DNA of 64,000 nucleotides from Bryobacterales bacterium (GTDB lineage: Bacteria > Acidobacteriota > Terriglobia > Bryobacterales > Bryobacteraceae): contig JADZCM010000014.1 in assembly GCA_020851555.1 (NCBI GenBank), forward strand, positions 59,636 to 123,635, written 5' to 3'. A program made the position numbers and the translations under genes. This document shows, piece by piece, positions 1 through 64,000 of this stretch. The notes under the pieces are model-generated. The model was given only the letters and a program-made list of their open reading frames with translations. It was not told the DNA's origin and ran no database searches. How positions within the stretch are numbered: the first letter of the stretch is position 1; each line of letters starts with the position of its first letter.

Positions 1-78
1 CGCCATGGATGAACGGCGGGCGATTAAGGCGTTACTGCGGCATAAGTACTGAACGGCACGAGATTCGAGGAGCTATCT

Positions 79-846
79 ATGGGAATTACTTTCGATTTTC
101 ACGGGCAAGTCGCAGTGGTGACTGGCGCAGCATCCGGCATGGGTCTGGCGACAGCACGGGCATTCGCAGAGGCGGGCGCCGCCGTGGTACTCGCAGACGT
201 GAAGAGAGAACTGCTGGAAGCCGAAGTCCGGAACCTTACCAGTGCTGGCAGCAAGGCGATTGCCGTGTTGTGTGATGTGAGTGAGGATGCGCAGGTAGCT
301 GCCATGGTCGACCGCACTGTTGCGGAGTTTGGCCGGCTAGACGCAGCATTCAACAACGCGGGTGTCATGGCTCGCATTGCACCGACCGCCGAGAGCACCC
401 GCGAGGAATGGGACCGGGTGATCGGAATCAACTTGCGCGGCGTGTGGAGTTCGATGAAGTATGAGCTGCAGCAGATGGAACGCCAGGGCAGCGGCGCGAT
501 TGTGAATAACGCGTCTGTCGGCGCATTGACCGGCAATCCCGGGATTGGCTCCTACATCGCCTCCAAACACGGTGTGGTCGGCCTGACGCGCACGGCTGCC
601 CTGGAATACATCAAGCACGGCATTCGCATAAACGCCGTCAATCCTGGACTGATCGATACGCAAATTGCCCGCGATGTGGTGGACGGAAGCGAGCAAGCCT
701 ACAACGAGATCGCCAAGAACGTCCCCATCGCCCGCGCTGGCAGGCCCGAGGAGATCGCAGCAGCGGTCCTGTGGCTTTGCAGTCCGGGCGCGAGCTACGT
801 CGTTGGTCATGCGCTTACGGTCGATGGCGGAATGACCGTGCCTTAG
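79..846 (+). CDS. SDR family NAD(P)-dependent oxidoreductase
   Basis: 255-aa ORF. It has the Rossmann motif TGAASGMGLA near the N-terminus, an NNAG motif, the catalytic YIASKHG (YxxxK) and a C-terminal GHALTVDGG typical of classical short-chain dehydrogenases. Confidence 0.9.
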   Translation: MGITFDFHGQVAVVTGAASGMGLATARAFAEAGAAVVLADVKRELLEAEVRNLTSAGSKAIAVLCDVSEDAQVAAMVDRTVAEFGRLDAAFNNAGVMARIAPTAESTREEWDRVIGINLRGVWSSMKYELQQMERQGSGAIVNNASVGALTGNPGIGSYIASKHGVVGLTRTAALEYIKHGIRINAVNPGLIDTQIARDVVDGSEQAYNEIAKNVPIARAGRPEEIAAAVLWLCSPGASYVVGHALTVDGGMTVP

Positions 847-908
847 CCCAGCGGCCATCCGGTCCTGACCTGCGGCACGTTCACGCCGCGGCGGGCGTAC
901 GTTGTAAA

Positions 909-1463
909 GGTGAACTGAACAGATTGTTGGCGCGGGCCGGGCTTGACCCAAAGCTGCGCGGCAATCGGGACACAGGTCTCTTTTCCAGCGGTAGAGTCTT
1001 TGAAAATGAAGAAAAGCTGTTCACCTTCTTCAGGATCGGTTCCAGGCGGTATTCCTTCAATGGCCACTTCGAGTCCACCTGCTGTCACCCGCTGCTGCTG
1101 TTCAGTCGGGAAGGCGACTGCCTGGCGGCAAAGCTGCGGCCTGGTAACGTCCACAGTGCCGATAATTTGGAAGAACTGCTGCTTCCCGAAATCGAGCGGC
1201 AGCAGAAGCTGGGCAAGGATGTCGTGTTTCGCGCCGGCACGGCCTTCACCAAACCAGAGATCTATGAAGCCCTGGAGGCGCGCGGCGTGAGGTACGCCAT
1301 TCGCATCCCGGCCAACGGCCGCCTGGAGCGGGGCATCGCGGAATTGCTGACCCGTCCGGTGGAACGCCCCAGCCATAAGCCGGTGTTCTGATATAAGAGC
1401 TTTCTGTACCAGGCAGCGAGTTGGAAGACGGCACGGCGGGTGGTGGCCAAGGTGGAGTTTCAC
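909..1463 (+). pseudogene. IS1380-family (DDE group 1) transposase fragment with in-frame stop
   Basis: The translation contains NGHFESTCCHPLLLF...LRPGNVHSADN...FRAGTAFTKPEIYEALEARGVRYAIRIPAN...RPVERP...KPVF*YKSFLYQAASWKTARRVVAKVEFH, which matches the central block of IS1380-type transposases. It is interrupted by TGA at 1389-1391 and lacks both the N- and C-terminal parts. The left boundary is uncertain. Confidence 0.6.
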
Positions 1464-1622
1464 TTTGCGGAGGCGCGCGTTTCCATCCGGCAGTTCCTGG
1501 AGCAGGTCTATAACCGGAAACGGCTGCACTCCGCGCTGGGCTACGTGCCGCCGGCGGAGTTCGAGGCCGTCCTGCCAGCCAAGCGCAATGAGGAGGCCGC
1601 TACGCGGCGTCTTGGCTTATGA
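1464..1622 (+). pseudogene. IS3-family integrase (rve) C-terminal fragment, joined in frame to the IS1380 fragment
   Basis: FAEARVSIRQFLEQVYNRKRLHSALGYVPPAEFEA is the conserved C-terminal tail of IS3 OrfB transposases (YN..RLHSALGY..P.EFE). No catalytic DDE region lies upstream. Confidence 0.6.
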
Positions 1623-1869
1623 GTCTTTTTTGGCATCGGGAAATCTATCCATCCGATGGAGGCGCGATCGTTTCCGGTCGCGCCCCCGCTCATCGTCTGG
1701 ATGAGTTTCCGGCTGGTTATTCCTCGGCGGTTTGCTCTCCAGCAGCGACCGCCTCCGCTTCGCCAGCCGGCTTCCAGTATGCGGTACAGTTGTCTTGCGG
1801 GTCGAGGATTTTCCATCGAACGGTCACCAGTGTCTTAATCGGTTGTCTCACGCAAGGGGACAAGCGCAG

Positions 1870-2145
1870 ATGTTCATTGGCTACTCTCTGCCACCGTCCG
1901 ACATGCACTCCACGGTCCTGTTCCGGACCAGCGTTAAGCACGGGGGCCTGGACTGTGTGGTCGTAGTCAATCCTGACTCGGAGGCTAGGCGAAGAACGCG
2001 GGAGGTGCTACAGCGTGGAATCGGCGACAAGACCAGAGTTCTGAGTTTCGATGAGTTTGGCGAGTTCGCTAACGCCAGCCCAGCGCCCCTATCTGCGCTT
2101 TCGGCCGGTACCAAACCCAGGGCGAAAAAGACCACAACGAAGTGA
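1870..2145 (+). CDS. Hypothetical 91-aa ORF, possibly the C-terminal remnant of a larger gene
   Basis: The ORF runs from ATG at 1870 and begins MFIGYSLPPSDMHSTVLF...VVVVNPDSEARRRTREVL. The protein-like composition starts abruptly. The stop TGA (2143-2145) overlaps GTG 2142 and lies 12 nt before mcrB ATG 2157. No convincing N-terminal domain or RBS is visible. Confidence 0.25.
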   Translation: MFIGYSLPPSDMHSTVLFRTSVKHGGLDCVVVVNPDSEARRRTREVLQRGIGDKTRVLSFDEFGEFANASPAPLSALSAGTKPRAKKTTTK

Positions 2146-2156
2146 GGCAAGGCATA

Positions 2157-4541
2157 ATGGCTCCGGTTCTCTTCTTGAACGTGGGATGGATGAAGCTCTA
2201 TCAGGGCGAGTCGGCCGCACTGGCCAGCCCCGACCTTGACTTCTCAATGCTGAATTACCGGGAAGTCCATGGCAACTATTACGGCTACGGACAGATCGCT
2301 GGGAACAAGGTGAAGCTCCATAAGATCGGTGCTGACCCCAGCGCCGACCGGATGGAAGGTGTGACCGTCGTTTGGTTTTCCACGTCACCTGCTGGCAAGA
2401 AAGTCCTCGTCGGCTGGTACAGTAAAGCGACGGTGTTCCGGGACTATCAATCTCCGCCGCCAGGCTCTGGTCGGGAGATCAACGGAACCGAGGTGGGTTT
2501 CTACGCGGTTGCCAAAGTCGAGGACTGCCTGCTGCTTCCGGAGAACGAGCGGGTGTTCCCGATTCCGCGAGGCAAGGGCGGCAATGAACCAGTGCGGATC
2601 TGGTACGCCGATGAACCCGAGGACGAAGGCTACAAGAACAAGGTACTTGCCTATATCGCGTCGGGCGGCAAGGTGATACCGCCGAACCCGGCGGCGAATT
2701 CGTGGGTCTTCCAGGCGAACCCACTGTACTTCAACATCACGGACGCCGTCGAGAAGCTCACCAGCATGAGCTGGCTCGTCAGCAGGTACAAGGATCGGAT
2801 TGGCGCAGGCGATCATTTGTATCTATGGCGCTGCGGAGAGGACGCCGGGATCGTGGCGACTGGAACGGTCCTCACGGAACCCGCGCCGCTCCCCGAGAAC
2901 GAGGAGGAACTTGCCTTCGCGGTGCAGCCTGAGTATTTCAAGGGCAACGAGACCCGTGTCCGCCTCAACATCGAGCAAATTGTCAAGCCCGCGCTCCTGA
3001 AGACGGTTCTCAAGAGCGATCCCAGGCTGAAGGATCTTTCCATCCTGAACATCCGCCAGGGCACGAACTTCCCGGTTTCCGAGGATGAGGCCGCCGCGCT
3101 GGACGAGTTGATCGCCGCCCATCTGGAAGGCGGCGACGAAGTCCTGGAGGAAGGTGCCGCCAAACCCGAGGCGCGACCGACAGGCCGGGTCTGGGTGTAT
3201 GCGCCAGGGCCGAAGGCGAAGTACTGGGAGGAGTTCTACCGCGAAGGGATCATGGCAATTGGCTGGGACGACATCGGCGACTTGCGCCAGTACCCCACCC
3301 AGGAGACCGTCGCCAACAAGCTCATTGAGGTGTACCAGCCCAAGGGCTACCCCAAGAACGATTCGAGGGCCTGCTTCGATTTCGTTCACTCTATCCAACC
3401 GGGCGACCGCGTGATTGCGAAGAAGGGCTTGAGCGAGATGGTCGGCTACGGCGTCGTGGTCGGCGGATATGAACACCGACCGGATCGCGGCTACTACCAG
3501 AACGTCCGCCAGGTTCGGTGGGACGGGCGCGGGACGTGGCTTTGTGAAGGCGTATTCGCGATGAAGACGCTCACCGACTTCACGCCCTACCCAGACACCG
3601 TTGCCGGGCTGTACTCGATATTGGGTATCGAACCCGCCCAGGCGCCCCCGGAGCGGCCTCCGGCACTCCCGCGCTACACAGTCGATCAAGCGCTACAGGG
3701 CGTTGCGTTCGACCCGGCGGCGTTCGAGAACATCCTCCGCGTCTGGGAGAACAAGAAGAACCTGATCCTGCAGGGGCCTCCCGGTGTCGGCAAGACATTC
3801 CTGGCGCGGCGGTTGGCGTATGCGCTGATTGGGTACGAACTTCCGTCGCGGGTGGGGATGGTCCAGTTCCACCAGAGCTACGCCTATGAGGACTTCATTC
3901 AGGGGTACCGCCCCAAGGAGACCGGGTTCGAACGGCGCGACGGAGTTTTTGTGCGCTTCTGCAACCGGGCCAGAGCGGACCAGGACTCCCGCTACGTCTT
4001 CATCATTGACGAGATCAACCGGGGCAACCTCAGCAAGGTCTTTGGCGAGCTGCTGATGCTGATCGAGAAGGACTATCGCGGCAGCAAGCACTCCGTGACC
4101 TTGACCTACAGCGCGAAGGACGACGAGCAGTTTTACGTCCCGGACAACGTGTTCATTCTAGGCATGATGAACACGGCGGATCGCTCGTTGGCGCTGGTGG
4201 ATTACGCCTTGCGCCGCCGCTTTGCCTTCGAGCGCCTGAACCCGATGTTCGGCCAGCGTTCATTCAAGCAATTCCTCGCCAGTGGGGGAACGGACCCGGC
4301 GCTGACGACCGCCGTCTCGGATCGGCTGATCGAGTTGAACGAAGCGATTTCCGAAGACCCGAACCTCGGGCCAGGATTCTGCGTTGGCCACAGCTACTTC
4401 TGCCAACCTGGTCGGGCGCTGACCGCCACGAACTACATTGACGCGGTGAAGAACGAGATTCTGCCCTTGCTGGAGGAGTACTGGGTGGATGATCGCGACC
4501 GATTGGAGAAGTGGCGCGAAAAGTTACTGGCGAGCTTTTGA
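2157..4541 (+). CDS. mcrB: McrB-family GTPase (type IV restriction, AAA+ motor) with long multi-domain N-terminal extension
   Basis: The C-terminal roughly 290 aa carry Walker A GPPGVGKT (3774-3797), FHQSYAYEDFIQGYRP, Walker B FIIDEINRGNLSKVFGELL, and the McrB signature ILGMMNTADRSLALVDYALRRRFAF. The start could be GTG 2142 or ATG 2157. I chose ATG 2157, which has GAGG about 10 nt upstream. Confidence 0.9.
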   Translation: MAPVLFLNVGWMKLYQGESAALASPDLDFSMLNYREVHGNYYGYGQIAGNKVKLHKIGADPSADRMEGVTVVWFSTSPAGKKVLVGWYSKATVFRDYQSPPPGSGREINGTEVGFYAVAKVEDCLLLPENERVFPIPRGKGGNEPVRIWYADEPEDEGYKNKVLAYIASGGKVIPPNPAANSWVFQANPLYFNITDAVEKLTSMSWLVSRYKDRIGAGDHLYLWRCGEDAGIVATGTVLTEPAPLPENEEELAFAVQPEYFKGNETRVRLNIEQIVKPALLKTVLKSDPRLKDLSILNIRQGTNFPVSEDEAAALDELIAAHLEGGDEVLEEGAAKPEARPTGRVWVYAPGPKAKYWEEFYREGIMAIGWDDIGDLRQYPTQETVANKLIEVYQPKGYPKNDSRACFDFVHSIQPGDRVIAKKGLSEMVGYGVVVGGYEHRPDRGYYQNVRQVRWDGRGTWLCEGVFAMKTLTDFTPYPDTVAGLYSILGIEPAQAPPERPPALPRYTVDQALQGVAFDPAAFENILRVWENKKNLILQGPPGVGKTFLARRLAYALIGYELPSRVGMVQFHQSYAYEDFIQGYRPKETGFERRDGVFVRFCNRARADQDSRYVFIIDEINRGNLSKVFGELLMLIEKDYRGSKHSVTLTYSAKDDEQFYVPDNVFILGMMNTADRSLALVDYALRRRFAFERLNPMFGQRSFKQFLASGGTDPALTTAVSDRLIELNEAISEDPNLGPGFCVGHSYFCQPGRALTATNYIDAVKNEILPLLEEYWVDDRDRLEKWREKLLASF

Positions 4542-4553
4542 GGCCGACGCGAC

Positions 4554-5576
4554 ATGGCGATCCCGGTTCAGAACATCTACTACCTGCTCTGCTACGCCTG
4601 GGATGAGTTCGCGCCGAAGCAGTTGGAGAAGATCGCGACCGAGGAGTTCCCCGACGCTGTTCACTTGTTCGCCCGGCTGCTGGCAACCGGGGTGCGGTCA
4701 CTACACCAGCGTGGCTTTGAGACGGGCTACGTGACCCTGGAGCAGGTAACCAGTTCGCCGCGTGGCCGGATCATGATGGCCGAGACTCTGCTGCTGGTGG
4801 CGACTCAACCAGCGCGGGTCTGCTGCACTTTCGACGAAATGAGCGTCGACGTCCTGACCAATCAGATCCTGAAGGCGGCCCTCCGCCGCATCCTCGACAC
4901 GAAGGATTTGGACCGGAACCTGAGGGCCGAGGTGCGGTCGGCGTGGCGGCTGTTCGACCAGGTCGGCGACATCGATTTGACGCCCCGCGTGTTCTACAAG
5001 GTGCGGCTCCACCAGAACAACCGCCTGTACGCATTTCTGATCAACGTGTGCCGCTTCCTGTTCGACTCGCTCCAGCCTCTCGACCACGCGGGCGGGTACA
5101 GGTTCCAGGATGTCCTGCGGGAGCCAGAACGCCTGCAGCGAATCTACGAGAAGTTCGTGCGGAACTTCTATCGGCGGTGCCAATCGGTGTACACCGTCAA
5201 GCGCGACCGCATGGACTGGGCCGGCCAGCCGCTGGACGGCGCGGACTTCTCGCTGGTACCGCAGATGGAGACCGACGTGACGTTACGTTCGCCGTCGCGG
5301 TGCATCGTGGTGGAGTGCAAGTACACGGAGTCCATCTACCAGCAGAACTACTTCAAGGGGAAATTCCGGTCGGGCCACCTCTATCAGCTCGCGGCGTACC
5401 TCCAGAATCTGGAGACGAACTCGGAAGGCATCCTGCTCTACCCGACCGCCGGGGTGGCCGTGGATCAGAGCTACATGCTGCACGGCCACCGGGTGAGGAT
5501 GACCACGCTGGACCTGGACCGACCATGGCCGAAGATCGCGGCGTCGCTGATGGCGTTGGTGGAGAGCGCTAACTGA
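4554..5576 (+). CDS. mcrC: McrC nuclease subunit of McrBC
   Basis: 340-aa ORF starting 12 nt after mcrB. The N-terminus NIYYLLCYAW is typical of McrC. A C-terminal PD-(D/E)xK-like motif is present (METDVTL...IVVECKYTE). Confidence 0.85.
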   Translation: MAIPVQNIYYLLCYAWDEFAPKQLEKIATEEFPDAVHLFARLLATGVRSLHQRGFETGYVTLEQVTSSPRGRIMMAETLLLVATQPARVCCTFDEMSVDVLTNQILKAALRRILDTKDLDRNLRAEVRSAWRLFDQVGDIDLTPRVFYKVRLHQNNRLYAFLINVCRFLFDSLQPLDHAGGYRFQDVLREPERLQRIYEKFVRNFYRRCQSVYTVKRDRMDWAGQPLDGADFSLVPQMETDVTLRSPSRCIVVECKYTESIYQQNYFKGKFRSGHLYQLAAYLQNLETNSEGILLYPTAGVAVDQSYMLHGHRVRMTTLDLDRPWPKIAASLMALVESAN

Positions 5577-5714
5577 TTCACGCCGCCGCCTGGTCCAGAA
5601 GCAGAAGGGACCGGGTCTCACACGAGTCTCCGGCCCAATCCCACCACTCTGCCAGGCTCATCCGGCGGCACGATGTGCTCACCCTGTCCGTGCCGCTGGT
5701 CCGGGCGCTCACCT

Positions 5715-6308
5715 TCATGATTGTGCCCGGCGGTTGAAATTACTTAGTAGCGGGTAGTTGCCGGTGCTGTAGATCATCTCCCCACCCGGCGCCGCGACCA
5801 TGGGCCGCCGCAGCACGTACCGCACCCAGTTGGGGCTCAGCACCCATGCGCCATAGTTGCGGATGCTGGTGGACTGGAGCCCCGAACGCATGGTCAGCAG
5901 GTCTTCGATGGTGATGGCCCGCCTAGCGGAATCGAGCGGCTCAGTGAAGTACGGCGCTATCGGCGCCTGGGCGCCCGGGATCAGCCCGCGCTCGATGGCG
6001 ATGCCCACCAGCGCCGAGATCACGCTCTTAGACGCCGACTTGATGTTGGCGGGCGTGCCGGCGCGCGCCCCGTGGAAGTAGCGCTCCAGGACCAGCTTGC
6101 CCTGCCGGCTCACCAGCAGGCTTCGCAGCCGGGGCAATCCGGCCGCCGCTTTGCCGATCCCTTCGATGTCCGCTGCCGCCGCGGGCAGAGCCGCGAGCAG
6201 CAAGAGCCCCCACTTGAGACCCCGGGAAAACGGTCGTAATCCCCCCGCAGGCCGCACATGGCCCGGCGTACGCGCAGGAGAACCGGCCGGTCCCGCCGTC
6301 TGCTTCAT
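5715..6308 (-). pseudogene. Serine hydrolase / beta-lactamase-family protein, 3'-truncated
   Basis: It runs from ATG 6308 (MKQTAG...), with a signal-like LLLLAALPAAAA. The motif SASKSVISALVGIAIERGLI (SxxK) and YSTGNYPLLS match the N-terminal half of class-C beta-lactamase/PBP4*-like hydrolases. The ORF ends after about 197 aa with the unrelated tail NFNRRAQS*, whereas family members are usually more than 330 aa. Confidence 0.6.
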
Positions 6309-6315
6309 CCGCAAC

Positions 6316-7890
6316 CTACGGGCTGACGCACGCGCCCCCCAGCGCGGCGTTGACCACGCGCTGCACGTCGATGACGTTGCAGGCGCCGTCACGGTTGATG
6401 TCCGATGTGCAGGCCACGATTCCGAGCGCCTGATTGACCTGGAGCTGGACGTCCACCACGTTGGTGGACCCATCCCCGTTCACGTCGCAGGCGGATGGCT
6501 GCGCCGCCCCGTCTCCCCAGCGTATTTCCAGCGCCGGCCGGGCCGCGGCGTTCCAATCCCCGACATTCGAAGACCAGAAGTACTTTCCGCTGTGATAGTC
6601 CCCGTCCGTCGAATAGAAGGCGAGCCGGAGAGGCTGCCCCTGCCGATAGGCTTCGGCGGCGGCGTAGCTGACGTCCCAGTCATACGGTCCGGCCGGATGG
6701 GCGTTGTCGATAGGGTAGACCCAGGTGACCGAGATGTTCTGTTCCGCGTACGGGGCGTTGTTCCAGGTGATTGTGCTCTCCAGCCAATCCTCGGAAACCG
6801 TCAGCGCATTGATGGCCGACGGCCTGGCGTCGCCGGGGTTGTAGCCCGCGTTGCCGAAGAGGTTCAGCCTGACGCGCGCCGAGATTATGCTTTTCCCTGG
6901 CGGGACTCCGGTGAGCGGGAATGTCACGTAGTATTTCGAGAAACACATGAAGTCGGCCACATCCCACTGATTCTGGATGTTGAACTGATCGTATCCCGCG
7001 TAGTTGGCGTTGCCCCATTCGGTCCAGGCGTTCCTGGCGCCTCCGCAGTCTCCATGCCCTCCGACAGCGGCGTCAACCACCGTCGCGCCGTCGAGTCCCT
7101 GGCGTACGACCGTGGCGCCGGTCACGACGGAGGTGGGCGGCGTGTAGACGGGCCGTCCGAACCTGAGTTGCCCCCAGGTTGATGGGCGCAGGTTCTGGAA
7201 GGTCTCGGGCCAGGTCTGGTCGGGGTTCACGGCTTCATCGCGGTCGTGTACAACGACGCCCAAGCCCCAGGTGGAGCCCGGCGCCGGCGGACCGCTCAAC
7301 CCCAGACTTGAGAACGGAATCCTGAACTCGGCCTGCCACCCCACGTCCCACACGCTGTCATTGGGGTAGTTACCTCTCCACGAGGAGGCGCCCGTGAAGG
7401 ACGTTGTCCCGAGGGTCCACCCGCTTCCCGTGCCCCGGAAAGCGGCCTGAGAAGACTGGAGCTGCTTCACAAACCAGTAGCTCGTGGGTCCGGGCGCCTG
7501 CCCGGTGTTCCCGGACAGGTCCAGATAGATCGACACGGCGTCCCAGGCGGTGAGGGTCGCGGGAGTGGGGGCGGTGTCATACCACAGGAGACGGTCCGGA
7601 ATGTGGACGACAAACTGGATGTTACTGTCGAAGTACCAGACCCGGACGTCCGCATAGTTGCTGGTCATGCTCACGCTGCCGAACCAGAAGATGGCGGGGA
7701 CGAAATCGGCGGCGGGCTCCGCGGCTCCCAGATACGGAACGTTGACCCGCCGCAACGGGGCGGCTTCGAGCAAAGCAGCCAGGAGCAGCGCGGCCGCCGC
7801 CACGCAACACGCCCGCGAGCGCCAGGAGCGAAGGCGTGAGAACCCGGGCGTCGCTTGCATTCCCGCCCGCCAGTGAAAGACCTCTTTCAT
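6316..7890 (-). CDS. Secreted CBM9-like / DNRLRE-domain protein with C-terminal dockerin-type repeats
   Basis: Signal-like N-terminus (an alternative start is MQATPG at 7860). There is a CBM9/DOMON-like beta-rich region. The DNRLRE-type block is VRLNLFGNAGYNPGD...LTVSEDWLESTITWNNAPY. The C-terminus has two dockerin-like Ca-binding repeats (CDVNGDGSTNVVDVQLQVNQALG / SDINRDGACNVIDVQRVVNAALG). Confidence 0.75.
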   Translation of the reverse strand: MKEVFHWRAGMQATPGFSRLRSWRSRACCVAAAALLLAALLEAAPLRRVNVPYLGAAEPAADFVPAIFWFGSVSMTSNYADVRVWYFDSNIQFVVHIPDRLLWYDTAPTPATLTAWDAVSIYLDLSGNTGQAPGPTSYWFVKQLQSSQAAFRGTGSGWTLGTTSFTGASSWRGNYPNDSVWDVGWQAEFRIPFSSLGLSGPPAPGSTWGLGVVVHDRDEAVNPDQTWPETFQNLRPSTWGQLRFGRPVYTPPTSVVTGATVVRQGLDGATVVDAAVGGHGDCGGARNAWTEWGNANYAGYDQFNIQNQWDVADFMCFSKYYVTFPLTGVPPGKSIISARVRLNLFGNAGYNPGDARPSAINALTVSEDWLESTITWNNAPYAEQNISVTWVYPIDNAHPAGPYDWDVSYAAAEAYRQGQPLRLAFYSTDGDYHSGKYFWSSNVGDWNAAARPALEIRWGDGAAQPSACDVNGDGSTNVVDVQLQVNQALGIVACTSDINRDGACNVIDVQRVVNAALGGACVSP

Positions 7891-8046
7891 CGGCTCACCT
7901 CATACCAGCATCCCACGAGGCGCTGGAGCGTGGAGTGGCAACGGCGGAGCGGCCTGGGCCGGCAACCGGGCCGCCTCCCGTACGGCGCCTGCCTCCCCGT
8001 TCCGGCCTGGCGGCCCGTGACGGCCGCCCGGTGTAGAATAGTCCCG

Positions 8047-9009
8047 ATGACGCGTCTTTCTTTGCTCATTTGCGCGGCTGTGCTGGCCGTCTCGCCTTGC
8101 TTTTTGGAGGCGCAGGAGACCGGCGCGGTGGTCAGACTCGATCCGGCGCTTGACGCTCTCGTCGATGCGAACGCCCGGGTCGAGAAACTCGCCGGGGAGA
8201 TGGGTTTCCTGGAAGGCCCGCTCTGGATGCCCGGGGGCTATCTCCTCTTCAGCGACCTGGTCAGCAATGCCGTCATGAAGTACACACCCGGCGGCAAGCC
8301 CGAAGTGTACCTGGCTAAAGCAGGCTACGACCCCGACGAACCGGCGGGCGGGCGCCACATTGGCCCCAACGGGCTGGTGCTCGATGCTCAGGGCCGGCTC
8401 GTGATCTGCCAGCAGGGCAACCGCCACGTGATACGCATCGAGAAGGACGGCAGCCGGACACTGCTCGCCGAGCGTTTTGAAGGGAAGCACCTGAACAGCC
8501 CGAACGACATTGTTCGCGCCCGGGACGGTTCCCTCTACTTCACCGATCCCCCCTACGGCCTTCCCAAGCAGGACAAGGACCCGCTGGCGGAGTTGCCGTT
8601 CTGCGGAGTCTACCGGATCCGCGACTCCAGGCTGGAGTTGCTGACGAAGGAACTTGCCCGCCCCAACGGGCTTGCCTTTTCTCCCGGCGAGAAGTACCTA
8701 TACGTCACCGACGGGCGCCTCATCAAGCGGTTCGACGTGCAGAAGGACGGAGCGATCGCCAACGGGACCCTCTTCTTCGACATGTCCCAGGTCAGCCCCC
8801 GCGGCGGACCGGACGGTTTCAAAGTGGACCGGCTCGGGAACCTGTTCAGCTCCGGTCCCGGCGGAATCATCGTGATTTCGCCGCAAGGTAAACACCTGGG
8901 GACCATCCCCGTCCCCGAAAACCCCGCCAACTGCGCTTTCGGCGGCAAGGACGGCCGGACCCTGTTCATCACGGCCCGCACCAGCCTGTACTCGGTAACG
9001 CTCAAGTAG
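8047..9009 (+). CDS. SMP-30/gluconolactonase/LRE family protein (secreted)
   Basis: Start at ATG 8047 (MTRLSLLICAAVLAVSPCFLEAQ signal). EGPLWMPGGYLLFSD, NSPNDIV, LYFTDPPYG and [17 protein letters not shown] are typical six-blade propeller lactonase motifs. The last 157 nt are duplicated at 15861-16017. Confidence 0.85.
   Translation: MTRLSLLICAAVLAVSPCFLEAQETGAVVRLDPALDALVDANARVEKLAGEMGFLEGPLWMPGGYLLFSDLVSNAVMKYTPGGKPEVYLAKAGYDPDEPAGGRHIGPNGLVLDAQGRLVICQQGNRHVIRIEKDGSRTLLAERFEGKHLNSPNDIVRARDGSLYFTDPPYGLPKQDKDPLAELPFCGVYRIRDSRLELLTKELARPNGLAFSPGEKYLYVTDGRLIKRFDVQKDGAIANGTLFFDMSQVSPRGGPDGFKVDRLGNLFSSGPGGIIVISPQGKHLGTIPVPENPANCAFGGKDGRTLFITARTSLYSVTLK
8850..9006. repeat. Left copy of 157-bp direct repeat (3' end of the gluconolactonase gene)
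   Basis: By-eye alignment with 15861-16017 (offset 7011 nt) gives 155/157 identical. The two mismatches, at 8889 (t/c) and 8892 (a/g), are both synonymous third-codon positions. Identity stops at both ends. Confidence 0.9.
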
Positions 9010-9092
9010 TGATCCCCGGAATGGAGGATCTGTTCCAGCACGCGCTCGTTCGCTTTCATCTGTCTGACTGACCTTCCCCGGCCCGAGTATCC

Positions 9093-12059
9093 CTACGGCC
9101 GGTCGTACGTCGTTGCAAAAACTGTGTCCGCCAGCCACTTGCGGAACGATGGGTTGTCGCTGAACTGCTTGAAAAGCTCGGTATGGTCGGACAGCAAATC
9201 CGTAACGACCCGCTGGAGCGCCTTGTCGTGCTCGATCCGGGCGTTCTGGCGGTCCGAGTGTTTCTGGGCATTCTGGTAAGCTTTGTCGGCCGCCACCTTC
9301 GCGGGAATCTCCTCCGCGATCACCTTCCGGATCTTATCCCCGTCTTTCCAGTCGATGTTCCCGAACTGCTCATTGAACGCTTTGATGATGTTGCTCAAGC
9401 GGTCCATTTCCGCCTCTGGCTTGAACCCGCCACCAGAAGTCGGCACCGGACCGATCTCGGCGTTCTGGTCGGGCAAGGTGACCGAAATGGCCGCCTGGAC
9501 TTCCGGCCGGTAGCTGTCCATATCGATGGCTTCGAGGATGCCCTTCGACAGATCGTCCTCACGCGGAGCGGGCAGTTTCGGGATGAGGAAGTTCAGAAAG
9601 ACGGATAGCTTCTCCCATGCCGCGTTGTTGTAGGGCAGGATGGAGCCCAGAAAGCCGTAGGTCCGCACGAACGCCTTCGCCTTGCCCTTGAAGTCGACCT
9701 GGCCATCTTCATCGAGATCGGCGATGTACCCAGCGACGCAGGCGTCCAGAATCGGGTCGAGTTTGTCGCGGCTGGCGCCGGTCACGTAAAGCCCGACCAG
9801 TTGCTCCACCTGCGCCCACGAGTACACCTGGTACCCCTCCAGCGTGGCTTTCAGGTCGTGGAGCTTGTTCGGGTCGGTTTCCTCGCTCAGGATCGTGGTC
9901 CGGTAATATGGCTCGAACGCCTTCTGGATCGTCTCCGCGTCGTTAGCAAAGTCCAGAACGAAGGTGTCGTGCTTCTTCGGGTGCGCGCGGTTCAGGCGCG
10001 ACAGCGTCTGAACGGCCTTGATCCCGGATAGCGTCTTATCGACGTACATCGTGTGCAGCAACGGCTCGTCGTAGCCAGTCTGAAATTTGTCGGCCACGAT
10101 CAGAAAGCGGTATGGGTCCTCCTGGAAGCGGTCGGGAATCTGCCTGCTCGGAAACCCGTTAAGCGACGCTTCCGTGACGGGCTTACCGGCATACTGGTGT
10201 TCTCCGGAGAACGCGACGATGGAGCGGTAAGGGCTTTTCTGCTCGCGCAGGTAATCCTCGAAGGCGTGGAAATACTGGATGGCGCGCTCAATGCCGCCCG
10301 TCACCACCATGGCGCGCGCCTGGCCGCCGACCTTCCGGTACGCCATCACGCTGTCGGTGAAGTGGTCCACCATGATCTCGGCCTTCTGGCGGATCGCCTG
10401 CTCGTGAGACTCGACGTAACGGCGCAGCTTGGCGCGCGCCTTCTTCGTGTCAAACTCCGGGTCGTCGGGCACCGTCTTCGCCAGCCGGTAATAGCTCAGC
10501 ACCGGCGTATAGCTGCGCAGCACATCCAGGATGAATCCCTCCTGGATCGCTTGTTTCATCGTGTAGGAATGGAAAGGCCGGTGCTTGACCTTGCCGGCTT
10601 CCTCGAACGCCTCACCGAACGTCTCAAGCGTCTTGTTCTTCGGGGTTGCGGTGAACGCGAAGTAGCTCGCGTTCTTCAGCATCTTCCGCGATTCCATGAT
10701 GCGGTTGATGACGTCTTCGGGGGTTTCCTCCTCGTCACCACCGCTATCGGCGGTCAGGGCGATGTTCATCTTGGCCGCCGTCCGGCCGCCCTGGCTCGAA
10801 TGCGCTTCGTCTATGATGATGGCGAACTTGCTGCCGCGGTGCTCGTCGCCGATTTCATCGAGGATGAAGGGAAACTTCTGGACCGTGGTGATGACGATCT
10901 TCTTGCCGGACGCGAGGAACCGCCGCAGGTCACCGGAACTCTCGGCGTGTCCCACCGTTGCCGATACCTGCGCGAACTGCTTGATGGTGTCGCGGATCTG
11001 CTTGTCGAGGATGCGCCGATCAGTCACCACGATTACGGAATCGAAAACCGGGGCCCCATGCCGCAGCAACCCAATCAACTGGTGCGCGAGCCAGGCGATG
11101 GAGTTGCTCTTGCCGCTCCCGGCAGAGTGCTGGATCAGGTAGCGCTTGCCGACGCCGGTGACCACGGCGTCCGCCAGGAATTTCCGGACTACCTGAAGCT
11201 GGTGGTAGCGCGGGAAGATCTGGCGGCGCTTCCTGCGGCCGCGGTCATCCTTCTCTTCCGTCGTCTGTGCGTAATTTTCGATGATGTCGGTGAGGCGTGC
11301 GGGCGTCAGGATTTCCCGCCAGAGATAATCGGTCTTCACGCCGTTCGGGTTGGGCGGGTTGCCGGCGCCATCCTCGAAGCCTTTGTTGAACGGCAGGAAC
11401 CACGAGTCCTTGCCGGCCAGGCTGGTGCACATCCGGACTTCCTGATCGTCAACGGCGAAATGCACCGCGCAGCGGCCGGTCTCGAACAGGAGTTCCTTCG
11501 CGTCCCGGTCCCGTTTGTACTGCTCCACCGCGTCTTCGACGGTTTGCTTGGTCAGCCGATTCTTGAGTTCGAAGGTGGCGAACGGCAAACCATTGATGAG
11601 GACGGCCATGTCCAACGCGAGTTGGCCCTCGTCCTTGCTGTAGCGCAACTGGCGCGTGATGCTGAAGATGTTGGTCCGGAACAGGTCCTCGCTGCGCTTG
11701 TTGCCAGGCGTAGGGGTGCCGTAGAAGAGGTCGACCGAATCCGCGGGGCCGTGTTTGATCCCGCGCCGCAGGACATCGACGATGCCGCGCTTCGAGATCT
11801 CTCCCTGAAGCCGGTGCAGGAACTGGAGCCGCTTCGGGCCGTCCTCTCCGATCCCGAGGGCTTCCACGGTCTTCGGCTGGGTTGCCTTGAGGAATTCGAG
11901 TAGTACCGTTGGGTCGACGGCGTGATCGCGGTCAAAGTCCGAAGGCTCGGTCTGTCGGTAGCCAGCCTCATCGACAACGGACCCCACGATAAGTGCTTCC
12001 AGTCCCTTCTCGCTGGTGTCGCTGACCAGCTTGGGTCTAGATGGGCTAGTCGTCTGCAA
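9093..12059 (-). CDS. hsdR: Type I restriction endonuclease subunit R
   Basis: 988 aa. It has an N-terminal nuclease region, SF2 helicase motifs (IQHSAGSGKSNS, IIIDEAHSSQGG, FTATP, QTLSRLNR), and a C-terminal helical domain typical of HsdR. The start overlaps hsdS by 14 nt. Confidence 0.92.
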   Translation of the reverse strand: MQTTSPSRPKLVSDTSEKGLEALIVGSVVDEAGYRQTEPSDFDRDHAVDPTVLLEFLKATQPKTVEALGIGEDGPKRLQFLHRLQGEISKRGIVDVLRRGIKHGPADSVDLFYGTPTPGNKRSEDLFRTNIFSITRQLRYSKDEGQLALDMAVLINGLPFATFELKNRLTKQTVEDAVEQYKRDRDAKELLFETGRCAVHFAVDDQEVRMCTSLAGKDSWFLPFNKGFEDGAGNPPNPNGVKTDYLWREILTPARLTDIIENYAQTTEEKDDRGRRKRRQIFPRYHQLQVVRKFLADAVVTGVGKRYLIQHSAGSGKSNSIAWLAHQLIGLLRHGAPVFDSVIVVTDRRILDKQIRDTIKQFAQVSATVGHAESSGDLRRFLASGKKIVITTVQKFPFILDEIGDEHRGSKFAIIIDEAHSSQGGRTAAKMNIALTADSGGDEEETPEDVINRIMESRKMLKNASYFAFTATPKNKTLETFGEAFEEAGKVKHRPFHSYTMKQAIQEGFILDVLRSYTPVLSYYRLAKTVPDDPEFDTKKARAKLRRYVESHEQAIRQKAEIMVDHFTDSVMAYRKVGGQARAMVVTGGIERAIQYFHAFEDYLREQKSPYRSIVAFSGEHQYAGKPVTEASLNGFPSRQIPDRFQEDPYRFLIVADKFQTGYDEPLLHTMYVDKTLSGIKAVQTLSRLNRAHPKKHDTFVLDFANDAETIQKAFEPYYRTTILSEETDPNKLHDLKATLEGYQVYSWAQVEQLVGLYVTGASRDKLDPILDACVAGYIADLDEDGQVDFKGKAKAFVRTYGFLGSILPYNNAAWEKLSVFLNFLIPKLPAPREDDLSKGILEAIDMDSYRPEVQAAISVTLPDQNAEIGPVPTSGGGFKPEAEMDRLSNIIKAFNEQFGNIDWKDGDKIRKVIAEEIPAKVAADKAYQNAQKHSDRQNARIEHDKALQRVVTDLLSDHTELFKQFSDNPSFRKWLADTVFATTYDRP

Positions 12060-13389
12060 CGGCCGCCTCCTCTGGAACTTCCGATTCGTCTATCCCGGCG
12101 CTCAAATCTTCATCGCTTTCGTCAATTCTGTCGGCGATCAAAGGGACCTCGTCGCCAATCATAGCCTGCCGTACATCCAACTTGCCCGTAACGAGATCCG
12201 CAAGCACATCATTCCAGTACTCTCGAATTGCCTGGGCGGTACGGATGAACGAATCGTTCATTTCGGCTTCAAGATGGACAATCTCCGCGATACGGCATTG
12301 CTCGGAATACGCTGGGACGGGAATCTTTTCCTTCAGAAGCGTCCGCACGTTTAGCGGCCGGTTTCGCCCAGCCGCTCCTCGGGAATGCTGGTCTAGTAGA
12401 AACGTGCCGAACTGGGTCCGGAAGAATGCCAACAGAAAGGGACATGAAATCATGTCCCCTCGGCCCAGCAGGACGGGGTATCGATGGGAAACAACGCACC
12501 CAGAATCTTGCGGACGGGCGAGCGCAACAGCGCCCTCCCAAGCGAACTGCCCGCTAATGACCAGGTCCCCTTCCTCGATCCAATAAAAGCTGGAGTCGCC
12601 CAGGTCTGCTCCCCTCGTCGACTCCTTATGGAACATTCCGCGTCCCCTGTTGAATAAGCCTATTGGTGTGTAGATGTGGTCACTTTCGCGTTCGACCGGC
12701 CGCTCCACTATTGTCGTCACGACGCCCAGGCGCATACTCTTCGTTTGAGGAGCACGCGCCGCTTCCTCGGTCATCGCTCGGCACAACTCCCGTACAGCTA
12801 GCACTTGTTTCTTTTTCGCGCTGATGAAGCGGCGGACCAACTGATCCTGCGCGGCAATGAAACGAACAATCTGGTCCTGTTCTTCGCGGGGCGGACATGC
12901 GATGGGAATATCCAGAAACTTGTCCGGATAGAGCCTAAACCGAGAACTTCGAATCCCAGTTGACCGACATACATATTCGGATCGGTACGGCTCCGTCCGA
13001 AGCAGAACATCCACGTAGTCAGCTGAGAGGTGCTGGCCATCAACCGGCCTGTACACGCCGTATGACGGGCTGACCACACCGGTTTGCCTGGCTACGCCCA
13101 GAGCCGCCATCCAAGCCCACATCGTGTTGATGACCAGGTCACCTTGATGGCAGAGTTTGTGGCCAACGTATGACTCAGCCTCGAACATTGTGACGTTCTT
13201 CTGTCTGCGTGGAGTAACTCCCGTTAGATGCGATACCGAGAGCATCTCCTCCTCACCGGTCTGTGACCGCTCATCGATTTCTCTGAAGTACTCCTTGGCA
13301 CGGTGTTCTTCCCAATGCGCCGGTATTCGCCCGAGCCAAGGCAAGCGGGACGACTTGTAATTGGGATACGGCTTCAGACCATCGACCAT
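12046..13389 (-). CDS. hsdS: Type I restriction-modification specificity subunit S
   Basis: 447 aa. The N-terminus ...LPWLGRIPAHWE and two target-recognition-domain-like halves separated by conserved helical spacers (QDQLVRRFISAKKKQ..., AEIVHLEAEMNDSF...) fit HsdS. The ATG shares one nt with the hsdM stop (TAATG). Confidence 0.85.
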   Translation of the reverse strand: MVDGLKPYPNYKSSRLPWLGRIPAHWEEHRAKEYFREIDERSQTGEEEMLSVSHLTGVTPRRQKNVTMFEAESYVGHKLCHQGDLVINTMWAWMAALGVARQTGVVSPSYGVYRPVDGQHLSADYVDVLLRTEPYRSEYVCRSTGIRSSRFRLYPDKFLDIPIACPPREEQDQIVRFIAAQDQLVRRFISAKKKQVLAVRELCRAMTEEAARAPQTKSMRLGVVTTIVERPVERESDHIYTPIGLFNRGRGMFHKESTRGADLGDSSFYWIEEGDLVISGQFAWEGAVALARPQDSGCVVSHRYPVLLGRGDMISCPFLLAFFRTQFGTFLLDQHSRGAAGRNRPLNVRTLLKEKIPVPAYSEQCRIAEIVHLEAEMNDSFIRTAQAIREYWNDVLADLVTGKLDVRQAMIGDEVPLIADRIDESDEDLSAGIDESEVPEEAAVADD

Positions 13390-15530
13390 TACCGCGCTCC
13401 CACGATTCGGGCCAGGAGGCCTTTGGACTCATCTTCGAGCGCATAGAGTTCCGCCCTGATCTCCTCCAAACTTCTCGTCTGCTCGGGTTTGTAGAAGTAT
13501 CGGGCGAACACGATTTCATACCCGATGCGGGTTGCCCCTTCGTCGATCCAGGCGTCCGATAGATGCGGTAATACCTCGCGGCGGAAGAAGGCTTCGATGC
13601 CGCCGTCTTCGAGCAGCGGAATTTGCTCGGAGTCCTTGAAGGCAGGGTCAGGTTCGAACTCGATCAGGACGGAGCGCCCATCCTTCTCCCGGAGATAGCG
13701 GCCATAAAGGACTTCCCGTCCCGCGTCCAGGTCCTTTCGCGCTTTGGTTTCCTTCCGGATGACCGGTTCCGCGCTGTCATCCTGTCTGGTAAGTTCGGCT
13801 CGGACTAAGGCGGTCCGCTTCGCCGTCAGTTTAAGGCCGGCATCTTCGGCCGCTGCCTCGACCTGAGCGAGAAATGCGTTGTAATCGAGGTGCGGTCCCG
13901 GCCCGAGCTTGGCCCCCACAACGTCTACAACCGTCGCCAGCGCGTCGTCCTTCGCTGCTGAACAGAGGCTCCGGAATCGGCGCAGCGCCTCGGGAGACAA
14001 GTCCACACGCAATCGCAGCGGGCGGCGGACCCGAATCTTCCAATACCCGAACTCCTCGCGGGGAAAGATCTTCGACTGCTCGGACTCCTTGAACTCAACG
14101 AGCGCGGCCGCGATTCGCTGGATGTCGTCCTCGGTGAGTTCACAGTTCTTCTTCCCGAGGTTCTTGCGGAGCGGCCGGAACCAGGTGGTCGCGTCGATCA
14201 GTTGCACTCTGCCCTGGCGGATCTCCGGTTTCCGGTTGCTCAAGACCCATATGTAGGTCGCAATTCCGGTGTTGTAGAACATGTTCAGCGGCAGCGCGAT
14301 GATGGCCTCCAGCCAGTCGTTCTCGATGATCCAACGCCGGACGTTGCTTTCGCCGGAGCCGGCGCCGCCGGTGAAAAGGGAGGAGCCGTTGTGGACCTCG
14401 GCGATCCGGCTGCCGAGAGCCGTGTTCTGCTTCATCTTCGAAACCATGTTCACGAGGAAGAGCAGTTGGCCGTCATCGGAGCCCGTGACCATGCTGTACT
14501 CGGGATCGCCGGCATGATCGATGATGAAGCGCGAATCCTTGATCCCGCTTTTTCCGCCCATGCGTTCGAGGTCGATTTTCCAGCTCTTCCCGTACGGAGG
14601 ATTGGAGAGCATGAAATCGAACTGCCGCGAGCGGAATGCGTCCTGGGACAACGTCGAGCCGTGCTGGAAGTTCTCCGCCTCCTCCCCTTCGCCTTTGAGC
14701 AGGAGGTCGGCCTTGCTGATGGCGTAGGTTTCGGGCTGGCTTTCCTGTCCGTAAAGGTGGATCGACACCTCTTTCCCGTGCTCTGCGGCCAGCCGCTTCA
14801 AAGTCTCCTCAGCGACGGTCAGCATTCCACCCGTTCCGCATGCGCCGTCGTAGACCGCGTAGGTGGTGGATTCGATCTGGTCCGCGACCGGCAGGAAGAT
14901 GAGGTTCGCCATGAGCTTCACCACGTCGCGGGGCGTGAAGTGCTCGCCGGCCTCCTCGTTGTTGTCTTCGTTGAATCGCCGGATCAACTCCTCGAAGATG
15001 GTACCCATCGCGTGATTGTCGAGTCCCGGCAGGCGGACCGTTCCGTCCGGATGCATGACCGGTTCCGGACTCAGGTTGATCGAGGAGTCCGTGAATTTCT
15101 CGATAAGGCTCCCGAGAATATCGTTCTCGACGAGCGTGGGGATTTGATTGCGGAATTTAAATTTGTCGAGAATTTCAGCGACGTTCGAGGAGAAGCCTTC
15201 GAGGAATGTTTCGAAATCGGCCTTGAGCTGCTGGGCTTTGGCGCGGGAGCGCAGGTCGCGAAGCGTGAACGGCGACGCGTTGTAGAACGACTGGCCGGCG
15301 GCCGGGCGCAGAGCTCCATCCTGGTTGGCAATACCCGCCGCGTCCAGGTTGGCCTTCATGTCGAGCACGGTCTTCTTTGCAGGCCCTTCGAGGACGGCGT
15401 CGAGCCGCCGGATGACGGTCATCGGCAGGATTACGTCCCGGTACTTCCCGCGGACATAGATGTCGCGGAGAACGTCGTCGGCGATCCCCCAGATGAAGTT
15501 CGTAATCCAGTTGAGTTGACTTTGATCCAT
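13389..15530 (-). CDS. hsdM: Type I restriction-modification N6-adenine DNA methyltransferase subunit M
   Basis: HsdM_N-like start MDQSQLNWITNFIWGIADDVLRD. SAM motif I is YDGACGTGGML and catalytic motif IV is NPPYG (FDFMLSNPPYGKSW). The ORF is open up to 15617, but homologue-like sequence begins at ATG 15530. Confidence 0.9.
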   Translation of the reverse strand: MDQSQLNWITNFIWGIADDVLRDIYVRGKYRDVILPMTVIRRLDAVLEGPAKKTVLDMKANLDAAGIANQDGALRPAAGQSFYNASPFTLRDLRSRAKAQQLKADFETFLEGFSSNVAEILDKFKFRNQIPTLVENDILGSLIEKFTDSSINLSPEPVMHPDGTVRLPGLDNHAMGTIFEELIRRFNEDNNEEAGEHFTPRDVVKLMANLIFLPVADQIESTTYAVYDGACGTGGMLTVAEETLKRLAAEHGKEVSIHLYGQESQPETYAISKADLLLKGEGEEAENFQHGSTLSQDAFRSRQFDFMLSNPPYGKSWKIDLERMGGKSGIKDSRFIIDHAGDPEYSMVTGSDDGQLLFLVNMVSKMKQNTALGSRIAEVHNGSSLFTGGAGSGESNVRRWIIENDWLEAIIALPLNMFYNTGIATYIWVLSNRKPEIRQGRVQLIDATTWFRPLRKNLGKKNCELTEDDIQRIAAALVEFKESEQSKIFPREEFGYWKIRVRRPLRLRVDLSPEALRRFRSLCSAAKDDALATVVDVVGAKLGPGPHLDYNAFLAQVEAAAEDAGLKLTAKRTALVRAELTRQDDSAEPVIRKETKARKDLDAGREVLYGRYLREKDGRSVLIEFEPDPAFKDSEQIPLLEDGGIEAFFRREVLPHLSDAWIDEGATRIGYEIVFARYFYKPEQTRSLEEIRAELYALEDESKGLLARIVGAR

Positions 15531-15860
15531 TGATTGTCCGTAACCACCAGGAGGTTCTTGCAGGAACATCTCCCCTGCGCGCCGGGTGTATGGCGCCGAA
15601 CCCTCCAATTGGCTCAAGTCCTTACTTTATTGCATTGCGCCGGGGTGCGCACGTGAGGCAGGGCCGATGGGGAAAGCGACAGCACCCCACCGGGGCGGTT
15701 GCCGTGCCACATGCATATCTGATAGAAAACAAAATCGGTTCCTGCTAGCAGTACTGTAGCGATCCGCGAGAGTGCATGGGGCACATCCGGCTGGGTAAGT
15801 TACCGCGAACACGAAAGTGGCAGCAGGTCGTCGGTCTCCTGGGCTCCGGGGCTGGTACGC

Positions 15861-16017
15861 CTCCGGTCCCGGCGGAATCATCGTGATTTCGCCGCAAGGC
15901 AAGCACCTGGGGACCATCCCCGTCCCCGAAAACCCCGCCAACTGCGCTTTCGGCGGCAAGGACGGCCGGACCCTGTTCATCACGGCCCGCACCAGCCTGT
16001 ACTCGGTAACGCTCAAG
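15861..16017. repeat. Right copy of 157-bp direct repeat (orphan 3' gluconolactonase segment)
   Basis: It encodes ...[52 protein letters not shown] followed by TSGNLQ*, a different tail from the left copy, which ends LK*. No upstream propeller sequence is attached. Confidence 0.9.
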
Positions 16018-16052
16018 ACCTCCGGCAACCTGCAATAAAGCGAGCGAATGGC

Positions 16053-16077
16053 GGGCGCGTGCGGCCGCCGCGCCCGA
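16053..16077. terminator. GC-rich hairpin between convergent genes (candidate bidirectional terminator)
   Basis: CGGGCGCG-tgcggccgc-CGCGCCCG is a perfect 8-bp stem lying between the repeat copy/gluconolactonase tail and the stop of the minus-strand SMP-30 gene at 16100. There is no U-tract. Confidence 0.35.
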
Positions 16078-16099
16078 GAGGCGCCGCGCGCCGCCTGGG

Positions 16100-17023
16100 C
16101 TACCGGCGCAGGCCGGGCACTTCCGAGGGAATCCGGTAGAGCGTCTTGCCGGCGGTCACGTAGAGCATCCGCAGGTCCGGCCCGCCAAAGGCGCAGTTGG
16201 TGACGGTGTCCTCGGGTATGGGGATGAACCGCAGGAGCTCACCGGCGGGAGAAAACACATGCACGCCGGGGCGGGTGTCCAGAGTCTCACTCGTGTTCCG
16301 GCGGCGATTGAGGCCGGCGGCGGCATAGAGGTTGCCCTGCGAGTCGATGCACAGGCCGTCGGCGCTGCGGCCGGGGTAAAAGTTGTGGAAGACCCGCATG
16401 CCGCTCACGGAGCCTTGCGGGGACAGGTCGTAGGCGCGTATCATCCGCGCGCCGCCCTCCGCCTGGTTGGATTCGACCAGGTAGAGCGTCCGATCGTCGG
16501 GTGAGATCATGACGCCGTTGGGCCTCTCAATGGCAGGCGCTGCCAGGATCCGGGATATCCGCCCGTCCGGATCAATGCGGTACACGCCGGGCGCCTGTCC
16601 CTGGTCCGTAAAATAGATCCGCCCACGGCCGTCCAGGGTAACGTCGTTCGGCGCGCCCAGCGGCTTGCCCTCGTACCCGGCGGCGAGCACCTCCACCGCT
16701 CCGGAAGCGAGGTCCGTGCGGGTCACCCGCGGGGGCACGCCGCGGGCGGCGTCGCCCGTCTCGCAGGCGATGAGCCTGCCGCGCTCGTCGAACACCAGTC
16801 CGTTGGCGCCGTTGCTGTTCTCCCTGAACGTGGACAGGCGGCCTTTCACCGGCAGCAGGAAAATGCGGCGGCTGGTGAGGTCGGTGAAGTACACGTTCCC
16901 TGCCGCATCCGCCGCGGGTCCTTCCGTGAAGGCGATGGCGGCGGCCGGAACGGCCTCCGTCTGCCCGAGACACGCGCCGGCCGCGAAAACCAGAACCAGC
17001 GCCAAATCCGCTGCGATCCGCAT
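16100..17023 (-). CDS. SMP-30/gluconolactonase/LRE family protein (second paralogue)
   Basis: Start at ATG 17023 (MRIAADLALVLVFAAGACLG signal) with AGGTG 5 nt upstream. Motifs include FTEGPAADAAGNVYFTD, GANGLVFDERGRLIACE, PNDVTLDGRGRIYFTD and TNCAFGGPDLRMLYVTA. The longer 559-aa ORF extension overlaps the upstream gene and is rejected. Confidence 0.85.
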   Translation of the reverse strand: MRIAADLALVLVFAAGACLGQTEAVPAAAIAFTEGPAADAAGNVYFTDLTSRRIFLLPVKGRLSTFRENSNGANGLVFDERGRLIACETGDAARGVPPRVTRTDLASGAVEVLAAGYEGKPLGAPNDVTLDGRGRIYFTDQGQAPGVYRIDPDGRISRILAAPAIERPNGVMISPDDRTLYLVESNQAEGGARMIRAYDLSPQGSVSGMRVFHNFYPGRSADGLCIDSQGNLYAAAGLNRRRNTSETLDTRPGVHVFSPAGELLRFIPIPEDTVTNCAFGGPDLRMLYVTAGKTLYRIPSEVPGLRR

Positions 17024-17028
17024 TTCAC

Positions 17029-18345
17029 CTAAACCTCTTTGTAGTAAGCTCGGCGCTCTTCGTCCATGGCCAGGTTCGCCTGCATGACGCCCACCGAGTT
17101 CACCAGGCCGATGTCCACATCGGCGGCGGGCCGCCGGCCGGTGCGGCAGCAATCGAAGAAGTCCTGGAACTGCGCGATCTCGGTGCTGGGCTCCTCCTGC
17201 TGCACCAGGACCCCGTTCTGCTCCAGCCACAGGTGCGCCCACTTCATGTCCCTTTCGAGCGGCCCGGTCACCATGCTGTTCGGAATCAGGATCGGCAGCC
17301 CTTTCATCTTTTCGAGCGGATTCGGGCCGGCCACGACGGTGTCCATGAGCGGCGATACCTTGGGCGGGGGCTCGTAAAACCACATGCCGGCGGCCGGAGG
17401 CCCGAGCGTGATCTCGATGGCGCCCGCCGTGCCCAGGATCCCCTCTCCGAAGTCGCTCTTCGAGCCTCGAAACAGCGAGAGGTGACCGTTGGTGTTGATG
17501 GACTGGTACATGAACTTCTGGCCCTGAGGATAGTGGAAGATGACCTGGATGTTGTCGTACACCGTTCGGCCGTCGTGGAAGAACTCGTTCCCGCCGATGC
17601 CTATGACGTAGTCGGGATGATCCCCGATCATCCAGTCCGCCGCGTCGAGCTGGTGGCTTCCGCGCTCCGCCATCATGCCCGCCGAGTACTCGCGGAACAG
17701 ACGCCAGGCGGACTCCTTGCCGCGTTTGGGATCGATCTCCATCAGCCAGCCGATCCCCGAGCCGGGATTCCGGTTCCACTGGCCGTTGATGTGAGTCACC
17801 TTGCCGAGTAATCCCCGGTCCACCATCTGCTTGGCGGTCCGGTAGAACCGGCTGTAGCGCCGCTGCAATCCGACCTGGATGACCTGCCCGGCGCGCTCCG
17901 CGGCGAGCTTGCGAAGCTGGCGGACCTCCTCGGGTTTGAACACCAGGACCTTCTCGCAGAATACGTGCTTGCCCGCCAACAGGGCGTCGCGCATGATCGG
18001 GAAGTGCTGGTGCGGCGGCGTGGCGATGATCACCGCCTCGACTTCCTTATCTTCGAGCAGCCGGCGGTGATCGAGATAGCCTCGGGGATTGTTGCCCGCC
18101 GCGGCGATGGCCTTGTCCAGGTGCGGCTGGTAAATGTCGCAGACCGCGACGCACCTTCCGGCGTCTCCCCGGATGGCGCTTCTCAGAAGCACGGCGCCCC
18201 GGTTTCCGACGCCGATGCTTCCGAATCCCACCTGGCCGGCGGCCTGGCGCCCGGCGGAGGCGATGTGAGGCGCGGCGGCGGATGCCGAGGCGGCCGCCGC
18301 GGTCCGGAGCATTTCCCTCCGGGTCGGGTCGGATGGATGTGACAT
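17029..18345 (-). CDS. Gfo/Idh/MocA family oxidoreductase with twin-arginine signal
   Basis: Start at ATG 18345 (MSHPSDPTRREMLRTAAAASASAAA is Tat-like) with GGGAGAG upstream. It has the Rossmann motif FGSIGVGNRG and the EKV motif (HVFCEKV). Confidence 0.85.
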   Translation of the reverse strand: MSHPSDPTRREMLRTAAAASASAAAPHIASAGRQAAGQVGFGSIGVGNRGAVLLRSAIRGDAGRCVAVCDIYQPHLDKAIAAAGNNPRGYLDHRRLLEDKEVEAVIIATPPHQHFPIMRDALLAGKHVFCEKVLVFKPEEVRQLRKLAAERAGQVIQVGLQRRYSRFYRTAKQMVDRGLLGKVTHINGQWNRNPGSGIGWLMEIDPKRGKESAWRLFREYSAGMMAERGSHQLDAADWMIGDHPDYVIGIGGNEFFHDGRTVYDNIQVIFHYPQGQKFMYQSINTNGHLSLFRGSKSDFGEGILGTAGAIEITLGPPAAGMWFYEPPPKVSPLMDTVVAGPNPLEKMKGLPILIPNSMVTGPLERDMKWAHLWLEQNGVLVQQEEPSTEIAQFQDFFDCCRTGRRPAADVDIGLVNSVGVMQANLAMDEERRAYYKEV

Positions 18346-18468
18346 TCGCTCTCCCGATCGAGGATTATAGTCCACACGGGCGGGTTCTTCCACGTCGCGG
18401 TTACAGTCCTCGGCCGGCGTGGTCAACAATGGACAGCGCGGCGGGACTGACGTTCGGCAGGCGGGCGG

Positions 18469-18489
18469 CCGGGGAGCGGCGCTCCCCGG
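18469..18489 (-). terminator. Strong GC hairpin 21 nt downstream of the 18-codon ORF
   Basis: CCGGGGAGC-ggc-GCTCCCCGG is a perfect 9-bp stem. It lies between the stop of the small ORF (18511) and the Gfo/Idh/MocA start (18345). There is no U-tract. Confidence 0.35.
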
Positions 18490-18510
18490 CAACAAATGCG
18501 GTTATGCCTC

Positions 18511-18567
18511 CTACTTCTTCTTCGGGGCCGGTTTCTTGGCTGCTTTCTTCGGCGTCTTACAGGCCAT
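18511..18567 (-). CDS. Candidate small ORF, 18 aa, Lys-rich (MACKTPKKAAKKPAPKKK)
   Basis: ATG at 18567 is preceded by a perfect GGAGGA (18578-18573) with a 5-nt spacer. 8 of 18 codons are Lys. A sigma70-like promoter lies upstream and a hairpin lies downstream. There is no homology evidence. Confidence 0.4.
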   Translation of the reverse strand: MACKTPKKAAKKPAPKKK

Positions 18568-18587
18568 TCGATCCTCCTCAGGCGATG

Positions 18588-18618
18588 AATGTACCACAAG
18601 GCAAACCGTCCATGTCAA
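18588..18618 (-). promoter_or_regulatory. Candidate sigma70-type promoter for the small ORF
   Basis: On the minus strand, TTGACA (18618-18613), then a 19-nt spacer ending in TGg, then TACATT (18593-18588). The -10 lies about 20 nt upstream of the ATG. The spacer is longer than optimal. Confidence 0.3.
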
Positions 18619-18654
18619 TGGCGCTGCGCGCGAGCGCGGTAGAATGAGCGCAGG

Positions 18655-19947
18655 ATGGGTGTCATCTATTCCGCCGGCTCCGCCGCGGCCGAATTGTCCG
18701 GCGACGATCTCCGGAGCGGCCTCTTCGCCGCGTTGAGCGCCCTGGGCGCGCGCCGCAAGGTTCTCTGCCTGCCGCCGGACATCACCCGCCTGCACTCCCG
18801 CGCCGGAGAACTGACCCGGCTGGCGTGGCAATACTACGGCGGCCGGCTGACCGACGTTATGCCCGCCCTCGGTACACACACCCCGATGACCTCCGGGGAG
18901 ATACGGTCGATGTTCGGAGACATGCCGGAGAGCCTGTTCCGGGTGCATGACTGGCGAAACGAATTGGTGACGCTCGGCGAAGTCCCGGCGGCGTTCGTGC
19001 GCGAGCAGTCCGAGGGGAAGCTGAACTTCACCTGGCCGGCGCAGGTAAACCGGTTGCTCGTGGAGGGCGGCCATGACCTGATTCTCTCGATCGGACAGGT
19101 GGTGCCGCACGAAGTGATCGGCATGGCCAACCAGAACAAGAACGTCTTCGTGGGCTGCGGCGGCGCGGAGGGCATCTGCCGCAGCCACTACCTCGGGGCG
19201 GTCTACGGGATGGAGCGGATCATGGGGCGGGCGGACACCCCCGTACGCAGGCTTCTGAACTACGCCTCCGATAATTTCGCGAAGGCATTGCCCATCGTGT
19301 ACGTGCTGACGGTGGTGGGGAGGAGCGATTCGGGCGGTCTGGCGACCCGCGGCCTGTTCGTGGGAGACGACGCCGAATGCTTCGAGCAGGCCGCGGCCCT
19401 GAGCCTGCAAGTCAACTTCAGCATGCTGGAGCGCGAGATCCGGAAGGCCGTGGTTTACCTGGACCCCACCGAGTACCGGAGCACCTGGATCGGCAACAAG
19501 GCCATTTACCGGACGCGCATGGCGCTGGCGGACGGGGGCGAACTGATCATTCTGGCTCCCGGCGTCAAGGAGTTCGGCGAGGATCGCGAGATTGACGTGC
19601 TGATCCGCAGGTACGGCTACCGGGGCACGCCGGCAGTGCTGGATGGCGTCAACCGGAATCCGGACCTGGCGGCGAACCTGAGCGCGGCCGCGCACCTGAT
19701 CCACGGTTCCTCCGAAGGACGCTTCTCGATCACTTACTGTCCCGGACATCTGGCGAAAGAAGAGATCGAGGGCGTGAACTTCCGCTACGCGGATCTTGGA
19801 GCCATGCTGCGGCGGTACAATCCCGCGGAACTCAAGGAGGGGTACAACACCGTCGCGGGCGAAGAGGTCTTCTACATTTCCAACCCGGCGCTCGGCCTCT
19901 GGGCGCACCGGGCGAGGTTCGAACGTTCCGCCGCCTCCGGATCATGA
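18655..19947 (+). CDS. LarA-like / DUF2088-family protein (putative nickel-pincer-type racemase/epimerase relative)
   Basis: 430 aa, which is LarA-sized. MPALGTHTPMTSGEIRSMFG resembles the LarA A-x-G-T-H-R...E motif, and VVPHEVIGMANQNKNVFVGCGG resembles the LarA H...GG.K region, though the Lys context differs. The assignment is from recall only. Confidence 0.5.
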   Translation: MGVIYSAGSAAAELSGDDLRSGLFAALSALGARRKVLCLPPDITRLHSRAGELTRLAWQYYGGRLTDVMPALGTHTPMTSGEIRSMFGDMPESLFRVHDWRNELVTLGEVPAAFVREQSEGKLNFTWPAQVNRLLVEGGHDLILSIGQVVPHEVIGMANQNKNVFVGCGGAEGICRSHYLGAVYGMERIMGRADTPVRRLLNYASDNFAKALPIVYVLTVVGRSDSGGLATRGLFVGDDAECFEQAAALSLQVNFSMLEREIRKAVVYLDPTEYRSTWIGNKAIYRTRMALADGGELIILAPGVKEFGEDREIDVLIRRYGYRGTPAVLDGVNRNPDLAANLSAAAHLIHGSSEGRFSITYCPGHLAKEEIEGVNFRYADLGAMLRRYNPAELKEGYNTVAGEEVFYISNPALGLWAHRARFERSAASGS

Positions 19948-21518
19948 GCGAGGGACAGCCAGCGAAGAAGGCCTTTGCCCGCCCCCCGGCGGGCGCCGTC
20001 AAGCCGGCGTCCGGCGCGCCGGAGGAGCGCCTGGATTCCTGGAAGGAGATCGCCGGCTACCTGCGCCGCGGAACCCGGACGGTCCAGCGCTGGGAGAGAG
20101 AGGAAGGGCTCCCCGTGCATCGCCTTCAGCACGACAAGCTGGGCTCCGTGTACGCCTTCAGATCGGAGCTGGACGCGTGGTGGCGAAGCCGGGGCGCGGT
20201 GATGCCCGGCGACACGTCTTGGCAGACGGACCCGGGCCCCTCGGTGGCCGTGCTGCCGTTCGCCGATTTGAGCCGTGAGAAGGACCAGGGGTACTTCTGC
20301 GACGGGGTGGCCGAGGAGATTATCAACGCGCTCAACGCGCTCCAGGATCTGCGCGTCGCCAGCCGCACCTCCGCGTTCCGCTTCAGGGACTGCCAGGAGG
20401 ATCCGCGCGAGATCGGGCGCCGGCTGCGGGTGCGCCACCTGCTGGAAGGAAGCGTTCGCAAGGCTGACGGCCGTCTGCGCGTCTCGGTGCGGCTGAACAA
20501 CACCGCGGATGGTTACCAGGTCTGGTCGGAGACGTACGACCGGGAGATGACGGACATATTCGCGCTTCAGGAGGAGATCGCGCGGTGCGTGGCGCATGCG
20601 CTGGAAGTGACGCTGACACCCGCCGAGAGAGACGCGCTCGGCAAGCCTTCCACCCGGGATCTCCAGGCCTACGACTACTATCTGCGCGGGCGGAGCTTCT
20701 ACTACCGCTACGCCCCGCGGGACGTTGAATACGCCAGGGAGCTGTTCACACGGGCGATCGAGAGGGACGCGCGGTACGCCATGGCGTGGGCCGGGCTGGC
20801 GGACTGCTGGTCCTACCTGTACCTCTATGCGGGCCGGAAGGAGGCCGCGCGCCTGGAGGCGGATCGCGCCAGCGAGCATGCCATCGAGCTCGGTCCGGAG
20901 TCGGCGCAGGCGCACGCCTCGCGGGCTCTGGCGCTTTCTCTGAACGAGAAGGATGAGGAGGCGGAGCAGGAGTTCGAGCAGGCTATCCGGCTCGACCCGG
21001 ATCTGTTCGAGGCCCGGTACTTCTACGCGCGGCACTCCTTCGTCCACGGCCAGCGGGAGAAAGCCGTGCGCCTTTACGAGGAGGCCATGCGCATCCGCCC
21101 CGAGGACTACCAGGCGCCGCTGCTGGTCGCACAGAGCTACGACGACCTCGGGCGTCCCGAGGCGGCGGCCGCCGCCCGGCGCCTGGGGATTGAACGCGCC
21201 GAGCAGCACCTCAAGCTGAACCCGGACGACGCCCGGGCGCTCTACATGGCAGCCAACGGCATGGCAGCCCTGGGGGAAAAGCAGCGCGCCCAGGCGTGGG
21301 CCGGCCGCGCGCTCAAGGCGAGACCCGACGATCCGATGCTGCTCTACAACCTGGGCTGCGTCTTCTCGCTTCTGGGTTGTGCCGACGAAGCCCTGTCGTG
21401 TCTGGAGAAGGGCGTTGAGCTGGGCGTCGCCGAGAGAGGCTGGTATGCGCACGACAGCAACCTGGACCCGCTCCGCCAGCACCCCCGTTTCCAGGCCCTG
21501 CTAACCCGGCTCGCCTGA
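19944..21518 (+). CDS. HTH (excisionase/MerR-like) - TolB_N-like - TPR repeat protein
   Basis: The ATGA overlap with the preceding stop suggests coupling. The N-terminus DSWKEIAGYLRRGTRTVQRWEREEGLPVHRL is an HTH. It is followed by SVAVLPFADLSREKDQGYFCDGVAEEIINAL and then multiple TPR-like repeats (YYLRGRSFY, WAGLADCW, ...). Confidence 0.7.
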   Translation: MSEGQPAKKAFARPPAGAVKPASGAPEERLDSWKEIAGYLRRGTRTVQRWEREEGLPVHRLQHDKLGSVYAFRSELDAWWRSRGAVMPGDTSWQTDPGPSVAVLPFADLSREKDQGYFCDGVAEEIINALNALQDLRVASRTSAFRFRDCQEDPREIGRRLRVRHLLEGSVRKADGRLRVSVRLNNTADGYQVWSETYDREMTDIFALQEEIARCVAHALEVTLTPAERDALGKPSTRDLQAYDYYLRGRSFYYRYAPRDVEYARELFTRAIERDARYAMAWAGLADCWSYLYLYAGRKEAARLEADRASEHAIELGPESAQAHASRALALSLNEKDEEAEQEFEQAIRLDPDLFEARYFYARHSFVHGQREKAVRLYEEAMRIRPEDYQAPLLVAQSYDDLGRPEAAAAARRLGIERAEQHLKLNPDDARALYMAANGMAALGEKQRAQAWAGRALKARPDDPMLLYNLGCVFSLLGCADEALSCLEKGVELGVAERGWYAHDSNLDPLRQHPRFQALLTRLA

Positions 21519-21679
21519 CACGGGAACCAGGCCGGCGAATCCGGAGACTTCCCGGCTCACGTCAAAGTGCGCCATTGCGCGCCGCAGAGTGGGCGGCGCA
21601 CCGTAACGTCTTCCCCAATCCCCAGCCGCACCGTATAAAGGGTGTGGACACGGAAAGGTCCACAGAAGGAGAAGACGAA

Positions 21680-22024
21680 ATGAAGAGACTGACGCTGGCG
21701 GCTTTACTGGTGACCCTGACGCTGGGAAGCGCCTGGGCCAAGAGCTACGAGGTGAACCTTTACCAGCCGGCCGTGGTGGCGGGCGCCGAATTGAAGGCCG
21801 GGACGTACCGGCTCACCCTGGACGGCACACAGATGACGCTCTCCAACGGCATAAATTCGGTGCGATGCGAGGTCAAGGTGGAAAGCGTGGCCGGGAAACA
21901 CAAGCGCTCCTCGCTCCGGCTGGAAGCCGAGAACGGGAAGTACCGGCTGGTGGAGATCCGGCTGCGCGGCACGGACACCAGGCTGATGCCGGCGCAGCCC
22001 GCCGGCGCGGCAGGGGGACGGTGA
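21680..22024 (+). CDS. Small secreted hypothetical protein
   Basis: ATG 21680 follows AAGGAG. MKRLTLAALLVTLTLGSAWA is a clear signal peptide, and the remaining roughly 95 aa are beta-rich. Confidence 0.6.
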   Translation: MKRLTLAALLVTLTLGSAWAKSYEVNLYQPAVVAGAELKAGTYRLTLDGTQMTLSNGINSVRCEVKVESVAGKHKRSSLRLEAENGKYRLVEIRLRGTDTRLMPAQPAGAAGGR

Positions 22025-22109
22025 GCGGAGTCCCGTGGAGACCAAAGCCCGGACACCGCGCGGAACATGCCGCGGCGTCCGGGCCGGTTCATCCGGTCAC
22101 TTCCCTCGA

Positions 22110-25100
22110 TCAGAAGTAGAACTTCAGAGCGATCTGGATGTTACGCGGCGTGCGCACGCCGCTCAGAGCGCCGAAGCCGAAGCGCCCGCCGCCGCCGCCC
22201 ACCAGGCTCGACAGGTTCGTGATCCTGCCCGTGCCGTCATTGGCGAACGTCGGGTTGTTGGCGAACGCGTTCCACTGCGTGTGGTTCCAGGCGTTGTACG
22301 TCTCGAAGCGAAGCTGGAAGTAGCGATCTTCGCTGCCGCCCACCGGGATCTTCTTGTATAGGGAAAGATCCCAGTTGTTGACGCCGGGCCCGCGGAACGG
22401 GCGGACCGCCGATTCCATCCCCAGGCTGCCCTTCCCCGCGGGAGCGAAACAGGAAGTATCGATGAACGCCCCCAGCGTGCGGCTGCCGCCCGACAGGTTC
22501 GGGTTGCAGGTGATCAAGGGACGAGGCGACCATCCCTCCGAACCGGTTATGCGCCGGTTCAGGGTGGTCGCTCCGACGCCCTGGACGGCGTAGCGGCCGA
22601 CATCGCTCTGGGCGGTTGTTTGGGCAACCACCTGCGGAGCGCCGGATGTCAGGCTGGTGATGCCCGAGACCTCCCAGCCATTCAGAACGGCTTTGAAGAC
22701 CGGGTGGGCGAGCGCCGAACCATCCCGCGCGATGCGCGGCACGTTATAGATGTAGTTGACGACCAGTGACTGGGTGCGGTCGTAGGTCAGCAAGCCGTAG
22801 TCGGCCTTGCGGTGATCGACGAAGTTGCCCGCGAACTGGAAGTCGGTGTCGGTCCCGAGGGTCTTGGACCAGGTGTAGTTGACGCCGACAGTGAGGTCGG
22901 ACATGCGCCGGTTCAAGGAGATTTGCAGCCCGTTGTAGCTGGAGCTGCTCCCGAAGGTCGCGATGAACCCGCCGCCGCCCAGGCCGGACTGCGCCACGGC
23001 CGTGCCGCCGCCCGCGTAACCGGTGTACGGGCGCAGGAAGTCAACCGGCATGGCGTTGTCGCCGGTCAGATTGCCCGCGGCCTTGGCCGGGTCCTGGTTC
23101 TGCGGCAGCCAGGCGCTCCCGAACGGCGCTTCATTGAACGGATAGCGGGCGAGGCCGTGCCGTGTCTGCGTGCCGACGTAGCCCACATCCAGCAGGAAAT
23201 GCAGCGGAAGTTCGCGCTGAACGCTCAGATTGTAGTTGTAGACGGTCGGGATCTTGCCTTCGGGCGAGAGCCCGGCGACGTTGAGCGGGAACAGATTCTG
23301 GGAAGCGGATCCCAGGTTGCTCAGGTTGCCGTAGTACAGCTTGGGCGTTACGATCCCCGGCGGGTAGTTGATCTGGTTGAAGATCATGTTCCCCTGGATA
23401 CGCTCGTAGAACACGCCGCCCCCCAGACGAACCACGGTCTTGGTGCCGGGGCCCGCGGGAGTCCAGGCCAGGCCGAAACGGGGTCCGAGAAGCACTCCCT
23501 GGCGCTGCACCATCCCCCGCTCCACGCCGTTTTCGCCGCCCACCACCATGCCGTTGAACGGATCGCCCGAGCCGGGCGCGATCGCTCCGATGAGAGCCGC
23601 CGGCCCGGTCTGCCCGGTAAGCGGATTCAAGGACGACCGGACGCCGCCCACCAGCGTGGGCTGGTACAACTGCACTCTCTGGGCGGCGGTGTAGTTGGCG
23701 AGCCTCAGGCTGGATACCTGCTTCTTCTCGTCGTACCAGGGGCCGAGGATGCTGAAGCGCACGCCGAAGTCAACCGTCAGGTTGGGCCGCACTCTCCAGT
23801 TGTCCTGCCCGTACCACTCCACGGTGTGGTAGCGGTAGTAGCCCTTGCGGTAGGTGCTGGACTGCTCGTAAGTCAGGTAGTTGCCGAGCAGCGCGTTGGA
23901 AAACGCCCAGCCGGTGTCGCCGGGGTTGGCGGTGTCGCGGCTGAAGTCGATGCGCCCGTTGTTGACGATGGTGGCCGTCTGGCGCTTGAAGCTGGTCTCG
24001 TAAGAGAAGCCGAACTTCAGCGTGTGGTTGGCCGTCACCTTGGCCACGTTGTCCACGACGTTGTTGGTGATGTTCTCGTTGTCGTACGGCATCCCGCCGA
24101 TGTACATGGTGGGAGGATTCGTTACCCCGCCGAAGGTCATGTTGGGAATCTGGCCGAGCGGGTCGGCGTTGGGGTAGAGCGCGGGCACGTTCACGCCGGA
24201 GTTCTTGCGCAGGTACTTGCTGTCATCCTCGATGACGTTCGGCAGCCAGTTGCGCGTGTTGCCGTAGTTGACCTCGTTGGTCAGGGTCGGGCTGATGATG
24301 GTCGTGACGGTCCCCGAGGAACCGATGCCGCCCGTCTGGGCATGGAACGGCGAGAGCCCGATCTGGTTGTTCACGTTCAACCCGGCGGACTGCAACGCGT
24401 CGCGCTTGTTGAGGTTCAGCCGGCCGGCAGCCTTCCAATTGGTGGAGATGTTCCAGTCGCCCCGGAAGTTCATGTCATCCCGCTTGTCCGAGCCGGCGAA
24501 CTGATACTGGTAGTTGTAAGCGTTATCCACGCCGATCCGGTTCGGTTCGGGGAAGAAGTTCAGGAGTTCCTGGCCGAACTTGTTGATTCGCGACGTGGGA
24601 ATGATGTTGCCGGAGAAGGGCTGGCCGGTCGTCGGGTCCTTGATGGTGACGGGCCTGCCGTTTTCCTGGGTCTTCGTGAAGTCGCCCAGCCGCTCTTCCT
24701 TCGTCGGCATGGTGCGGCTCTGCAAGGCGTCGAACAGGCGCGGGCGCTGGAACTCGAAGTTCGTGAAGAAGAACAGCTTGTCCTTGCTGGTGTTGAACTT
24801 GCCGGGTATGTAAGCAGGTCCGCCGACCTGGAAGCCCTGCGTGCGATTCCGGTTGCGGGCGCGGGCCAGTCCGTTGAAGTTGTTGGTCCACGAGTTGGCG
24901 TTCATCCACTCGTTCCGTAGGAAGATGTAGGCGCCGCCGTGAAAGTCCTTGGTCCCGCCCTTGGTCACCATCACGATGTTGGCGCCGGCGGCGCGGCCGA
25001 ATTCCGCCTGCTGGCCGTTGGTGACCACGCGGAACTCCGCGATGATGTCGCTGTTCAACCGCAGCGGCGTATAGCTGTTGTTTCCGACGTCCTGGTTGGT

Positions 25101-25661
25101 GGTGCCGTCCACCTGCATGGCGTTCTGGTCCGTGCGGAGACCGTTGGCGTTGTTGGTGTCGGGGTTGAATCCCGCGACCGTCTTGAGCAGGTCGGTGTAC
25201 GAGCGGCCCGAGGATGCCAGGTCGACGATCTGGCTGGTGGTAATGGTGCCGGAACGCTCGGCGCTCACCGTCTGAAGCGTGACCGAGCTCGCTTCGACCG
25301 TGATGGACTCGCCTACCGCGCCCAGTTCGAGCACAATCGGCGGCAGCCCTACGCGCTCAAGCGCGGACAGCCTGACGTCCGTCTTCGTGTATTTCTTGAA
25401 CCCGCCCTTCTCGACGGTGACCGTATAGATGCCCGGAGGCACCGGGGTGACGACGAAGGTGCCTTCCGCGCTGGTTTCCAATTGGCGGAACGTGGCGCCT
25501 TGCGCCTGGTTGATCACCGTAACGCTGGCGCCGGGCACGACCGCTCCCTGGCCGTCCTGGACCACGCCGGTGATCATGCCTGTCGTCTGCTGGGCTGCCG
25601 CGGGCAAAAGGCCCAACAGCAATCCAACCAGCAACAGGCTGCTGCTGACTCTCATGCGCAT
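22110..25661 (-). CDS. TonB-dependent receptor with N-terminal carboxypeptidase-regulatory-like domain
   Basis: Start MRMRVSSSLLLVGLLLGLLPAAAQQ. The CarboxypepD_reg block is GMITGVVQDGQGAVVPGASVTVIN...GIYTVTVEKGGFKKY. A long beta-barrel follows, ending ...NIQIALKFYF (terminal aromatic). This architecture is typical of Acidobacteriota. Confidence 0.85.
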   Translation of the reverse strand: MRMRVSSSLLLVGLLLGLLPAAAQQTTGMITGVVQDGQGAVVPGASVTVINQAQGATFRQLETSAEGTFVVTPVPPGIYTVTVEKGGFKKYTKTDVRLSALERVGLPPIVLELGAVGESITVEASSVTLQTVSAERSGTITTSQIVDLASSGRSYTDLLKTVAGFNPDTNNANGLRTDQNAMQVDGTTNQDVGNNSYTPLRLNSDIIAEFRVVTNGQQAEFGRAAGANIVMVTKGGTKDFHGGAYIFLRNEWMNANSWTNNFNGLARARNRNRTQGFQVGGPAYIPGKFNTSKDKLFFFTNFEFQRPRLFDALQSRTMPTKEERLGDFTKTQENGRPVTIKDPTTGQPFSGNIIPTSRINKFGQELLNFFPEPNRIGVDNAYNYQYQFAGSDKRDDMNFRGDWNISTNWKAAGRLNLNKRDALQSAGLNVNNQIGLSPFHAQTGGIGSSGTVTTIISPTLTNEVNYGNTRNWLPNVIEDDSKYLRKNSGVNVPALYPNADPLGQIPNMTFGGVTNPPTMYIGGMPYDNENITNNVVDNVAKVTANHTLKFGFSYETSFKRQTATIVNNGRIDFSRDTANPGDTGWAFSNALLGNYLTYEQSSTYRKGYYRYHTVEWYGQDNWRVRPNLTVDFGVRFSILGPWYDEKKQVSSLRLANYTAAQRVQLYQPTLVGGVRSSLNPLTGQTGPAALIGAIAPGSGDPFNGMVVGGENGVERGMVQRQGVLLGPRFGLAWTPAGPGTKTVVRLGGGVFYERIQGNMIFNQINYPPGIVTPKLYYGNLSNLGSASQNLFPLNVAGLSPEGKIPTVYNYNLSVQRELPLHFLLDVGYVGTQTRHGLARYPFNEAPFGSAWLPQNQDPAKAAGNLTGDNAMPVDFLRPYTGYAGGGTAVAQSGLGGGGFIATFGSSSSYNGLQISLNRRMSDLTVGVNYTWSKTLGTDTDFQFAGNFVDHRKADYGLLTYDRTQSLVVNYIYNVPRIARDGSALAHPVFKAVLNGWEVSGITSLTSGAPQVVAQTTAQSDVGRYAVQGVGATTLNRRITGSEGWSPRPLITCNPNLSGGSRTLGAFIDTSCFAPAGKGSLGMESAVRPFRGPGVNNWDLSLYKKIPVGGSEDRYFQLRFETYNAWNHTQWNAFANNPTFANDGTGRITNLSSLVGGGGGRFGFGALSGVRTPRNIQIALKFYF

Positions 25662-25925
25662 ACTGTGAATTGACTCCTGTCTTGTTGGCCTACTGGATTT
25701 CATTCGCTCGCTGGACAGAGGAAGAGCGCCCAAGGACACTCATTCACCGCGCCTGGCACGTTTCCCCTGAAACAGCTTGGCTCCATTCTACACCCGGGCG
25801 GCAGAGCTGTAAAGATATGATTCCGCAACCTTAACGCAGGTTAACGACAGCGTGCCAAGGGCGAAGGCGAATGCGTCTCAAAGCGATCCCGGCAGGCCGC
25901 GGGTGCGCTCTGCTAAAATGCCCGC

Positions 25926-26276
25926 ATGGACATTCTTACCTGGAACAGCCTCAAAGAAGACGTGATGAACCCGCTGGCGGGACGCCGGGCTCTGCACGCC
26001 CAGAACATGACGGTGGCCCGTTTCCGGTTCGACAAAGGGAACAAGGTCGCCATGCACCACCACATCAACGACCAGGTGACCATGGTTCAGTCGGGCGCGG
26101 TCCGCATGACCTGCGGTGATGAGACTTTCGAACTCAAGGCCGGGGAGTTCGTGCACGTGCCGCCGGACGTCCCGCACGGGAATGAAGCGCTGGAAGACAC
26201 GGTCATCATAGAGATCTTCTCGCCGCGGCGCGAAGATTGGATCACCGGCGACGATTCGTACCTGAGACAGAAGTAG
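25926..26276 (+). CDS. Cupin domain protein
   Basis: 116 aa. The cupin motifs are HHHINDQVTMVQSG ... GEFVHVPPDVPHG. Confidence 0.8.
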   Translation: MDILTWNSLKEDVMNPLAGRRALHAQNMTVARFRFDKGNKVAMHHHINDQVTMVQSGAVRMTCGDETFELKAGEFVHVPPDVPHGNEALEDTVIIEIFSPRREDWITGDDSYLRQK

Positions 26277-26287
26277 CCGCAGGGCAC

Positions 26288-26339
26288 GCCCGGCGGCCGC
26301 CGGGCAGCCCGTGATTTCGGGGCCGGGTGCGCCCGGCCC
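26288..26339. terminator. Two GC hairpins between convergent cupin and transketolase-family genes
   Basis: GCCCGGCGGCCGCCGGGC (26288-26305) is a perfect 18-nt palindrome. GGGCCGGG-tgcg-CCCGGCCC (26320-26339) directly abuts the TAA of the minus-strand gene. Confidence 0.4.
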
Positions 26340-28598
26340 TTACCTGAGGCTTCCCAGGATCTTCTCCCTCATGCCCGCCGGGTGGAAGCCAAAGTCCTTG
26401 TAGATGTCCTTCGGAGCTCCGGATCTCGAGTACTTGTTCATGCCGAACGCGCGCGAGCGGTAATCGGACGGCAGCAGGAACGGGTACAGGAAGCCGGGCC
26501 ATCCGTTGTGCAGCGTCACCACGCGGCGCCGGTCTTCGTCGGAGAGGATTTCCTCGGCTTTCTTCGGGTCCCGGTCCCTCAGTTCCTCGAACAGGGAGGG
26601 GGCCGTAACCGCGACGATCTTCACGTCCGCGGCCTCCTCCACATCCGGCAGGATCTCAAGCAGGTTGGACATCATCTGCCCGCCGCACACCGCCAGGACC
26701 AGCTTGCGCTTGCCGTTCCCGCGGAACGGACGGAGAATGTACGCGCCGTTGACGGCCTCGATCGCCGGAGCCACGTCGCCGCCCCGCTTCAGCACCGGCG
26801 TGGGAGGCCGGGCCACGGAGAGCGCCACGGGTTCGCCGCGCTTCGCCGCGAGAAAGAGCATCTCGATCGTCTCGTTGGCGTCCAGCGGCTTGTAGACCTT
26901 GATTCCCGGGTAGGCGTCGAACAGCGACATCCAGAACAATCCGTGATGGGTGGGGCCGTCCTCTCCGGTTTCGGGGCCGTCGTGCGCCGCCAGCATTATG
27001 AAGAAAGCGCGCTGGTGCTGGTTGACGTCGTTGTTGATCAGCGTCATGCGCACCGAGTTCGCCATCATGGGGGTGAATACGCCGTAGGTGGCGAAGGCGC
27101 TCATGGGCCGGAAGCCTCCCGGGAGGCGGTCCTGCGCCATGGCGGCGGACATCATGGCCATGTTCTGCTCGGCGATTCCGAAGCGCAAACCCCGGCCCAG
27201 GGGGTTGGTTCGGCTGACGACGCCGTAAACGTTCTCCGCCTTCCCCGTCAGGATGGACTTCATCAGGTCGCCGGCGCCGAGGTAGAAAAACGCCGTGTGT
27301 TTCATGGCCCAGTCAAACCAGGCCTCGGTGGCCTTGCGGGTGGGCGCCGCGCCGCCTTCGGGAAATACGAGTTCGGGCGGCAGCGTGGCCGGGCGCTCCA
27401 AACTGGTGTAGTCGGCCATGGGACGTCCCGCCAGAGTGACCGTGATCCGCTCACGCAACTCGGCCTCCGGCCGGATGCGCGCGGCGGCGGCCCGGAGACG
27501 CTCCAGCAGGTAGTCCGTTTCTCCCTCCCCCAACGCTGACATGACGACGGCGATGTCGGCGGCCACGTCCTTCTGGTTGCCGGGAATGTCGAAGTCCAGC
27601 TTCTTCATCACCTCCACATACTCGGCGTGCGAGAGCGGCGTGCCGTGGGAATCGGAGGTGTTCTCCAACCGGCCGTAGTGTTTGCCCTTAATGCAGTGGC
27701 AGAGGACCACGGTGGGCTGCTCGGGACCGAAGTTCTGCTCGGCCAGCCGGTAGGCGTAGGCCAGTTCGAGGATGTCGTGTCCGTTCACCTCGATCACGTT
27801 CCAGCCCGGCGCGATCCAGTGGTTCAGGTAGGGGGCCGGCATGGCGTCGGTGATGGGGCCGTCGATGCCGTGCCCGTTGAAGTCCATGGTCACAACCAGG
27901 TTCCGCATGCCGAGGGCCGAGGCTACGTTGCGCGCCTCGTAGGACATGCCTTCTTCGGTTTCCGCGTCGCCGGCCAGGACAAAAGCCCTGGTTGCCAGGC
28001 CGCAGGAGCGGTGCAGCACCGCGAAGCCCAGGCCCGCCGAGAAGCCGTGCCCGGAGGAACCCGTGGAGGTGTCCGCCAGCGGCGAATCGGATTCGACGTG
28101 CCCGCTGGGTCCACCGAAAGACCGGAAACGAACCAGGTCCTCGGGATAGTGAATCAGGACATGCTGATCCGTGGGGGACTTCATTCCCTTCCGGCGCAGC
28201 GCCTCATACACCAGAGACACAGTGGAGTGAAGCAGAGGAGTACAATGCCCCGCCGACCACACCACCCGGTCTCTGCCGGGGTGTTTCGGGTGCCAGGCGT
28301 CGAACCCCAGAACGCCGCTCGCCAGCAGGGTGAGTAGCTGCTCGGTCTTGGACGAAGAGCCGCCGGGGTGTCCCGATTTGGACGCATTCAGGGAGGCGAA
28401 AATCAGGCCGCGGACCACGCGCGCCAGCACTGCGATCTTCTCTTCGTCGATTTCCGGGAGCGAAGCGAGCGGCACGCCCTGGAGGTTCAGGTAGGCTCCG
28501 CCCCCCACGCGGTACTCGAAACGGGCGGGTTCGCTTCCCTTCAGCGCCTCGAGACCGGATTTATCCAGCGGGTTATAAGTTCGTGATGTGGAAAGCAC
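26340..28598 (-). CDS. Transketolase-family thiamine-diphosphate enzyme
   Basis: 752 aa from a GTG start with GGGAG upstream. Motifs SGHPGGSSS and GDAETEEGMSYEA (analogous to GDGxxxEG), a pyrimidine-binding middle domain (FGIAEQNM) and a C-terminal domain all fit the family. It is longer than canonical Tkt, so the exact activity is unknown. Confidence 0.75.
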   Translation of the reverse strand: MLSTSRTYNPLDKSGLEALKGSEPARFEYRVGGGAYLNLQGVPLASLPEIDEEKIAVLARVVRGLIFASLNASKSGHPGGSSSKTEQLLTLLASGVLGFDAWHPKHPGRDRVVWSAGHCTPLLHSTVSLVYEALRRKGMKSPTDQHVLIHYPEDLVRFRSFGGPSGHVESDSPLADTSTGSSGHGFSAGLGFAVLHRSCGLATRAFVLAGDAETEEGMSYEARNVASALGMRNLVVTMDFNGHGIDGPITDAMPAPYLNHWIAPGWNVIEVNGHDILELAYAYRLAEQNFGPEQPTVVLCHCIKGKHYGRLENTSDSHGTPLSHAEYVEVMKKLDFDIPGNQKDVAADIAVVMSALGEGETDYLLERLRAAAARIRPEAELRERITVTLAGRPMADYTSLERPATLPPELVFPEGGAAPTRKATEAWFDWAMKHTAFFYLGAGDLMKSILTGKAENVYGVVSRTNPLGRGLRFGIAEQNMAMMSAAMAQDRLPGGFRPMSAFATYGVFTPMMANSVRMTLINNDVNQHQRAFFIMLAAHDGPETGEDGPTHHGLFWMSLFDAYPGIKVYKPLDANETIEMLFLAAKRGEPVALSVARPPTPVLKRGGDVAPAIEAVNGAYILRPFRGNGKRKLVLAVCGGQMMSNLLEILPDVEEAADVKIVAVTAPSLFEELRDRDPKKAEEILSDEDRRRVVTLHNGWPGFLYPFLLPSDYRSRAFGMNKYSRSGAPKDIYKDFGFHPAGMREKILGSLR

Positions 28599-29052
28599 AG
28601 TCTCTCCCTCATGAAAAACTTCACATGATTTCGGATTCCCTGACCGGGAATTTCATTGTAGCCCGCTCGCAAAGGCGAAGTCCATGACGCCCAAATGGAG
28701 TAGAATCGGAGCCGATGAGCGAAACGCGGCGGATGTTCCTTGCTTCACCCGGCCGGCGACGCCCTGGTTTCTGCCGGCACGGCCTGAGCGGGCGAATTCG
28801 CGCCCGGTCCATGTGACCGGACGCTCCAGCGTGGATCACGAAGCCGCCGCAACCGCCTGAAGCGGTCACATTCAACCGCCGCACGTCGTTCCACCTGCAA
28901 TCGACTGGAATAAAAGGTCTTCACGGCAGGGCGCCGCTCTCCGGCGCCACCTCCGCGGGGAAGCGCCCACTACACTGTGGCCGGAAGGTTGCTCGTAAAG
29001 CAGCCAGCCCGGCACGCCCACGCGGCCGGGCTTCTTGTTCTGGAGGCCGTTT

Positions 29053-30369
29053 ATGCGGATTCGTTGCGGGGCTGCTGCGATCGGGGTCCTGTTGTGGGGG
29101 ACGCTCTTGGCCGCTCCGCCCCTGACCAGCATCAGTGACGTGCTCTACCGGGCGGACGGGTCGCGGTTCAACGGGGTGGCATTTATCGAATGGAAGAGCT
29201 TTCAGGCGGTGGACCTCTCGACGATAGCCACTCACAGCGTCACGGTCCCCATACAGGACGGTGCGCTTCTGGTCCGGCTGGTGCCGACGACGAACGCCGC
29301 GACGGGCGCCTACTACTCGGTGCGATACCACAGCGACGGACGGATACAGTTCAGCGAGGTCTGGGCCGTGCCTCCCAGCGCCACCCCGCTCAAACTGCGG
29401 GATGTGCGCGTCCAAGGCTCGGTCTACGGCGGGGCGGTGCTGCCGCCGGCCGGAGACACCGAGATTCTGATCTCCGATGTGACGGGGCTGGCGGAGGAAC
29501 TGGAGGCGCGGCCCCTCAAAGGGCCGGGCTATGCGCCGTCGCGCGCCGCTTTCATCAGCGGGGAGGGGACGCTGGAGGGCGTCCCGGGAGATCTGTCGGA
29601 TTGCGTGCGGGTCGACGGGACCTCGGCTCCGTGCAACCTGCCGGCGGCGGAGGTTCCGGGCTTCGTGGATGCGGAGACGCCGTCCGGCAGCATCAACGGA
29701 TCGAACCGGCTGTTCACACTGAGCGAGCAACCCAGCCCGCCGCAGAGCCTCCTGCTGTTCCGGAACGGCGTTCTCCAGCGGCAGGGCTTGGACTACACCT
29801 TGAGCGGGGGCGTGATCACGTTCGCAACGGCCGCCACCCCGCAGGTGGGGGATCTGCTTACGGCCTCTTACCGGCTGTCGGAGTCCGGCGGCCCTGGCGC
29901 GGAGGCTGGGGTGACATATCCGAGGCCTCAGGTGTTGTGCGGAGGCACCGGTGCGGGCACCAGTTCGGCGGCATGGACCAGCCTCGGCGCCTGCATGATC
30001 CCGGCGGGCACGCTGGCCGCAGGGGACCGTGTCGCCGTCTCCTTCAGCTTCACGCACGAGGGGAGCGCGGTGGCTCCCAGCATCGAGCTTCGCTGGGGCG
30101 CGACGGCCGTCCTCTCGCGGACGGGCGCGAACTTCGAGACGCTCCTGGCCGGCACGGGCGACTTCGGAGCGTACGAGGGGAACGCCACGTGGGCCGTTCA
30201 GAGCTGGGGCGCGACGCTCGCCCTGGCCGCCGGCGCGGGCGTCTGGAACGGTTCGCTGGCCTCGCCGCTCACGGTGGATTTCCGGGGCCGCCTCGCCAGC
30301 GCCTCCGCCGAAACCATCACCCTCCGCAACTACAGCGTGGTCCGCTACCCTGCGCGGACCAGCCCCTAA
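29053..30369 (+). CDS. Secreted hypothetical protein with phage tail-fibre-like features
   Basis: ATG 29053 lies 6 nt after GGAGG. It has the signal MRIRCGAAAIGVLLWGTLLAA. Features include ISDVTGLAEELEARP, NGSNRLFTLSEQPSPPQSLLLFRNGVLQRQGLDYTLSGGVITF, and a Gly/Ala/Thr-rich C-terminal half. Confidence 0.6.
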   Translation: MRIRCGAAAIGVLLWGTLLAAPPLTSISDVLYRADGSRFNGVAFIEWKSFQAVDLSTIATHSVTVPIQDGALLVRLVPTTNAATGAYYSVRYHSDGRIQFSEVWAVPPSATPLKLRDVRVQGSVYGGAVLPPAGDTEILISDVTGLAEELEARPLKGPGYAPSRAAFISGEGTLEGVPGDLSDCVRVDGTSAPCNLPAAEVPGFVDAETPSGSINGSNRLFTLSEQPSPPQSLLLFRNGVLQRQGLDYTLSGGVITFATAATPQVGDLLTASYRLSESGGPGAEAGVTYPRPQVLCGGTGAGTSSAAWTSLGACMIPAGTLAAGDRVAVSFSFTHEGSAVAPSIELRWGATAVLSRTGANFETLLAGTGDFGAYEGNATWAVQSWGATLALAAGAGVWNGSLASPLTVDFRGRLASASAETITLRNYSVVRYPARTSP

Positions 30370-30476
30370 CCCACTCGATCTGGGGTTAAATCCGGCCGGC
30401 GCCTAGGTTGGGAGCCGGATTTCATCGGCGTCTCGCACGGCGCAGGATAGAAGGTGGCGAGAGAGGAGGTGCCAAG

Positions 30477-30668
30477 GTGCTCACGCGGTTTTTTGATGCA
30501 GCCGGCGTGGATGACTTCCTGCGCGACGAGCGGGGACAAGATCTCGTGGAGTATACCCTGATGGCGGGGGTGGTAGCCGTGGGCGCAGGCTCCATGATTC
30601 CGCCCATGGCGGGCAGCATCAGCTCCATCTTCTCCAAAGCCATGTCCGTCCTCGAGAAATTCTCCTGA
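30477..30668 (+). CDS. Flp/Fap family type IVb pilin
   Basis: GTG 30477 follows GAGAGGAGG. DERGQDLVEYTLMAGVVAVGA is the Flp motif (G/xxxxEY plus a hydrophobic helix). Total length is about 63 aa. Confidence 0.75.
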   Translation: MLTRFFDAAGVDDFLRDERGQDLVEYTLMAGVVAVGAGSMIPPMAGSISSIFSKAMSVLEKFS

Positions 30669-30708
30669 GGGTGCGCCGGCCGGCGGTCGGATAGAATAGA
30701 CACGCCGG

Positions 30709-31215
30709 ATGCAGACGGACGAAATTCTCTCCAAGCTGCGCGAAAGGATCGTCGCCTACGCGGCATTTCATCTGTCGAGGGACCTCGCGGAGGACGTTGC
30801 CCAGGAGGTGATGCTGCTCCTCCACACGAAATACGGTAACGTGAGCGCGGCGGACGACCTCGTCCCACTGGCGATCGAGATCGCGCGCCTCAAGATCGCG
30901 GGTATTCGCAGGAAGATACACCGGCGGGGCGAGGACCGGCGGACGGCGGTCGAAGAGGTCCCGCTGGCCGACCCCGGGCCCAGTCCGAGCGCTTACGTGG
31001 AGAGGAAGGAGTCGCTGGAACGGCTCGCGGCGGCTCTGGCCGGATTAAGGGGCCGCTGCCGGGAGCTGTTTCGGCTGAAATTACAGGGGAAGAATTTCGC
31101 CGAAATCCGGGAAGCGCTCGGAGCGGCGAGCATCAACACGGTCTATACCTGGGACTTCCGCTGCCGCAAGGAATTGCTTGCGAAGCTAGAGGGCCGATGG
31201 GAGGCCGAGCCATGA
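30709..31215 (+). CDS. ECF-type RNA polymerase sigma-70 factor
   Basis: 168 aa. The region 2 block is DLAEDVAQEVMLLLH and the region 4 HTH is CRELFRLKLQGKNFAEIREALGASINTVYTW. Confidence 0.85.
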   Translation: MQTDEILSKLRERIVAYAAFHLSRDLAEDVAQEVMLLLHTKYGNVSAADDLVPLAIEIARLKIAGIRRKIHRRGEDRRTAVEEVPLADPGPSPSAYVERKESLERLAAALAGLRGRCRELFRLKLQGKNFAEIREALGAASINTVYTWDFRCRKELLAKLEGRWEAEP

Positions 31216-32201
31216 GGCCGGAAGACATCCGCAAGCTGGTGGGCGGCTACGCCACCGGCACACTCACGGCGGATGAGCGCCGCCTGCTTCTGGAGGCCGC
31301 GCTCGAGGATCAGGCTCTCTTCAATGAGCTGGCGCGCGAACAGGACCTAAAAGATCTTCTGGAGGACCCGCGTGCGCGACAGCGGCTGCTGGAGGCGCTG
31401 GCTGAGAGGCCTTCCCCGCTGCAAGTGCTGGGGGCCTGGCTCCGGCGACCGGTGGCCTGGGCGGCGGCGGGAGGGTTGGCCGCGGCCGCCATCCTCCTGC
31501 TCGTGTTTGTCCGGCAGCCCGGCTCCAGGCCGGCGGCCCCGGAACCCGTACTGACGGCGAAGCTCGAGCAGCCACGCGAGGAGGCTCCCGCCCCGGCACG
31601 GGCCATTCCTCCGGTGAGTTCGCAAGATAAGGCGGTAGAGCCCAGGGCCCCCAGTGATGTGGCCGCCGGCAGGGACGGCAAAGGCGCTGCGGCGAGCGAG
31701 AGAAAGGACGAGGCGAAGGCGGAACCACCGGCCGCTGCGCCGCCAGTATCGGAACCGGCGGCAAAGCCGGTCCTGGGCGGCGCTGTCCCGGCGGACGAGG
31801 CACAGGGCACGCCTGCCTCCCTGGAGAAGCGCCCGATGGCCGCCGCATCCAGAGGCGGCGCGGCCCAGCCGTCGGCGGCGCGCATCAGGTTTCGAGCGGC
31901 TGAGGCGGACTCGCTGCCCTCCCCCATCCCGTACCGGCTGCTGCGCGCCGACGAAACCGGTAACTTCCGGGAGACCCCCGAGACCACGGTCTTCGGCCGC
32001 GAAGACCGCATCCGTGTTGTCTTCACGCCCGCCGAAGACGGCCGCCTGACGGTGGAGGCGCGCCCGCTGCAAACGCTGCTGGATCAGGACGTCACCGCCG
32101 GCGCCAGCGTGACGCTCGACATACCCCGGGGCCTGACCCGGCTGACCGGCGCCTTCCGCGGCGTCCCGCTCGAAATCCGCATCCCGCGCGGACCTGAGTA
32201 G
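31212..32201 (+). CDS. Putative anti-sigma factor (membrane-spanning)
   Basis: The ATGA overlap with the sigma stop suggests coupling. The N-terminus LVGGYATGTLTADERRLLLEAALEDQALFNEL is typical of an anti-sigma N-domain. There is one TM helix (VAWAAAGGLAAAAILLLVF), an Ala/Pro-rich linker, and a C-terminal beta domain. Confidence 0.65.
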   Translation: MRPEDIRKLVGGYATGTLTADERRLLLEAALEDQALFNELAREQDLKDLLEDPRARQRLLEALAERPSPLQVLGAWLRRPVAWAAAGGLAAAAILLLVFVRQPGSRPAAPEPVLTAKLEQPREEAPAPARAIPPVSSQDKAVEPRAPSDVAAGRDGKGAAASERKDEAKAEPPAAAPPVSEPAAKPVLGGAVPADEAQGTPASLEKRPMAAASRGGAAQPSAARIRFRAAEADSLPSPIPYRLLRADETGNFRETPETTVFGREDRIRVVFTPAEDGRLTVEARPLQTLLDQDVTAGASVTLDIPRGLTRLTGAFRGVPLEIRIPRGPE

Positions 32202-32434
32202 CTGAAAAAGTCCTGATTCAGGTGGCCTTCCTCCATTGAATGGGAAGCGCCGCATGACCTGCCGGATCGAAAGCTCAATCCTCGCGCCGGCCGCGTCCGC
32301 GCCGCTGGAGCCCGGCCGGAAGGAGGCGGCTGGTGTTCGATAACTGGTATACTTGAAGGGCGTTTGAATATCCCGCCTAACCGGGCCGGACGTGCTCAAC
32401 CCCGCCAAGGAGGCCTCAACCGCGAGGAGACCGA

Positions 32435-32749
32435 GTGAAGAAGATCTACGTAGGAAACCTGGACTTCAGCCTGACTGAGGATTCCATACGCGAGCAGTTC
32501 GAGAGGTTCGGCGCCGTCGAGCGGGTGGACCTGGTGAAGGACCGCGACACGGGCCAGCCGCGAGGCTTTGCGTTCGTTGAGATGACCAACGACGAGGAAG
32601 CGGAACGCGCCATCGCGGAGTTGAACGGGGCGATCATGGGAAACCGCGCGGCGAACGTGAACGAAGCTCGTCCCAAGATGCAGTCCGGCGGCGGATTCCG
32701 CCGCTCCGGCGGAGGCCCCCCACGGCACCGCCGTGAACCGCGGTGGTGA
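32435..32749 (+). CDS. RRM-type RNA-binding protein
   Basis: GTG start. RNP-2 is IYVGNL and RNP-1 is RGFAFVEM. It has a Gly/Arg-rich tail. Confidence 0.9.
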   Translation: MKKIYVGNLDFSLTEDSIREQFERFGAVERVDLVKDRDTGQPRGFAFVEMTNDEEAERAIAELNGAIMGNRAANVNEARPKMQSGGGFRRSGGGPPRHRREPRW

Positions 32750-32777
32750 GGCCCAAAACGAGGAGGGACCAGAAGGC

Positions 32778-33347
32778 GTGACAGGCACAATCGTATGCCT
32801 GGCTAGAGAATCCCGAACGGGCACAATTCAGTCCAGCGACGGCACGCGCCTCGCTTTCTCAGCCGCGGGTGTTCTCGGTGAGTTCGACGCGCTGGCCGTG
32901 GGCCATCCCGTCAGTTTCGATGTGGAGCGGCGCCAGCCGGTTCACACCGCCGTGCGGGTGTTCCGTGAACCGCTTGGCGAGGGCGCTCCGGGAAAGCCGC
33001 ACGGAGCGTTCCCCGACCTGCGCTACACCGGCTTCCACCAGGCCGCGGGAGTCCGGAGCTACCGCTTCGACGCCGCGGGGTCGGGCCGCCAGGCGCAGCA
33101 CTACGTAGTGAAGGTCGACATGGCCCTCCTCGCCAAGCACGGCGTCAGCATTCAGGACGCTCCGGCGCTGTGTCTCCAGAAGCTGGCCGCGGACCTGAAG
33201 GCCGTCCGGGGGCCGCTTGGCCACGAACTGGACGGCGATGATCTGGCCGCGCACGTTGCTTTGAGGGCGGAGAAAGCGGAAAGACGGAGGCTGAAGCACT
33301 CCTCCGCCAGCCGCCGGGGCGCGCCGCCGCCCCGCCCGTCCAATTGA
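32778..33347 (+). CDS. Hypothetical protein with N-terminal OB/cold-shock-like segment
   Basis: The ORF is open from 32733, and GTG 32778 follows AGGAGGG. GTIVCLARESRTGTIQSSDGTRLAFSAAGV...GHPVSFDV resembles a CSD-like beta barrel. The rest is unrecognised. Confidence 0.5.
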   Translation: MTGTIVCLARESRTGTIQSSDGTRLAFSAAGVLGEFDALAVGHPVSFDVERRQPVHTAVRVFREPLGEGAPGKPHGAFPDLRYTGFHQAAGVRSYRFDAAGSGRQAQHYVVKVDMALLAKHGVSIQDAPALCLQKLAADLKAVRGPLGHELDGDDLAAHVALRAEKAERRRLKHSSASRRGAPPPRPSN

Positions 33348-33368
33348 ATCGAGCGTAGGGAGGTGAGC

Positions 33369-33566
33369 ATGGCAGGACGTGGCAGAACCACATTTCAAAA
33401 GCGACAGAAGGAACAGCTACGGCTTGAAAGGCGTCAACAGAAGGCCGCCCGGAGGCTCGAACGAAAGGCCCTGAAGAACGCGCCGCCTGCCGAGGCTGAG
33501 GTGGAGCCGCAGCCGCCCGGCGAAACTGAAGCACTGCCGCAGCCGCCCGCCTTCGGCCCGGAGTAG
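33369..33566 (+). CDS. Small highly basic hypothetical protein
   Basis: ATG 33369 lies 5 nt after GGAGG. MAGRGRTTFQKRQKEQLRLERRQQKAARRLERKALK is followed by an acidic Pro-rich tail. Confidence 0.45.
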   Translation: MAGRGRTTFQKRQKEQLRLERRQQKAARRLERKALKNAPPAEAEVEPQPPGETEALPQPPAFGPE

Positions 33567-33567
33567 G

Positions 33568-35541
33568 TCAAGCCGCGGTCCCGCGCCCCGATCCGGCAGG
33601 CGCGGCGTGTTCCAGGCGCTCCAAAAATGCGATCATGCGCGCCGCGGCCTCGGTCCGGCCGCCGTAGCGCAGTTCATGATAGGCCGCCGTGAGACCGGCC
33701 GCCAATTCCGCCGCCTCCGAGGGGGGCAGTCCGCTCACAAATTCACCGGGAGTGGCCCACGCCGGCTTTTGATAGCCGCGCCGCCGGAAGACCTCGAGCA
33801 TCCGGCGGTAGAGCAGCGAGGCATCCGAAGCGACCGCGCTTCCGCTCTGAGCTTTCCGGAACCGCCGCCGGTAGCGGTAGAACCGCCCGGCCTTGGGCGC
33901 AACCAGGCAGAGGGCAGCCGCGAGCAGGCAGACCGCCAGCGCCTGGAGTCCGTGGACGCGAAGCGCCCTCGCCGCAACACCCTGCCATCGGAGGAAGCCC
34001 AACCGGAAGCCTTCCAGCCAGCGTTCCCCGGCCACGCGTCCCGAACCTTGCATCCGCGCCGCCAGACCGATCTGGCGTTCCAGATCGTAGTCGACCACCC
34101 AGTCCTGCCAGAACATCTGTGCGGCATCGGCATACATGCGAAAGCGAGCCAGCAAGGGCGCCTCTCGCCGCGCACGGCCCGCCGGGGTAGGGTCGAAGAC
34201 GGTCCATCCCCGCCCGCCGATCCAGGCTTCCACCCAAGCGTGCGCGTCCGACGCCCGCACCAGACGCCAACCGGTGACGGGGTTGAGTTGCCCCCCCACA
34301 AAGCCCGTAACCAGCCGCGAGGGGATCCCGATGGAGCGTAGCATCACCGCCATGGCGGACGCGAAATACTCGCAGTGCCCCGCCCGCCGCTCAAACAGGA
34401 AGTGCGCCAGCGGATCGGGCACGTCCTCCCGAGGCAGGTCCGTGGTGTACCCGAAGGTCCGGGCCAGGTAGCTCTCCAGGGCGCGGGCGCGCGCTTCGTC
34501 GGACGGCTGTCCGGAGGTCACCTCGCGCGCCAGGGCGGTGATGCGTCGGTCCAGGGCGGGCAGTTCCAGATACCCGTCAGGGGGCGCCGGCGAGGGCCGG
34601 TACTCCCCCAGGTAGCTGATGGCTCCGTACCGCAGCCGCCGCCGGGGCGCCGCTTCGATCTGGTACGTCTGAGCCGGCGACTCTCTCACTCGCGGCATCC
34701 CGATCCACAAGACCTCGGGAACCCCGGCGAAGAACAGGACGTCGGAGTTGATCGCCTCCAGTTGGATCTCATACGTGATGCGGGCGCCCGGGCGGCGCCG
34801 TTGATCATCTTCGGCCAGGATGCTGCGCCCCTCGCTCACCTGAATGACCCGCTCCCCGCTCTCCGGCGCGCGCCAGTTCCTGCCATCGAAGGAAGTAAGC
34901 ACGGCGCCCCGCCACCTGAGCGGCTGCGGTCCGCTCCAGCCGGCGGTCCGGATGTGCATCGCGGGCGTGTCCCGGTTCAGAATCGCGCCCATCTGCCCAA
35001 GCCGCACCTCCCCCGAGAATCCCGGGAGATAGTAGCGCCCGGAAACCAGGCGCTGTAAGGCGGCGCTCGCAGTGCGGGGGAGGACGAAGAACAGCGCGGC
35101 CGTCAGAGCCAGAATTCCGATCCCGGCACAGGCAATCAGTCCGCCGAGCCGCAGGTGGAATCCGCGCGCCCCGCCACCGGCCACCACCGCGCGGCCCCGG
35201 CTGGAACGGCGGATCTCCCCGCCGGCTTGGGCGGCAAGGAGAAAGAAGACGAAGATGGCCAGGTAGAGCATGAAACTCCACCCTTCCGAGAGGAGCGCCG
35301 CCGCCAGCAGTTCCAGGCAGGCAAAGGCCTGGATGAAAACAAAGCCTCGCCCCGTACGGGAGGTGAGGAACGTGGAAACCGCGATCAGGAAAACCACTCC
35401 GGCCGCGCCCAAAGCCATGCTGAGCAGGTCGAAGAACCCCGAGCCGGCCAGCGCGAGGTAGCCGCTGAGGGCCAGACCGGCCAGCGATACCTGGTGAAAA
35501 CGCTCCGCCAGCCGCGAGGCGTCAGCGATGCGGCTTGCCAT
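33568..35541 (-). CDS. Transglutaminase-domain membrane protein (DUF3488-type N-terminus)
   Basis: There are multiple N-terminal TM helices. The transglutaminase core is GHCEYFASAMAVMLRSIGIPSRLVTGF...DAHAWVE (Cys-His-Asp). Confidence 0.85.
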   Translation of the reverse strand: MASRIADASRLAERFHQVSLAGLALSGYLALAGSGFFDLLSMALGAAGVVFLIAVSTFLTSRTGRGFVFIQAFACLELLAAALLSEGWSFMLYLAIFVFFLLAAQAGGEIRRSSRGRAVVAGGGARGFHLRLGGLIACAGIGILALTAALFFVLPRTASAALQRLVSGRYYLPGFSGEVRLGQMGAILNRDTPAMHIRTAGWSGPQPLRWRGAVLTSFDGRNWRAPESGERVIQVSEGRSILAEDDQRRRPGARITYEIQLEAINSDVLFFAGVPEVLWIGMPRVRESPAQTYQIEAAPRRRLRYGAISYLGEYRPSPAPPDGYLELPALDRRITALAREVTSGQPSDEARARALESYLARTFGYTTDLPREDVPDPLAHFLFERRAGHCEYFASAMAVMLRSIGIPSRLVTGFVGGQLNPVTGWRLVRASDAHAWVEAWIGGRGWTVFDPTPAGRARREAPLLARFRMYADAAQMFWQDWVVDYDLERQIGLAARMQGSGRVAGERWLEGFRLGFLRWQGVAARALRVHGLQALAVCLLAAALCLVAPKAGRFYRYRRRFRKAQSGSAVASDASLLYRRMLEVFRRRGYQKPAWATPGEFVSGLPPSEAAELAAGLTAAYHELRYGGRTEAAARMIAFLERLEHAAPAGSGRGTAA

Positions 35542-35672
35542 CCGCTTTCATTCTATGACAGAACGCCCGCCGGACCCGCCGCCGATGACGCTGGGGCCGG
35601 TGCAGCGTCCTGGCGCAGAAGCCCCGGGAGTGCGCGGCCGGACTTTGTGTTAAGAAGGAGTAGGTACTCCTC

Positions 35673-35813
35673 GTGGCGAAATTCAAAGCGGCGGGCAAGA
35701 AGAAGGCTTCCGCGAAGCGGCCGGGCGGCGCCATCCCCTGCATCATCCTGGTCGTCATGGCCGTCGTTCTGATGTCTCTCCTCTTCTACGCCATGCTGAA
35801 GAGCGCGTCCTGA
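35673..35813 (+). CDS. Candidate 46-aa membrane peptide upstream of rph
   Basis: The GTG-initiated ORF VAKFKAAGKKKASAKRPGGAIPCIILVVMAVVLMSLLFYAMLKSAS has a basic head and one TM helix. It ends 3 nt before rph. The RBS is weak or distant. Confidence 0.3.
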   Translation: MAKFKAAGKKKASAKRPGGAIPCIILVVMAVVLMSLLFYAMLKSAS

Positions 35814-35816
35814 GCC

Positions 35817-36536
35817 ATGCGTCCCGATGCCCGTTCCGCCTCCGAGATGCGCCCCGTGCGCATCACCACCGATTTCCTGCAAACCGCCGAGGGTTCGGCG
35901 CTCATCGAGGTGGGCCACACCAAGGTGCTGTGCGCCGCCACGCTCGACAATACGGTCCCGCACTTCCTGCGTAACTCGGGCCGGGGGTGGGTGACGGCGG
36001 AATACTCCATGCTGCCTCGATCCACGGTGGAACGCACCCCGCGTGAGATTTCCAAGGGACGTCCCAGCGGGCGCACGCAGGAGATTCAACGGCTCATCGG
36101 CCGCTCGCTGCGCTCCGTCGTGGATTTCACGCTGCTTGGGGAGAGAACCGTCATCCTGGACTGCGATGTTTTGCAGGCCGACGGCGGGACGCGCACGGCG
36201 GCCATTACCGGAGCGTTCCTCTCCATGGGAATCGCGCTCTCGCGGATGGTCGAGTGCGGGGGCCTGAAGTCCATGCCCGTTCGGGATTACGTGGCCGCGG
36301 TCAGCGTCGGGGTGGTGCAGGGGGAACCCCGCGTGGACCTGTGCTATGAGGAGGACTCGCGCGCGGAGGTGGACATGAACCTGGTGATGACCGGCGGGGG
36401 ACGGTTCATCGAGGTGCAGGCCACCGCTGAGCAAGCGCCCTTCGACGACGGGCAGTTGCGGGAACTGTTAGAACTGGGCCGCGTCTCCATCGCGCAGCTC
36501 ATCGAGATACAAAAGGGCATCGTCAAGCTCCGGTGA
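35817..36536 (+). CDS. rph: Ribonuclease PH
   Basis: MRPDARSASEMRPVRITTDFLQTAEGSALIEVGHTKVLCAA..., GRTQEIQRLIGRSLR and DCDVLQADGGTRTA are canonical RNase PH motifs. Confidence 0.95.
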   Translation: MRPDARSASEMRPVRITTDFLQTAEGSALIEVGHTKVLCAATLDNTVPHFLRNSGRGWVTAEYSMLPRSTVERTPREISKGRPSGRTQEIQRLIGRSLRSVVDFTLLGERTVILDCDVLQADGGTRTAAITGAFLSMGIALSRMVECGGLKSMPVRDYVAAVSVGVVQGEPRVDLCYEEDSRAEVDMNLVMTGGGRFIEVQATAEQAPFDDGQLRELLELGRVSIAQLIEIQKGIVKLR

Positions 36537-37138
36537 GACTCTACGCGGCCACCACGAACCCCGGCAAACTGCGGGAGTTCCGCCAGGCGGTGGAGCGGTT
36601 CGGGAGAGGACGGATCGAACTGCTGCCGCTCCCGGGCCTGGAGGACATTCCACCCTGCGAAGAGACCGGCGCCACGTTTGAAGAGAACGCCGCCCAGAAG
36701 GCGCTCTACTATAGCCGGCACGCTCCGGGGATGGTCTTCACCGATGACTCCGGTCTGGAGGCCGCGGCTCTGAACGGCGAGCCGGGGGTGCGCTCGGCGA
36801 GGTTCGCCGGCGAAGGCGCCGGCGATAAGGCCAATAACCGCCTTCTCCTCGAGCGGCTCGTTGGAAAGGACGACCGGCGGGCGCGCTTCGTGTGCGCCGT
36901 CGCGCTGGCCGAGGGCGGGCGGCTGCATGGGAGATTCCGGGGCGAGGTCGAGGGCTGGATCGTGGATGCCGAGCGCGGAGGCAATGGCTTCGGGTATGAT
37001 CCCCTCTTCTTTTACGCGCCCTTCGGCTGCACGTTCGGGGAGGCCAGCCCGGAGCGCAAGCTGGAAGTGAGCCACCGCGCCAGGGCCCTGGAACAAATGG
37101 TGCGCTGGCTGCTGCCGGCCGAGGCGGCCGGGGCGTGA
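36533..37138 (+). CDS. rdgB: Non-canonical purine NTP pyrophosphatase (RdgB/HAM1 family)
   Basis: GTGA overlap with rph. TNPGKLREF, FEENAAQKA, DDSGLEAAALNGEPGVRSARF, FGYDPLF and SHRARAL are family motifs. Confidence 0.9.
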   Translation: MRLYAATTNPGKLREFRQAVERFGRGRIELLPLPGLEDIPPCEETGATFEENAAQKALYYSRHAPGMVFTDDSGLEAAALNGEPGVRSARFAGEGAGDKANNRLLLERLVGKDDRRARFVCAVALAEGGRLHGRFRGEVEGWIVDAERGGNGFGYDPLFFYAPFGCTFGEASPERKLEVSHRARALEQMVRWLLPAEAAGA

Positions 37139-37767
37139 GCCTCCTCATCGACGCCGCCGTGCGCCGCTTCCGGGCCGACCGGATGAGGCGCTTCGCCGCC
37201 GCCTTCGGCGTGAGCGGGCAGACCCGGGTGCTGGACGTGGGCGGCACCCCGCTGAACTGGCTGCTGGCCGAGGTCAGGCCGCGGGTCACGCTGCTGAACA
37301 TGCCGCGCGCCAGGGAGCCGCTTCCCTCCGGCTTCGAAATGATCTTCGCAAGCGGCTGCGAACTCCCCTTCCCGGGCCGGTCCTTCGACGTGGTCTTCAG
37401 CAACTCGGTGATCGAGCACATCGGCGACCCGGCCGCCCGCCGCCGGTTCGCGGACGAGATCCGGCGCGTGGGAAGAAGCTTCTGGGTGGAAACGCCCAAC
37501 CGCTGGTTTCCGGTAGAGCCGCACCTCTGTACGCCGTTGCTCCATTTCCTTCCCCGGCGGTGGCAGGAGTGGCTTGCGTGGAAGGGAAGCGTATGGGAAG
37601 TGTTGGAACGCCCCACTCCGGATCGCCGGGAGTTTTACATCCGGCACTATCTGAACGATATACGGCTGCTGGACGCGGCCGAGCTGGCGGGGCTGTTCCC
37701 CGGAGCCCGGATTGTGCGGGAGCGCTTTCTGGGCGTCACCAAGTCGCTGGTTGCGGCAGGGACATAG
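37135..37767 (+). CDS. Class I SAM-dependent methyltransferase
   Basis: GTGA overlap with rdgB. VLDVGGTP (motif I) and FDVVFSNSVIEHI are present. Confidence 0.75.
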   Translation: MSLLIDAAVRRFRADRMRRFAAAFGVSGQTRVLDVGGTPLNWLLAEVRPRVTLLNMPRAREPLPSGFEMIFASGCELPFPGRSFDVVFSNSVIEHIGDPAARRRFADEIRRVGRSFWVETPNRWFPVEPHLCTPLLHFLPRRWQEWLAWKGSVWEVLERPTPDRREFYIRHYLNDIRLLDAAELAGLFPGARIVRERFLGVTKSLVAAGT

Positions 37768-37782
37768 GAGCGCCGAGCGCCC

Positions 37783-39027
37783 CTATTTCCCAGCGATGGT
37801 CTCGACGATCGCGTCGCCGCTGGTGAACAACTCGGGCCGGATGCGCGCGCCGATGCCCGGCAACTCGGGCGCCGCCACCGTTCCCTTCTCCGGCACCGGG
37901 ACGTTCGAAACGAAATGCGGAAACTGGTGCGTGTACTTCCAGTAGTTGCTCTCCATGATGAGGAAGTTCGGAACCGCCATGCAAAGGTGCGTGGAGCAGA
38001 AGTACAGCAGCGGCCCGCCGCAGGTGTGCGGAGAAGTGGGGATCAGGTAGGTGTCGGCCAGGTCGGCGATCTTCTTGGCCTCCGAAACGCCGCCGCACCA
38101 GGTCAGGTCATACATCACGACGTCGCAGGCGTGAAGTTCCAGGAACTCCCGGTACTCGTAGCGCGTCGCCAGGGTCTCGCTCATGCAGATCGGAACGCTG
38201 GTCTCCCGCGCGAGTTGCGCGTAGGCCTGGGGGTTCGCGTTCAGCATGGCGTCCTCCAGATACAGGATGTTGTACGGCTCCAGTTCGCGCGCGATGCGCT
38301 GGGCGCTGGCCAGATCGAAACGTCCCCACAGGTCGACGCAGATGTCCATCTGGTTACCGAATTTGTCCCGGATATCCTTGATCCAGCGCATGCCGTTGTC
38401 GAGCGCCTGGTTGGAGAGGTAGCCGTCGCGCGCGCTGAAGGGGTAGATCTTCATGGCGGTGATGCCGCGGTCCAGAAGAAAGCCGGCGATCTTGAGAGTG
38501 TCGGGTCCCATGCGGGTGTTGTCGATGGCCCAGTAGTCCGTAGTCGTGTTGTACACACGCACGCGCGCCCGCGTCCTGCCGCCGAGCAAGCGGTACAGAG
38601 GCAGCCCGGAGGACTGGCCCAGGATGTCGAGTTGGGCCATGTTGACGGCGCTGAGCGCGCGCATGTCGGCGCCGCCCGCATTGCGCATGGACATGCCGTG
38701 GTAGTAGTTGCGCCAGAGGCCGTCGATATCGCGCGGGTCGCGCCCCAGTATCTGCGAGGAGTAGTCCTTGAGGGCTCCGATCTCGGCGTTCGAATAGGGA
38801 TAGGTCTCTCCCGTGCCGACGATGCCCCGGTCGGTGTGGAGGCGGACCCAGAAGAACTCGGTGGTCCCGTTGCCGCCCGAGCCGCCGCCGATCCTCAGAT
38901 CGCGCCTGAAGGTGACGGCCTCTACGCGCGTGATCTTCATCGGCTCGCTGGCATCCTGAGCGGCTTTGATCGCCGCCGGCGCAATCGCCGCCCCGGCGGC
39001 GGCGGGCAGGAAGCTTCTCCTCGTCAT
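37783..39027 (-). CDS. Enolase-superfamily (mandelate racemase/muconate lactonizing) enzyme with Tat-like signal
   Basis: MTRRSFLPAAAGAAIAPAA is Tat-like. It has an MR_MLE N-terminal capping domain and metal-ligand regions (VDLWGR, LEDAM, SETL, SPHTCGG). Confidence 0.8.
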   Translation of the reverse strand: MTRRSFLPAAAGAAIAPAAIKAAQDASEPMKITRVEAVTFRRDLRIGGGSGGNGTTEFFWVRLHTDRGIVGTGETYPYSNAEIGALKDYSSQILGRDPRDIDGLWRNYYHGMSMRNAGGADMRALSAVNMAQLDILGQSSGLPLYRLLGGRTRARVRVYNTTTDYWAIDNTRMGPDTLKIAGFLLDRGITAMKIYPFSARDGYLSNQALDNGMRWIKDIRDKFGNQMDICVDLWGRFDLASAQRIARELEPYNILYLEDAMLNANPQAYAQLARETSVPICMSETLATRYEYREFLELHACDVVMYDLTWCGGVSEAKKIADLADTYLIPTSPHTCGGPLLYFCSTHLCMAVPNFLIMESNYWKYTHQFPHFVSNVPVPEKGTVAAPELPGIGARIRPELFTSGDAIVETIAGK

Positions 39028-39112
39028 GCGGACCTCCTGATTCCCTCAAGGATACACCGGCTCTCCATCAGAGGTTCCGTAACCACCCGCCGGCCCAGCC
39101 CGCGCGAGCCGG

Positions 39113-39637
39113 CTACTTCGCACGGCCGGACTGCCAGAGGAGGAACGCCGCAATGGTCTTGCCGTCGATCAAACGGCCGGTGCGGATCATGCGGCTGATC
39201 TCGCCCGGCGTGAACCAGCGGGATTGGATGCGCTCGTCGGGCATCTGCCGCGGCTCGCCCTTAATCAGGCTCGTGGCCAGAAAGACCGTCATCTTCTCGG
39301 CGATGTAGCCGGGGCTGGGATAGAACGACAGGAGCTTGCTCCACCTGCGGGCGCGGTATCCCGTCTCTTCTTCCAGTTCCCGGCGCGCCGCCTGGAGGGG
39401 CTTCTCTCCGGGGTCGAGCCGCCCGGCGGGAAGCTCCCACAGCTTGGCGCGCGCGGGCAGCCGGTACTGCCGGACCAGCAGGAGACGTCCACGCCCGTCA
39501 ACGGCCATCATCACCGCCGAGCCGGCGTGCTGCACGACGGAGCGTTTGATCTCGAACCCGTCCGGGTCCACGGCGCGATCTTCGGTCACCCAGAACAGGC
39601 CGCAACGGTAGCGCTCGCGGGAAGAGATGAGCTTCAT
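39113..39637 (-). CDS. NUDIX hydrolase (ADP-ribose pyrophosphatase-like)
   Basis: The Nudix box is GRLDPGEKPLQAARRELEEETGY. Confidence 0.85.
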   Translation of the reverse strand: MKLISSRERYRCGLFWVTEDRAVDPDGFEIKRSVVQHAGSAVMMAVDGRGRLLLVRQYRLPARAKLWELPAGRLDPGEKPLQAARRELEEETGYRARRWSKLLSFYPSPGYIAEKMTVFLATSLIKGEPRQMPDERIQSRWFTPGEISRMIRTGRLIDGKTIAAFLLWQSGRAK

Positions 39638-41040
39638 TATTCCGCTTTTTCGAGAGTGACCTTGCCGAACTTCTCCAGGGTCTTGGCGATCTGCGCCGCG
39701 TCCCCCACCACCACGATGCTGGCGCCGCCCGCAGCCATATAGCGCGCCGCGGCTTTCTGGATGGCGGCAGGCCCCACGGCGCGGATGCGCGCGGTGAAGG
39801 TTTCCAGGTAGCTCTCAGGCAGCCCCAGCAGCTTCATGTTGGCGAGCTGGGAGGCCAGGCCCGCCTGTGTTTCCAGGCCCAGGACGAAGGTGCCGCTCAG
39901 GTAGTTCTTTACGTCTTCAAGTTCGCTCTCCGCGACCGGTTGCTTGACCAGCGCATCCAACTCGGCCTCCACGGCTTTGAGCGCGGGTTCCAGCACTTCG
40001 TTGCGCACCTGGGTCACGGTGGTGAACAGGCCCGCGTTCTTGCGCGGCGCGTTGCTGCTGTGCGCGTCATAGGCGAACCCCTGCTTCTCCCGGATGTTCA
40101 TGAACATCCGGGAACTGGCGCCGCCACCCAGGATGGTATTGGCGACCACCACCGGGAAGTAATCCGGGTCGAGCCGGTCCACGCTCAGGCGCCCGACGCG
40201 GATATCGGCCTGCACGGAGCCGGGCCGGTCGATGAGCGTGATGCTGCGAGCCGCCGCGGGGAACCTGGGCGCGGGCCGCGCCGCGAGCGGCTGCTTCTTC
40301 CACGCGTCAAAACGCCGCCGGATGAGGCCCAGCGTCTGCTCGCGCGGGGGGATCGCCCCCAGGAGTATCAGGACTGCGTTGTTGGCGGCCAGATGAATGT
40401 CGCGGAATTGCGCCAGCGCCTTGCGGTCAAGCTTCGCGATGGATTCGGGCGTGGGATTCTCCCGGCTGTAGGGATGAGAACCGAAGACCACGGCAGTGAT
40501 CTTCTGGTCCGCCCAGAAGGCAGCCTCGGAGCGCTCGGCGAGGAGTTCCTGCGTGCGGCGGTTCCGGTAGAGCTTGACCTCGTCCTCGGGAAAGGCGGCG
40601 TTCAGGGTGACGTCCGCCAGCAGATCGAGCAGCTTCGGAAGGTTCTCCGCCAGCGCGCCGGCGGAAACCGTGAGCCCGTCGGGACCGGACGCGGCCCGCA
40701 TGGACGCCCCGATGTCCGCCAGTTCCTCCGCGATCTGCCGCGAGGTGCGCGCCCGGGTGCCCTCGGTCAGGAGCGAGCCGACCGCTTCCGAGAGGCCGGG
40801 CAGGTCTTCGGGGTCGAACTTGGCTCCTGCCTCGAAGGCCAGCCGCAGCGTCACCAGGGGAAAGCGCCGGTCCTCCACCAGCACCACGCGCAGGCCGTTG
40901 GGTAGAACCGTTTCGAAGACCGGCGGGAGCTTGAACGGCGGGAGCGCTCCGGTCTGGGGAGGTCTGGTGCGGTCGATGGTCTGAGCAGAGAGGGTCATGG
41001 CGGCTATCAGGGCGGTCAGGGTGAACCGTGTGCGTCTCAT
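39637..41040 (-). CDS. M16 family peptidase, non-catalytic-type subunit
   Basis: Start at ATG 41040 (MRRTRFTLTALIAAMTLSAQT), with an ATGA overlap on the upstream M16 gene. It has the pitrilysin fold but no HxxEH. The longer ORF extension is rejected. Confidence 0.8.
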   Translation of the reverse strand: MRRTRFTLTALIAAMTLSAQTIDRTRPPQTGALPPFKLPPVFETVLPNGLRVVLVEDRRFPLVTLRLAFEAGAKFDPEDLPGLSEAVGSLLTEGTRARTSRQIAEELADIGASMRAASGPDGLTVSAGALAENLPKLLDLLADVTLNAAFPEDEVKLYRNRRTQELLAERSEAAFWADQKITAVVFGSHPYSRENPTPESIAKLDRKALAQFRDIHLAANNAVLILLGAIPPREQTLGLIRRRFDAWKKQPLAARPAPRFPAAARSITLIDRPGSVQADIRVGRLSVDRLDPDYFPVVVANTILGGGASSRMFMNIREKQGFAYDAHSSNAPRKNAGLFTTVTQVRNEVLEPALKAVEAELDALVKQPVAESELEDVKNYLSGTFVLGLETQAGLASQLANMKLLGLPESYLETFTARIRAVGPAAIQKAAARYMAAGGASIVVVGDAAQIAKTLEKFGKVTLEKAE

Positions 41041-42398
41041 TTCTCCGGCTTCTCCGCCGGCGGCGCCGGCACGATCTCCAGGATGGAGCGCCTCTCCGGG
41101 GCACAGTACTTCCGGGCGGCGGCTTGAACTTCGGCGGGTGTGACCGCCAGGAAGGAGGCCATCTCGGTATTGATGAAATCCGGGTTCCCGTCGAGCAATT
41201 CGTACTGCCCTAGCTGCCGCGCGCGCTGCATGGAGCCTTGCAGGCGTGAGATGGTGGCGGCGCGGAAGAAGGTCTTGACGCGGTTCAGGTCCTTGTCTTC
41301 GACGCCGTCCCGCTGGACTCTGGCGATCTCCTCCTGCACCTGCTGCACGATTTCGGCGCCCTTGAAAGCCGGGTTGTGGAGCAGGAAGATGGCGTACTGG
41401 CCCGGGTCCTTGTAGTCGCCAACGCCGGCAAACGGCCACCCCAGATCGGCCTGGTACTGGATCACCGACTGCTTGCCCTTCACCAGGTTCTGCTGAAAGC
41501 GCGAGCTCTCGCCGCCGGTCAGCAGGACATCGAGCATCCCCAGCGCATAGTAGTCGGGGCTGCGCCGCGCGGGACCGGGGTACCCGATCACCACCGCGGG
41601 AACCTGCGCCAGCGGATCCCGGTAGACCTCCGAGCGGCCCGCGCCCTCGGCGGGCTCGGACAGGTCCGGGTGCTGGGGCTGCGGCTGAGACGGGATGTCT
41701 CCGAAGTACGTGGCCACCAGGCGCTTGGCTTCAGCCGGGTCGAGGTCGCCGGCCAGGACCAGGATGGCGTTGTTGGGCGCGTAGAAGGTCTTGAAAAACC
41801 TGGCGACGTCCTCCACGGAGGCCGCGTCCAGGTCCTCGAAAGACCCGATGAGCGAGTGCGAGTTCTGCCAGTTCCGGAAGGCGAGCAGGGGCCAGCGGTC
41901 CACGATGGCAGTGTTGTAGGGCTGATTGTCGAAGTTCAGGCGCCGCTCCTGCTTGACGGCGTCCTTCTGATTCGCCAGGTTCTCCTGGTTGATGGCCAGC
42001 GAACGCATGCGGTCGGACTCCAGCCAGAGTCCCACGGCCAGCTTGTTGGAGGGCAACACCTCGAAGTAGTCGGTGAAGTCCGGGTGGGTGGAGCCGTTGA
42101 GCGTCCCCCCGTTGGATTCAACCAGCTTGAAGTGCTGACCCTTGGGGGCGTTGGCGCTGCCCTGGAACATCATGTGTTCGAAAAGGTGCGCGAACCCGGT
42201 CCGCCCCTTCTCTTCGGAGCGGGCCCCCACGCCGTAGATGATGTAGACACTGACCACGGGCACCGACTTGTCGGGCGAGAGGATCACTCGCATGCCGTTT
42301 GCCAGCGTGTACTTCTCAAAAGGAATCCTGAAATCCGTAGCTGCGAGCATAACACCGCCGGCGCACATGGCCAGAACCGCGCCCCCGATTGATCTCAT
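41037..42398 (-). CDS. M16 family zinc peptidase (catalytic subunit)
   Basis: It has a signal peptide. The inverted zinc motif is HLFEHMMFQG (HxxEH). Confidence 0.88.
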   Translation of the reverse strand: MRSIGGAVLAMCAGGVMLAATDFRIPFEKYTLANGMRVILSPDKSVPVVSVYIIYGVGARSEEKGRTGFAHLFEHMMFQGSANAPKGQHFKLVESNGGTLNGSTHPDFTDYFEVLPSNKLAVGLWLESDRMRSLAINQENLANQKDAVKQERRLNFDNQPYNTAIVDRWPLLAFRNWQNSHSLIGSFEDLDAASVEDVARFFKTFYAPNNAILVLAGDLDPAEAKRLVATYFGDIPSQPQPQHPDLSEPAEGAGRSEVYRDPLAQVPAVVIGYPGPARRSPDYYALGMLDVLLTGGESSRFQQNLVKGKQSVIQYQADLGWPFAGVGDYKDPGQYAIFLLHNPAFKGAEIVQQVQEEIARVQRDGVEDKDLNRVKTFFRAATISRLQGSMQRARQLGQYELLDGNPDFINTEMASFLAVTPAEVQAAARKYCAPERRSILEIVPAPPAEKPEK

Positions 42399-42426
42399 GA
42401 AACTCCTGCTGCTCTCAGTGGGTCTG

Positions 42427-44133
42427 CTAGGTCCATGATATCGCGGTATTCAGGACGTCGGCTGCCTCCAGCCATCCGCGGCGCGCCGTCAGGACGCCAT
42501 AACGCATGTTGGCCAGGTGCTTGGGGTGGTGGGCGTCGGTGGAGATGACGAACCTGACGCCGCGCTGCTTGGCCAAGCGGAGCAGCGGAGCGTCCAGGTC
42601 CAGGCGTTCCGGGCTGGCGTTGATCTCGAAGGCGACGCGCCGCTCTGCGGCCCGCGCCGCCACGCGCTCGAAGTCGAACGGGAACGCTTCGCGTTGCAGC
42701 AGCAGGCGTCCCGTGGGGTGGCCCAGGACTCGGACGTAGGGGCACTCCAGGGCGCGGAGCAGCCGGTCGGTCATGGCCGCCGGTTCCAGATTCATGTAGC
42801 TGTGGACGCTGGCGACGACCAGGTCCAGGGCCGCCAGCGCCTCGTCCGCCAGGTCCAGGGAGCCGTCCTTACGGATGTCACACTCGATGCCCGAGAGCAC
42901 CCGTATGCCCAGAGCGCCTTGGTCCAGGCGCCGGACCCGCTCGGCGAAATCGAGGACGCGCCGCTCGTCGAGCCCGTTGGCCATCGCCAGCGCCTTGGAG
43001 TGATCGGTGATGGCGATGTAACGGTATCCCAGGGCTCTGGCCGCCTCGGCCATGTCCTCCAGCGTGGCGTGGCCGTCGCTGGCGGTCGTGTGCATGTGGA
43101 GGTCGCCGCGGATATCGGCGAGTTCAATCAGGCGCGGCAGGCTGCCTTCGGCGGCGGCTTCGATCTCCCCCTGGTTCTCGCGCAGTTCCGGCGGAATCCA
43201 TGCCAGGCCCAGCGCCTGGTACACACCCTCCTCGGTCTCGCCCGCAATGCGCGCGTCGCCGTCCGTCCGGAACAGCCCGTATTCGCTGAGTTTCAAGCCC
43301 AGCTTGACGCAGCGTGTTCTCAGGGCGATATTGTGCTCCTTGCTGCCGGTGAAGTACTGAAGCGCGGCCCCGTAGCTCTCCGAGGGGAGGGCGCGCACGT
43401 CCACTTGAAGGCCCTCGAATCCCAGCCTGGCGCTGGCCTTGTTGGGGCCTTTGCCGAGCACCTCGGACACCCTGGGGTGTGTGACGAAACGGTCCAGCGC
43501 CCGGCAGGCGTTCGGGCCGGTGACCAGGATGTCCAGGTCGCCGACGGTCTCCTTGGCGCGGCGCAGGCTCCCCGCCGGGGTCACGTGATCGATTCCTTCC
43601 CCTTCCGCAAGATAGGCGGCCAACTCCGATGCCGCCTCGTCCGCGAAGCTCAGAAGGAAGCGCCCCGCCCGCTTCCGGTAACTCGCAATGGAGCGGAGGA
43701 CCTTTTCCTCGAGCTTCGCGCCCATGCGCGGGAGCAGGCGCAGTTTCTGATCCAGGCACAGCCGCTCCAGGTCGTCAATGGTGCTCACCCGGTAGTGCTC
43801 CCAGATGAGAGCGATGCTTTTGGGACCGAGTCCCTGAATCTTGAGAAACTCCAGGGCCGTCGGAGGGTACTTCTCCAGAAGCTGGTCGCGGCGCTCGAAG
43901 GAGCCTCGGGCCGCGATTTCCCGGAGCACGGCGGCCAGGCCCTTCCCAATGCCGGGGATCTCCGTCACGCTGCGCGCGGGGTTGCTCAGCAGATCCAGGA
44001 CCGGTTCGGGATGGCTCTCGACAGCGGCCGCGCCGTTGCGGTAGCTGCGAATGCGGAACGGGTCTTCGCCGGCGATCTCCATCAGGTCGGCGGTCTCGGC
44101 CAGAAGCCGGGCGATCTCCCTATTCCCGAGCAT
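42427..44133 (-). CDS. polX: DNA polymerase/3'-5' exonuclease PolX
   Basis: The N-terminal Pol beta-like domain starts NREIARLLAETADLMEIAGEDPFRIRSYRNGA, with GIGKGLA HhH and GDLDILV. The C-terminal PHP domain has GDLHMHTTASDG and HPTGRL. Confidence 0.92.
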   Translation of the reverse strand: MLGNREIARLLAETADLMEIAGEDPFRIRSYRNGAAAVESHPEPVLDLLSNPARSVTEIPGIGKGLAAVLREIAARGSFERRDQLLEKYPPTALEFLKIQGLGPKSIALIWEHYRVSTIDDLERLCLDQKLRLLPRMGAKLEEKVLRSIASYRKRAGRFLLSFADEAASELAAYLAEGEGIDHVTPAGSLRRAKETVGDLDILVTGPNACRALDRFVTHPRVSEVLGKGPNKASARLGFEGLQVDVRALPSESYGAALQYFTGSKEHNIALRTRCVKLGLKLSEYGLFRTDGDARIAGETEEGVYQALGLAWIPPELRENQGEIEAAAEGSLPRLIELADIRGDLHMHTTASDGHATLEDMAEAARALGYRYIAITDHSKALAMANGLDERRVLDFAERVRRLDQGALGIRVLSGIECDIRKDGSLDLADEALAALDLVVASVHSYMNLEPAAMTDRLLRALECPYVRVLGHPTGRLLLQREAFPFDFERVAARAAERRVAFEINASPERLDLDAPLLRLAKQRGVRFVISTDAHHPKHLANMRYGVLTARRGWLEAADVLNTAISWT

Positions 44134-45025
44134 GGCCCGGCGTCTCCACCAGCGGCGGGTGAGGCTCGACGTGCACCAGCACGTCGGCCACCCATTCCAG
44201 TTCGGCCACGATTTGGCCGCGCACCCGCATGGCGATATCGTGGGACTCGCGGACGGTCATTGCGGGGTCCACCTCCAGGTGCAGATCCACGTGGTGCTGG
44301 AGGCCGGTGTTGCGCGCGAAGCACTTCTCCACTCCCAGCACTCCGGGCACGGCGAGCGCCACGCGCCGTATGTCGTCCATCATGGCCGGCTCCGGCATGG
44401 TGTCCATGAGTTGATAGGTGGTGTCGCGGACCACGCGCAACCCCAGGAACACCACAATCAGGCCCACGGCGAAACCGCCGTAGTGATCGGCCGAAGTGAA
44501 CCGGACCGGATCGTACAGCGTGAGGCCCAGCCCCGCCAGGGCAGCGAAGCCGGACAGGACATCCACCATGTCGTTCCAGGCGTCCGCCACGAGCGCCGAA
44601 CTCCTGATTTTCCGGCCGAAGTGGAACTTGATGGGAGACAGCGCGCCCTTGAAGGCGATGGAAACCACCAACGGCCAGACCGCGTAGGACGCGGGCGGCG
44701 GGCCCTGCGAGCCCAGGTTCGCCAAAGACCGGACGCAGATGACTACCCCCGTTCCCGCCAGCAGCATGCCGACGGCTCCGCCCGTCAGCGTCTCCAGCCG
44801 GCCGTGCCCGTAAGGGTGCTTTTCGTCCGCCGGCTTGCCGGCCAGCACGAGGCCGAAAAGAACCACGCTGGAGGCGAAGACGTCGCTCGCCGATTCGACG
44901 CCGTCGGCGACCACGGCCGTGGATCCGGCCATCAGCCCCACGACGATCTTCGCCGTCGCCAGGAGGGCGCAGATGCCCATGCTGATCAGGGCGATCCGCT
45001 TCCCGGAGCTGTACGCAGAGGCCAT
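44120..45025 (-). CDS. Cation diffusion facilitator (CDF) family transporter
   Basis: It has six TM helices. The motifs ADGVESASDV and ADAWNDMVDVLS (metal-site HD/DD pairs) are present, followed by a C-terminal cytoplasmic domain HLEVDPAMTVRESHDIA. Confidence 0.85.
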   Translation of the reverse strand: MASAYSSGKRIALISMGICALLATAKIVVGLMAGSTAVVADGVESASDVFASSVVLFGLVLAGKPADEKHPYGHGRLETLTGGAVGMLLAGTGVVICVRSLANLGSQGPPPASYAVWPLVVSIAFKGALSPIKFHFGRKIRSSALVADAWNDMVDVLSGFAALAGLGLTLYDPVRFTSADHYGGFAVGLIVVFLGLRVVRDTTYQLMDTMPEPAMMDDIRRVALAVPGVLGVEKCFARNTGLQHHVDLHLEVDPAMTVRESHDIAMRVRGQIVAELEWVADVLVHVEPHPPLVETPGHARE

Positions 45026-45043
45026 GCCCGCAGGATATCAGGG

Positions 45044-47764
45044 TCAGGGCAGCGAGACGGGCTGCGCGCCGGCGTAATGCAATCCGTTGAAAAGCAGCTT
45101 GAACGTGGCGTGCGGCTGCGCGCGGAAGGCGATCTCAGGACCGAACAGGAAGACCTTCCCCCGGCCGAGCGCCGCTTCCACGACGGCAGTGCCGCCGTCC
45201 AGGTACTGCTGCCCCCACGCCCATCCGCTCGTGAGCACCTCCGGCCCGCTGAACCAGCCCACGGGCGCAGTGCGCTTGAGCGGCGCGTCGGGTTCCAGAC
45301 GGAACACCGGGCTGTTGTTGAAGAACACCTGCACCTCGCCGGGCATCCCGTAGGCCAGCGGGTGGTTGCCGTCCAGAGTCATCCGGAGCAGCGAACCCGG
45401 AACGTAGTACTTCTCGCGCGGCAGCGCCCTCTCCCGCCCCTCGGCGGTCATTTCCACGAGGTAGCTCTTCACCGGCAGACCAAGCAACTGGGCCATCCCC
45501 GTGGAACTGCCGATCGCGACAAGCGCACCTCCGTTTTCCACGAACTTCCGGATCTCGGGCATGGTCCTGTCTTCAGAGATGCGTCCCAGCCAGCCTCTGT
45601 ACTGCTCGGGGATGGTCTGGGGATCCGGCCCGCGGGCGTCCGCCGCTTTCGCCACCCTGGCCGCGCCGTCGGTGAACACCAGAACGTCAAACCTGCCGGC
45701 CAGGTTGCCGGCGTCGAGGATGCCCGGATACACGACCTCGAACGGGAACTCGAACTGCTCCAGCAGCCAGCGGGTCCAGCCCGACGTCATCGAACCTCCG
45801 TACTGGTCGTACAGCCCGACTCTTACGGGCTTCAGCTTCAGCGATTCCCCCGCCGGCGCCTGAGCCACCGCCGTCACCGGCACGCCCAGATCCTTGGCGC
45901 CCGCCTCCAGCACCGGCCGCGCCGCGGGGCAGGCCGGCACCCAGATGGAACCGGCGTCAGGCGTCCCGGACTTCAACCAATGCACGGCGCAGCCTGCCTT
46001 CAGGAGGCGGTTCACGACGATGAATGAGTTGTTGATGCGGTGGCTTATCAAGTACCCGGCTGGATCCGCCGGTCCTGTAATATCGGCCGGCGGCGGCGGC
46101 AGCAGGCCGCGCAGCGCAACAAAGGGGCCGTCGAAGCCATCCAGGATGCGGTCGAATTCCACGCCCATCTGCAAGGCCAGGGTCCAGCCCGCGGCATCGT
46201 AAGGCGGGATAGGGGGCCCTCCGGGATAGAGGAAATCGTTGGGGTGGTCCTGCGGCTCGAACATGTCCATGATATGCGGCCGGAAAGCCTGGGCCGTCTT
46301 CACAACCAGGGAGCCCGCCGGATAGCTCTTGCCGGCCACCTGGAAGGGCGCGACCGCCCGGTGAACGGTGATGCCGGTCTTGAGCAGGGCGTTCACGAAA
46401 GCAGTCGCCGTGGGGAAGTCGGCCTGGCCGGACGGGATGATGTAGCCCCTGGGATCGCGCGCCGCCGGGACGTGCAGGACGCTTTCGTAGAGACTGGAGG
46501 GAAGCGGCCGCGACGTGGAGGCTTTTTCCAGGGCCGCGATGCGTTTGGGGGTGATGGTCCAGTTATCCTTGCTTCCCCTCTCGATCGAATTGCGCCCCAT
46601 GCGCCAGAGGTTGAACAGGAAGGTCTCCCTGTAGCGCGATGCCAGATCCAGAATGGCCCGGTTGTTGGTGATGGAGTAGTCAATCGACTGGCGGAAGCGC
46701 CACTTCTGAGGAGGCACGGGGAGGGGCCAGTCGCTCGACGGCAACTGCTTGCCGGCCACCAGGGGCACCTCCATCGGCGTCGGGTTCCCTATGATTTCCG
46801 TCAGGATTCCGATCATGTTGTGGAAATAGGTGATGGTCCGCAAGCCGCCGTTATACCAGGTCGAGTAGTTGGCGCCGGAGCGCATGACCGAACCGCCCTT
46901 GCCCTCGGCCACCAGGCGGCTGTGCATCGCCGTACCGACCAGTTCAACCCCCAGGGGCACCAGCGGGTCGAAGTGGTAATTGAAGGGGTCGCGGAAAGGC
47001 GGCATGAAGACCACGGTGCCGGCGGGACCGCTCTGGTGGTGGTTGTACATGATCTGCGGAAACCACTCCAGGAAGAGCTGCCGGTTCATGTTGGTGGTCT
47101 CCGGCATGTTGGAAATGTAGAAGTCGCGGTTGTTGTCGTGTCCGACGTACTTCTGGTAGAGGCGCGGCAGGTTGGACAGGCTGCGCCGCGCGGGATCGGT
47201 TTCCCGCATGTACCAGCCGGCGACCAGTTCCTGCCCGTCCGGGTTGGCGGCCACGCAGAGCAGGATCACGTCGTCCAGGAACCGCATGGTTTCCGGGTCG
47301 GTGCGGCTCACCATCTGGTAGACCATCTCCATGAGTTGCTGAGACCCCACGGTCTCCGTGGCGTGCAGGCCCCCGTCGATCCAGACGACGGCCTTCCCCT
47401 CCCGCGCAAGCGCCCTGGCCTGGTCTTCGGTCAAGTCCGCGGCCAAGGCCAGCCGGCGGGAGATCTCCTGGTAGCGCGTCAGGTTCTTCAAATTGGCCGG
47501 TGAGCTGATGACGGCCATGTACTGCCGCCTGCCCTCCGCCGTGGGACCGATGTCGACCAGGTTCATCCGGTCCGATTCCGAGTCGAGCCGCTTCCAGTAG
47601 GCCTCCAGTTGCGAGTAGCTCGCCAGGTGGTAGTCATCGCCGATGCGGAAGCCAAGCGCCTGTTGAGGGTCCGTTATGCGGGGCGGAGCCTGCGCGGCCA
47701 GCAGCCCGCGGCAGCAAACCAGCATCAAGAGGATCAGGGAAAGGTGCAAGCGTGTCGTTCTCAT
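45044..47764 (-). CDS. M14 family metallocarboxypeptidase-like protein (large, secreted)
   Basis: It has a signal peptide. [23 protein letters not shown] is the HxxE zinc-site context of M14. There is a long C-terminal extension. Confidence 0.75.
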
Positions 47765-47953
47765 GGCGGAAGGGCCGATTCTCTGATTATGGCGCGTGCC
47801 GGTCCGCGCCGTTTTGCCCGTACCGGAAGGAGGCCGCGGCAGGTCCGTCGCCGCGGGCCGGAAGCCGGCGGACCGGCGGCGCTCCGCAGCAGGTTTGTCC
47901 GCGGAGGATCGGTGCTAGAATCCATGAAAGACCAGGTAGGCGACGGTCCGCTT

Positions 47954-48280
47954 ATGCCGGAAAAGAAGGACGCTGGAATGGACAAACTGGCGCAGAACAT
48001 CCAGGAAGCCTTTCTGAACAACGCGCGAAAAGACAAGACGTTCCTTACGATCTATTTGATGAGCGGGGTTAAGCTGTCCGGGCGCATCAAGAGCTTCGAC
48101 AAGTACTCGGTGGTCCTGGAGAGTAACAACCAGGAGCAACTCGTATTCAAGCACGCCATCTCCACGGTTGTGGTTTCCAAGTCCTCCCATTCGTTCGCCG
48201 CGGCTTCCCGCTCTCAGGCGGGCGGCCACGCTGCGCCGCCTCATGCGGCGCATCCTGTCGAGGACGAGCCTGAGACCTAG
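47954..48280 (+). CDS. hfq: RNA chaperone Hfq
   Basis: The Sm motifs are [57 protein letters not shown]. An alternative start is ATG 47978 (MDKLAQN). Confidence 0.92.
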
Positions 48281-48303
48281 ACGGTCCGGGCGGAAGTGAC
48301 CCG

Positions 48304-49599
48304 TTGGAACGCGCGGTACTCGTCGGAGTGGAATTCAGCCGCCGCCGGCGCGCGCGGGCGGGAACACAGGCGGCGCGTCCGGGCCGGGGCGCCGAGGACT
48401 CCATGGCCGAACTGGCCTTGTTGGCGGAGAGCGCCGGCGCCATCGTCCTGGAGCAGGTGGTTCAGACCCGCCCCGCTCCCGAGGCGGCCACTCTCATCGG
48501 TTCCGGGAAGGCCGAGGAGTTGGCGATCCTGGCCGGCCAGCACCAGGCGGACGTGGTGGTCTTCGACCAGGAATTGACTCCTACCCAGCAGCGGAACCTG
48601 GAGCGCGCGCTGGGCTGTAAAGTCATCGACCGGACACAACTGATCCTGGATATCTTCGCCCGGCGCGCCAGGACGCGCGAGGGCCAGATCCAGGTGGAGT
48701 TGGCCCAGTTGGAATACCTGCTGCCGCGGCTTGCCGGACGCGGGAAAGAGATGTCCCGGCTGGGAGGCGGCATCGGCACGCGGGGACCGGGCGAGATGCA
48801 ACTGGAGACCGACCGTCGAAGGATCTTCCGGCGCACCCGCAAGATCAAGGAGGAACTGGAGCAGGTGCGCCGGCACCGTTCGGTCCAGCGCCGGCAGCGG
48901 GGCGCCGTGCCCTTGGCCACCGCCGCGCTCGTCGGCTACACCAACGCAGGCAAGTCGACGTTGTTCAACAGGCTCACTCAGGCGGCGGTCGCCGCCGACG
49001 CCCGGCTGTTCGCCACGTTGGACCCCACCATACGCGCCGTCACCCTGCCCAGCAACCGCCGCGTTCTGCTGAGCGACACGGTGGGGTTCATACAGAACCT
49101 CCCCACGAACCTGATTCAGTCTTTCCGGGCCACGCTGGAGGAGGTCTCCCAGGCGTCTCTGCTCGTGCACGTGGTCGACGCCTCCAGCGAATCCGCGCTG
49201 GAGAAAGCGGCCCACGTGGACAAGGTGCTTGCGGAACTGGGTTGCGCCCAGACGCCCCAATTGCTGGTTCTGAATAAGATCGACCTGTTGGAGGACGCCG
49301 CGGCCGCACCGGAGCCGCTGGCCCGGAGCGGCCGGGCGCCCGCCGGATGGGTCAGGCTCTCCGCCCTGACGGGCGAGGGACTGGACGGGCTTCTGGCCGC
49401 CGTCGACCGTCTGTTGCCGGTCGACCCGGTGTCAAGGCTGAAGCTCCGCATCCCGCTGGGCGAAGGCGCCGCGCTGCACCTGCTGCATGAACGCGCGCGC
49501 GTGCTTTCGCTCAGCTACTCGGCGTCGGAGTGCGAAGTGGAGGCCGAGGTTCCGGAGTCGATTGCCCGCAGGCTGGCGTCCTTCATTGTGAAGGCGTGA
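48304..49599 (+). CDS. hflX: GTPase HflX
   Basis: TTG start. ERAVLVGV, LAESAGA, the glycine-rich GGGIGTRGPGE, G1 GYTNAGKST, DTVGF and NKID are present. The hfq-hflX synteny is conserved. Confidence 0.92.
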   Translation: MERAVLVGVEFSRRRRARAGTQAARPGRGAEDSMAELALLAESAGAIVLEQVVQTRPAPEAATLIGSGKAEELAILAGQHQADVVVFDQELTPTQQRNLERALGCKVIDRTQLILDIFARRARTREGQIQVELAQLEYLLPRLAGRGKEMSRLGGGIGTRGPGEMQLETDRRRIFRRTRKIKEELEQVRRHRSVQRRQRGAVPLATAALVGYTNAGKSTLFNRLTQAAVAADARLFATLDPTIRAVTLPSNRRVLLSDTVGFIQNLPTNLIQSFRATLEEVSQASLLVHVVDASSESALEKAAHVDKVLAELGCAQTPQLLVLNKIDLLEDAAAAPEPLARSGRAPAGWVRLSALTGEGLDGLLAAVDRLLPVDPVSRLKLRIPLGEGAALHLLHERARVLSLSYSASECEVEAEVPESIARRLASFIVKA

Positions 49600-49654
49600 A
49601 GCCGGCGGCCGGGTTGTCCGGCGCGGTCCGCCGTTCTATAGTTGGTGTGACCGG

Positions 49655-50308
49655 ATGAATTTCCCGAACCTCCTCACGATCCTCCGGATCTTCTTCGTGC
49701 CGCTGCTGGTGGCGGTGGTGATGCATGGGTCTCCGCGCCTCGAGATCCGGGGCTTCGTGATCGCCAGCGACCTGCTGGCGCTGGGGATATTTCTGGCCGC
49801 GGCCACCACGGACTTGTTGGACGGTTACCTGGCCAGAAGATGGCGGCAGGTCACAACGGTGGGAACGCTGCTCGACCCCATCGCGGACAAACTGCTGATC
49901 TCCGCGGCTCTCATCGCTCTGGTGGAAGTGCGGCTGGTCCCCGCCTGGATGGTCATCCTGGTCGTTGGCCGCGAGTTCGCCATCTCGGGGCTGCGAAGCA
50001 TTGCCGCGGCCGAGGGGTACACGATCAAGGCCAGCGACCTGGCGAAGACCAAGATGGTCACCCAGGTGATCGCGGTGAGCCTGCTCCTGCTGAGCATGCG
50101 CTTTCCGGGCGTGCATCGCTGGGCCCTCCTATGGATGTGGGGGATGCTGGCTTTCTCGCTGGCGTCGGCGGCCGCCTATTTCCGGAAATTCTGGCGGCGC
50201 GTGGACGAGCGCGTGAAGCTGCGCCGGCGGAAGGAACTGTTGCTGCTCGCCAGGAGGCAGCGGCGTAAACTGCGCGCCGCGCGCGCCGCCGGGAATCCTG
50301 CTCCTTAA
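49655..50308 (+). CDS. pgsA: CDP-diacylglycerol--glycerol-3-phosphate 3-phosphatidyltransferase
   Basis: The N-terminus is NLLTILRIFFVP. The CDP-alcohol phosphatidyltransferase motif is DLLDGYLARRWRQVTTVGTLLDPIADKL. Confidence 0.88.
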   Translation: MNFPNLLTILRIFFVPLLVAVVMHGSPRLEIRGFVIASDLLALGIFLAAATTDLLDGYLARRWRQVTTVGTLLDPIADKLLISAALIALVEVRLVPAWMVILVVGREFAISGLRSIAAAEGYTIKASDLAKTKMVTQVIAVSLLLLSMRFPGVHRWALLWMWGMLAFSLASAAAYFRKFWRRVDERVKLRRRKELLLLARRQRRKLRAARAAGNPAP

Positions 50309-50538
50309 CGGGGCGGCGGCGTGGAACAGCACAGCCTGCGCGGCAGGTTCACCACGCCGCGATCGAAGCTGTCGGGAGCTCCCCCCGGAGAAGCCACTGC
50401 TCGTGGGGTGTTCCAAATCTTTCCCGGCGCATTACCAACGTACTGGAACCCCATTTGCAGCGGTCGAAAAGAAGTAAACCAGCAGCAGTATTGTGCTTGC
50501 CGTAACAAGCCCCGATACGGAGGGCTGAGAACAACACG

Positions 50539-51276
50539 ATGGCAGCAATGTGCCGTAACTACCGGTTCCTCTCACAATCCGTTTTGCTCTTTGCACTCTT
50601 CCTTCTGGCGGGGCTCTGCATCCCCCAGCCGGCCTCCGGCTCGCTGGTAGTGGCGTACTTCGCGGAGAACCTGTACACCTCCACCGTCGAGCGGACCGTG
50701 AACGACGGGGCTAACTGGTACACCACCACGGTCGGCCTGTTTCGCTTCCAGCGTGGAGGCGGTGACTACCCGGGCTTCAGCGCCATTGACTTCTACGCCT
50801 TCTGCATCGAACCGCGGGAGTTTGTTTCCGTCGGGACGACATACACCTACGACTGGAGCGTCCTTGAGGACGGCGCAACCAACATCGGCGGCATGGGGAT
50901 TGCCAAAGCCACCCTGTTGAGCGAACTCTATGCCCAGTACTACCCGAGCTTCCTCCCGGTGTTGAACCAGGACAAGGCCGGAGCGCTTCAGATCGCAACC
51001 TGGGAGATCGTCCGCGAAACCTCGGGAACCATGAACGTGCTTGAAGGAACCACCCGCTTCCGCAATGCCGCCAACCCGACCACCATGACGCTTGCCCAGT
51101 CTTACCTGGACAGCTTGACCGGCGCCGGTCCCTATATGGACGTCGTTGCCGCGCTCACGGCCGTGGGCGGTGTCCAGGACGTGGTGGTCCACGACAACCC
51201 GGAACCGGGGACGCTTGCCCTGCTTGGGCTCGGTCTGCTGGCCCTGGCTGCCGCCGGTAAAGTCCGGAAGCGCTAG
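50539..51276 (+). CDS. PEP-CTERM sorting-domain protein
   Basis: It has a signal peptide. The C-terminus is NPEPGTLALLGLGLLALAAAGKVRKR (PEP motif, TM helix, basic tail). Confidence 0.85.
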   Translation: MAAMCRNYRFLSQSVLLFALFLLAGLCIPQPASGSLVVAYFAENLYTSTVERTVNDGANWYTTTVGLFRFQRGGGDYPGFSAIDFYAFCIEPREFVSVGTTYTYDWSVLEDGATNIGGMGIAKATLLSELYAQYYPSFLPVLNQDKAGALQIATWEIVRETSGTMNVLEGTTRFRNAANPTTMTLAQSYLDSLTGAGPYMDVVAALTAVGGVQDVVVHDNPEPGTLALLGLGLLALAAAGKVRKR

Positions 51277-51387
51277 CGGCCGCCGGCAAGTTTCGTCTCC
51301 CGGCGAAGCAGGCGGCTCCGCTTGTCCCCGCGGGCGGGGGGTCCCTTCCCTGGCGTTCTGTCTGGAGCCTTCCGTCGCTGGCCTATA

Positions 51388-52449
51388 ATGATCGGTTCGG
51401 TGAGCCGGACGGACAACCCCGACATCACGGTCGTAGTGGTGAACTGGAACCGCCGCGAGTTGCTCCGCGAGTGCCTGGATTCCCTCGCCGGGCAGCAGGG
51501 CGCGGACTTCGAGGTAATCGTGGTGGACAACGGCAGCCACGACGGTTCCCCGGAGATGGTGGGCGAAGAGTACGTCGGGCGCGCCGGCCTCCGGATCCAA
51601 CTTATCCGCAATCCCCAAAACCGGGGCTTCTGCGCCGCCAACAATCAGGGTTTCGCCGCGGCCCGGGGCCGGTTCCTGGCGTTGCTCAACAACGACGCCG
51701 AAGCCGATCCGGGATGGCTCGCGGCCCTGCGGAGAACGTTCCAGGACCGTCCTGGCATCGGCATGGCCGCCTCGAAGATTCTGGTGCATGAAGACCCGCG
51801 CCGCATCGACAAGGTGGGACACCTCATGTACCCCGACGGGCAGAACCGGGGGCGCGGCACCGGCGAACTGGACGCCGGACAGTACGACCGTCTCGAGGAG
51901 ACGCTCTGGCCGGACGGTTGCGCCGCCATGTACCGGCGGGAGATGCTGGAGGAGATTGGCGGCTTCGACGAGGACTTCTTCGCGTACGGCGACGACGCTG
52001 AATTGGGCCTGCGCGCCCGCATAGCCGGTTGGGGCTGTCTGTACGTGCCGGATGCGGTTGTCCGTCATCACCGGGGCTCGACGCTCGGGATCCTGTCCAG
52101 CCGGCGGCTGGAATTGATCGAGCGGAACCGGGTCCTGCTGGCGGTGAAACTGTTTCCGTGGAGCCTGCTATGGCTGAACGGCCCATACTACCTCGCGAGA
52201 GTTGCCGCCGGAGCGCTGGCAGCCGCGTCAGGCAAGGGCGAGATCGGGAGATTCCGTACATGGCCGGAGAAACTCCGGGCGGCCCGCGCGGTGTTGACGG
52301 GGGATATGCAGGCGCTGCGCCTGCTGCCCAGGATGCTCCGCAAGCGCCGCCGGCTGAAAGCGCTCCGGAAGCTGTCGCCGCGCCAGGTGAAAGAGCTGTT
52401 GCGGCGGCACCGGATTCCGTTGCGGAAGCTGTCGGAGAGCGCGGCCTGA
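51388..52449 (+). CDS. Family 2 glycosyltransferase
   Basis: ITVVVVNWNRRELLRECLDSL, VIVVDNGSHDGS, NRGFCAANNQG and the DxD-like FAYGDDAEL are present. The start was chosen at ATG 51388; the ORF is open from 51322. Confidence 0.85.
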   Translation: MIGSVSRTDNPDITVVVVNWNRRELLRECLDSLAGQQGADFEVIVVDNGSHDGSPEMVGEEYVGRAGLRIQLIRNPQNRGFCAANNQGFAAARGRFLALLNNDAEADPGWLAALRRTFQDRPGIGMAASKILVHEDPRRIDKVGHLMYPDGQNRGRGTGELDAGQYDRLEETLWPDGCAAMYRREMLEEIGGFDEDFFAYGDDAELGLRARIAGWGCLYVPDAVVRHHRGSTLGILSSRRLELIERNRVLLAVKLFPWSLLWLNGPYYLARVAAGALAAASGKGEIGRFRTWPEKLRAARAVLTGDMQALRLLPRMLRKRRRLKALRKLSPRQVKELLRRHRIPLRKLSESAA

Positions 52450-52511
52450 TTCCGAAGGATTCCAGCCAGGGTTGCGCCGCCTGCGGCTCCGCCGAGTTCA
52501 CCCCGCTGTTT

Positions 52512-53411
52512 ATGGCGACCGACCGTCTCTACCGGACGACCGGCAAACAGTTCCGCATCGTGGAGTGCCGGCGCTGCCGCCTGATCCGCCTCCATCCCCA
52601 GCCCCCCGCTCACGAACTGCGCCAGTACTACCCCGAACAGTATTGGTTCGACCCGGCTGAACAGGGCGCGGACCGCCTTCAAGAGGCCTACCGCAGGTTC
52701 GTGGTCCGGGATCACGTCCGGTTCGTGCGCCGCGCGCTGGCTTCCTCCGGAGGACAGGGAGCGGTACTCGACGTGGGCTGTGGCGGCGGCCTTTTCCTGA
52801 GCGAACTGGCCCGTACCGGCCACCCGGTCGTGGGCCTCGATTTTTCGATAGATGCGGCCGGCATCGCCTGGCGGCGGAAAGGGGTGCCGGCCGTATGCGC
52901 CTCTCTGGCGCGCGCGCCGTTCGCGCCCGGCGCCTGCTCGGCGGTCACCATGTTCCACGTGCTGGAGCACCTCTATGAACCGCCGGCTTACCTGGAAGCC
53001 GCGCGGGAGTTGCTCCGGCCCGACGGCCGCCTGGTGATTCAGGTGCCGAACGCCTCCAGTTGGCAGTTCCTCCTGCTGGGGGAGAACTGGAGCGGGCTGG
53101 ACGTTCCCCGCCATCTTTTCAGCTTCCGCCTGCACGACGTGGAAGTCCTTCTGGACCGATGCGGTTTCGAGCCCATCCGCTACAAGCACTTCTCGCTGCG
53201 CGACAATCCCGCCGGCCTGGCCACCAGCCTGGCGCCCGCGCTCGACCCCATGGCGCGCCGGGTCCGGCGCGTCGCGGAAGGGCCCAAGCAGCGGCTGCTG
53301 AAGGATCTGCTCTACTTTTGCCTGGTCACGGCGTGTCTGCCCGCCACCCTTGTCGAGGCGGCTTGCCGCGCGGGTTCGACCGTCATGGTGGAGGCCCGCA
53401 AGAAGAAGTGA
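52512..53411 (+). CDS. Class I SAM-dependent methyltransferase (start uncertain)
   Basis: VLDVGCGGGLF (motif I) and AVTMFHVLEHLYEP are present. The first canonical start downstream of the GT2 stop is ATG 52512, but in-frame zinc-ribbon-like CAAC lies upstream of it (see findings). Confidence 0.7.
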   Translation: MATDRLYRTTGKQFRIVECRRCRLIRLHPQPPAHELRQYYPEQYWFDPAEQGADRLQEAYRRFVVRDHVRFVRRALASSGGQGAVLDVGCGGGLFLSELARTGHPVVGLDFSIDAAGIAWRRKGVPAVCASLARAPFAPGACSAVTMFHVLEHLYEPPAYLEAARELLRPDGRLVIQVPNASSWQFLLLGENWSGLDVPRHLFSFRLHDVEVLLDRCGFEPIRYKHFSLRDNPAGLATSLAPALDPMARRVRRVAEGPKQRLLKDLLYFCLVTACLPATLVEAACRAGSTVMVEARKKK

Positions 53412-54097
53412 CTTCCAGGTTCCCCCGATGGCTGGTTGGGACGGCGCTGGCGCGCCACGTGCTCCCTTTTGAGGAAGCCATCCGGCAGGCGGTCCTCGAA
53501 CTGGCGGCGGCCTTGCCGGCCGGCGCGCTGGTGCTGGACGCCGGCGCCGGAGAAACCCAGTACGCACCGTGCTTTTCCCGCCAGCGTTACGTCGGCGTAG
53601 ACCTCGCCGTGGGTGATGCCGAGTGGGACTACGGGTCGCTGGACGTGATCTCAGACCTGACCCGGCTTCCCTTCGCCTCGGGGAGCTTCGACGCCTGCCT
53701 GAACATCGTCACGCTGGAGCATCTTCCCGAGCCGGCCTCCGCCCTCACCGAGACGGGACGCGTGCTCAAGCCCGGAGGGGTGCTGTTGCTGGCGGCCCCG
53801 CTGGTGTGGGAAATCCACCAGGCGCCGCACGATTTCTTCCGCTTCACGAGTTATGGCGTACGGTACCTGCTTGAAAAGGCCGGCTACACGGAGATTGCGG
53901 TCCGGCCCGTGGGCGGCTTCTTCCGCCTGCTCACCCGGCTGCTGCTCTACGGGCTCCGGTTCTTCCCCGCCCCGCTGCGCTACCTTGTGGCGCTGCTGGC
54001 GGCGCCGGTCGCGCTGGTTTTGCCCATCTTCAACTTCCTGGACCGGGATCGCATCTTCGCCCTGGGTTACGTATGCACTGCAAGAAAGCCATCCTGA
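53408..54097 (+). CDS. Class I SAM-dependent methyltransferase
   Basis: GTGA overlap with the preceding stop. VLDAGAGETQY (motif I), FDACLNIVTLEHLPEP and LKPGGVLLLAAP are present. Confidence 0.8.
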   Translation: MTSRFPRWLVGTALARHVLPFEEAIRQAVLELAAALPAGALVLDAGAGETQYAPCFSRQRYVGVDLAVGDAEWDYGSLDVISDLTRLPFASGSFDACLNIVTLEHLPEPASALTETGRVLKPGGVLLLAAPLVWEIHQAPHDFFRFTSYGVRYLLEKAGYTEIAVRPVGGFFRLLTRLLLYGLRFFPAPLRYLVALLAAPVALVLPIFNFLDRDRIFALGYVCTARKPS

Positions 54098-54942
54098 TTC
54101 TCTGGGCCACCGCGGCCGCGGCGGCCGGCTTCAGCGGCGCTTCGGCGCTGAAGTTCACGGCGGACGCCGTGGCGTTCGGTCCCCGGACGCCTGGGTCCGG
54201 GGCGCTCGGCGAACTCCGGGAATACATCCGCTCCAACCTGAAGCAGTGCCGCTGTGAGGTCTCGGAAGACGCCTTCACGGCCCGGACGCCGGCCGGTCCG
54301 ATTTCCATGCGCAACATCATTGCCCGGTTTCCGGGCAATTCGGGCCGGGCCATCGCCGTCACGGGGCACTATGACACCAAGGTCTTCCGCGACTTCCGGT
54401 TCGTGGGCGCCAATGATGCCGGCTCCTCGACGGGGTTTCTGCTGGAGCTGGCGCGGGTGCTCGCGGGCGCTCCCCGCAAGGACGACGTCTACCTGGTCTG
54501 GTTTGACGGTGAGGAGGCCTTCGGCGAGTGGTCCGCCACCGACGGCCTTTACGGCAGCCGCCACCTGGCCGCCCGGTGGGCGGCGGACGGCACGGCCAGG
54601 CGTCTTAAGGCCCTCATCAACGTGGACATGATTGGGGACAGGGATCTTGCAATCGCAAAGGATTCCCTGTCTTCGCCCGTGATCGGACGGCTGGTGTGGC
54701 AGGTCGCCTCGGACCTCGGCTACGGCCGCCATTTTCTGAACCAGGGGACGGCGGTCGAGGACGACCATATCCCGTTTGCGCGGCTGGGCGTGCCGGCGCT
54801 GGACCTGATCGACTTCGATTACGGGCCGGACAATTCCTGGTGGCATACCGAGGAGGACACCATGGACAAGCTCAGTGCGAGCAGCTTCCAGGTGGTGGGC
54901 GACGTGGTGCTGGAAACCATCCGGCGGCTGGAGCGGCAGTGA
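54073..54942 (+). CDS. M28 family peptidase (glutaminyl-cyclase/aminopeptidase-like)
   Basis: It has a signal peptide. The metal-ligand contexts are VTGHYD, GANDAGSSTG, FDGEE, INVDMIG and DDHIPF. Confidence 0.85.
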   Translation: MHCKKAILILWATAAAAAGFSGASALKFTADAVAFGPRTPGSGALGELREYIRSNLKQCRCEVSEDAFTARTPAGPISMRNIIARFPGNSGRAIAVTGHYDTKVFRDFRFVGANDAGSSTGFLLELARVLAGAPRKDDVYLVWFDGEEAFGEWSATDGLYGSRHLAARWAADGTARRLKALINVDMIGDRDLAIAKDSLSSPVIGRLVWQVASDLGYGRHFLNQGTAVEDDHIPFARLGVPALDLIDFDYGPDNSWWHTEEDTMDKLSASSFQVVGDVVLETIRRLERQ

Positions 54943-55721
54943 GCACGGCGCCCCTGGTCGAGTTCCGCAACGTGACCGTGGTGCGCGGAGATCGGGCGGC
55001 CCTGGACCGCGTTTCGCTCTCGATCGCTCCCGGCGAGCACGTGGCCATTCTTGGCCCCAATGGGAGCGGAAAGTCCACGCTTATCAAAACGATTACGCGG
55101 GAGTGCTACCCCATTCAGGCCACGGGATCATCCGTGCGCATCCTGGGGGAGGAACTCTGGAACGTCTTCGATCTGCGCGTGCTGGTCGGAATCGTCTCGG
55201 GCGACTTGTTCGAGAACTGCCGTTGGGATGTCTCCGGAGAGGAGGCGGTCCTGTCCGGCTTCTTCAGCAGCATCGGCATCTGGCCCAACCACGAGGTCAC
55301 GGCGCGGATGCGGAAGAAGGCGCTGGAGGCTCTGGCGCGGCTCGGCGCCGCGCACCTTGCCGCCAGGAGCATCCACGAGATGTCCAGCGGGGAGTTGCGC
55401 CGCGTCCTGATCGCCAGGGCGCTGGTCCACGACCCCAAAGCCCTGGTGCTGGATGAGCCGTCCAACAGTCTCGATATTCACGCCCGGAGGCAGTTGCTCG
55501 GGGCTCTGTCGCGCCTGGCCGCGGGCGGCATCAGCATCGTCATGGTCACCCACCAACTGGAGGACATCCTGCCGGACATCCGGCGCGTCATTCTGCTGCG
55601 CCGCGGGCGGGTATTCCGGGACGGGCCGAAGGACGCCATGCTGACGCCGGACCTGCTCTCGGCGGTCTTCGAGACGCCCGTGGCAGTGGACCGGTTTGAC
55701 GGCCGCTACCGCATGCGGTAA
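54939..55721 (+). CDS. ABC transporter ATP-binding protein (no adjacent permease)
   Basis: GTGA overlap with the M28 stop. Walker A is GPNGSGKST, the signature is MSSGELRRV, Walker B is LVLDEPS, and the H-loop is VTHQ. Confidence 0.85.
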   Translation: MSTAPLVEFRNVTVVRGDRAALDRVSLSIAPGEHVAILGPNGSGKSTLIKTITRECYPIQATGSSVRILGEELWNVFDLRVLVGIVSGDLFENCRWDVSGEEAVLSGFFSSIGIWPNHEVTARMRKKALEALARLGAAHLAARSIHEMSSGELRRVLIARALVHDPKALVLDEPSNSLDIHARRQLLGALSRLAAGGISIVMVTHQLEDILPDIRRVILLRRGRVFRDGPKDAMLTPDLLSAVFETPVAVDRFDGRYRMR

Positions 55722-55841
55722 CCGCGCCCCCGGGAGCCTGGCGCCGGAGGCCGGGGACAGCCGGCAGGCGGGCCCTGGTCCCGGCGCCTTGACCCTCCCA
55801 GCGCGCCTGATATATGCTCGGACGCGGGAGTCCGAAATCTC

Positions 55842-58800
55842 ATGAAACCGCGGCTGATTCCACTACTCGTTCTCGCCTCCTTCCTCACGCCGGCCCTGCA
55901 CGGACAGGACCTGCTCTTTCCAGGCAACAAGGAAAGGGACATTCCCAACCCTATACAGGCCGCCCGCTGGCGCGAGCGCTTGCGCCAGGTGGAAGCGCAG
56001 CGGCGGTCGGAAGAGACCGAAAAGCAACCGGCCGAGCCGGCGGCGCTCGCGGGAACCGGCCGGATCCTGGTGATCCTCGTCGAGTTCGGGGGCACCGACA
56101 CGTTCGAGTTCATCCCGACCGGCCCGAACAAGTCGACCTGGGACCCGATCGGCAAGGCTGACTCCAGCGAATGGACCGGGACGGTCGGAGACTGCTCGGC
56201 GATCATACAGAAGTACAACATCACCGGTCCCCAGATGTTCACCTACAGCGGCCCGCTTCACAACCAGATCGAACGGCCGCGCTCGGCCTCCGACGTGAGC
56301 GGCGACACCGTCTGGGCCCCGGATTTCAACCGGCAATACTACCAGGACCTGATTGCGGGAAACGGCGTCAAGTATCAGTTCTCGCGGCAGGACGGGTCTC
56401 CGGTGAATGAGGACCACACCGGCAGGAGCGTGAGATCCTACTACCAGGACATGTCGGGCGGGGCTTACAACCTCACGGCGGACGTGGTGGGCTGGGTGCA
56501 GGTGCCGCATTCCATCTGGTGGTACGGAGCCGATCCCTGCCCGGGCCGCCGTTCGGGCTCCTCCAGCACTGTCTCCTCGGGGGCCATCCCCACCGGCGGC
56601 ACCGACCGCTCGCTGGTGATCGACGCCATAGAAGCCGTCAAGCTGGCCAACCCCACCATGAACTGGGCGCAATACGATCAGGACCACGACGGCATCATCG
56701 ATCACCTCTGGATCATCCATGCCGGGATCGGGCAGTCGGAGAGTAGCACCCTCCTCAACCGCACGACTTACGGCGAGGCCACCCTGTGGCAGCATGCGGG
56801 CACGATTGGCCCGGCCTACCAGGTCGTGCCGGGCATCTCCGCCGGACCGTTTCTGATGATGTCCGAGAATACGGGCCTCTCCACGCTCGCCCACGAGTTC
56901 GGGCACGGTCTCGGCGCCGACGACCTCTACGCCACAGAGGGCGGCTACTCCCACCTGGGACACACCAGCACGGGTTTCTGGTCCCTCATGGCCGACAATT
57001 GGGTCGGCGTTCCCCCCGCATCGCAGCCCCCGGCCATGGATCCCTGGCACCTCGACTTCTGGGGCTGGCTCAATCCTCTGGTGATCAGCGCTCCCACTCG
57101 CGAGTACACTGTCAAGCTGAAGCAGGCCAGCGGGCCGCCGCCCACACCCGGTTCTTACAAAGGCGTCAAGATCCTGCTCCCCGATGGCCGGGCCACTCAT
57201 CCCGTGCAGCCTGCCAGCGGCCAGCAGTGGTGGGGAGGGGCGCAAAATGATACGAACTCCCGGATGACCCTCGCCAGTCCCGTGGCGCTGCCATCGACGC
57301 AACCCATCGCGCTTTCCTTCAGCACGGCGTACAAGACCGAGCAAGGCTGGGACTTCTTCTGGGTGCAGGTGTCCAAGGACGCTGGGCGGACCTGGAAAAC
57401 CCTGACGAACTCCCACACTACCTGCCAGCACGAGCGCACCTGGAAAGGAAGCGACGAGGGCTTCCCGGACGATCTGTGCGCGGCGGGCATCGGCGGCTTC
57501 ACGGGCGCCAGTCCCGGTTTCCCGAACCGCGTTACGGAAACCTTCGACCTGAGTTCCTACGCGGGACAGCAGATCCTGCTGCGCTTGTGGTACATGACCG
57601 ACGCGGCCGTAATCGAAGACGGAGTGTACGTCGATAACATCGTGATTACTTGCGCCGGGAGCCCGGTGTTCGCCGACAACGGCGACAGTGGCGACCGGAA
57701 CTGGAACTACGCCGGCCCGTGGGCCCGCAACGACGGCACTCTTGCCTTCACTCACGCTTATTATTTGCAGTGGCGTAATGTCAGCTCCACCGGGGGCTTC
57801 GACAGCGGCCTGGGGGACGCCCGTTGGCGCTACGGCCCGGCCAACACCGGCCTGCTGGTCTGGTATAACAACGACCGATACGCCGACAACGAGATCGACC
57901 AATACCTCTTCCATCCACCCAGCTTCGGACCCAAGGGCCGTATGCTCGTGGTGGACGCGCACCCTGAGCCATACCGTAACCCTGATCGCGTCAGCGCGGG
58001 TTTCGATAACGAAGCGGCGAACCTCGTTTCCCGCAGCCTGATGCGCGACGCAACCTTCAGTCTCGCCGACAGCGTCCCGTTCACCTATCTCGGCGTGAAC
58101 TACCCCGGGCGTCCGGCGGTCAGCCGTTTCAGCGACGGCTTGGGCTATTACCCGGGCCTGGAACTGGTCAGCCCCGGCCCGAACGAACCCAACCCGAAGC
58201 GGTGGATCACGAAGCAGTGGGACGCCAGCGTGGTGTTGCCCTCCACCAAGCCCTACCCGGCCAAAGCGCCCGGTTACACCGGCAACGAAGAGGTGTTGTA
58301 CGACTGCTGGGCGTACACCGGCCTGGGAACGCTGGGTTGCACCTCTCGCGGCCGGAACCTTAGTTTGGGCGCCGCCGGCGGAGACGGCATGCCGCTCACG
58401 ACCGGCGGTCAGTACGGCTGGAACGTCCAGATTGTCAGCCAGACCGATTCGGAGGCCACGCTCCGCATCTGGAACGGGTTGTACACCGTGAATGCAGCCA
58501 GTTTCGCGGCCGCCACCCCGGTCGCTCCCGGTTCGCTGGCGGCGATTTTCGGCGACTTCCTGGCGCCCTCGGTTCAGGCCGCCCAGAGCCTTCCGCTGCC
58601 GACTTCCCTCAACGGGGTCTCGGTCACCGTCAACGGCGTCCCGGCCCCGCTGCACTTCGTCAGCCCCGGCCAGATCAACATGCAGATCCCTTACGGAACC
58701 GCGCCCGGCAGCGCCACGGTGGTGGTGACCAACGGCGCAATTCCCGCCTACACGGGACGTCTCCAGATTGCGGCCACGGCGCCGGGCATCTTCCTGAACG

Positions 58801-59153
58801 GCGACCATGCGGTGGCCTGGAACAACGACACGTCGAAGTTCAACACTGCCACCAGCGCCGCCCCCGCCGGAGGCCTCATCGTGGTCTACACCACCGGGCA
58901 GGGCCCGGTTTCGCCGGCTATCCCGACCGGCGAGGGCCCCGGAGCGGCACTGTCGCTTCCGGTGGGCCAGGTGACCGCCACCATCGGCGGCCAGGCGGCG
59001 GCGGTCGAATGGGCCGGCATGACGCCACTCTGCGCCGGCGTGATGCAGGTACACATCCGGGTTCCCAACTTGCAGTCGGGGTCCTATCCGCTGGTTATCT
59101 CTGTGGACGGCAGGGCAAGCAACAGCCCGCTGATTACCGTCGCCCGGCCCTGA
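55842..59153 (+). CDS. M6 (immune inhibitor A-like) metalloprotease with Solibacter-type C-terminal domain
   Basis: It has a signal peptide and the HExxH motif LAHEFGHGLGADDLY. The C-terminal roughly 220 aa (APGSLAAIFGD...LPTSLNGVSVTVNGVPAPLHFVSPGQINMQIPYG...APGIF...GVMQVHIRVP...) match my recollection of the TIGR03437-type Solibacter C-terminal domain. Confidence 0.85.
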   Translation: MKPRLIPLLVLASFLTPALHGQDLLFPGNKERDIPNPIQAARWRERLRQVEAQRRSEETEKQPAEPAALAGTGRILVILVEFGGTDTFEFIPTGPNKSTWDPIGKADSSEWTGTVGDCSAIIQKYNITGPQMFTYSGPLHNQIERPRSASDVSGDTVWAPDFNRQYYQDLIAGNGVKYQFSRQDGSPVNEDHTGRSVRSYYQDMSGGAYNLTADVVGWVQVPHSIWWYGADPCPGRRSGSSSTVSSGAIPTGGTDRSLVIDAIEAVKLANPTMNWAQYDQDHDGIIDHLWIIHAGIGQSESSTLLNRTTYGEATLWQHAGTIGPAYQVVPGISAGPFLMMSENTGLSTLAHEFGHGLGADDLYATEGGYSHLGHTSTGFWSLMADNWVGVPPASQPPAMDPWHLDFWGWLNPLVISAPTREYTVKLKQASGPPPTPGSYKGVKILLPDGRATHPVQPASGQQWWGGAQNDTNSRMTLASPVALPSTQPIALSFSTAYKTEQGWDFFWVQVSKDAGRTWKTLTNSHTTCQHERTWKGSDEGFPDDLCAAGIGGFTGASPGFPNRVTETFDLSSYAGQQILLRLWYMTDAAVIEDGVYVDNIVITCAGSPVFADNGDSGDRNWNYAGPWARNDGTLAFTHAYYLQWRNVSSTGGFDSGLGDARWRYGPANTGLLVWYNNDRYADNEIDQYLFHPPSFGPKGRMLVVDAHPEPYRNPDRVSAGFDNEAANLVSRSLMRDATFSLADSVPFTYLGVNYPGRPAVSRFSDGLGYYPGLELVSPGPNEPNPKRWITKQWDASVVLPSTKPYPAKAPGYTGNEEVLYDCWAYTGLGTLGCTSRGRNLSLGAAGGDGMPLTTGGQYGWNVQIVSQTDSEATLRIWNGLYTVNAASFAAATPVAPGSLAAIFGDFLAPSVQAAQSLPLPTSLNGVSVTVNGVPAPLHFVSPGQINMQIPYGTAPGSATVVVTNGAIPAYTGRLQIAATAPGIFLNGDHAVAWNNDTSKFNTATSAAPAGGLIVVYTTGQGPVSPAIPTGEGPGAALSLPVGQVTATIGGQAAAVEWAGMTPLCAGVMQVHIRVPNLQSGSYPLVISVDGRASNSPLITVARP

Positions 59154-59174
59154 GTGCGCGCCGGGGCTGACGCG

Positions 59175-59408
59175 CTGGTTGTGCCGGATGGAGCCCGTCA
59201 CGATGCGGGCTATGTCCGGCCGCCGCAGGCAGGTGGGGCCGCCAATTGCGGAGTCCAACCTCCGGTCCACCGGGACGGAGGCCTGCCCGTGGAGAGGCTT
59301 TCCGGCAGGATAGGCCCCTTGCGGAAGGCCGCCGTGGAGATGCCATGAGATGAACAGGCTTCGCCCACGGCGGTAGAGGTGCGGCAGGCGCCGGCGGTGA
59401 AAGTCCAT
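59175..59408 (-). pseudogene. IS200/IS605-like Y1 transposase (RAYT-like) N-terminal fragment
   Basis: MDFHRRRLPHLYRRGRSLFISWHLHGGLPQG...VDRRLDSAIGGPTCLRRPDIARIVTGSI matches the N-terminal third of the 'RR.LPHW...YFvT..l...LP ... D..LD...GP.wL..p.iA' class of IS200-like/REP-associated proteins. The HUH and catalytic Tyr regions are missing, and the reading frame runs on into antisense of the M6 gene. Confidence 0.5.
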
Positions 59409-59581
59409 TGAAATGGAACCGACGCCGCCGGACCTGCTCTCAGCCCGTCCGCAACACCGCGGCGTGGACACTCCTGTCTGCCGCGCCGAGACTCGTCCCG
59501 ATGCCCGCCGGTTCAGCCGGAAAACCCAGGAGCCGGTTGAATTGAAGGGCGATTTTCCGCCCGCGGGAGGCACTACCGTGA

Positions 59582-61192
59582 GTGGACGTTCTTGACTCCT
59601 GGGTGGTTGCCTGCCTGGTCCCCCTGGCCGTCGCCGCGGTCTTGAGCGGCCTGGACGACCTGATTCCGGACCTGGCCATGGCGGTGGCCGGTCTGCGCCG
59701 CCGCGTGCCTGCGGTCCGTCCGCCGGAGGGTCCCGAGAGGCGGATCGCCCTGTTCGTGCCGCTCTGGCAGGAGCACAACGTCATTGAGAGCATGCTCCGG
59801 CATAACCTGGCGGAGATTCGTTACACCAACTACGAGGTTTTCGTCGGAGCGTACCCCAACGACCCGCTCACGCTCGAAGTGGTGCGCGGGATCGAATCCA
59901 GCCTGGACAAAGTACATCTGGCGATCGTCCCGCATGACGGTCCCACCTCCAAGGCCGACTGCCTGAACTGGATCTACCAGGCCATGCTGGCGCAGGAGGA
60001 GGCGTGCGGCGCCGGGTTCGAGGTGATCGTCACCCACGATGCAGAGGACCTGATCCATCCCGACAGCCTGCGCTGGATCAACCACTACATGCAGGAATAC
60101 GACATGGTTCAGGTGCCCGTGCTGCCGCTCCCCACGCCCGGCCGGCGCCTGACTCACGGCGTTTACTGCGATGAGTTCGCCGAGTTCCAGACCAAGGACG
60201 TTCCCTCAAGGACGCTGCTCGGCGGTTTCCTGCCTTCTAACGGGGTGGGCACCGGCTACAAGCGCGTGGCGCTGGAGGCACTGGCGGCGGCGCATTCCAA
60301 CCAGGTGTTCGACCCGACCTGCCTGACCGAGGACTACGACTGCGGAATCCGCCTGTACCGCCTCGGTTTTCGCCAGTTTTTCGTCCCGGTGCGTTTTCTG
60401 GACGGCCTTCCGATGGCGACGCGGGAGTACTTCCCGCAGCGGTTCAGGCAGGCGGTGCGCCAGCGCACACGGTGGGTCACCGGCATTGCGCTTCAGGGGT
60501 GGGAGAGGCACGGGTGGAGAGGCAACCCGGCCTCACTCTACTGGTTCTGGCGCGACCGCAAGGGACTGCTGGGAAACCCTCTCAGCCTGCTCGGAAACCT
60601 GATCTCGATCTATTGCCTGGCGAGTTGGACGGCGGCGGCGGCGACGGGCCGCGCCTGGACCCTCCCCGCCGCCGGCATAGACGACACGGCGCGGTGGTGG
60701 CTCGGCGCGGCGCTCGTCTCCCAGGGTTGGAGGATGGCGGTGAGATGCGCCTGCGCCGCGCGGATCTACGGCTGGCAACACGCGATGGGAGCCCCGGCGC
60801 GCCTGGTCTGGGCCAACTGGCTGAACGCCATCGCTACGGTGTCTGCCATCGGCCGGTACACCAGGGCGCGGCTCGCGCGGCGGGCGCACGTCTGGCTCAA
60901 AACCGAACACATCTTTCCGCTGCTGGAGCCGGCTGCACAGCCGCCAGTGCTCCCCCTGGCCCACGTAGACGTGCGCGGCGTGCGCCGGGAAGCGGCGCGC
61001 GCGCTGCCGCTGCACGTGGTGGAGCGCTGGCGCGTTCTGCCCTTCGAGATCCGCGAGGGGAAGATGCTGCTGGCGGCCACCCAGCCGCCGCCTCCCACCG
61101 CCCTCCGGGAGATCAGCCGATTCACCCGGCTGGAGATCCGCCTCCAACTCGTGTCGCCCCAGAACTTCGAGCGCTTGATGGCCCTGATCTGA
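59582..61192 (+). CDS. NfrB-like family 2 glycosyltransferase with C-terminal T2SSE_N (MshEN-like) domain
   Basis: GTG start with an N-terminal TM helix. The GT2 core is IALFVPLWQEHNVIESML...YEVFVGAYPNDP...PTSKADCLNW...THDAEDLIHP, followed by TM helices. The C-terminal roughly 75 aa, LPLHVVERWRVLPFEIREGKMLLAAT...LREISRFTRLEIRLQLVSPQNFERLMALI, resemble the GspE/MshE N-terminal domain. Confidence 0.7.
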   Translation: MDVLDSWVVACLVPLAVAAVLSGLDDLIPDLAMAVAGLRRRVPAVRPPEGPERRIALFVPLWQEHNVIESMLRHNLAEIRYTNYEVFVGAYPNDPLTLEVVRGIESSLDKVHLAIVPHDGPTSKADCLNWIYQAMLAQEEACGAGFEVIVTHDAEDLIHPDSLRWINHYMQEYDMVQVPVLPLPTPGRRLTHGVYCDEFAEFQTKDVPSRTLLGGFLPSNGVGTGYKRVALEALAAAHSNQVFDPTCLTEDYDCGIRLYRLGFRQFFVPVRFLDGLPMATREYFPQRFRQAVRQRTRWVTGIALQGWERHGWRGNPASLYWFWRDRKGLLGNPLSLLGNLISIYCLASWTAAAATGRAWTLPAAGIDDTARWWLGAALVSQGWRMAVRCACAARIYGWQHAMGAPARLVWANWLNAIATVSAIGRYTRARLARRAHVWLKTEHIFPLLEPAAQPPVLPLAHVDVRGVRREAARALPLHVVERWRVLPFEIREGKMLLAATQPPPPTALREISRFTRLEIRLQLVSPQNFERLMALI

Positions 61193-61208
61193 CGGCGGAG
61201 GCGCCGTT

Positions 61209-62387
61209 TCAGGTCCGGTAACTGCCGTTGATCCGGATGTAGTCTTCGGTGTAGTCGCAGGTCCAGAAGCAGGCCCGGCCGCGCCCCGAGCCCCGGATCT
61301 CGAACCGGATCACGCACTCCGGGGAATCGAGGGCGTACTTGAGTTCCGGCTCGTCGTAGTCCGCGGCGAGTCCGCCCTGGCAGACCTGATCGCCTTGCAG
61401 GAAGATATCCACCCTGTTCGGGTCGAAGGCCGCGCCGGAGGCGCCGGCCGCCGATAGGATACGTCCCCAGTTGGGGTCCGAACCCGCGATCGCCGTCTTC
61501 ACCAGGGGCGAGTTGGCGATGGCGCGGGCGATGCGCACGGCGGTCTCGTCATCCGCGGCGCCCTTCACGCAGATGGTGATCTTCTTGGTGGCGCCCTCGC
61601 CGTCGCGCGCGATCATCTCGGCCAGGTCCTGGAGGACCCAGCTCAACACTTCGTCGAATACCAGTTGCTCTTTGGAGTTCAACTTCAGCCCGCTGGCGCC
61701 GTTCGCCATCAGGAGCAGCGTGTCGTTGGTGGACATGTCGCCATCCACGCTGAGCCTGTGGTAACTCCGTTCGGCCGCGAAGCGCAGGGACTTGCGAAGC
61801 CGGGCGGCCGGGATGGCGGCGTCGGTCATGACGAAGCAGAGCGTGGTCGCCATGTTCGGATGGATCATACCGGCGCCCTTGGTCATTCCCGCGATGCGCA
61901 CCACGGTATCGTTCAGAGGAAGTTCCCCGAAGGCTACCTTGGGGACCCGGTCGGTGGTCAGGATGGCGTTGGAGAGCGCGTGGAAGTTCTCACGGCCCAA
62001 ACCGCGCACCAGCCGGGGCACCGCCTTGGTAATCAGGGCCCCGTTCAGTTCTACGCCGATTACACCCGTCGAGGCGGGAAGCACCTGGCGCGCGGGGATC
62101 TTGAGCGTCCGCCCCACCGCGGCGCAGCTTGCGGCGGCCACTCTCATCCCCGTGCGGGTGGCGCAGTTGGCGTTGCCCGCATTGACCAGGATGGCGCGCG
62201 CCGCGCCCCGGGAGGCGGCCAGGTGCGCGCGGCACAACTGAACCGGCGCCGCCTGTACGCGGTTCGTGGTGAACAGGCCCGCGGCGGCGGCCGGCACGTC
62301 GGAGACGATCAGGCCGAGGTCGTCGCGCTTGTCTTTCCGAATGCCGGCGTAAGTCGCCGCGTAGCGATAGCCCTGCGGAAGTCTCAC
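61209..62387 (-). CDS. argJ: Bifunctional glutamate N-acetyltransferase / amino-acid acetyltransferase ArgJ
   Basis: GTG 62387 overlaps the fmt stop (GTGA). PQGYRYAATYAGIRK, TTNRVQAAPV, the self-cleavage region GMIHPNMATTLCFVMTDA, and the terminal INGSYRT are canonical ArgJ motifs. Confidence 0.9.
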   Translation of the reverse strand: MRLPQGYRYAATYAGIRKDKRDDLGLIVSDVPAAAAGLFTTNRVQAAPVQLCRAHLAASRGAARAILVNAGNANCATRTGMRVAAASCAAVGRTLKIPARQVLPASTGVIGVELNGALITKAVPRLVRGLGRENFHALSNAILTTDRVPKVAFGELPLNDTVVRIAGMTKGAGMIHPNMATTLCFVMTDAAIPAARLRKSLRFAAERSYHRLSVDGDMSTNDTLLLMANGASGLKLNSKEQLVFDEVLSWVLQDLAEMIARDGEGATKKITICVKGAADDETAVRIARAIANSPLVKTAIAGSDPNWGRILSAAGASGAAFDPNRVDIFLQGDQVCQGGLAADYDEPELKYALDSPECVIRFEIRGSGRGRACFWTCDYTEDYIRINGSYRT

Positions 62388-63325
62388 CTGCCCGGCCCTC
62401 CCAGCGTCTCTCCCGATCGCGGCTGCTGCCCGTTCATGAAATCCCCCGCGCTGCACCGCCTGCGTCCATCGAGTTGAACCTCCAGCAACTCCAAACCCGT
62501 ACCCCCGCCACAGCAAACCCGCAACCGCCGGCCTTCCACCGCCAGCGATCCCGGCGGGCCGGCCGCCGCGGATTCCGCCATGCGCGACCTCCAGACATGC
62601 AGGCCCGCTCCCCGGAAATTCGTGTACGCGCCGGGCCACGGAACGAAACCGCGGATTCTATTGTAGACCTCCCGGGCGTTCATGTTCCAATCGATGAGCC
62701 CGTCCTCCTTGCGCAGAATGGGCGCGAGCGTGGCCATCGCCGGGTCCTGCTTCACCGGGAGCAGGGTTCCATCGCGCAGCCTCTCCAGGGTCTCGACAAG
62801 AAGCCCGGCGCCCATCAGGGCCAGCCGGCGCGACAGTTGGACCGCGTCCTCTTCCGGGCCGATGGAGATCTCGCGCGCAAGAAGAATGTCTCCGGTGTCG
62901 AGACCGGCGTCGATGCGCATGGTTGTCACGCCCGTTACCGTTTCCCCGAGCGCGATCGCCCACTGGACCGGCGCGGCGCCGCGATACTTGGGGAGCAGCG
63001 AAGCGTGGACGTTGATGATGCCCAATCGCGGAATGTCGATGATGTTCTGAGGGATGATCTGTCCGTAGCCGGCCACCACCATGGCATCGGGCTCAAGACG
63101 GGCCAGGTCCGCCACAACCTCCGGCCGGCGGATGCGTTCGGGTTGCCGGACCTCCAGCGCCCGGCTGAGCGCGGCAACCTTCACCGGCGGAGGCGCCGGC
63201 TCGCGGCCGCGGCCTTTGGGGCGGTCGGGCTGAGTGTACACGGCCGCGACATCGTGCCCTGCCTCCAGGATCCGCTCCAGAGTGGGAACGGCGAACTCGG
63301 GCGTGCCCAGGAAGACCAGCCTCAT
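62384..63325 (-). CDS. fmt: Methionyl-tRNA formyltransferase
   Basis: MRLVFLGTPEFAVPTLERIL, VYTQPDRPKGRG, INVHASLLPKYRGAAPVQWAI. Confidence 0.95.
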   Translation of the reverse strand: MRLVFLGTPEFAVPTLERILEAGHDVAAVYTQPDRPKGRGREPAPPPVKVAALSRALEVRQPERIRRPEVVADLARLEPDAMVVAGYGQIIPQNIIDIPRLGIINVHASLLPKYRGAAPVQWAIALGETVTGVTTMRIDAGLDTGDILLAREISIGPEEDAVQLSRRLALMGAGLLVETLERLRDGTLLPVKQDPAMATLAPILRKEDGLIDWNMNAREVYNRIRGFVPWPGAYTNFRGAGLHVWRSRMAESAAAGPPGSLAVEGRRLRVCCGGGTGLELLEVQLDGRRRCSAGDFMNGQQPRSGETLGGPGR

Positions 63326-63374
63326 CCGTCCCGCCTCCCGGACGCGGCTTCCTGTTTTCCGGCTTCCCCGCCGT

Positions 63375-63890
63375 TTACGCCCACTCGCCTTCCTTCTGGA
63401 GTTTGCGGACTCTGCGCTTGATCACGTCCCGCTTCAAGGGGCTGAGGCGGCTCAGGTAAAGCTTTCCGTTCAGATGGTCGATCTCGTGCTCGAACGCCCG
63501 CGCCAGCAGATCCTCGCCGGTGACCTCGAAGGGTTCGCCCTTGACGTTCTGGGCGCGCACGGTCACCCTGGCCCCGCGGCGCACCGGCTCCCGGAACCCC
63601 GGAACGCTGAGACAGCCTTCCTCGCTCACCTGCTTTCCCTCGATCCTCACGATCTCCGGGTTGATGAGCACCAGCCGCTGCGGAGGCCCCTCTCCGGCCG
63701 CGGAATCGATGACCGCGATGCGGCGCGAGATGCCGATCTGCGTCGCCGCCAGGCCCACGCCGCGGTTGGCATACATGGTCTCGAACATGTTCTCAATCAG
63801 CTCGTGCAGCTCCGGCGTATCGAACTCGGTTACCGTTTCCGCTTTCTTTTCGAGCACCGGGTCTCCGAGCTTCACGATGGGGTAGATCAT
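63375..63890 (-). CDS. def: Peptide deformylase
   Basis: The three PDF motifs are GVGLAATQIG, EGCLSVPG and HEIDHLNG. Confidence 0.95.
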   Translation of the reverse strand: MIYPIVKLGDPVLEKKAETVTEFDTPELHELIENMFETMYANRGVGLAATQIGISRRIAVIDSAAGEGPPQRLVLINPEIVRIEGKQVSEEGCLSVPGFREPVRRGARVTVRAQNVKGEPFEVTGEDLLARAFEHEIDHLNGKLYLSRLSPLKRDVIKRRVRKLQKEGEWA

Positions 63891-64000
63891 CAGAAGTCCT
63901 TCACCTGCTGAACGTAGCCTTCGTAGTTCCGCTTCGTCTCGGCGAGCGAATCGCCCCCGAACTTCTCGAGCATGGCCTGCGTAAGCACCAGCGCGGCCAT
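63890..64000 (-). CDS. Partial ORF upstream of def (unknown function; may continue beyond the window)
   Basis: The open frame ...[35 protein letters not shown] has a TGA sharing one nt with the def ATG (TGATG). The window ends at an in-frame ATG, so the true start is unknown. Confidence 0.3.

Follow-up and report, generated by a model that had tools for sequence, protein, structure and literature searches.

McrBC is a textbook example of modification-dependent restriction, and for its relatives the choice of target is known for a handful of single heads. In the system from E. coli K-12 (EcoKMcrBC), one DUF3578/MrcB_N domain of about 160 aa binds 5mC and precedes the AAA+ GTPase of McrB. Among the EVE fusions, EVE-McrB is the commonest, and earlier surveys noted that such proteins often have extra domains, which were left undefined there (PMC7641849). 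A 2024 census of McrBC systems, which counts about 34,000 McrB homologues, deferred the classification of the specificity domains (PMC11090510). The YTH-McrB of Thermococcus gammatolerans and the PUA-like McrB of Staphylothermus marinus, as they are presented in PMC7641849 and PMC12707154, carry an N-terminal head of the PUA superfamily, one per subunit. Outside McrBC, the single-chain, NTP-independent enzymes McaZI (DUF3427-DUF3883) and YenY4I (PUA-DUF3427-DUF3883) combine modification sensors with a DUF3883 PD-(D/E)XK nuclease; the presence of two putative sensors in one enzyme, as in YenY4I, was called 'relatively rare' (PMC6765204).

Here we describe an mcrBC operon from the window, i.e. 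the whole stretch of 64,000 nt that was analysed. Its McrB lacks the 5mC-binding domain of EcoKMcrBC; about 505 aa with three domains, unrelated or distantly related, take its place. Like the known EVE-McrB fusions, it has an EVE domain N-terminal to the GTPase, but here the extra domains can be defined: a DUF8426 domain lies between EVE and motor, and an exchangeable outer head (module A) precedes them. This A-EVE-DUF8426 order is described neither in PMC7641849 nor in PMC11090510. Our literature search found no paper characterising the A-EVE-DUF8426-McrB architecture, in agreement with the first-pass annotation, which did not know of a characterised example.

The mcrBC operon and its surroundings

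The mcrB gene occupies positions 2157 to 4541 on the plus strand, stop codon included, as delimited by the open reading frame and the N-termini of homologues. The open frame as listed extends from 2142 to 4541, and translation from the ATG at 2157 yields 794 aa. This ATG is likely the true start, since the N-terminal pattern M-x-P-[VIL]-[LI]-F-[FL]-N-V-G-W-M is kept in all full-length homologues, another call of the same gene (P0260) also has 794 aa, and a Shine-Dalgarno-like stretch (GAGG/AAGG) lies 5–13 nt 5' of it. The GenBank entry MCC7174326.1 (783 aa) omits the first 11 residues of this translation. All peptides that the first-pass annotation had quoted for the three modules could be located in the translated frame.

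After a gap of only 12 nt follows mcrC (4554 to 5576, plus strand), which encodes a nuclease subunit of 340 aa (Pfam McrBC, E 8e-29; NCBIfam McrC, E 3.6e-95). A scan of positions 1500–6000 for sigma-70-like promoters gave no site, and terminator-like sites in the same interval occurred at chance level only; both scans are uninformative for an Acidobacterium.

The AAA+ GTPase motor with its lid spans 3672 to 4538 on the plus strand (aa 506–794), almost exactly where it had been placed before (about 3675–4538). This assignment is based on Pfam AAA_5 (aa 535–689, E 2.6e-27), on NCBIfam McrB PRK11331 (aa 506–792, profile positions 167–457, E 4e-100) and on E. coli McrB, residues 166–457 of which align with the motor over its full length at E 3e-98 and the structures of which match aa 497–792. 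Walker A (GPPGVGKT, 3774–3797, aa 540–547) and Walker B (IIDEINR, 4002–4022, aa 616–622), both on the plus strand, line up with the motifs at the identical sites of the E. coli protein. The sequence MNTADRS (4167–4187, plus strand, aa 671–677) stands opposite the same MNTADRS in E. coli McrB, so that NxxD, the signature motif of McrB (PMC11090510), is present. The arginine finger is kept as well, and the motor also contains the motif RRRF (4212–4223, plus strand). Judged by these alignments, the motor is the same as that of EcoKMcrB and far closer to it (E about 1e-98) than to the T. gammatolerans motor (E 1e-38). The whole protein is no equivalog: its PRK11331 score of 335.6 bits is below the cut-off of 637, the N-terminal DUF3578 part being absent, and Pfam gave no match to PF12102 (MrcB_N/DUF3578) in the query.

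The McrC of the query can be aligned over its whole length with its E. coli counterpart (residues 5–342 of the latter, E 1e-55). Its D...ExK motif (METDV, 5265–5279; VVECKY, 5307–5324; plus strand) is kept in this alignment, although the second acidic residue is Asp in E. coli (DxK) and Glu in the query (ExK). The predicted catalytic motifs of motor and McrC are all intact. By these sequence criteria, the system is a Type IV McrBC of the E. coli type, i.e. of the NxxD clade.

The operon order mcrB-mcrC and a nearby Type I hsd system are also shared with EcoKMcrBC. At a distance of 3.5 kb from mcrBC, and outside the enzyme proper, a Type I R-M system is encoded on the minus strand (9093 to 15617). 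It consists of hsdR (9093–12059; Pfam HSDR_N, SWI2_SNF2 and T1R_D3), hsdS (12046–13389; Methylase_S, E 1.5e-5) and hsdM (13389–15617; Pfam N6_Mtase and HsdM_N). Such proximity has been reported for the E. coli-type branch of McrBC (PMC11090510).

The three N-terminal modules

The first-pass annotation had divided about 510 aa in front of the motor into three units joined by linkers, and the domain matches bear this out for the 505 aa delimited here. The linker between A and B (2673 to 2699, plus strand; KVIPPNPAAN) comprises only about 10 residues. That between B and C (3102 to 3185, plus strand; aa 316–343) is acidic and rich in Glu, Ala and Gly, and the one between C and motor (3582 to 3671, plus strand; aa 476–505) has 8 Pro in 30 residues.

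Module B (2700 to 3101, plus strand; aa 182–315) is an EVE domain. Pfam PF01878 matches it at E 1.7e-10 with 41.5 bits (cut-off 23) over profile positions 1–142 of 145, so that its earlier description as EVE/PUA-like (at about 2700–3116) can be made precise. Searched as a single sequence against the sequences in the PDB, it returned nothing meaningful.

Module C (3186 to 3581, plus strand; aa 344–475) corresponds to DUF8426 (PF28530); the Pfam match is precomputed on a protein identical to the query McrB (P0001) and on all orthologues. A profile of the module gave no sequence-level match to a solved structure in the PDB. The AF2 model is confident (pLDDT 94.3), and Foldseek matched it to YTH and PH1033 structures at probability 1.00 and E 2e-4. 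Almost all of the top 50 matches were YTH, PH1033 or MJECL36 (E 2e-4 to 5e-3), with TM scores of only 0.40–0.49. The model thus shows a YTH/EVE-type fold of the PUA superfamily, in general alike to the heads of the two archaeal McrBs, and supports the PUA/EVE-like character assigned to about 3186–3587 before. Between B and C, hhalign detected weak similarity over a GD-x-V...G hairpin (E 7e-5, probability 63%). The residues W8, W19, W32, Y100, W117 and W123 of module C vary little or not at all, an indirect hint at a putative aromatic cage that could accommodate a flipped modified base.

Among solved structures, module C resembles most closely the eukaryotic m6A-RNA readers YTHDF2 and Mmi1, and EVE and YTH superfamily domains are known to bind modified RNA in a variety of settings (PMC7641849; PMC11090510). 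One could therefore imagine that the YTH/EVE-like heads read modified RNA (tRNA, rRNA or phage transcripts) and that the enzyme acts on RNA or RNA-DNA hybrids, as has been proposed for the CoCoNuT relatives of McrBC. We consider this very improbable. The motor belongs to the NxxD clade and not to the NxD clade of the CoCoNuTs (PMC11090510), coiled coils, HEPN domains and other RNases are absent, and McrC retains an intact DNA-type PD-(D/E)xK site and matches its E. coli counterpart over nearly the full length. In addition, the partners of the module A family are the DNA nucleases HNH and DUF3883 (see below), and an archaeal YTH-McrB binds m6A DNA, as cited in PMC7641849.

Module A (2157 to 2672, plus strand; aa 1–172), previously placed at about 2157–2681, is an unnamed beta-rich domain and a candidate sensor. 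It is recognised by the motifs LFLNVGWM, YYGYG, VGWY and PRGKGG..IWYAD, and no model from Pfam (E up to 10), NCBIfam or PADLOC matches it. A word-indexed search with A alone proved insensitive (2 proteins from 40 candidates), and an exhaustive profile HMM search was used instead. It returned 2,288 representatives at E<=1e-3 from bacteria and archaea; these represent clusters at 50% identity, and the number is a lower bound. Among 149 representatives inspected for partner domains, 83 carried DUF3883/NOV_C (PD-(D/E)XK), 15 HNH and two McrB. Apart from the nuclease itself, A is the only domain of hundreds of DUF3883 and HNH enzymes. The first-pass annotation had linked the fold of the module to the N-termini of HNH and type IV enzymes. 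It does sit mainly at the N-terminus of single-chain nucleases, but its usual partner is DUF3883 rather than HNH.

The same annotation had proposed structure prediction and Foldseek for this segment, and the outcome for A is a weak signal (best E 0.07). The AF2 model, built from 10 sequences, has a pLDDT of 75.8, and in the PDB nine of its top 15 Foldseek matches were EVE, YTH or ASCH structures (1zce, YTHDF2, VcaM4I and PH1033 among them; E 0.07–0.6, TM 0.32–0.45). The fold may thus be PUA-like, albeit weakly so. Three paralogous PUA domains are an unsupported description as far as A is concerned, because hhalign finds no profile similarity of A to B or to C. Foldseek against the viral predicted structures of BFVD gave nothing significant. 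A match of the A profile to photosystem I PsaD in the PDB sequences (E 1e-3, 74 columns) was dismissed as a chance hit, since neither function nor structure speaks for it. An identification as DUF3427 was rejected, PF11907 being absent from the query and from 149 of 149 family representatives (E<=1e-3), and for SBD or SRA neither Foldseek nor Pfam gave support.

The copies of A fused to McrB depart from the nuclease-fused majority at the most conserved positions of the family. A Glu present in 97% of the family is Ser in the query and in 8 of 12 other McrB-fused copies, and falls into a gap in most of the remaining ones. The subgroup of the query also lacks the D...GG loop and has a changed GMGQSN motif. 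Since the changes affect the family's most conserved positions, the pocket of the query's A head could be altered or weakened.

Conservation, distribution and exchange of the heads

The motors of nine full-length orthologues share a mean pairwise identity of 69%, and their modules A, B and C one of 61%, 53% and 66%, respectively; the B-C and C-motor linkers of the same proteins reach 30% and 38%. Since the heads are conserved at 53–66% and the linkers at 30–38%, the sequences indicate that the three-module layout is not due to chance and that all three heads are under constraint. Module A retains 37 invariant positions over 10 sequences with identities down to 43%.

We found about nine intact A-B-C-McrB genes and several partial ones. 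All of those with a taxonomic placement are from Acidobacteriota. In each of the three contexts examined mcrC adjoins the gene, and the pair recurs in independent contexts (L001/L002 and L003/L004). In L003 a protein of 393 aa is encoded 5' of mcrB, but the 64,000-nt window contains no equivalent of it, and a conserved third gene at this place was rejected for this reason. No record with the A-B-C arrangement was present in the plasmid collection. The GTDB representative genomes contain only two A-B-C loci, both frameshifted. It is possible that these frameshifts are sequencing errors, because both loci come from long-contig 'MFD' MAGs.

In a neighbor-joining tree of the B-C-motor region, proteins headed by A, by MrcB_N or by Mrr_N are interleaved with two-headed ones; some of the latter were encoded on short contigs, so that truncation is possible. 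A-headed proteins occupy at least four places in this tree. The nearest full-length relatives of the query (P0009 and P0011) have MrcB_N (PF12102) instead of A, while their B and C modules are 70–76% and 80–82% identical to those of the query; MrcB_N is also present in the sister proteins P0017–19. On this tree the outer head has changed repeatedly, with A, Mrr_N and the classical DNA-binding domain of McrB replacing one another.

These data also bear on the possibility that A is a passenger in decay: a fusion with an A-type nuclease gene next door would have brought it in, and it would since have lost its function, leaving the common two-headed EVE-DUF8426-McrB as the working enzyme. The missing D...GG loop and the changes at several of the most conserved family positions would fit such a decay, as would the pLDDT below 50 in the D...GG loop region of the model and the frameshifts in the two reference-genome loci. 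We nevertheless regard it as improbable. Among the A-B-C orthologues A is as well conserved as B and far better than the linkers, and its 37 invariant positions speak against a passenger. The exchange of Glu for Ser, common to most McrB-fused copies, points to a maintained variant and not to random decay, and A-headed proteins recur at several sites on the tree of the chassis.

Possible division of tasks among the heads

We favour, with moderate confidence, a Type IV enzyme in which additive and exchangeable heads broaden the range of targets. If it works like its E. coli homologue of known structure, its motor would form GTP-bound hexamers, and McrC would plug the hexamer, stimulate GTP hydrolysis and bring in the PD-(D/E)xK nuclease; DNA would be pulled in and cut once translocation is blocked. 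With three autonomous, flexibly linked heads on each subunit, a hexamer would therefore display 18 heads. Each head might tether the motor to DNA with a different modified base, and the heads would add up (OR logic), with the effect that more kinds of modified DNA, from phages or plasmids, are restricted. The EVE-DUF8426 pair would then be a conserved, motor-proximal chassis and the outermost head an exchangeable specificity cassette.

The domain identities, their conservation, the operon structure, the head swapping and the domain partners are direct observations; ligand binding by each head, the modification that each reads and the OR logic we infer. We regard the heads as putative readers of modified bases because of their domain partners: the nuclease fusions of the A family parallel the DUF3427-DUF3883 and PUA-HNH enzymes, which are validated as modification-dependent (PMC6765204). 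The layout of McaZI, a sensor followed by DUF3883, is also the dominant one in the A family. The sensors themselves differ, however, as 0 of 149 A-family members match PF11907 (DUF3427), and in place of a single-chain, NTP-independent enzyme we find three heads on what is, from its sequence, predicted to be a GTP-driven hexameric motor.

The position of module C allows for another interpretation. It is motor-proximal in every member of the clade, whatever lies upstream (EVE, DUF8425, MrcB_N + EVE or Mrr_N + EVE), and such a constant place would be compatible as well with a function in structure or loading instead of specificity. There may then be one true reader, most likely EVE, coupled to the motor by DUF8426 as a constitutive DNA-loading element or clamp, with A sensing something that is not polymeric DNA, for example a free modified nucleotide, or acting in regulation. 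DUF8426 is the most conserved head, in line with such a division of labour. Moreover, at one locus (L034) the operon of a DUF8426-bearing McrB also encodes a Type I m6A methylase, and there a general m6A-reading YTH-like domain would be expected to be self-toxic. A 2026 preprint (10.64898/2026.01.15.699771) reports that free m6-dAMP, and not DNA, is what a PUA domain senses, and the loss of the near-invariant Glu from the McrB-fused A copies points in the same direction. On the other hand, DUF8426 is found away from the McrB motor: it matches the N-terminus of PDC-S02, a non-McrB candidate in PADLOC (E 8e-16), and in P0079 it stands N-terminal to EVE, in reversed order and on a different ATPase. 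It is thus portable and not a McrB-specific adaptor in its behaviour. DUF8426 is also the sole head of one McrB (P0070), and A is the only head of another (P0189). Together with its role as the only non-nuclease domain in so many DUF3883 and HNH enzymes, this last arrangement of A is a signature of target recognition. We consider a single reader less likely and retain additive heads as the preferred reading.

Nature has provided a series of heads on a near-identical motor: two-headed proteins and three-headed ones with A, with the classical 5mC reader or with Mrr_N. It is thus directly testable whether the readers are additive, cooperative or hierarchical. Two candidate readers that await characterisation emerge from the comparison, DUF8426 and the unnamed A family. 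New readers of modified bases are useful in epigenomics, as tools, and help to predict the phages that a host can resist. Tentatively, we would go one step further and suggest as a possibility that the A family is a large unnamed group of nucleic-acid modification sensors that read a mark beyond those of SRA, EVE, YTH, DUF3427 and DUF3578, e.g. a hypermodified pyrimidine, a 7-deazaguanine or a backbone modification. The A-EVE-DUF8426 McrBs of Acidobacteria might then be natural three-channel detectors, the outer channel of which is swapped in an arms race with phage DNA modifications. Beyond McrBC, the A family predominates among a large number of single-chain DUF3883/HNH enzymes, which seem to lack annotation.

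Gene, start codon and engine

The ORF listing places a forward-strand reading frame at 2142..4541, which yields 794 aa when counted from the ATG at 2157, followed by a 340-aa ORF at 4554..5576. The ATG at 2157 is likely the true mcrB start, since every full-length homologue opens with M-x-P-[VIL]-[LI]-F-[FL]-N-V-G-W-M, the same gene is also called at 794 aa (P0260), and a GAGG/AAGG stretch lies just 5' of this codon. The GenBank entry MCC7174326.1 ('MAG: EVE domain-containing protein [Bryobacterales bacterium]', 783 aa) begins with MKLYQG at 2190, 11 codons after the conserved start MAPVLFLNVGWM (2157–2189), and thus truncates module A within its first conserved strand. Domain searches and a sequence check placed the coordinates, quoted peptides and module boundaries of the first-pass annotation right within a few codons.

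The motor (aa 506–794) aligns end to end with residues 166–457 of E. coli K-12 McrB (AAA+ and lid, E 3e-98). The Walker A (GPPGVGKT), Walker B (IIDEINR), NxxD signature (MNTADRS) and RRRF motifs are all conserved. The NCBIfam McrB equivalog matches at E 4e-100, but the score of 335.6 bits stays under its cut-off of 637 bits, as our protein lacks the DUF3578 region that makes up the N-terminal third of the model. The product of 4554..5576 aligns with residues 5–342 of E. coli McrC (E 1e-55; NCBIfam McrC, E 3.6e-95) and keeps the catalytic METD...ExK. Judged by these alignments and intact motifs, the engine is an orthodox E. coli-type McrBC. By homology, it would form hexamers, depend on GTP and couple cleavage to translocation.

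The three N-terminal modules

Module B (aa 182–315) matches Pfam EVE across the full profile (41.5 bits, cut-off 23), in agreement with its earlier description as EVE/PUA-like. Module C (aa 344–475), also described as PUA/EVE-like, matched no model in local Pfam, NCBIfam and PDB-sequence searches. A new Pfam family, PF28530 ('DUF8426'), is annotated on the identical protein and on all relatives, and module C matches the N-terminus of the PADLOC candidate PDC-S02. Its AlphaFold model, built from 36 sequences, was confident (pLDDT 94.3, pTM 0.88). Foldseek returned nearly exclusively YTH proteins (Mmi1, YTHDF1-3, YTHDC1/2) along with the EVE-like PH1033 and MJECL36, at probability 1.00 and E 2e-4 to 5e-3 with modest TM scores of 0.40–0.49, which bears out the proposed fold. 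Profile-profile comparison linked B and C weakly over a GD-x-V...G hairpin (E 7e-5, probability 63%) and detected no similarity of module A to either.

Neither Pfam nor NCBIfam nor PADLOC has a model that matches module A (aa 1–172). When 1.84 billion representatives were searched exhaustively with its profile, 2,288 proteins scored E<=1e-3 and 1,764 scored E<=1e-10. Among the 149 best matches, DUF3883/NOV_C (a PD-(D/E)XK nuclease) is present on 83, HNH on 15, McrB on two and HSDR_N on one, and some 26 stand alone, with a length of roughly 190 aa. The first-pass annotation linked the fold to the N-termini of HNH/type IV enzymes; the HNH partner was indeed found, but DUF3883 is the commoner one. 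RefSeq labels these proteins 'DUF3883 domain-containing protein', 'HNH endonuclease' or 'hypothetical protein'. They occur in Acidobacteriota, Chloroflexota, Firmicutes, Proteobacteria, Cyanobacteria, Saccharibacteria, Zixibacteria, Methanobacteriaceae and Thaumarchaeota. A model from 10 sequences reached pLDDT 75.8, and its best PDB folds were EVE (1zce, VcaM4I, PH1033), YTH and ASCH, with E values of just 0.07–0.6. The sole PDB sequence match of the module A profile was photosystem I PsaD (8zo9_d; E 1e-3, 74 columns), spanning aa 75–148 (2379–2600); it is probably a chance match, and a kinship with PsaD was rejected for want of functional or structural support. One 460-aa family member (P0116) carries an extra N-terminal domain that looks EVE/ASCH-like by eye (…YLVNWNPKRW…GDRLFLVRQ…GIIGSGHAV…), followed by A and HNH, and may be another two-sensor single-chain enzyme.

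Recurrence and exchange of heads

Metagenomes contained about nine intact A-B-C-McrB proteins (48–84% identity) and another five that are partial or disrupted. Among GTDB representative genomes, the only such loci were two in Terriglobia and Acidobacteriaceae 'MFD' MAGs (L011, 6001–8446; L012, 6001–8428). Their reading frames shift once and four times, respectively, which may reflect either pseudogenes or indel errors of sequencing. Wherever the context was examined, mcrC comes directly after the A-B-C mcrB. One copy (L003) lies inside a mobile element with IS66, integrase, ArdC and VapE. There, a 393-aa protein without Pfam match (4765–5946) ends 4 nt before mcrB; it has no counterpart within the window. 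A close A-B-C-McrB homologue on a 5.3 kb JGI contig (P0003, 765 aa) changes abruptly, shortly beyond Walker A, to a sequence with a GIY-YIG-like motif (…FYVYAY…PFYVGKGCGNR…), and could be a homing-endonuclease insertion in the motor gene or an assembly chimera.

Two-headed EVE-DUF8426-McrB proteins of ~620 aa are the commoner relatives. Other three-headed forms bear MrcB_N/DUF3578 (~830 aa) or Mrr_N as outer head, and a DUF8425-DUF8426-McrB is found in an hsdMSR-mcrBC operon. In a neighbor-joining tree built on the B-C-motor region that all of them share, proteins with different heads are intermixed, with A-headed ones in at least four places, and the closest full-length relatives of our protein (P0009 and P0011) have MrcB_N at the position of A. 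Module A is the only head of one McrB (P0189), and DUF8426 apparently that of another (P0070). These sequences suggest that EVE, DUF8426 and the motor form a conserved chassis, on which the outer cassette can be exchanged. The 841-aa P0079 has the order Mrr_N-DUF8426-EVE, the reverse of the window for B and C, on an ATPase without McrB_lid match, so the heads were apparently reused on another motor.

Mean pairwise identity among the nine full-length A-B-C orthologues was 61% for module A, 53% for B, 66% for C and 69% for the motor, compared to 30% for the B-C linker and 38% for the C-motor linker; the heads thus come close to the motor in conservation, unlike the drifting linkers. In the G-x-E-I-x-N-F motif of the module A family, the Glu (97% in the nuclease-fused family) is replaced by Ser in our protein and in 8 of 12 other McrB-fused copies, the remainder being mostly gapped there. 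The subgroup of our protein also lacks the conserved D...GG loop preceding this motif and has GNEPVR in place of GMGQSN. The altered sites are aa 28–30 (2238–2246) and 144–147 (2586–2597). A decaying head is the less likely interpretation of module A; the McrB-fused form looks like a maintained variant, with a pocket that may be unlike the one in most family members.

The evidence best supports a Type IV restriction enzyme with three reader-type heads per subunit, their ligands being putative. Three flexible, autonomous domains per subunit, 18 per hexamer, would tether the E. coli-type motor to modified foreign DNA; targeting of RNA is less likely. On evolutionary grounds, the heads would add specificities and not be jointly required, because they are gained, lost and swapped on one chassis, because A and DUF8426 are each the sole head of a McrB elsewhere, because EVE-McrB is the commonest EVE fusion in the literature, and because A pairs alone with nucleases, like the validated DUF3427-DUF3883 and PUA-HNH enzymes (PMC6765204). 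The main rival to such additive logic is that DUF8426 is a general loading domain and one or two heads alone confer specificity; in favor of this rival, DUF8426 invariably sits next to the motor and is the best conserved of the heads.

A single enzyme with two putative sensors has a precedent in YenY4I, an arrangement described as 'relatively rare' (PMC6765204). EVE-McrB fusions are known and said to often bear additional domains (PMC7641849), and the McrBC census of 2024 left the specificity domains to be classified later (PMC11090510). In the non-subscription literature, neither A-EVE-DUF8426-McrB nor module A nor a function of DUF8426 turned out to be described, as the first-pass annotation had supposed for the architecture. 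Of greater value as leads are the module A family, which has no name yet, and the natural series of head swaps.

Genomic setting

Mobile-element debris lies directly upstream of mcrB (771–2145), including IS remnants: a partial DDE_Tnp_1_4 transposase (771–1391) and an IS3/rve-like C-terminal peptide (near 1400–1600, frame 0). A 137-aa ORF (1732–2145; …MFIGYSLPPSD…) has no Pfam match and may resemble a SIR2-like protein at its C-terminal end. A complete Type I R-M system (hsdR, hsdS, hsdM; 9093–15617, reverse strand) is located 3.5 kb from mcrBC, in line with a reported link between E. coli-type McrBC and systems of Type I (PMC11090510). Between the two are a beta-lactamase-like fragment, a CBM96 protein and an SGL-family protein, and the remaining content of the window is ordinary chromosomal.

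Follow-up and report, generated by a model that had tools for sequence, protein, structure and literature searches.

Organization of the locus

The window, i.e. the whole 64-kb stretch of DNA that was analysed, comes from a MAG of the Bryobacterales (Acidobacteriota), and its long-range structure rests on short-read assembly. In this stretch three genes, hsdM, hsdS and hsdR, lie between two copies of a 157-bp direct repeat that corresponds to the 3' end of SGL1 (Table 1). The unique insert measures 6,854 bp (9007-15860), or 7,011 bp from repeat to repeat, and its content consists of hsdR, hsdS, hsdM, a 53-nt stub of gmrSD and 330 nt of non-coding DNA. A preliminary description of this DNA had listed hsdM-hsdS-hsdR as the only genes between the repeats, coupled by overlaps of 1 nt (TAATG) and 14 nt in an operon arrangement, together with two ORF stubs; the gene content and the overlaps were found as stated and one stub is the truncated 5' end of gmrSD, but no second stub with recognisable homology was found.

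Table 1. Coordinates of the features at the SGL1 locus (positions in the window).
Feature	Position	Strand	Description
SGL1	8047..9009	+	secreted SMP-30/gluconolactonase/LRE-like protein, 320 aa, MCC7174330.1; Pfam SGL E=4.8e-43
Patchy similarity, host side	8830..8849		11/20 versus 15841-15860, just outside the repeat
Left repeat copy	8850..9006	no strand	T,A at 8889/8892, derived
gmrSD 5' stub	9007..9059	-	ATG at 9059 plus 17-18 codons, MKANERVLEQILHSGDHY
hsdR-gmrSD intergenic spacer	9060..9092	-	aligned with L005
hsdR	9093..12059	-	988 aa, intact type I restriction subunit; NCBI MCC7174331.1
hsdS	12046..13389	-	447 aa, specificity subunit, two target-recognition halves
hsdM	13389..15530	-	713 aa, N6-adenine methyltransferase
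hsdM-upstream DNA, right end of insert	15531..15860	-	330 nt, non-coding
Right repeat copy	15861..16017	no strand	C,G, states of outgroups
Orphan SGL1 3' fragment	15861..16038	+	tail TSGNLQ-TAA at 16018-16038
SGL2, convergent paralogue	16100..17023	-	Pfam SGL E=1.8e-41; native right flank, outside insert

Based on Pfam, PADLOC and conserved motifs, hsdM-hsdS-hsdR form a complete predicted type I R-M system. The product of hsdR has an HSDR_N nuclease and SF2 helicase domains with AGSGKS and DEAH motifs, while that of hsdM shows HsdM_N and N6_Mtase domains with the motifs DGACGTGG and NPPYG and matches the PADLOC model MTase_I with E=2e-243. The copy of HsdR present in the protein collection differs at one residue, which is probably due to translation of a TTG start. 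The DNA upstream of hsdM presumably holds the promoter; in this segment there was no homology in 89 fetched loci, no convincing ORF and no Rfam match, and its fold was not significant (z-score 0.5).

Functions for mobility were searched for in and around the insert. The claim that integrase, transposase and tRNA are missing was borne out by the ORF, Pfam, ARAGORN and Rfam searches: no tRNA was predicted between 5 and 20 kb of the window (ARAGORN), the Rfam search gave no match, Pfam revealed no transposase in the insert, and no integrase or recombinase, or remnant of one, was present in the insert or in the flanking ORFs that were scanned with Pfam (positions 79 to 25739). The closest mobility gene found was a fragment of a DDE transposase (771-1391). 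The insert ends carry no inverted repeats and, considering also the lack of a transposase in the insert and the 157-bp duplication, a transposon or IS-bounded unit was rejected; a tRNA or integrase attachment site was likewise rejected for the window on the strength of the searches just given. As for possible vehicles, the best plasmid matches cover 13-19% of the insert at about 74% identity, none was found in the phage collection and relatives in IMG/VR share only 63-75% at the amino acid level, so that neither a plasmid nor a phage was retained.

The direct repeat and the native end of SGL1

In an ungapped comparison 8850-9006 and 15861-16017 match at 155 of 157 positions with a constant offset of 7011 nt, in agreement with the count made by eye in the preliminary description, which had called for such a computational check. 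The two differences, T (left) or C (right) at 8889 and A or G at 8892, fall in third-codon positions and are synonymous, as already reported, since GGT AAA and GGC AAG encode Gly-Lys either way; an identical stretch of 114 nt is shared by both copies. The abrupt loss of identity outside the repeat is real, although the 20 nt beyond the edges match at 11/20 positions on the left and 2/20 on the right, instead of the 12 and 0 counted previously. A match of 11/20 or better has a P of about 0.01 among random 20-mers of the window, and the similarity between 8830-8849 and 15841-15860 may represent microhomology used at the right-hand joint, judged from one side, no donor sequence spanning 15860|15861 having been found. 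No protein similarity was found to the left of the right copy beyond these patchy nucleotides, and a larger pseudogene fragment at that place was discarded, with an in-frame stop 29 codons upstream and only the patchy 11/20 nt. BLASTN detected two copies of the repeat in the 64-kb window, all the other matches being of 14 nt or less, and in 100 shuffles there were 0 chance matches to a 22-mer of the repeat. With only two copies in the window, both made of orthologous coding sequence, a dispersed repeat was ruled out; the repeat is protein-coding SGL sequence and not tRNA-like.

The insertion point lies 21 nt ahead of the native stop codon of SGL1. As a consequence SGL1 is without its last 6 native codons and its TAG stop (9007-9009) comes from the insert, but the left copy looks functional despite the lost tail; its protein is identical to one from a Bryobacterales MAG (P0241). 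The orphan fragment on the other side is recorded in NCBI as a 51-aa protein (MCC7174334.1) and is a gene remnant. The closest homologues of SGL1 (n=15, 61-88% identity) all end in ...L(K/R)TSGxxx or ...TKT(S/T)xxx, and in the DNA of three relatives (L004, L003 and L002) the left flank continues through the repeat into ACCTCCGG... with no interruption. Together these C-termini and DNA sequences indicate that the orphan right copy carries the native tail, as the preliminary description had suspected, and the native gene, as reconstructed from them, is left flank plus one repeat plus right flank. Orthologues at 76-88% amino acid identity are uninterrupted and match for 8-13 nt past the joint, while downstream synteny is not conserved; an empty site based on synteny was considered in L002 and rejected, as its downstream gene is unrelated. 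The exact native full-length protein of 326 aa is absent from the protein collection.

These observations also bear on the possibility that SGL1 had a doubled 3' end before any R-M DNA arrived, the latter then falling between the copies by chance. Such pre-existing repeats correspond to the third class of repeat-flanked R-M described by Furuta et al. (PMC2853133). However, in the relatives the gene end is present once and without interruption, no host DNA separates the insert from either copy and the left copy is truncated precisely at the joint, and we consider this order of events extremely unlikely.

Donor context and probable mode of joining

The lower GC content of the insert, previously proposed from short samples, holds when it is computed: the value is 0.596 against 0.658 in the rest of the window and lies below that of every segment of equal length elsewhere, the lowest GC of the R-M unit being that of hsdS (0.561). 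The tetranucleotide distance is shifted too, with 0.265 for the insert and 0.119 +/- 0.019 (maximum 0.173) for the other segments. The insert is thus compositionally foreign.

Its left end is informative about the source. The stub was assigned by Pfam and PADLOC (GmrSD / type IV) to the type IV restriction gene gmrSD, of the DUF262 family. In the closest relative (L005; hsdR 95% identical at the amino acid level) the R-M genes are part of a larger island with the order hsdR, gmrSD, large serine recombinase, and GmrSD starts MKANERVLEQILHSGDQYIIPLFQ... Homology with L005 at the nucleotide level (87%) extends from hsdR as far as 9006/9007, where it stops, and on the basis of this alignment the spacer between hsdR and the stub appears to be inherited from an island of the donor type. 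The broken end of the stub adjoins the left repeat, with a shared sequence of at most 1 nt at the joint. The stub and the gene order of L005 together suggest that the insert was broken off from a larger defence island; moreover, as one end of the insert is a break inside the neighbouring gmrSD, the R-M unit would have no defined termini. The gmrSD stub and its donor context are new observations of this work.

The origin that we favour, and regard as probable, is the illegitimate joining, with no recombinase involved, of a broken defence-island fragment, with duplication of the target. An incoming fragment, broken within gmrSD, would have been joined to the chromosome by an end-joining type of reaction, with homology not exceeding 1 nt on the gmrSD side and patchy microhomology on the side upstream of hsdM. 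The two ends would have been joined 157 nt apart, either because the breaks were staggered or because each end joined a different sister copy, and in this way the target would have been duplicated and the host gene left almost intact. The repeats would now be substrates for host homologous recombination, which would delete the unit precisely and restore the native tail; the same recombination could also release a 7,011-bp circle, give rise to tandem copies of the unit or transfer it from one conspecific strain to another.

The recombinase that lies beyond gmrSD in L005 can also be read differently, namely as a trace of an element with an integrase of its own and a copy of the gene's 3' end in its attachment site, similar to phage 21 and e14 at icd of E. 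coli; such an element would have entered SGL1 and later lost its integrase module by a deletion reaching from inside the left attachment copy to codon 18 of gmrSD. The topology fits such a decayed island, with a duplicated gene 3' end, a functional copy closed by element DNA and an orphaned native end; furthermore the truncation is on the side adjoining the host gene, where integrases usually sit, and the patchy similarity flanking the repeat could be a degenerate remnant of attachment-site homology. Considered as a site-specific island, the locus shows a repeat that is a gene 3' end and an insert that supplies the stop; the gene is short of six native codons, and the element DNA next to it belongs to a broken gene. 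Against a decayed island stands the result of the Pfam scan, with no integrase or remnant in the insert or in the flanking ORFs from 79 to 25739. The recombinase of L005 is moreover a large serine recombinase, a type for which we know of no long duplications left behind, the deletion would have to end precisely within the left repeat copy, and the same bracketed architecture occurs with hsdMSR alone in a planctomycete (L094, see below). We therefore judge this alternative unlikely.

For recombinase-free joining the two substitutions in the repeat are a minor difficulty. The outgroups carry GGC AAG at 8889/8892, as the right copy does, which means that the left, functional copy holds the derived states T and A. 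If the segment was duplicated in place, the probability that both substitutions fall in the functional copy and none in the unconstrained orphan is, by our estimate, roughly 0.04-0.2 (synonymous versus all sites); the pattern is mildly unexpected and to that extent counts against in-place duplication. The preliminary description had taken the synonymous differences as evidence that one copy arrived with the donor DNA, but they do not prove it, given the GGC AAG of the outgroups, and mutation under purifying selection explains them about as well.

Junctions in metagenome contigs

The same element is found in other assemblies. An independent 7.7-kb JGI contig reproduces the right junction and is 100% identical over 5,720 nt, and in this contig, as in the 232-kb contig of the MAG, the C,G copy is followed by the native tail and by SGL2. 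Altogether 5 contigs are on record with the orphan 51-aa ORF, and an ENA contig (L088) joins the T,A copy to TAG. Alternative junctions are present as well: L089, 589 bp long and unrelated at its 5' end, is a contig of the empty-site type with the T,A allele (437/437 identities), and three contigs (L090-L092) have a junction of the circle or tandem type, all with the C,G allele; the contig bearing P0244 is probably a fourth short contig of this type. Several of these short junction contigs are visibly chimeric and, together with the 114-nt identical stretch, this indicates that the empty-site and circle junctions may reflect path-switching by the assembler.

It could then be asked whether the whole arrangement is an assembly artefact, in which a separate or distant R-M molecule sharing about 157 bp was threaded into the SGL1 locus. 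The source is a MAG, contigs with the alternative flank pairing exist (L089 for the empty site, L090-L092 for the circle) and 114 identical nucleotides exceed many assembly k-mers. However, the right junction is the same in the MAG and in the independent JGI contig, the orphan ORF occurs with its native tail on 5 contigs, L088 supports the left junction, and a 7-kb molecule without a replication gene is an implausible replicon; an artefact is for these reasons very unlikely.

The contigs are also relevant to a further alternative, which we keep as a tentative one. The unit could already have borne its 157-bp copy of the SGL1 end, captured in a conspecific, and have entered by homologous recombination within that copy, either by integrating as a 7,011-bp circle (Campbell type) or by import from a donor strain with one crossover in the repeat; the illegitimate joints would then predate the present integration. 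A tract of 157 bp may suffice for recombination of the RecA type, and the presence of only two differences, both synonymous, is what could be expected for two alleles that evolved as working genes. Moreover the unit-side allele C,G in all three circle/tandem contigs and the host-side allele T,A in the empty-site contig are what one crossover within the right-hand 114 nt of the repeat would produce. On the other hand geometry dictates which allele each short contig carries and assembly chimeras would look identical, a circle without a replication gene cannot persist, and such a portable copy still requires a first illegitimate event like the one that we propose, adding a step to it.

A bolder reading would make the 7,011-bp unit an active mobile element without recombinase, which uses its own copy of a host-gene end as a portable homology site and cycles in natural populations between an integrated form, an excised circle or tandem amplification, and an empty site. 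This is conceivable, but we regard it as rather doubtful. If it were true, L089-L092 and probably the P0244 contig would be the first natural sightings of the release and amplification steps of R-M units; according to Furuta et al. (PMC2853133), the release step of the virus-like R-M life cycle is without experimental support.

Comparison with known systems

The preliminary description had likened the locus to the "R-M insertion with long target duplication" (Nobusato et al. 2000, Gene 259:99; Furuta, Abe & Kobayashi 2010, NAR 38:2428, PMC2853133), and this core reading is supported. The class is defined by R and M genes inside an insert of less than 20 kb, a target duplication longer than 30 bp and no integrase, transposase or tRNA (PMC2853133); here hsdR, hsdS and hsdM lie inside 6,854 bp, the duplication is of 157 bp, there is no integrase and the repeats are not tRNA-like. 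The Bryobacterales locus thus belongs to this class, the single-copy insert-free state being seen only through L089 and the orthologues. Published members include type I systems and targets overlapping gene 3' ends, with repeats of 46-423 bp, and relied on complete insert-free genomes (PMC2853133), whereas here the only insert-free sequence with identical flanks is the 589-bp contig. The present locus differs from them in coming from a new phylum (Acidobacteriota, Bryobacterales) and from a MAG, and in its visible donor context, one insert end being a break in gmrSD.

This insertion mode had already been documented, also for type I systems and gene 3' ends, which limits the novelty of the locus. 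Nevertheless, the movement of defence systems without recombinase is poorly understood and insertions with long target duplication have no accepted mechanism, and the present case is informative, as it offers two sharp joints, one of them a gmrSD break, in a host gene that survives almost intact. Because the same element is in addition present in public metagenomes from several samples, the empty site, the circle and the tandem array can be counted in existing reads.

A similar topology is known from phage 21 and e14 at icd of E. coli, where about 160 bp of the gene 3' end are duplicated and the element bears an alternative 3' end; DNA of the element completes the working gene, the native end becomes an orphan and the differences between the copies are mostly synonymous. 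These elements encode a tyrosine integrase and excise site-specifically. The SGL1 locus shares with them the duplicated gene 3' end, the working gene closed by inserted DNA, the orphaned native end and the synonymous differences, but it is without a recombinase, and its working gene loses six codons instead of receiving a full alternative end.

In the known cases, homology-facilitated illegitimate recombination usually deletes recipient DNA rather than duplicating it, unlike what is seen here, where 157 bp of recipient DNA are duplicated. By that process foreign DNA enters without a recombinase, through one homologous and one illegitimate joint (PMC3240628). In transformation-induced merodiploidy a duplication results from the pairing of a single donor molecule with both sister chromatids (Johnston et al. 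2013, PMC3784515), but these duplications are of 100-900 kb and need a pre-existing repeat (PMC3784515). Multiplication of an R-M complex between long direct repeats has been reported by Sadykov et al. (2003, Mol Microbiol 48:417), as cited in PMC2853133. That system shares with ours an R-M unit between long direct repeats, to which the four short contigs with a tandem or circle junction could be compared; it was, however, a constructed BamHI type II system in Bacillus, while amplification here is only suggested, by contigs that are perhaps chimeras.

Related units in the same R-M family

The preliminary description had also asked whether hsdMSR homologues elsewhere are flanked by other host-gene duplications, and units bracketed by long host repeats were found at two loci in other phyla. 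In a MAG of the Planctomycetota (L094) hsdMSR alone lies between 289-bp repeats of 89% identity, and in L025 hsdM-gmrSD-hsdS-hsdR is enclosed by 53-bp repeats of 98% identity, which duplicate the 3' end of an amino-acid kinase gene (argB-like). Neither locus has a tRNA, and ORF and Pfam scans revealed no integrase between the repeats. This R-M family is highly conserved, with HsdR identities of 70-78% across bacterial phyla and archaea; still closer relatives, with 90% or more amino acid identity, are P0252, P0253 and P0255 for hsdM and P0257-P0259 for hsdR. The occurrence of bracketed units elsewhere in the family suggests that the route of entry is general, rather than limited to naturally transformable bacteria of the Helicobacter type. 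Repeats linked to tRNA genes were also observed at other loci: the repeat overlaps tRNA-Thr in L034, abuts tRNA-Leu in L146 and lies among tRNA-Glu-like predictions in L140.

The repeat and the unit that it encloses

The two copies of the direct repeat, compared without gaps, are identical at 155 of 157 positions with a constant offset of 7011 nt, and beyond the edges 11 of 20 positions match to the left and 2 of 20 to the right, so that the counts made by hand in the preliminary description were essentially right. As for the segment being a dispersed multi-copy repeat, BLASTN of the 64-kb window returned no third copy, and a 22-mer taken from the repeat had zero chance matches in shuffled sequence. 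The stretch between the copies (9007-15860), which had been read as an integrase-less type I restriction-modification (R-M) unit, indeed consists only of hsdR, hsdS, hsdM and two short remainders. The three genes, all intact, overlap by 14 nt and 1 nt and are translationally coupled; the motifs DGACGTGG and NPPYG are present in HsdM, AGSGKS and DEAH in HsdR. Neither tRNA, Rfam match nor terminal inverted repeats were found between the copies, and the space left there is too small for a recombinase.

Protein matches place the sequence in a Bryobacterales MAG, whose NCBI proteins MCC7174330 to MCC7174334 correspond, consecutively, to SGL1 (the interrupted gluconolactonase-like gene), HsdR, HsdS, HsdM and a 51-aa orphan fragment. 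This last record, MCC7174334.1, is annotated as "SMP-30/gluconolactonase/LRE family protein"; what it represents is the displaced end of a gene rather than a gene in its own right.

About 2.5 kb upstream of SGL1, the region of the transposase fragment and the McrBC-type genes shows a reduced GC content (about 0.60). The neighbourhood of SGL1 looks like a defence hotspot.

Features of the window and direct repeats around related R-M units in other loci (positions are those of the sequence named)
Sequence	Feature	Position	Strand	Remarks
Window	DDE transposase fragment	771-1391
Window	McrB-like gene	2142-4541		EVE + AAA_5; part of McrBC-type type IV restriction pair
Window	McrC	4554-5576		part of the same pair
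Window	SGL1	8047-9009	+	SMP-30/gluconolactonase/LRE-like protein with signal peptide; Pfam SGL E=5e-43
Window	Left repeat copy	8850-9006
Window	Left-end remainder of insert	9007-9092		86 nt
Window	hsdR	9093-12059	-
Window	hsdS	12046-13389	-
Window	hsdM	13389-15530	-
Window	Right-end remainder of insert	15531-15860		330 nt, upstream of hsdM
Window	Right (orphan) repeat copy	15861-16017
Window	Orphan 51-aa remnant	15886-16038
Window	SGL2	16100-17023	-	convergent SGL paralogue
L094 (Planctomycetota MAG)	289-bp direct repeats	5229-5517, 12167-12447		89% identical; one 7-nt and one 1-nt indel
L025	53-bp repeat	428-480, 9921-9973		98% identical; insert hsdM-gmrSD(DUF5655)-hsdS-hsdR
L105	366-bp repeat			around larger defence cluster
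L108	140-bp repeat			around larger defence cluster
L034	48-bp repeat			overlaps or abuts tRNA gene
L146	36-bp repeat			overlaps or abuts tRNA gene

Evidence for insertion

The working copy of SGL1 ends LK-TAG and the orphan copy reads on into further residues, which had been proposed to be the native C-terminus. Each of the 15 homologues closest to SGL1 (61-88% identity) extends past this LK, with TSGNRR, TSGSRR, TSGSRQ and similar tails, and in three related loci, L004 (84% nucleotide identity), L003 and L002, the DNA of the left flank and the repeat continues without a break into ACCTCCGG..., as found after the right copy. These loci are uninterrupted through the junction, and the native gene therefore consists of left flank, one repeat and right flank, which bears out the proposal. 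Composition had been sampled only anecdotally; computed over the whole insert, GC is 0.596 against 0.658 for the rest, below every same-size window elsewhere, and the tetranucleotide distance is 0.265 against 0.119 +/- 0.019 (maximum 0.173) for other windows. The locus is an insertion.

The two differences between the copies, at 8889 (T/C) and 8892 (A/G), both fall at third-codon positions of the gluconolactonase frame (GGT AAA in the left copy, GGC AAG in the right). GGC AAG is found in L004 and L003, the nearest outgroups (L002 has GGT AAG), so that the orphan copy has retained the ancestral states and the working copy is the derived one. Two mutations, or one double hit, could have arisen in the working copy and been filtered by selection; this is mildly disfavoured, since the orphan copy, although unconstrained, gained no change. 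It is also possible that alleles of two different strains were joined by recombination. The differences are synonymous, as first described, but they leave unproven the idea drawn from them, that one copy came in with the donor DNA: the data fit either mutation or strain-allele recombination.

Origin of the insert and its joints

On the JGI contig L005, which carries the closest HsdR relative (95% identical), the order after hsdR is gmrSD (type IV restriction), an ORF of 146 aa, a gene for a large serine recombinase and one for a DUF2924 protein (3631-7729), suggesting that in L005 the R-M genes may travel on a recombinase-bearing island. The minus-strand stub beside the left repeat reads MKANERVLEQILHSGDHY and represents the beginning of gmrSD (L005 counterpart: MKANERVLEQILHSGDQYIIPLFQ...), and nucleotide homology to L005 (87%) extends from hsdR up to 9006/9007 and then ends. 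Judged from these comparisons, the insert appears to be part of a bigger defence island that broke after gmrSD codon 17-18. Where the break meets host DNA, the two share at most 1 nt, and the TAG now closing SGL1 is the antisense of the gmrSD TAC codon region.

At the other end, 15531-15860 had no homologue among the 89 loci compared, and neither coding nor structural signal. The 20 nt of the insert adjoining the right copy match the host left flank at 11 positions (P about 0.01), which is compatible with microhomology at this joint.

Independent assemblies

The right junction is confirmed by the JGI contig L001 (7.7 kb), 100% identical to 16200-10481 of the window, and five contigs on record have the 51-aa orphan ORF, native tail included; the ENA contig L088 terminates at the left copy plus TAG. 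Other contigs show alternative junctions. Three from ENA (L090, L091 and L092; ERZ795025, ERZ27249277 and ERZ27257425) join the DNA upstream of hsdM and a repeat copy with C,G to 9007 onwards, that is, to the gmrSD stub and the hsdR 3' end, with 0-1 mismatch over 0.8-1.2 kb. An excised circle or a tandem array would be expected to have this junction, and a fourth contig (protein record P0244) probably has it too. In L089, from NCBI, 437/437 positions agree with left flank plus T,A repeat plus native tail, a precise empty site.

Assembly error has to be weighed here. The repeat copies have a 114-nt identical stretch in common, the alternative-junction contigs are short, and the ends of L088 (1-760), L089 (1-152) and L090 (1-80) do not match the window, which is direct evidence of chimeric joins in these assemblies; over its first 80 nt L090 shows 71% identity, as a different allele of hsdM would. 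No record of the exact 326-aa native protein was present in the protein collection searched. Circle-type and correct right-junction ORFs are about equally frequent (4 and 5 contigs), and path-switching in a low-coverage graph fits this as well as a two-copy tandem array. We think it rather less likely than not that the circle/tandem and empty-site products are real. The locus offers a lead, open to testing, on how an R-M unit may be excised or amplified.

A 33-nt inverted similarity (79%; 8657-8689 and 16243-16275) links the convergent paralogues SGL1 and SGL2. Its SGL1 arm begins at the stretch coding for RPNGLAFSP, and in L089 the unrelated part joins SGL1 exactly at 8658, within this arm.

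Relation to a known class and recurrence of the R-M family

"Insertion with long target duplication" was defined by R and M genes in an insert of <20 kb and a duplication of >30 bp, with the added conditions of an insert free of genes other than R-M and of repeats that are not tRNA-like; examples of type I, and examples in which the target overlaps the 3' end of a gene, are already on record (Furuta, Abe and Kobayashi 2010, PMC2853133). The insert in the window agrees with the class in every testable respect, the exception being a clean insert-free comparator genome, and the likening to this class in the preliminary description was correct. The phylum is new for the class, and the visible donor breakpoint is the new contribution of this case. 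R-M units between long repeats amplify, according to Sadykov 2003 as cited in PMC2853133.

HsdR of this family keeps 70-78% protein identity across Planctomycetota, Chloroflexota, Desulfobacterota, Pseudomonadota and methanogenic archaea (Methanosaeta/Methanosarcinales), a conservation unusually high for such a phyletic spread, which would imply frequent horizontal transfer; hsdM reaches about 74% nucleotide identity on enterobacterial conjugative plasmids. Recurrence was evaluated in 70 loci with a complete hsdM..hsdR unit and at least 500 bp on each side, among them the six tabulated above. In L025 the repeat is the duplicated 3' end of an amino-acid kinase (argB-like) gene, and ORF and Pfam scans revealed no integrase, nor was a tRNA found. 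The insert of L094 is hsdMSR alone, of the same family, and its repeat covers the end of a first host gene, the spacer after it and the start of a second, a DUF4177 gene, so that both host genes remain intact; in the right copy the beginning of DUF4177 has a frameshift.
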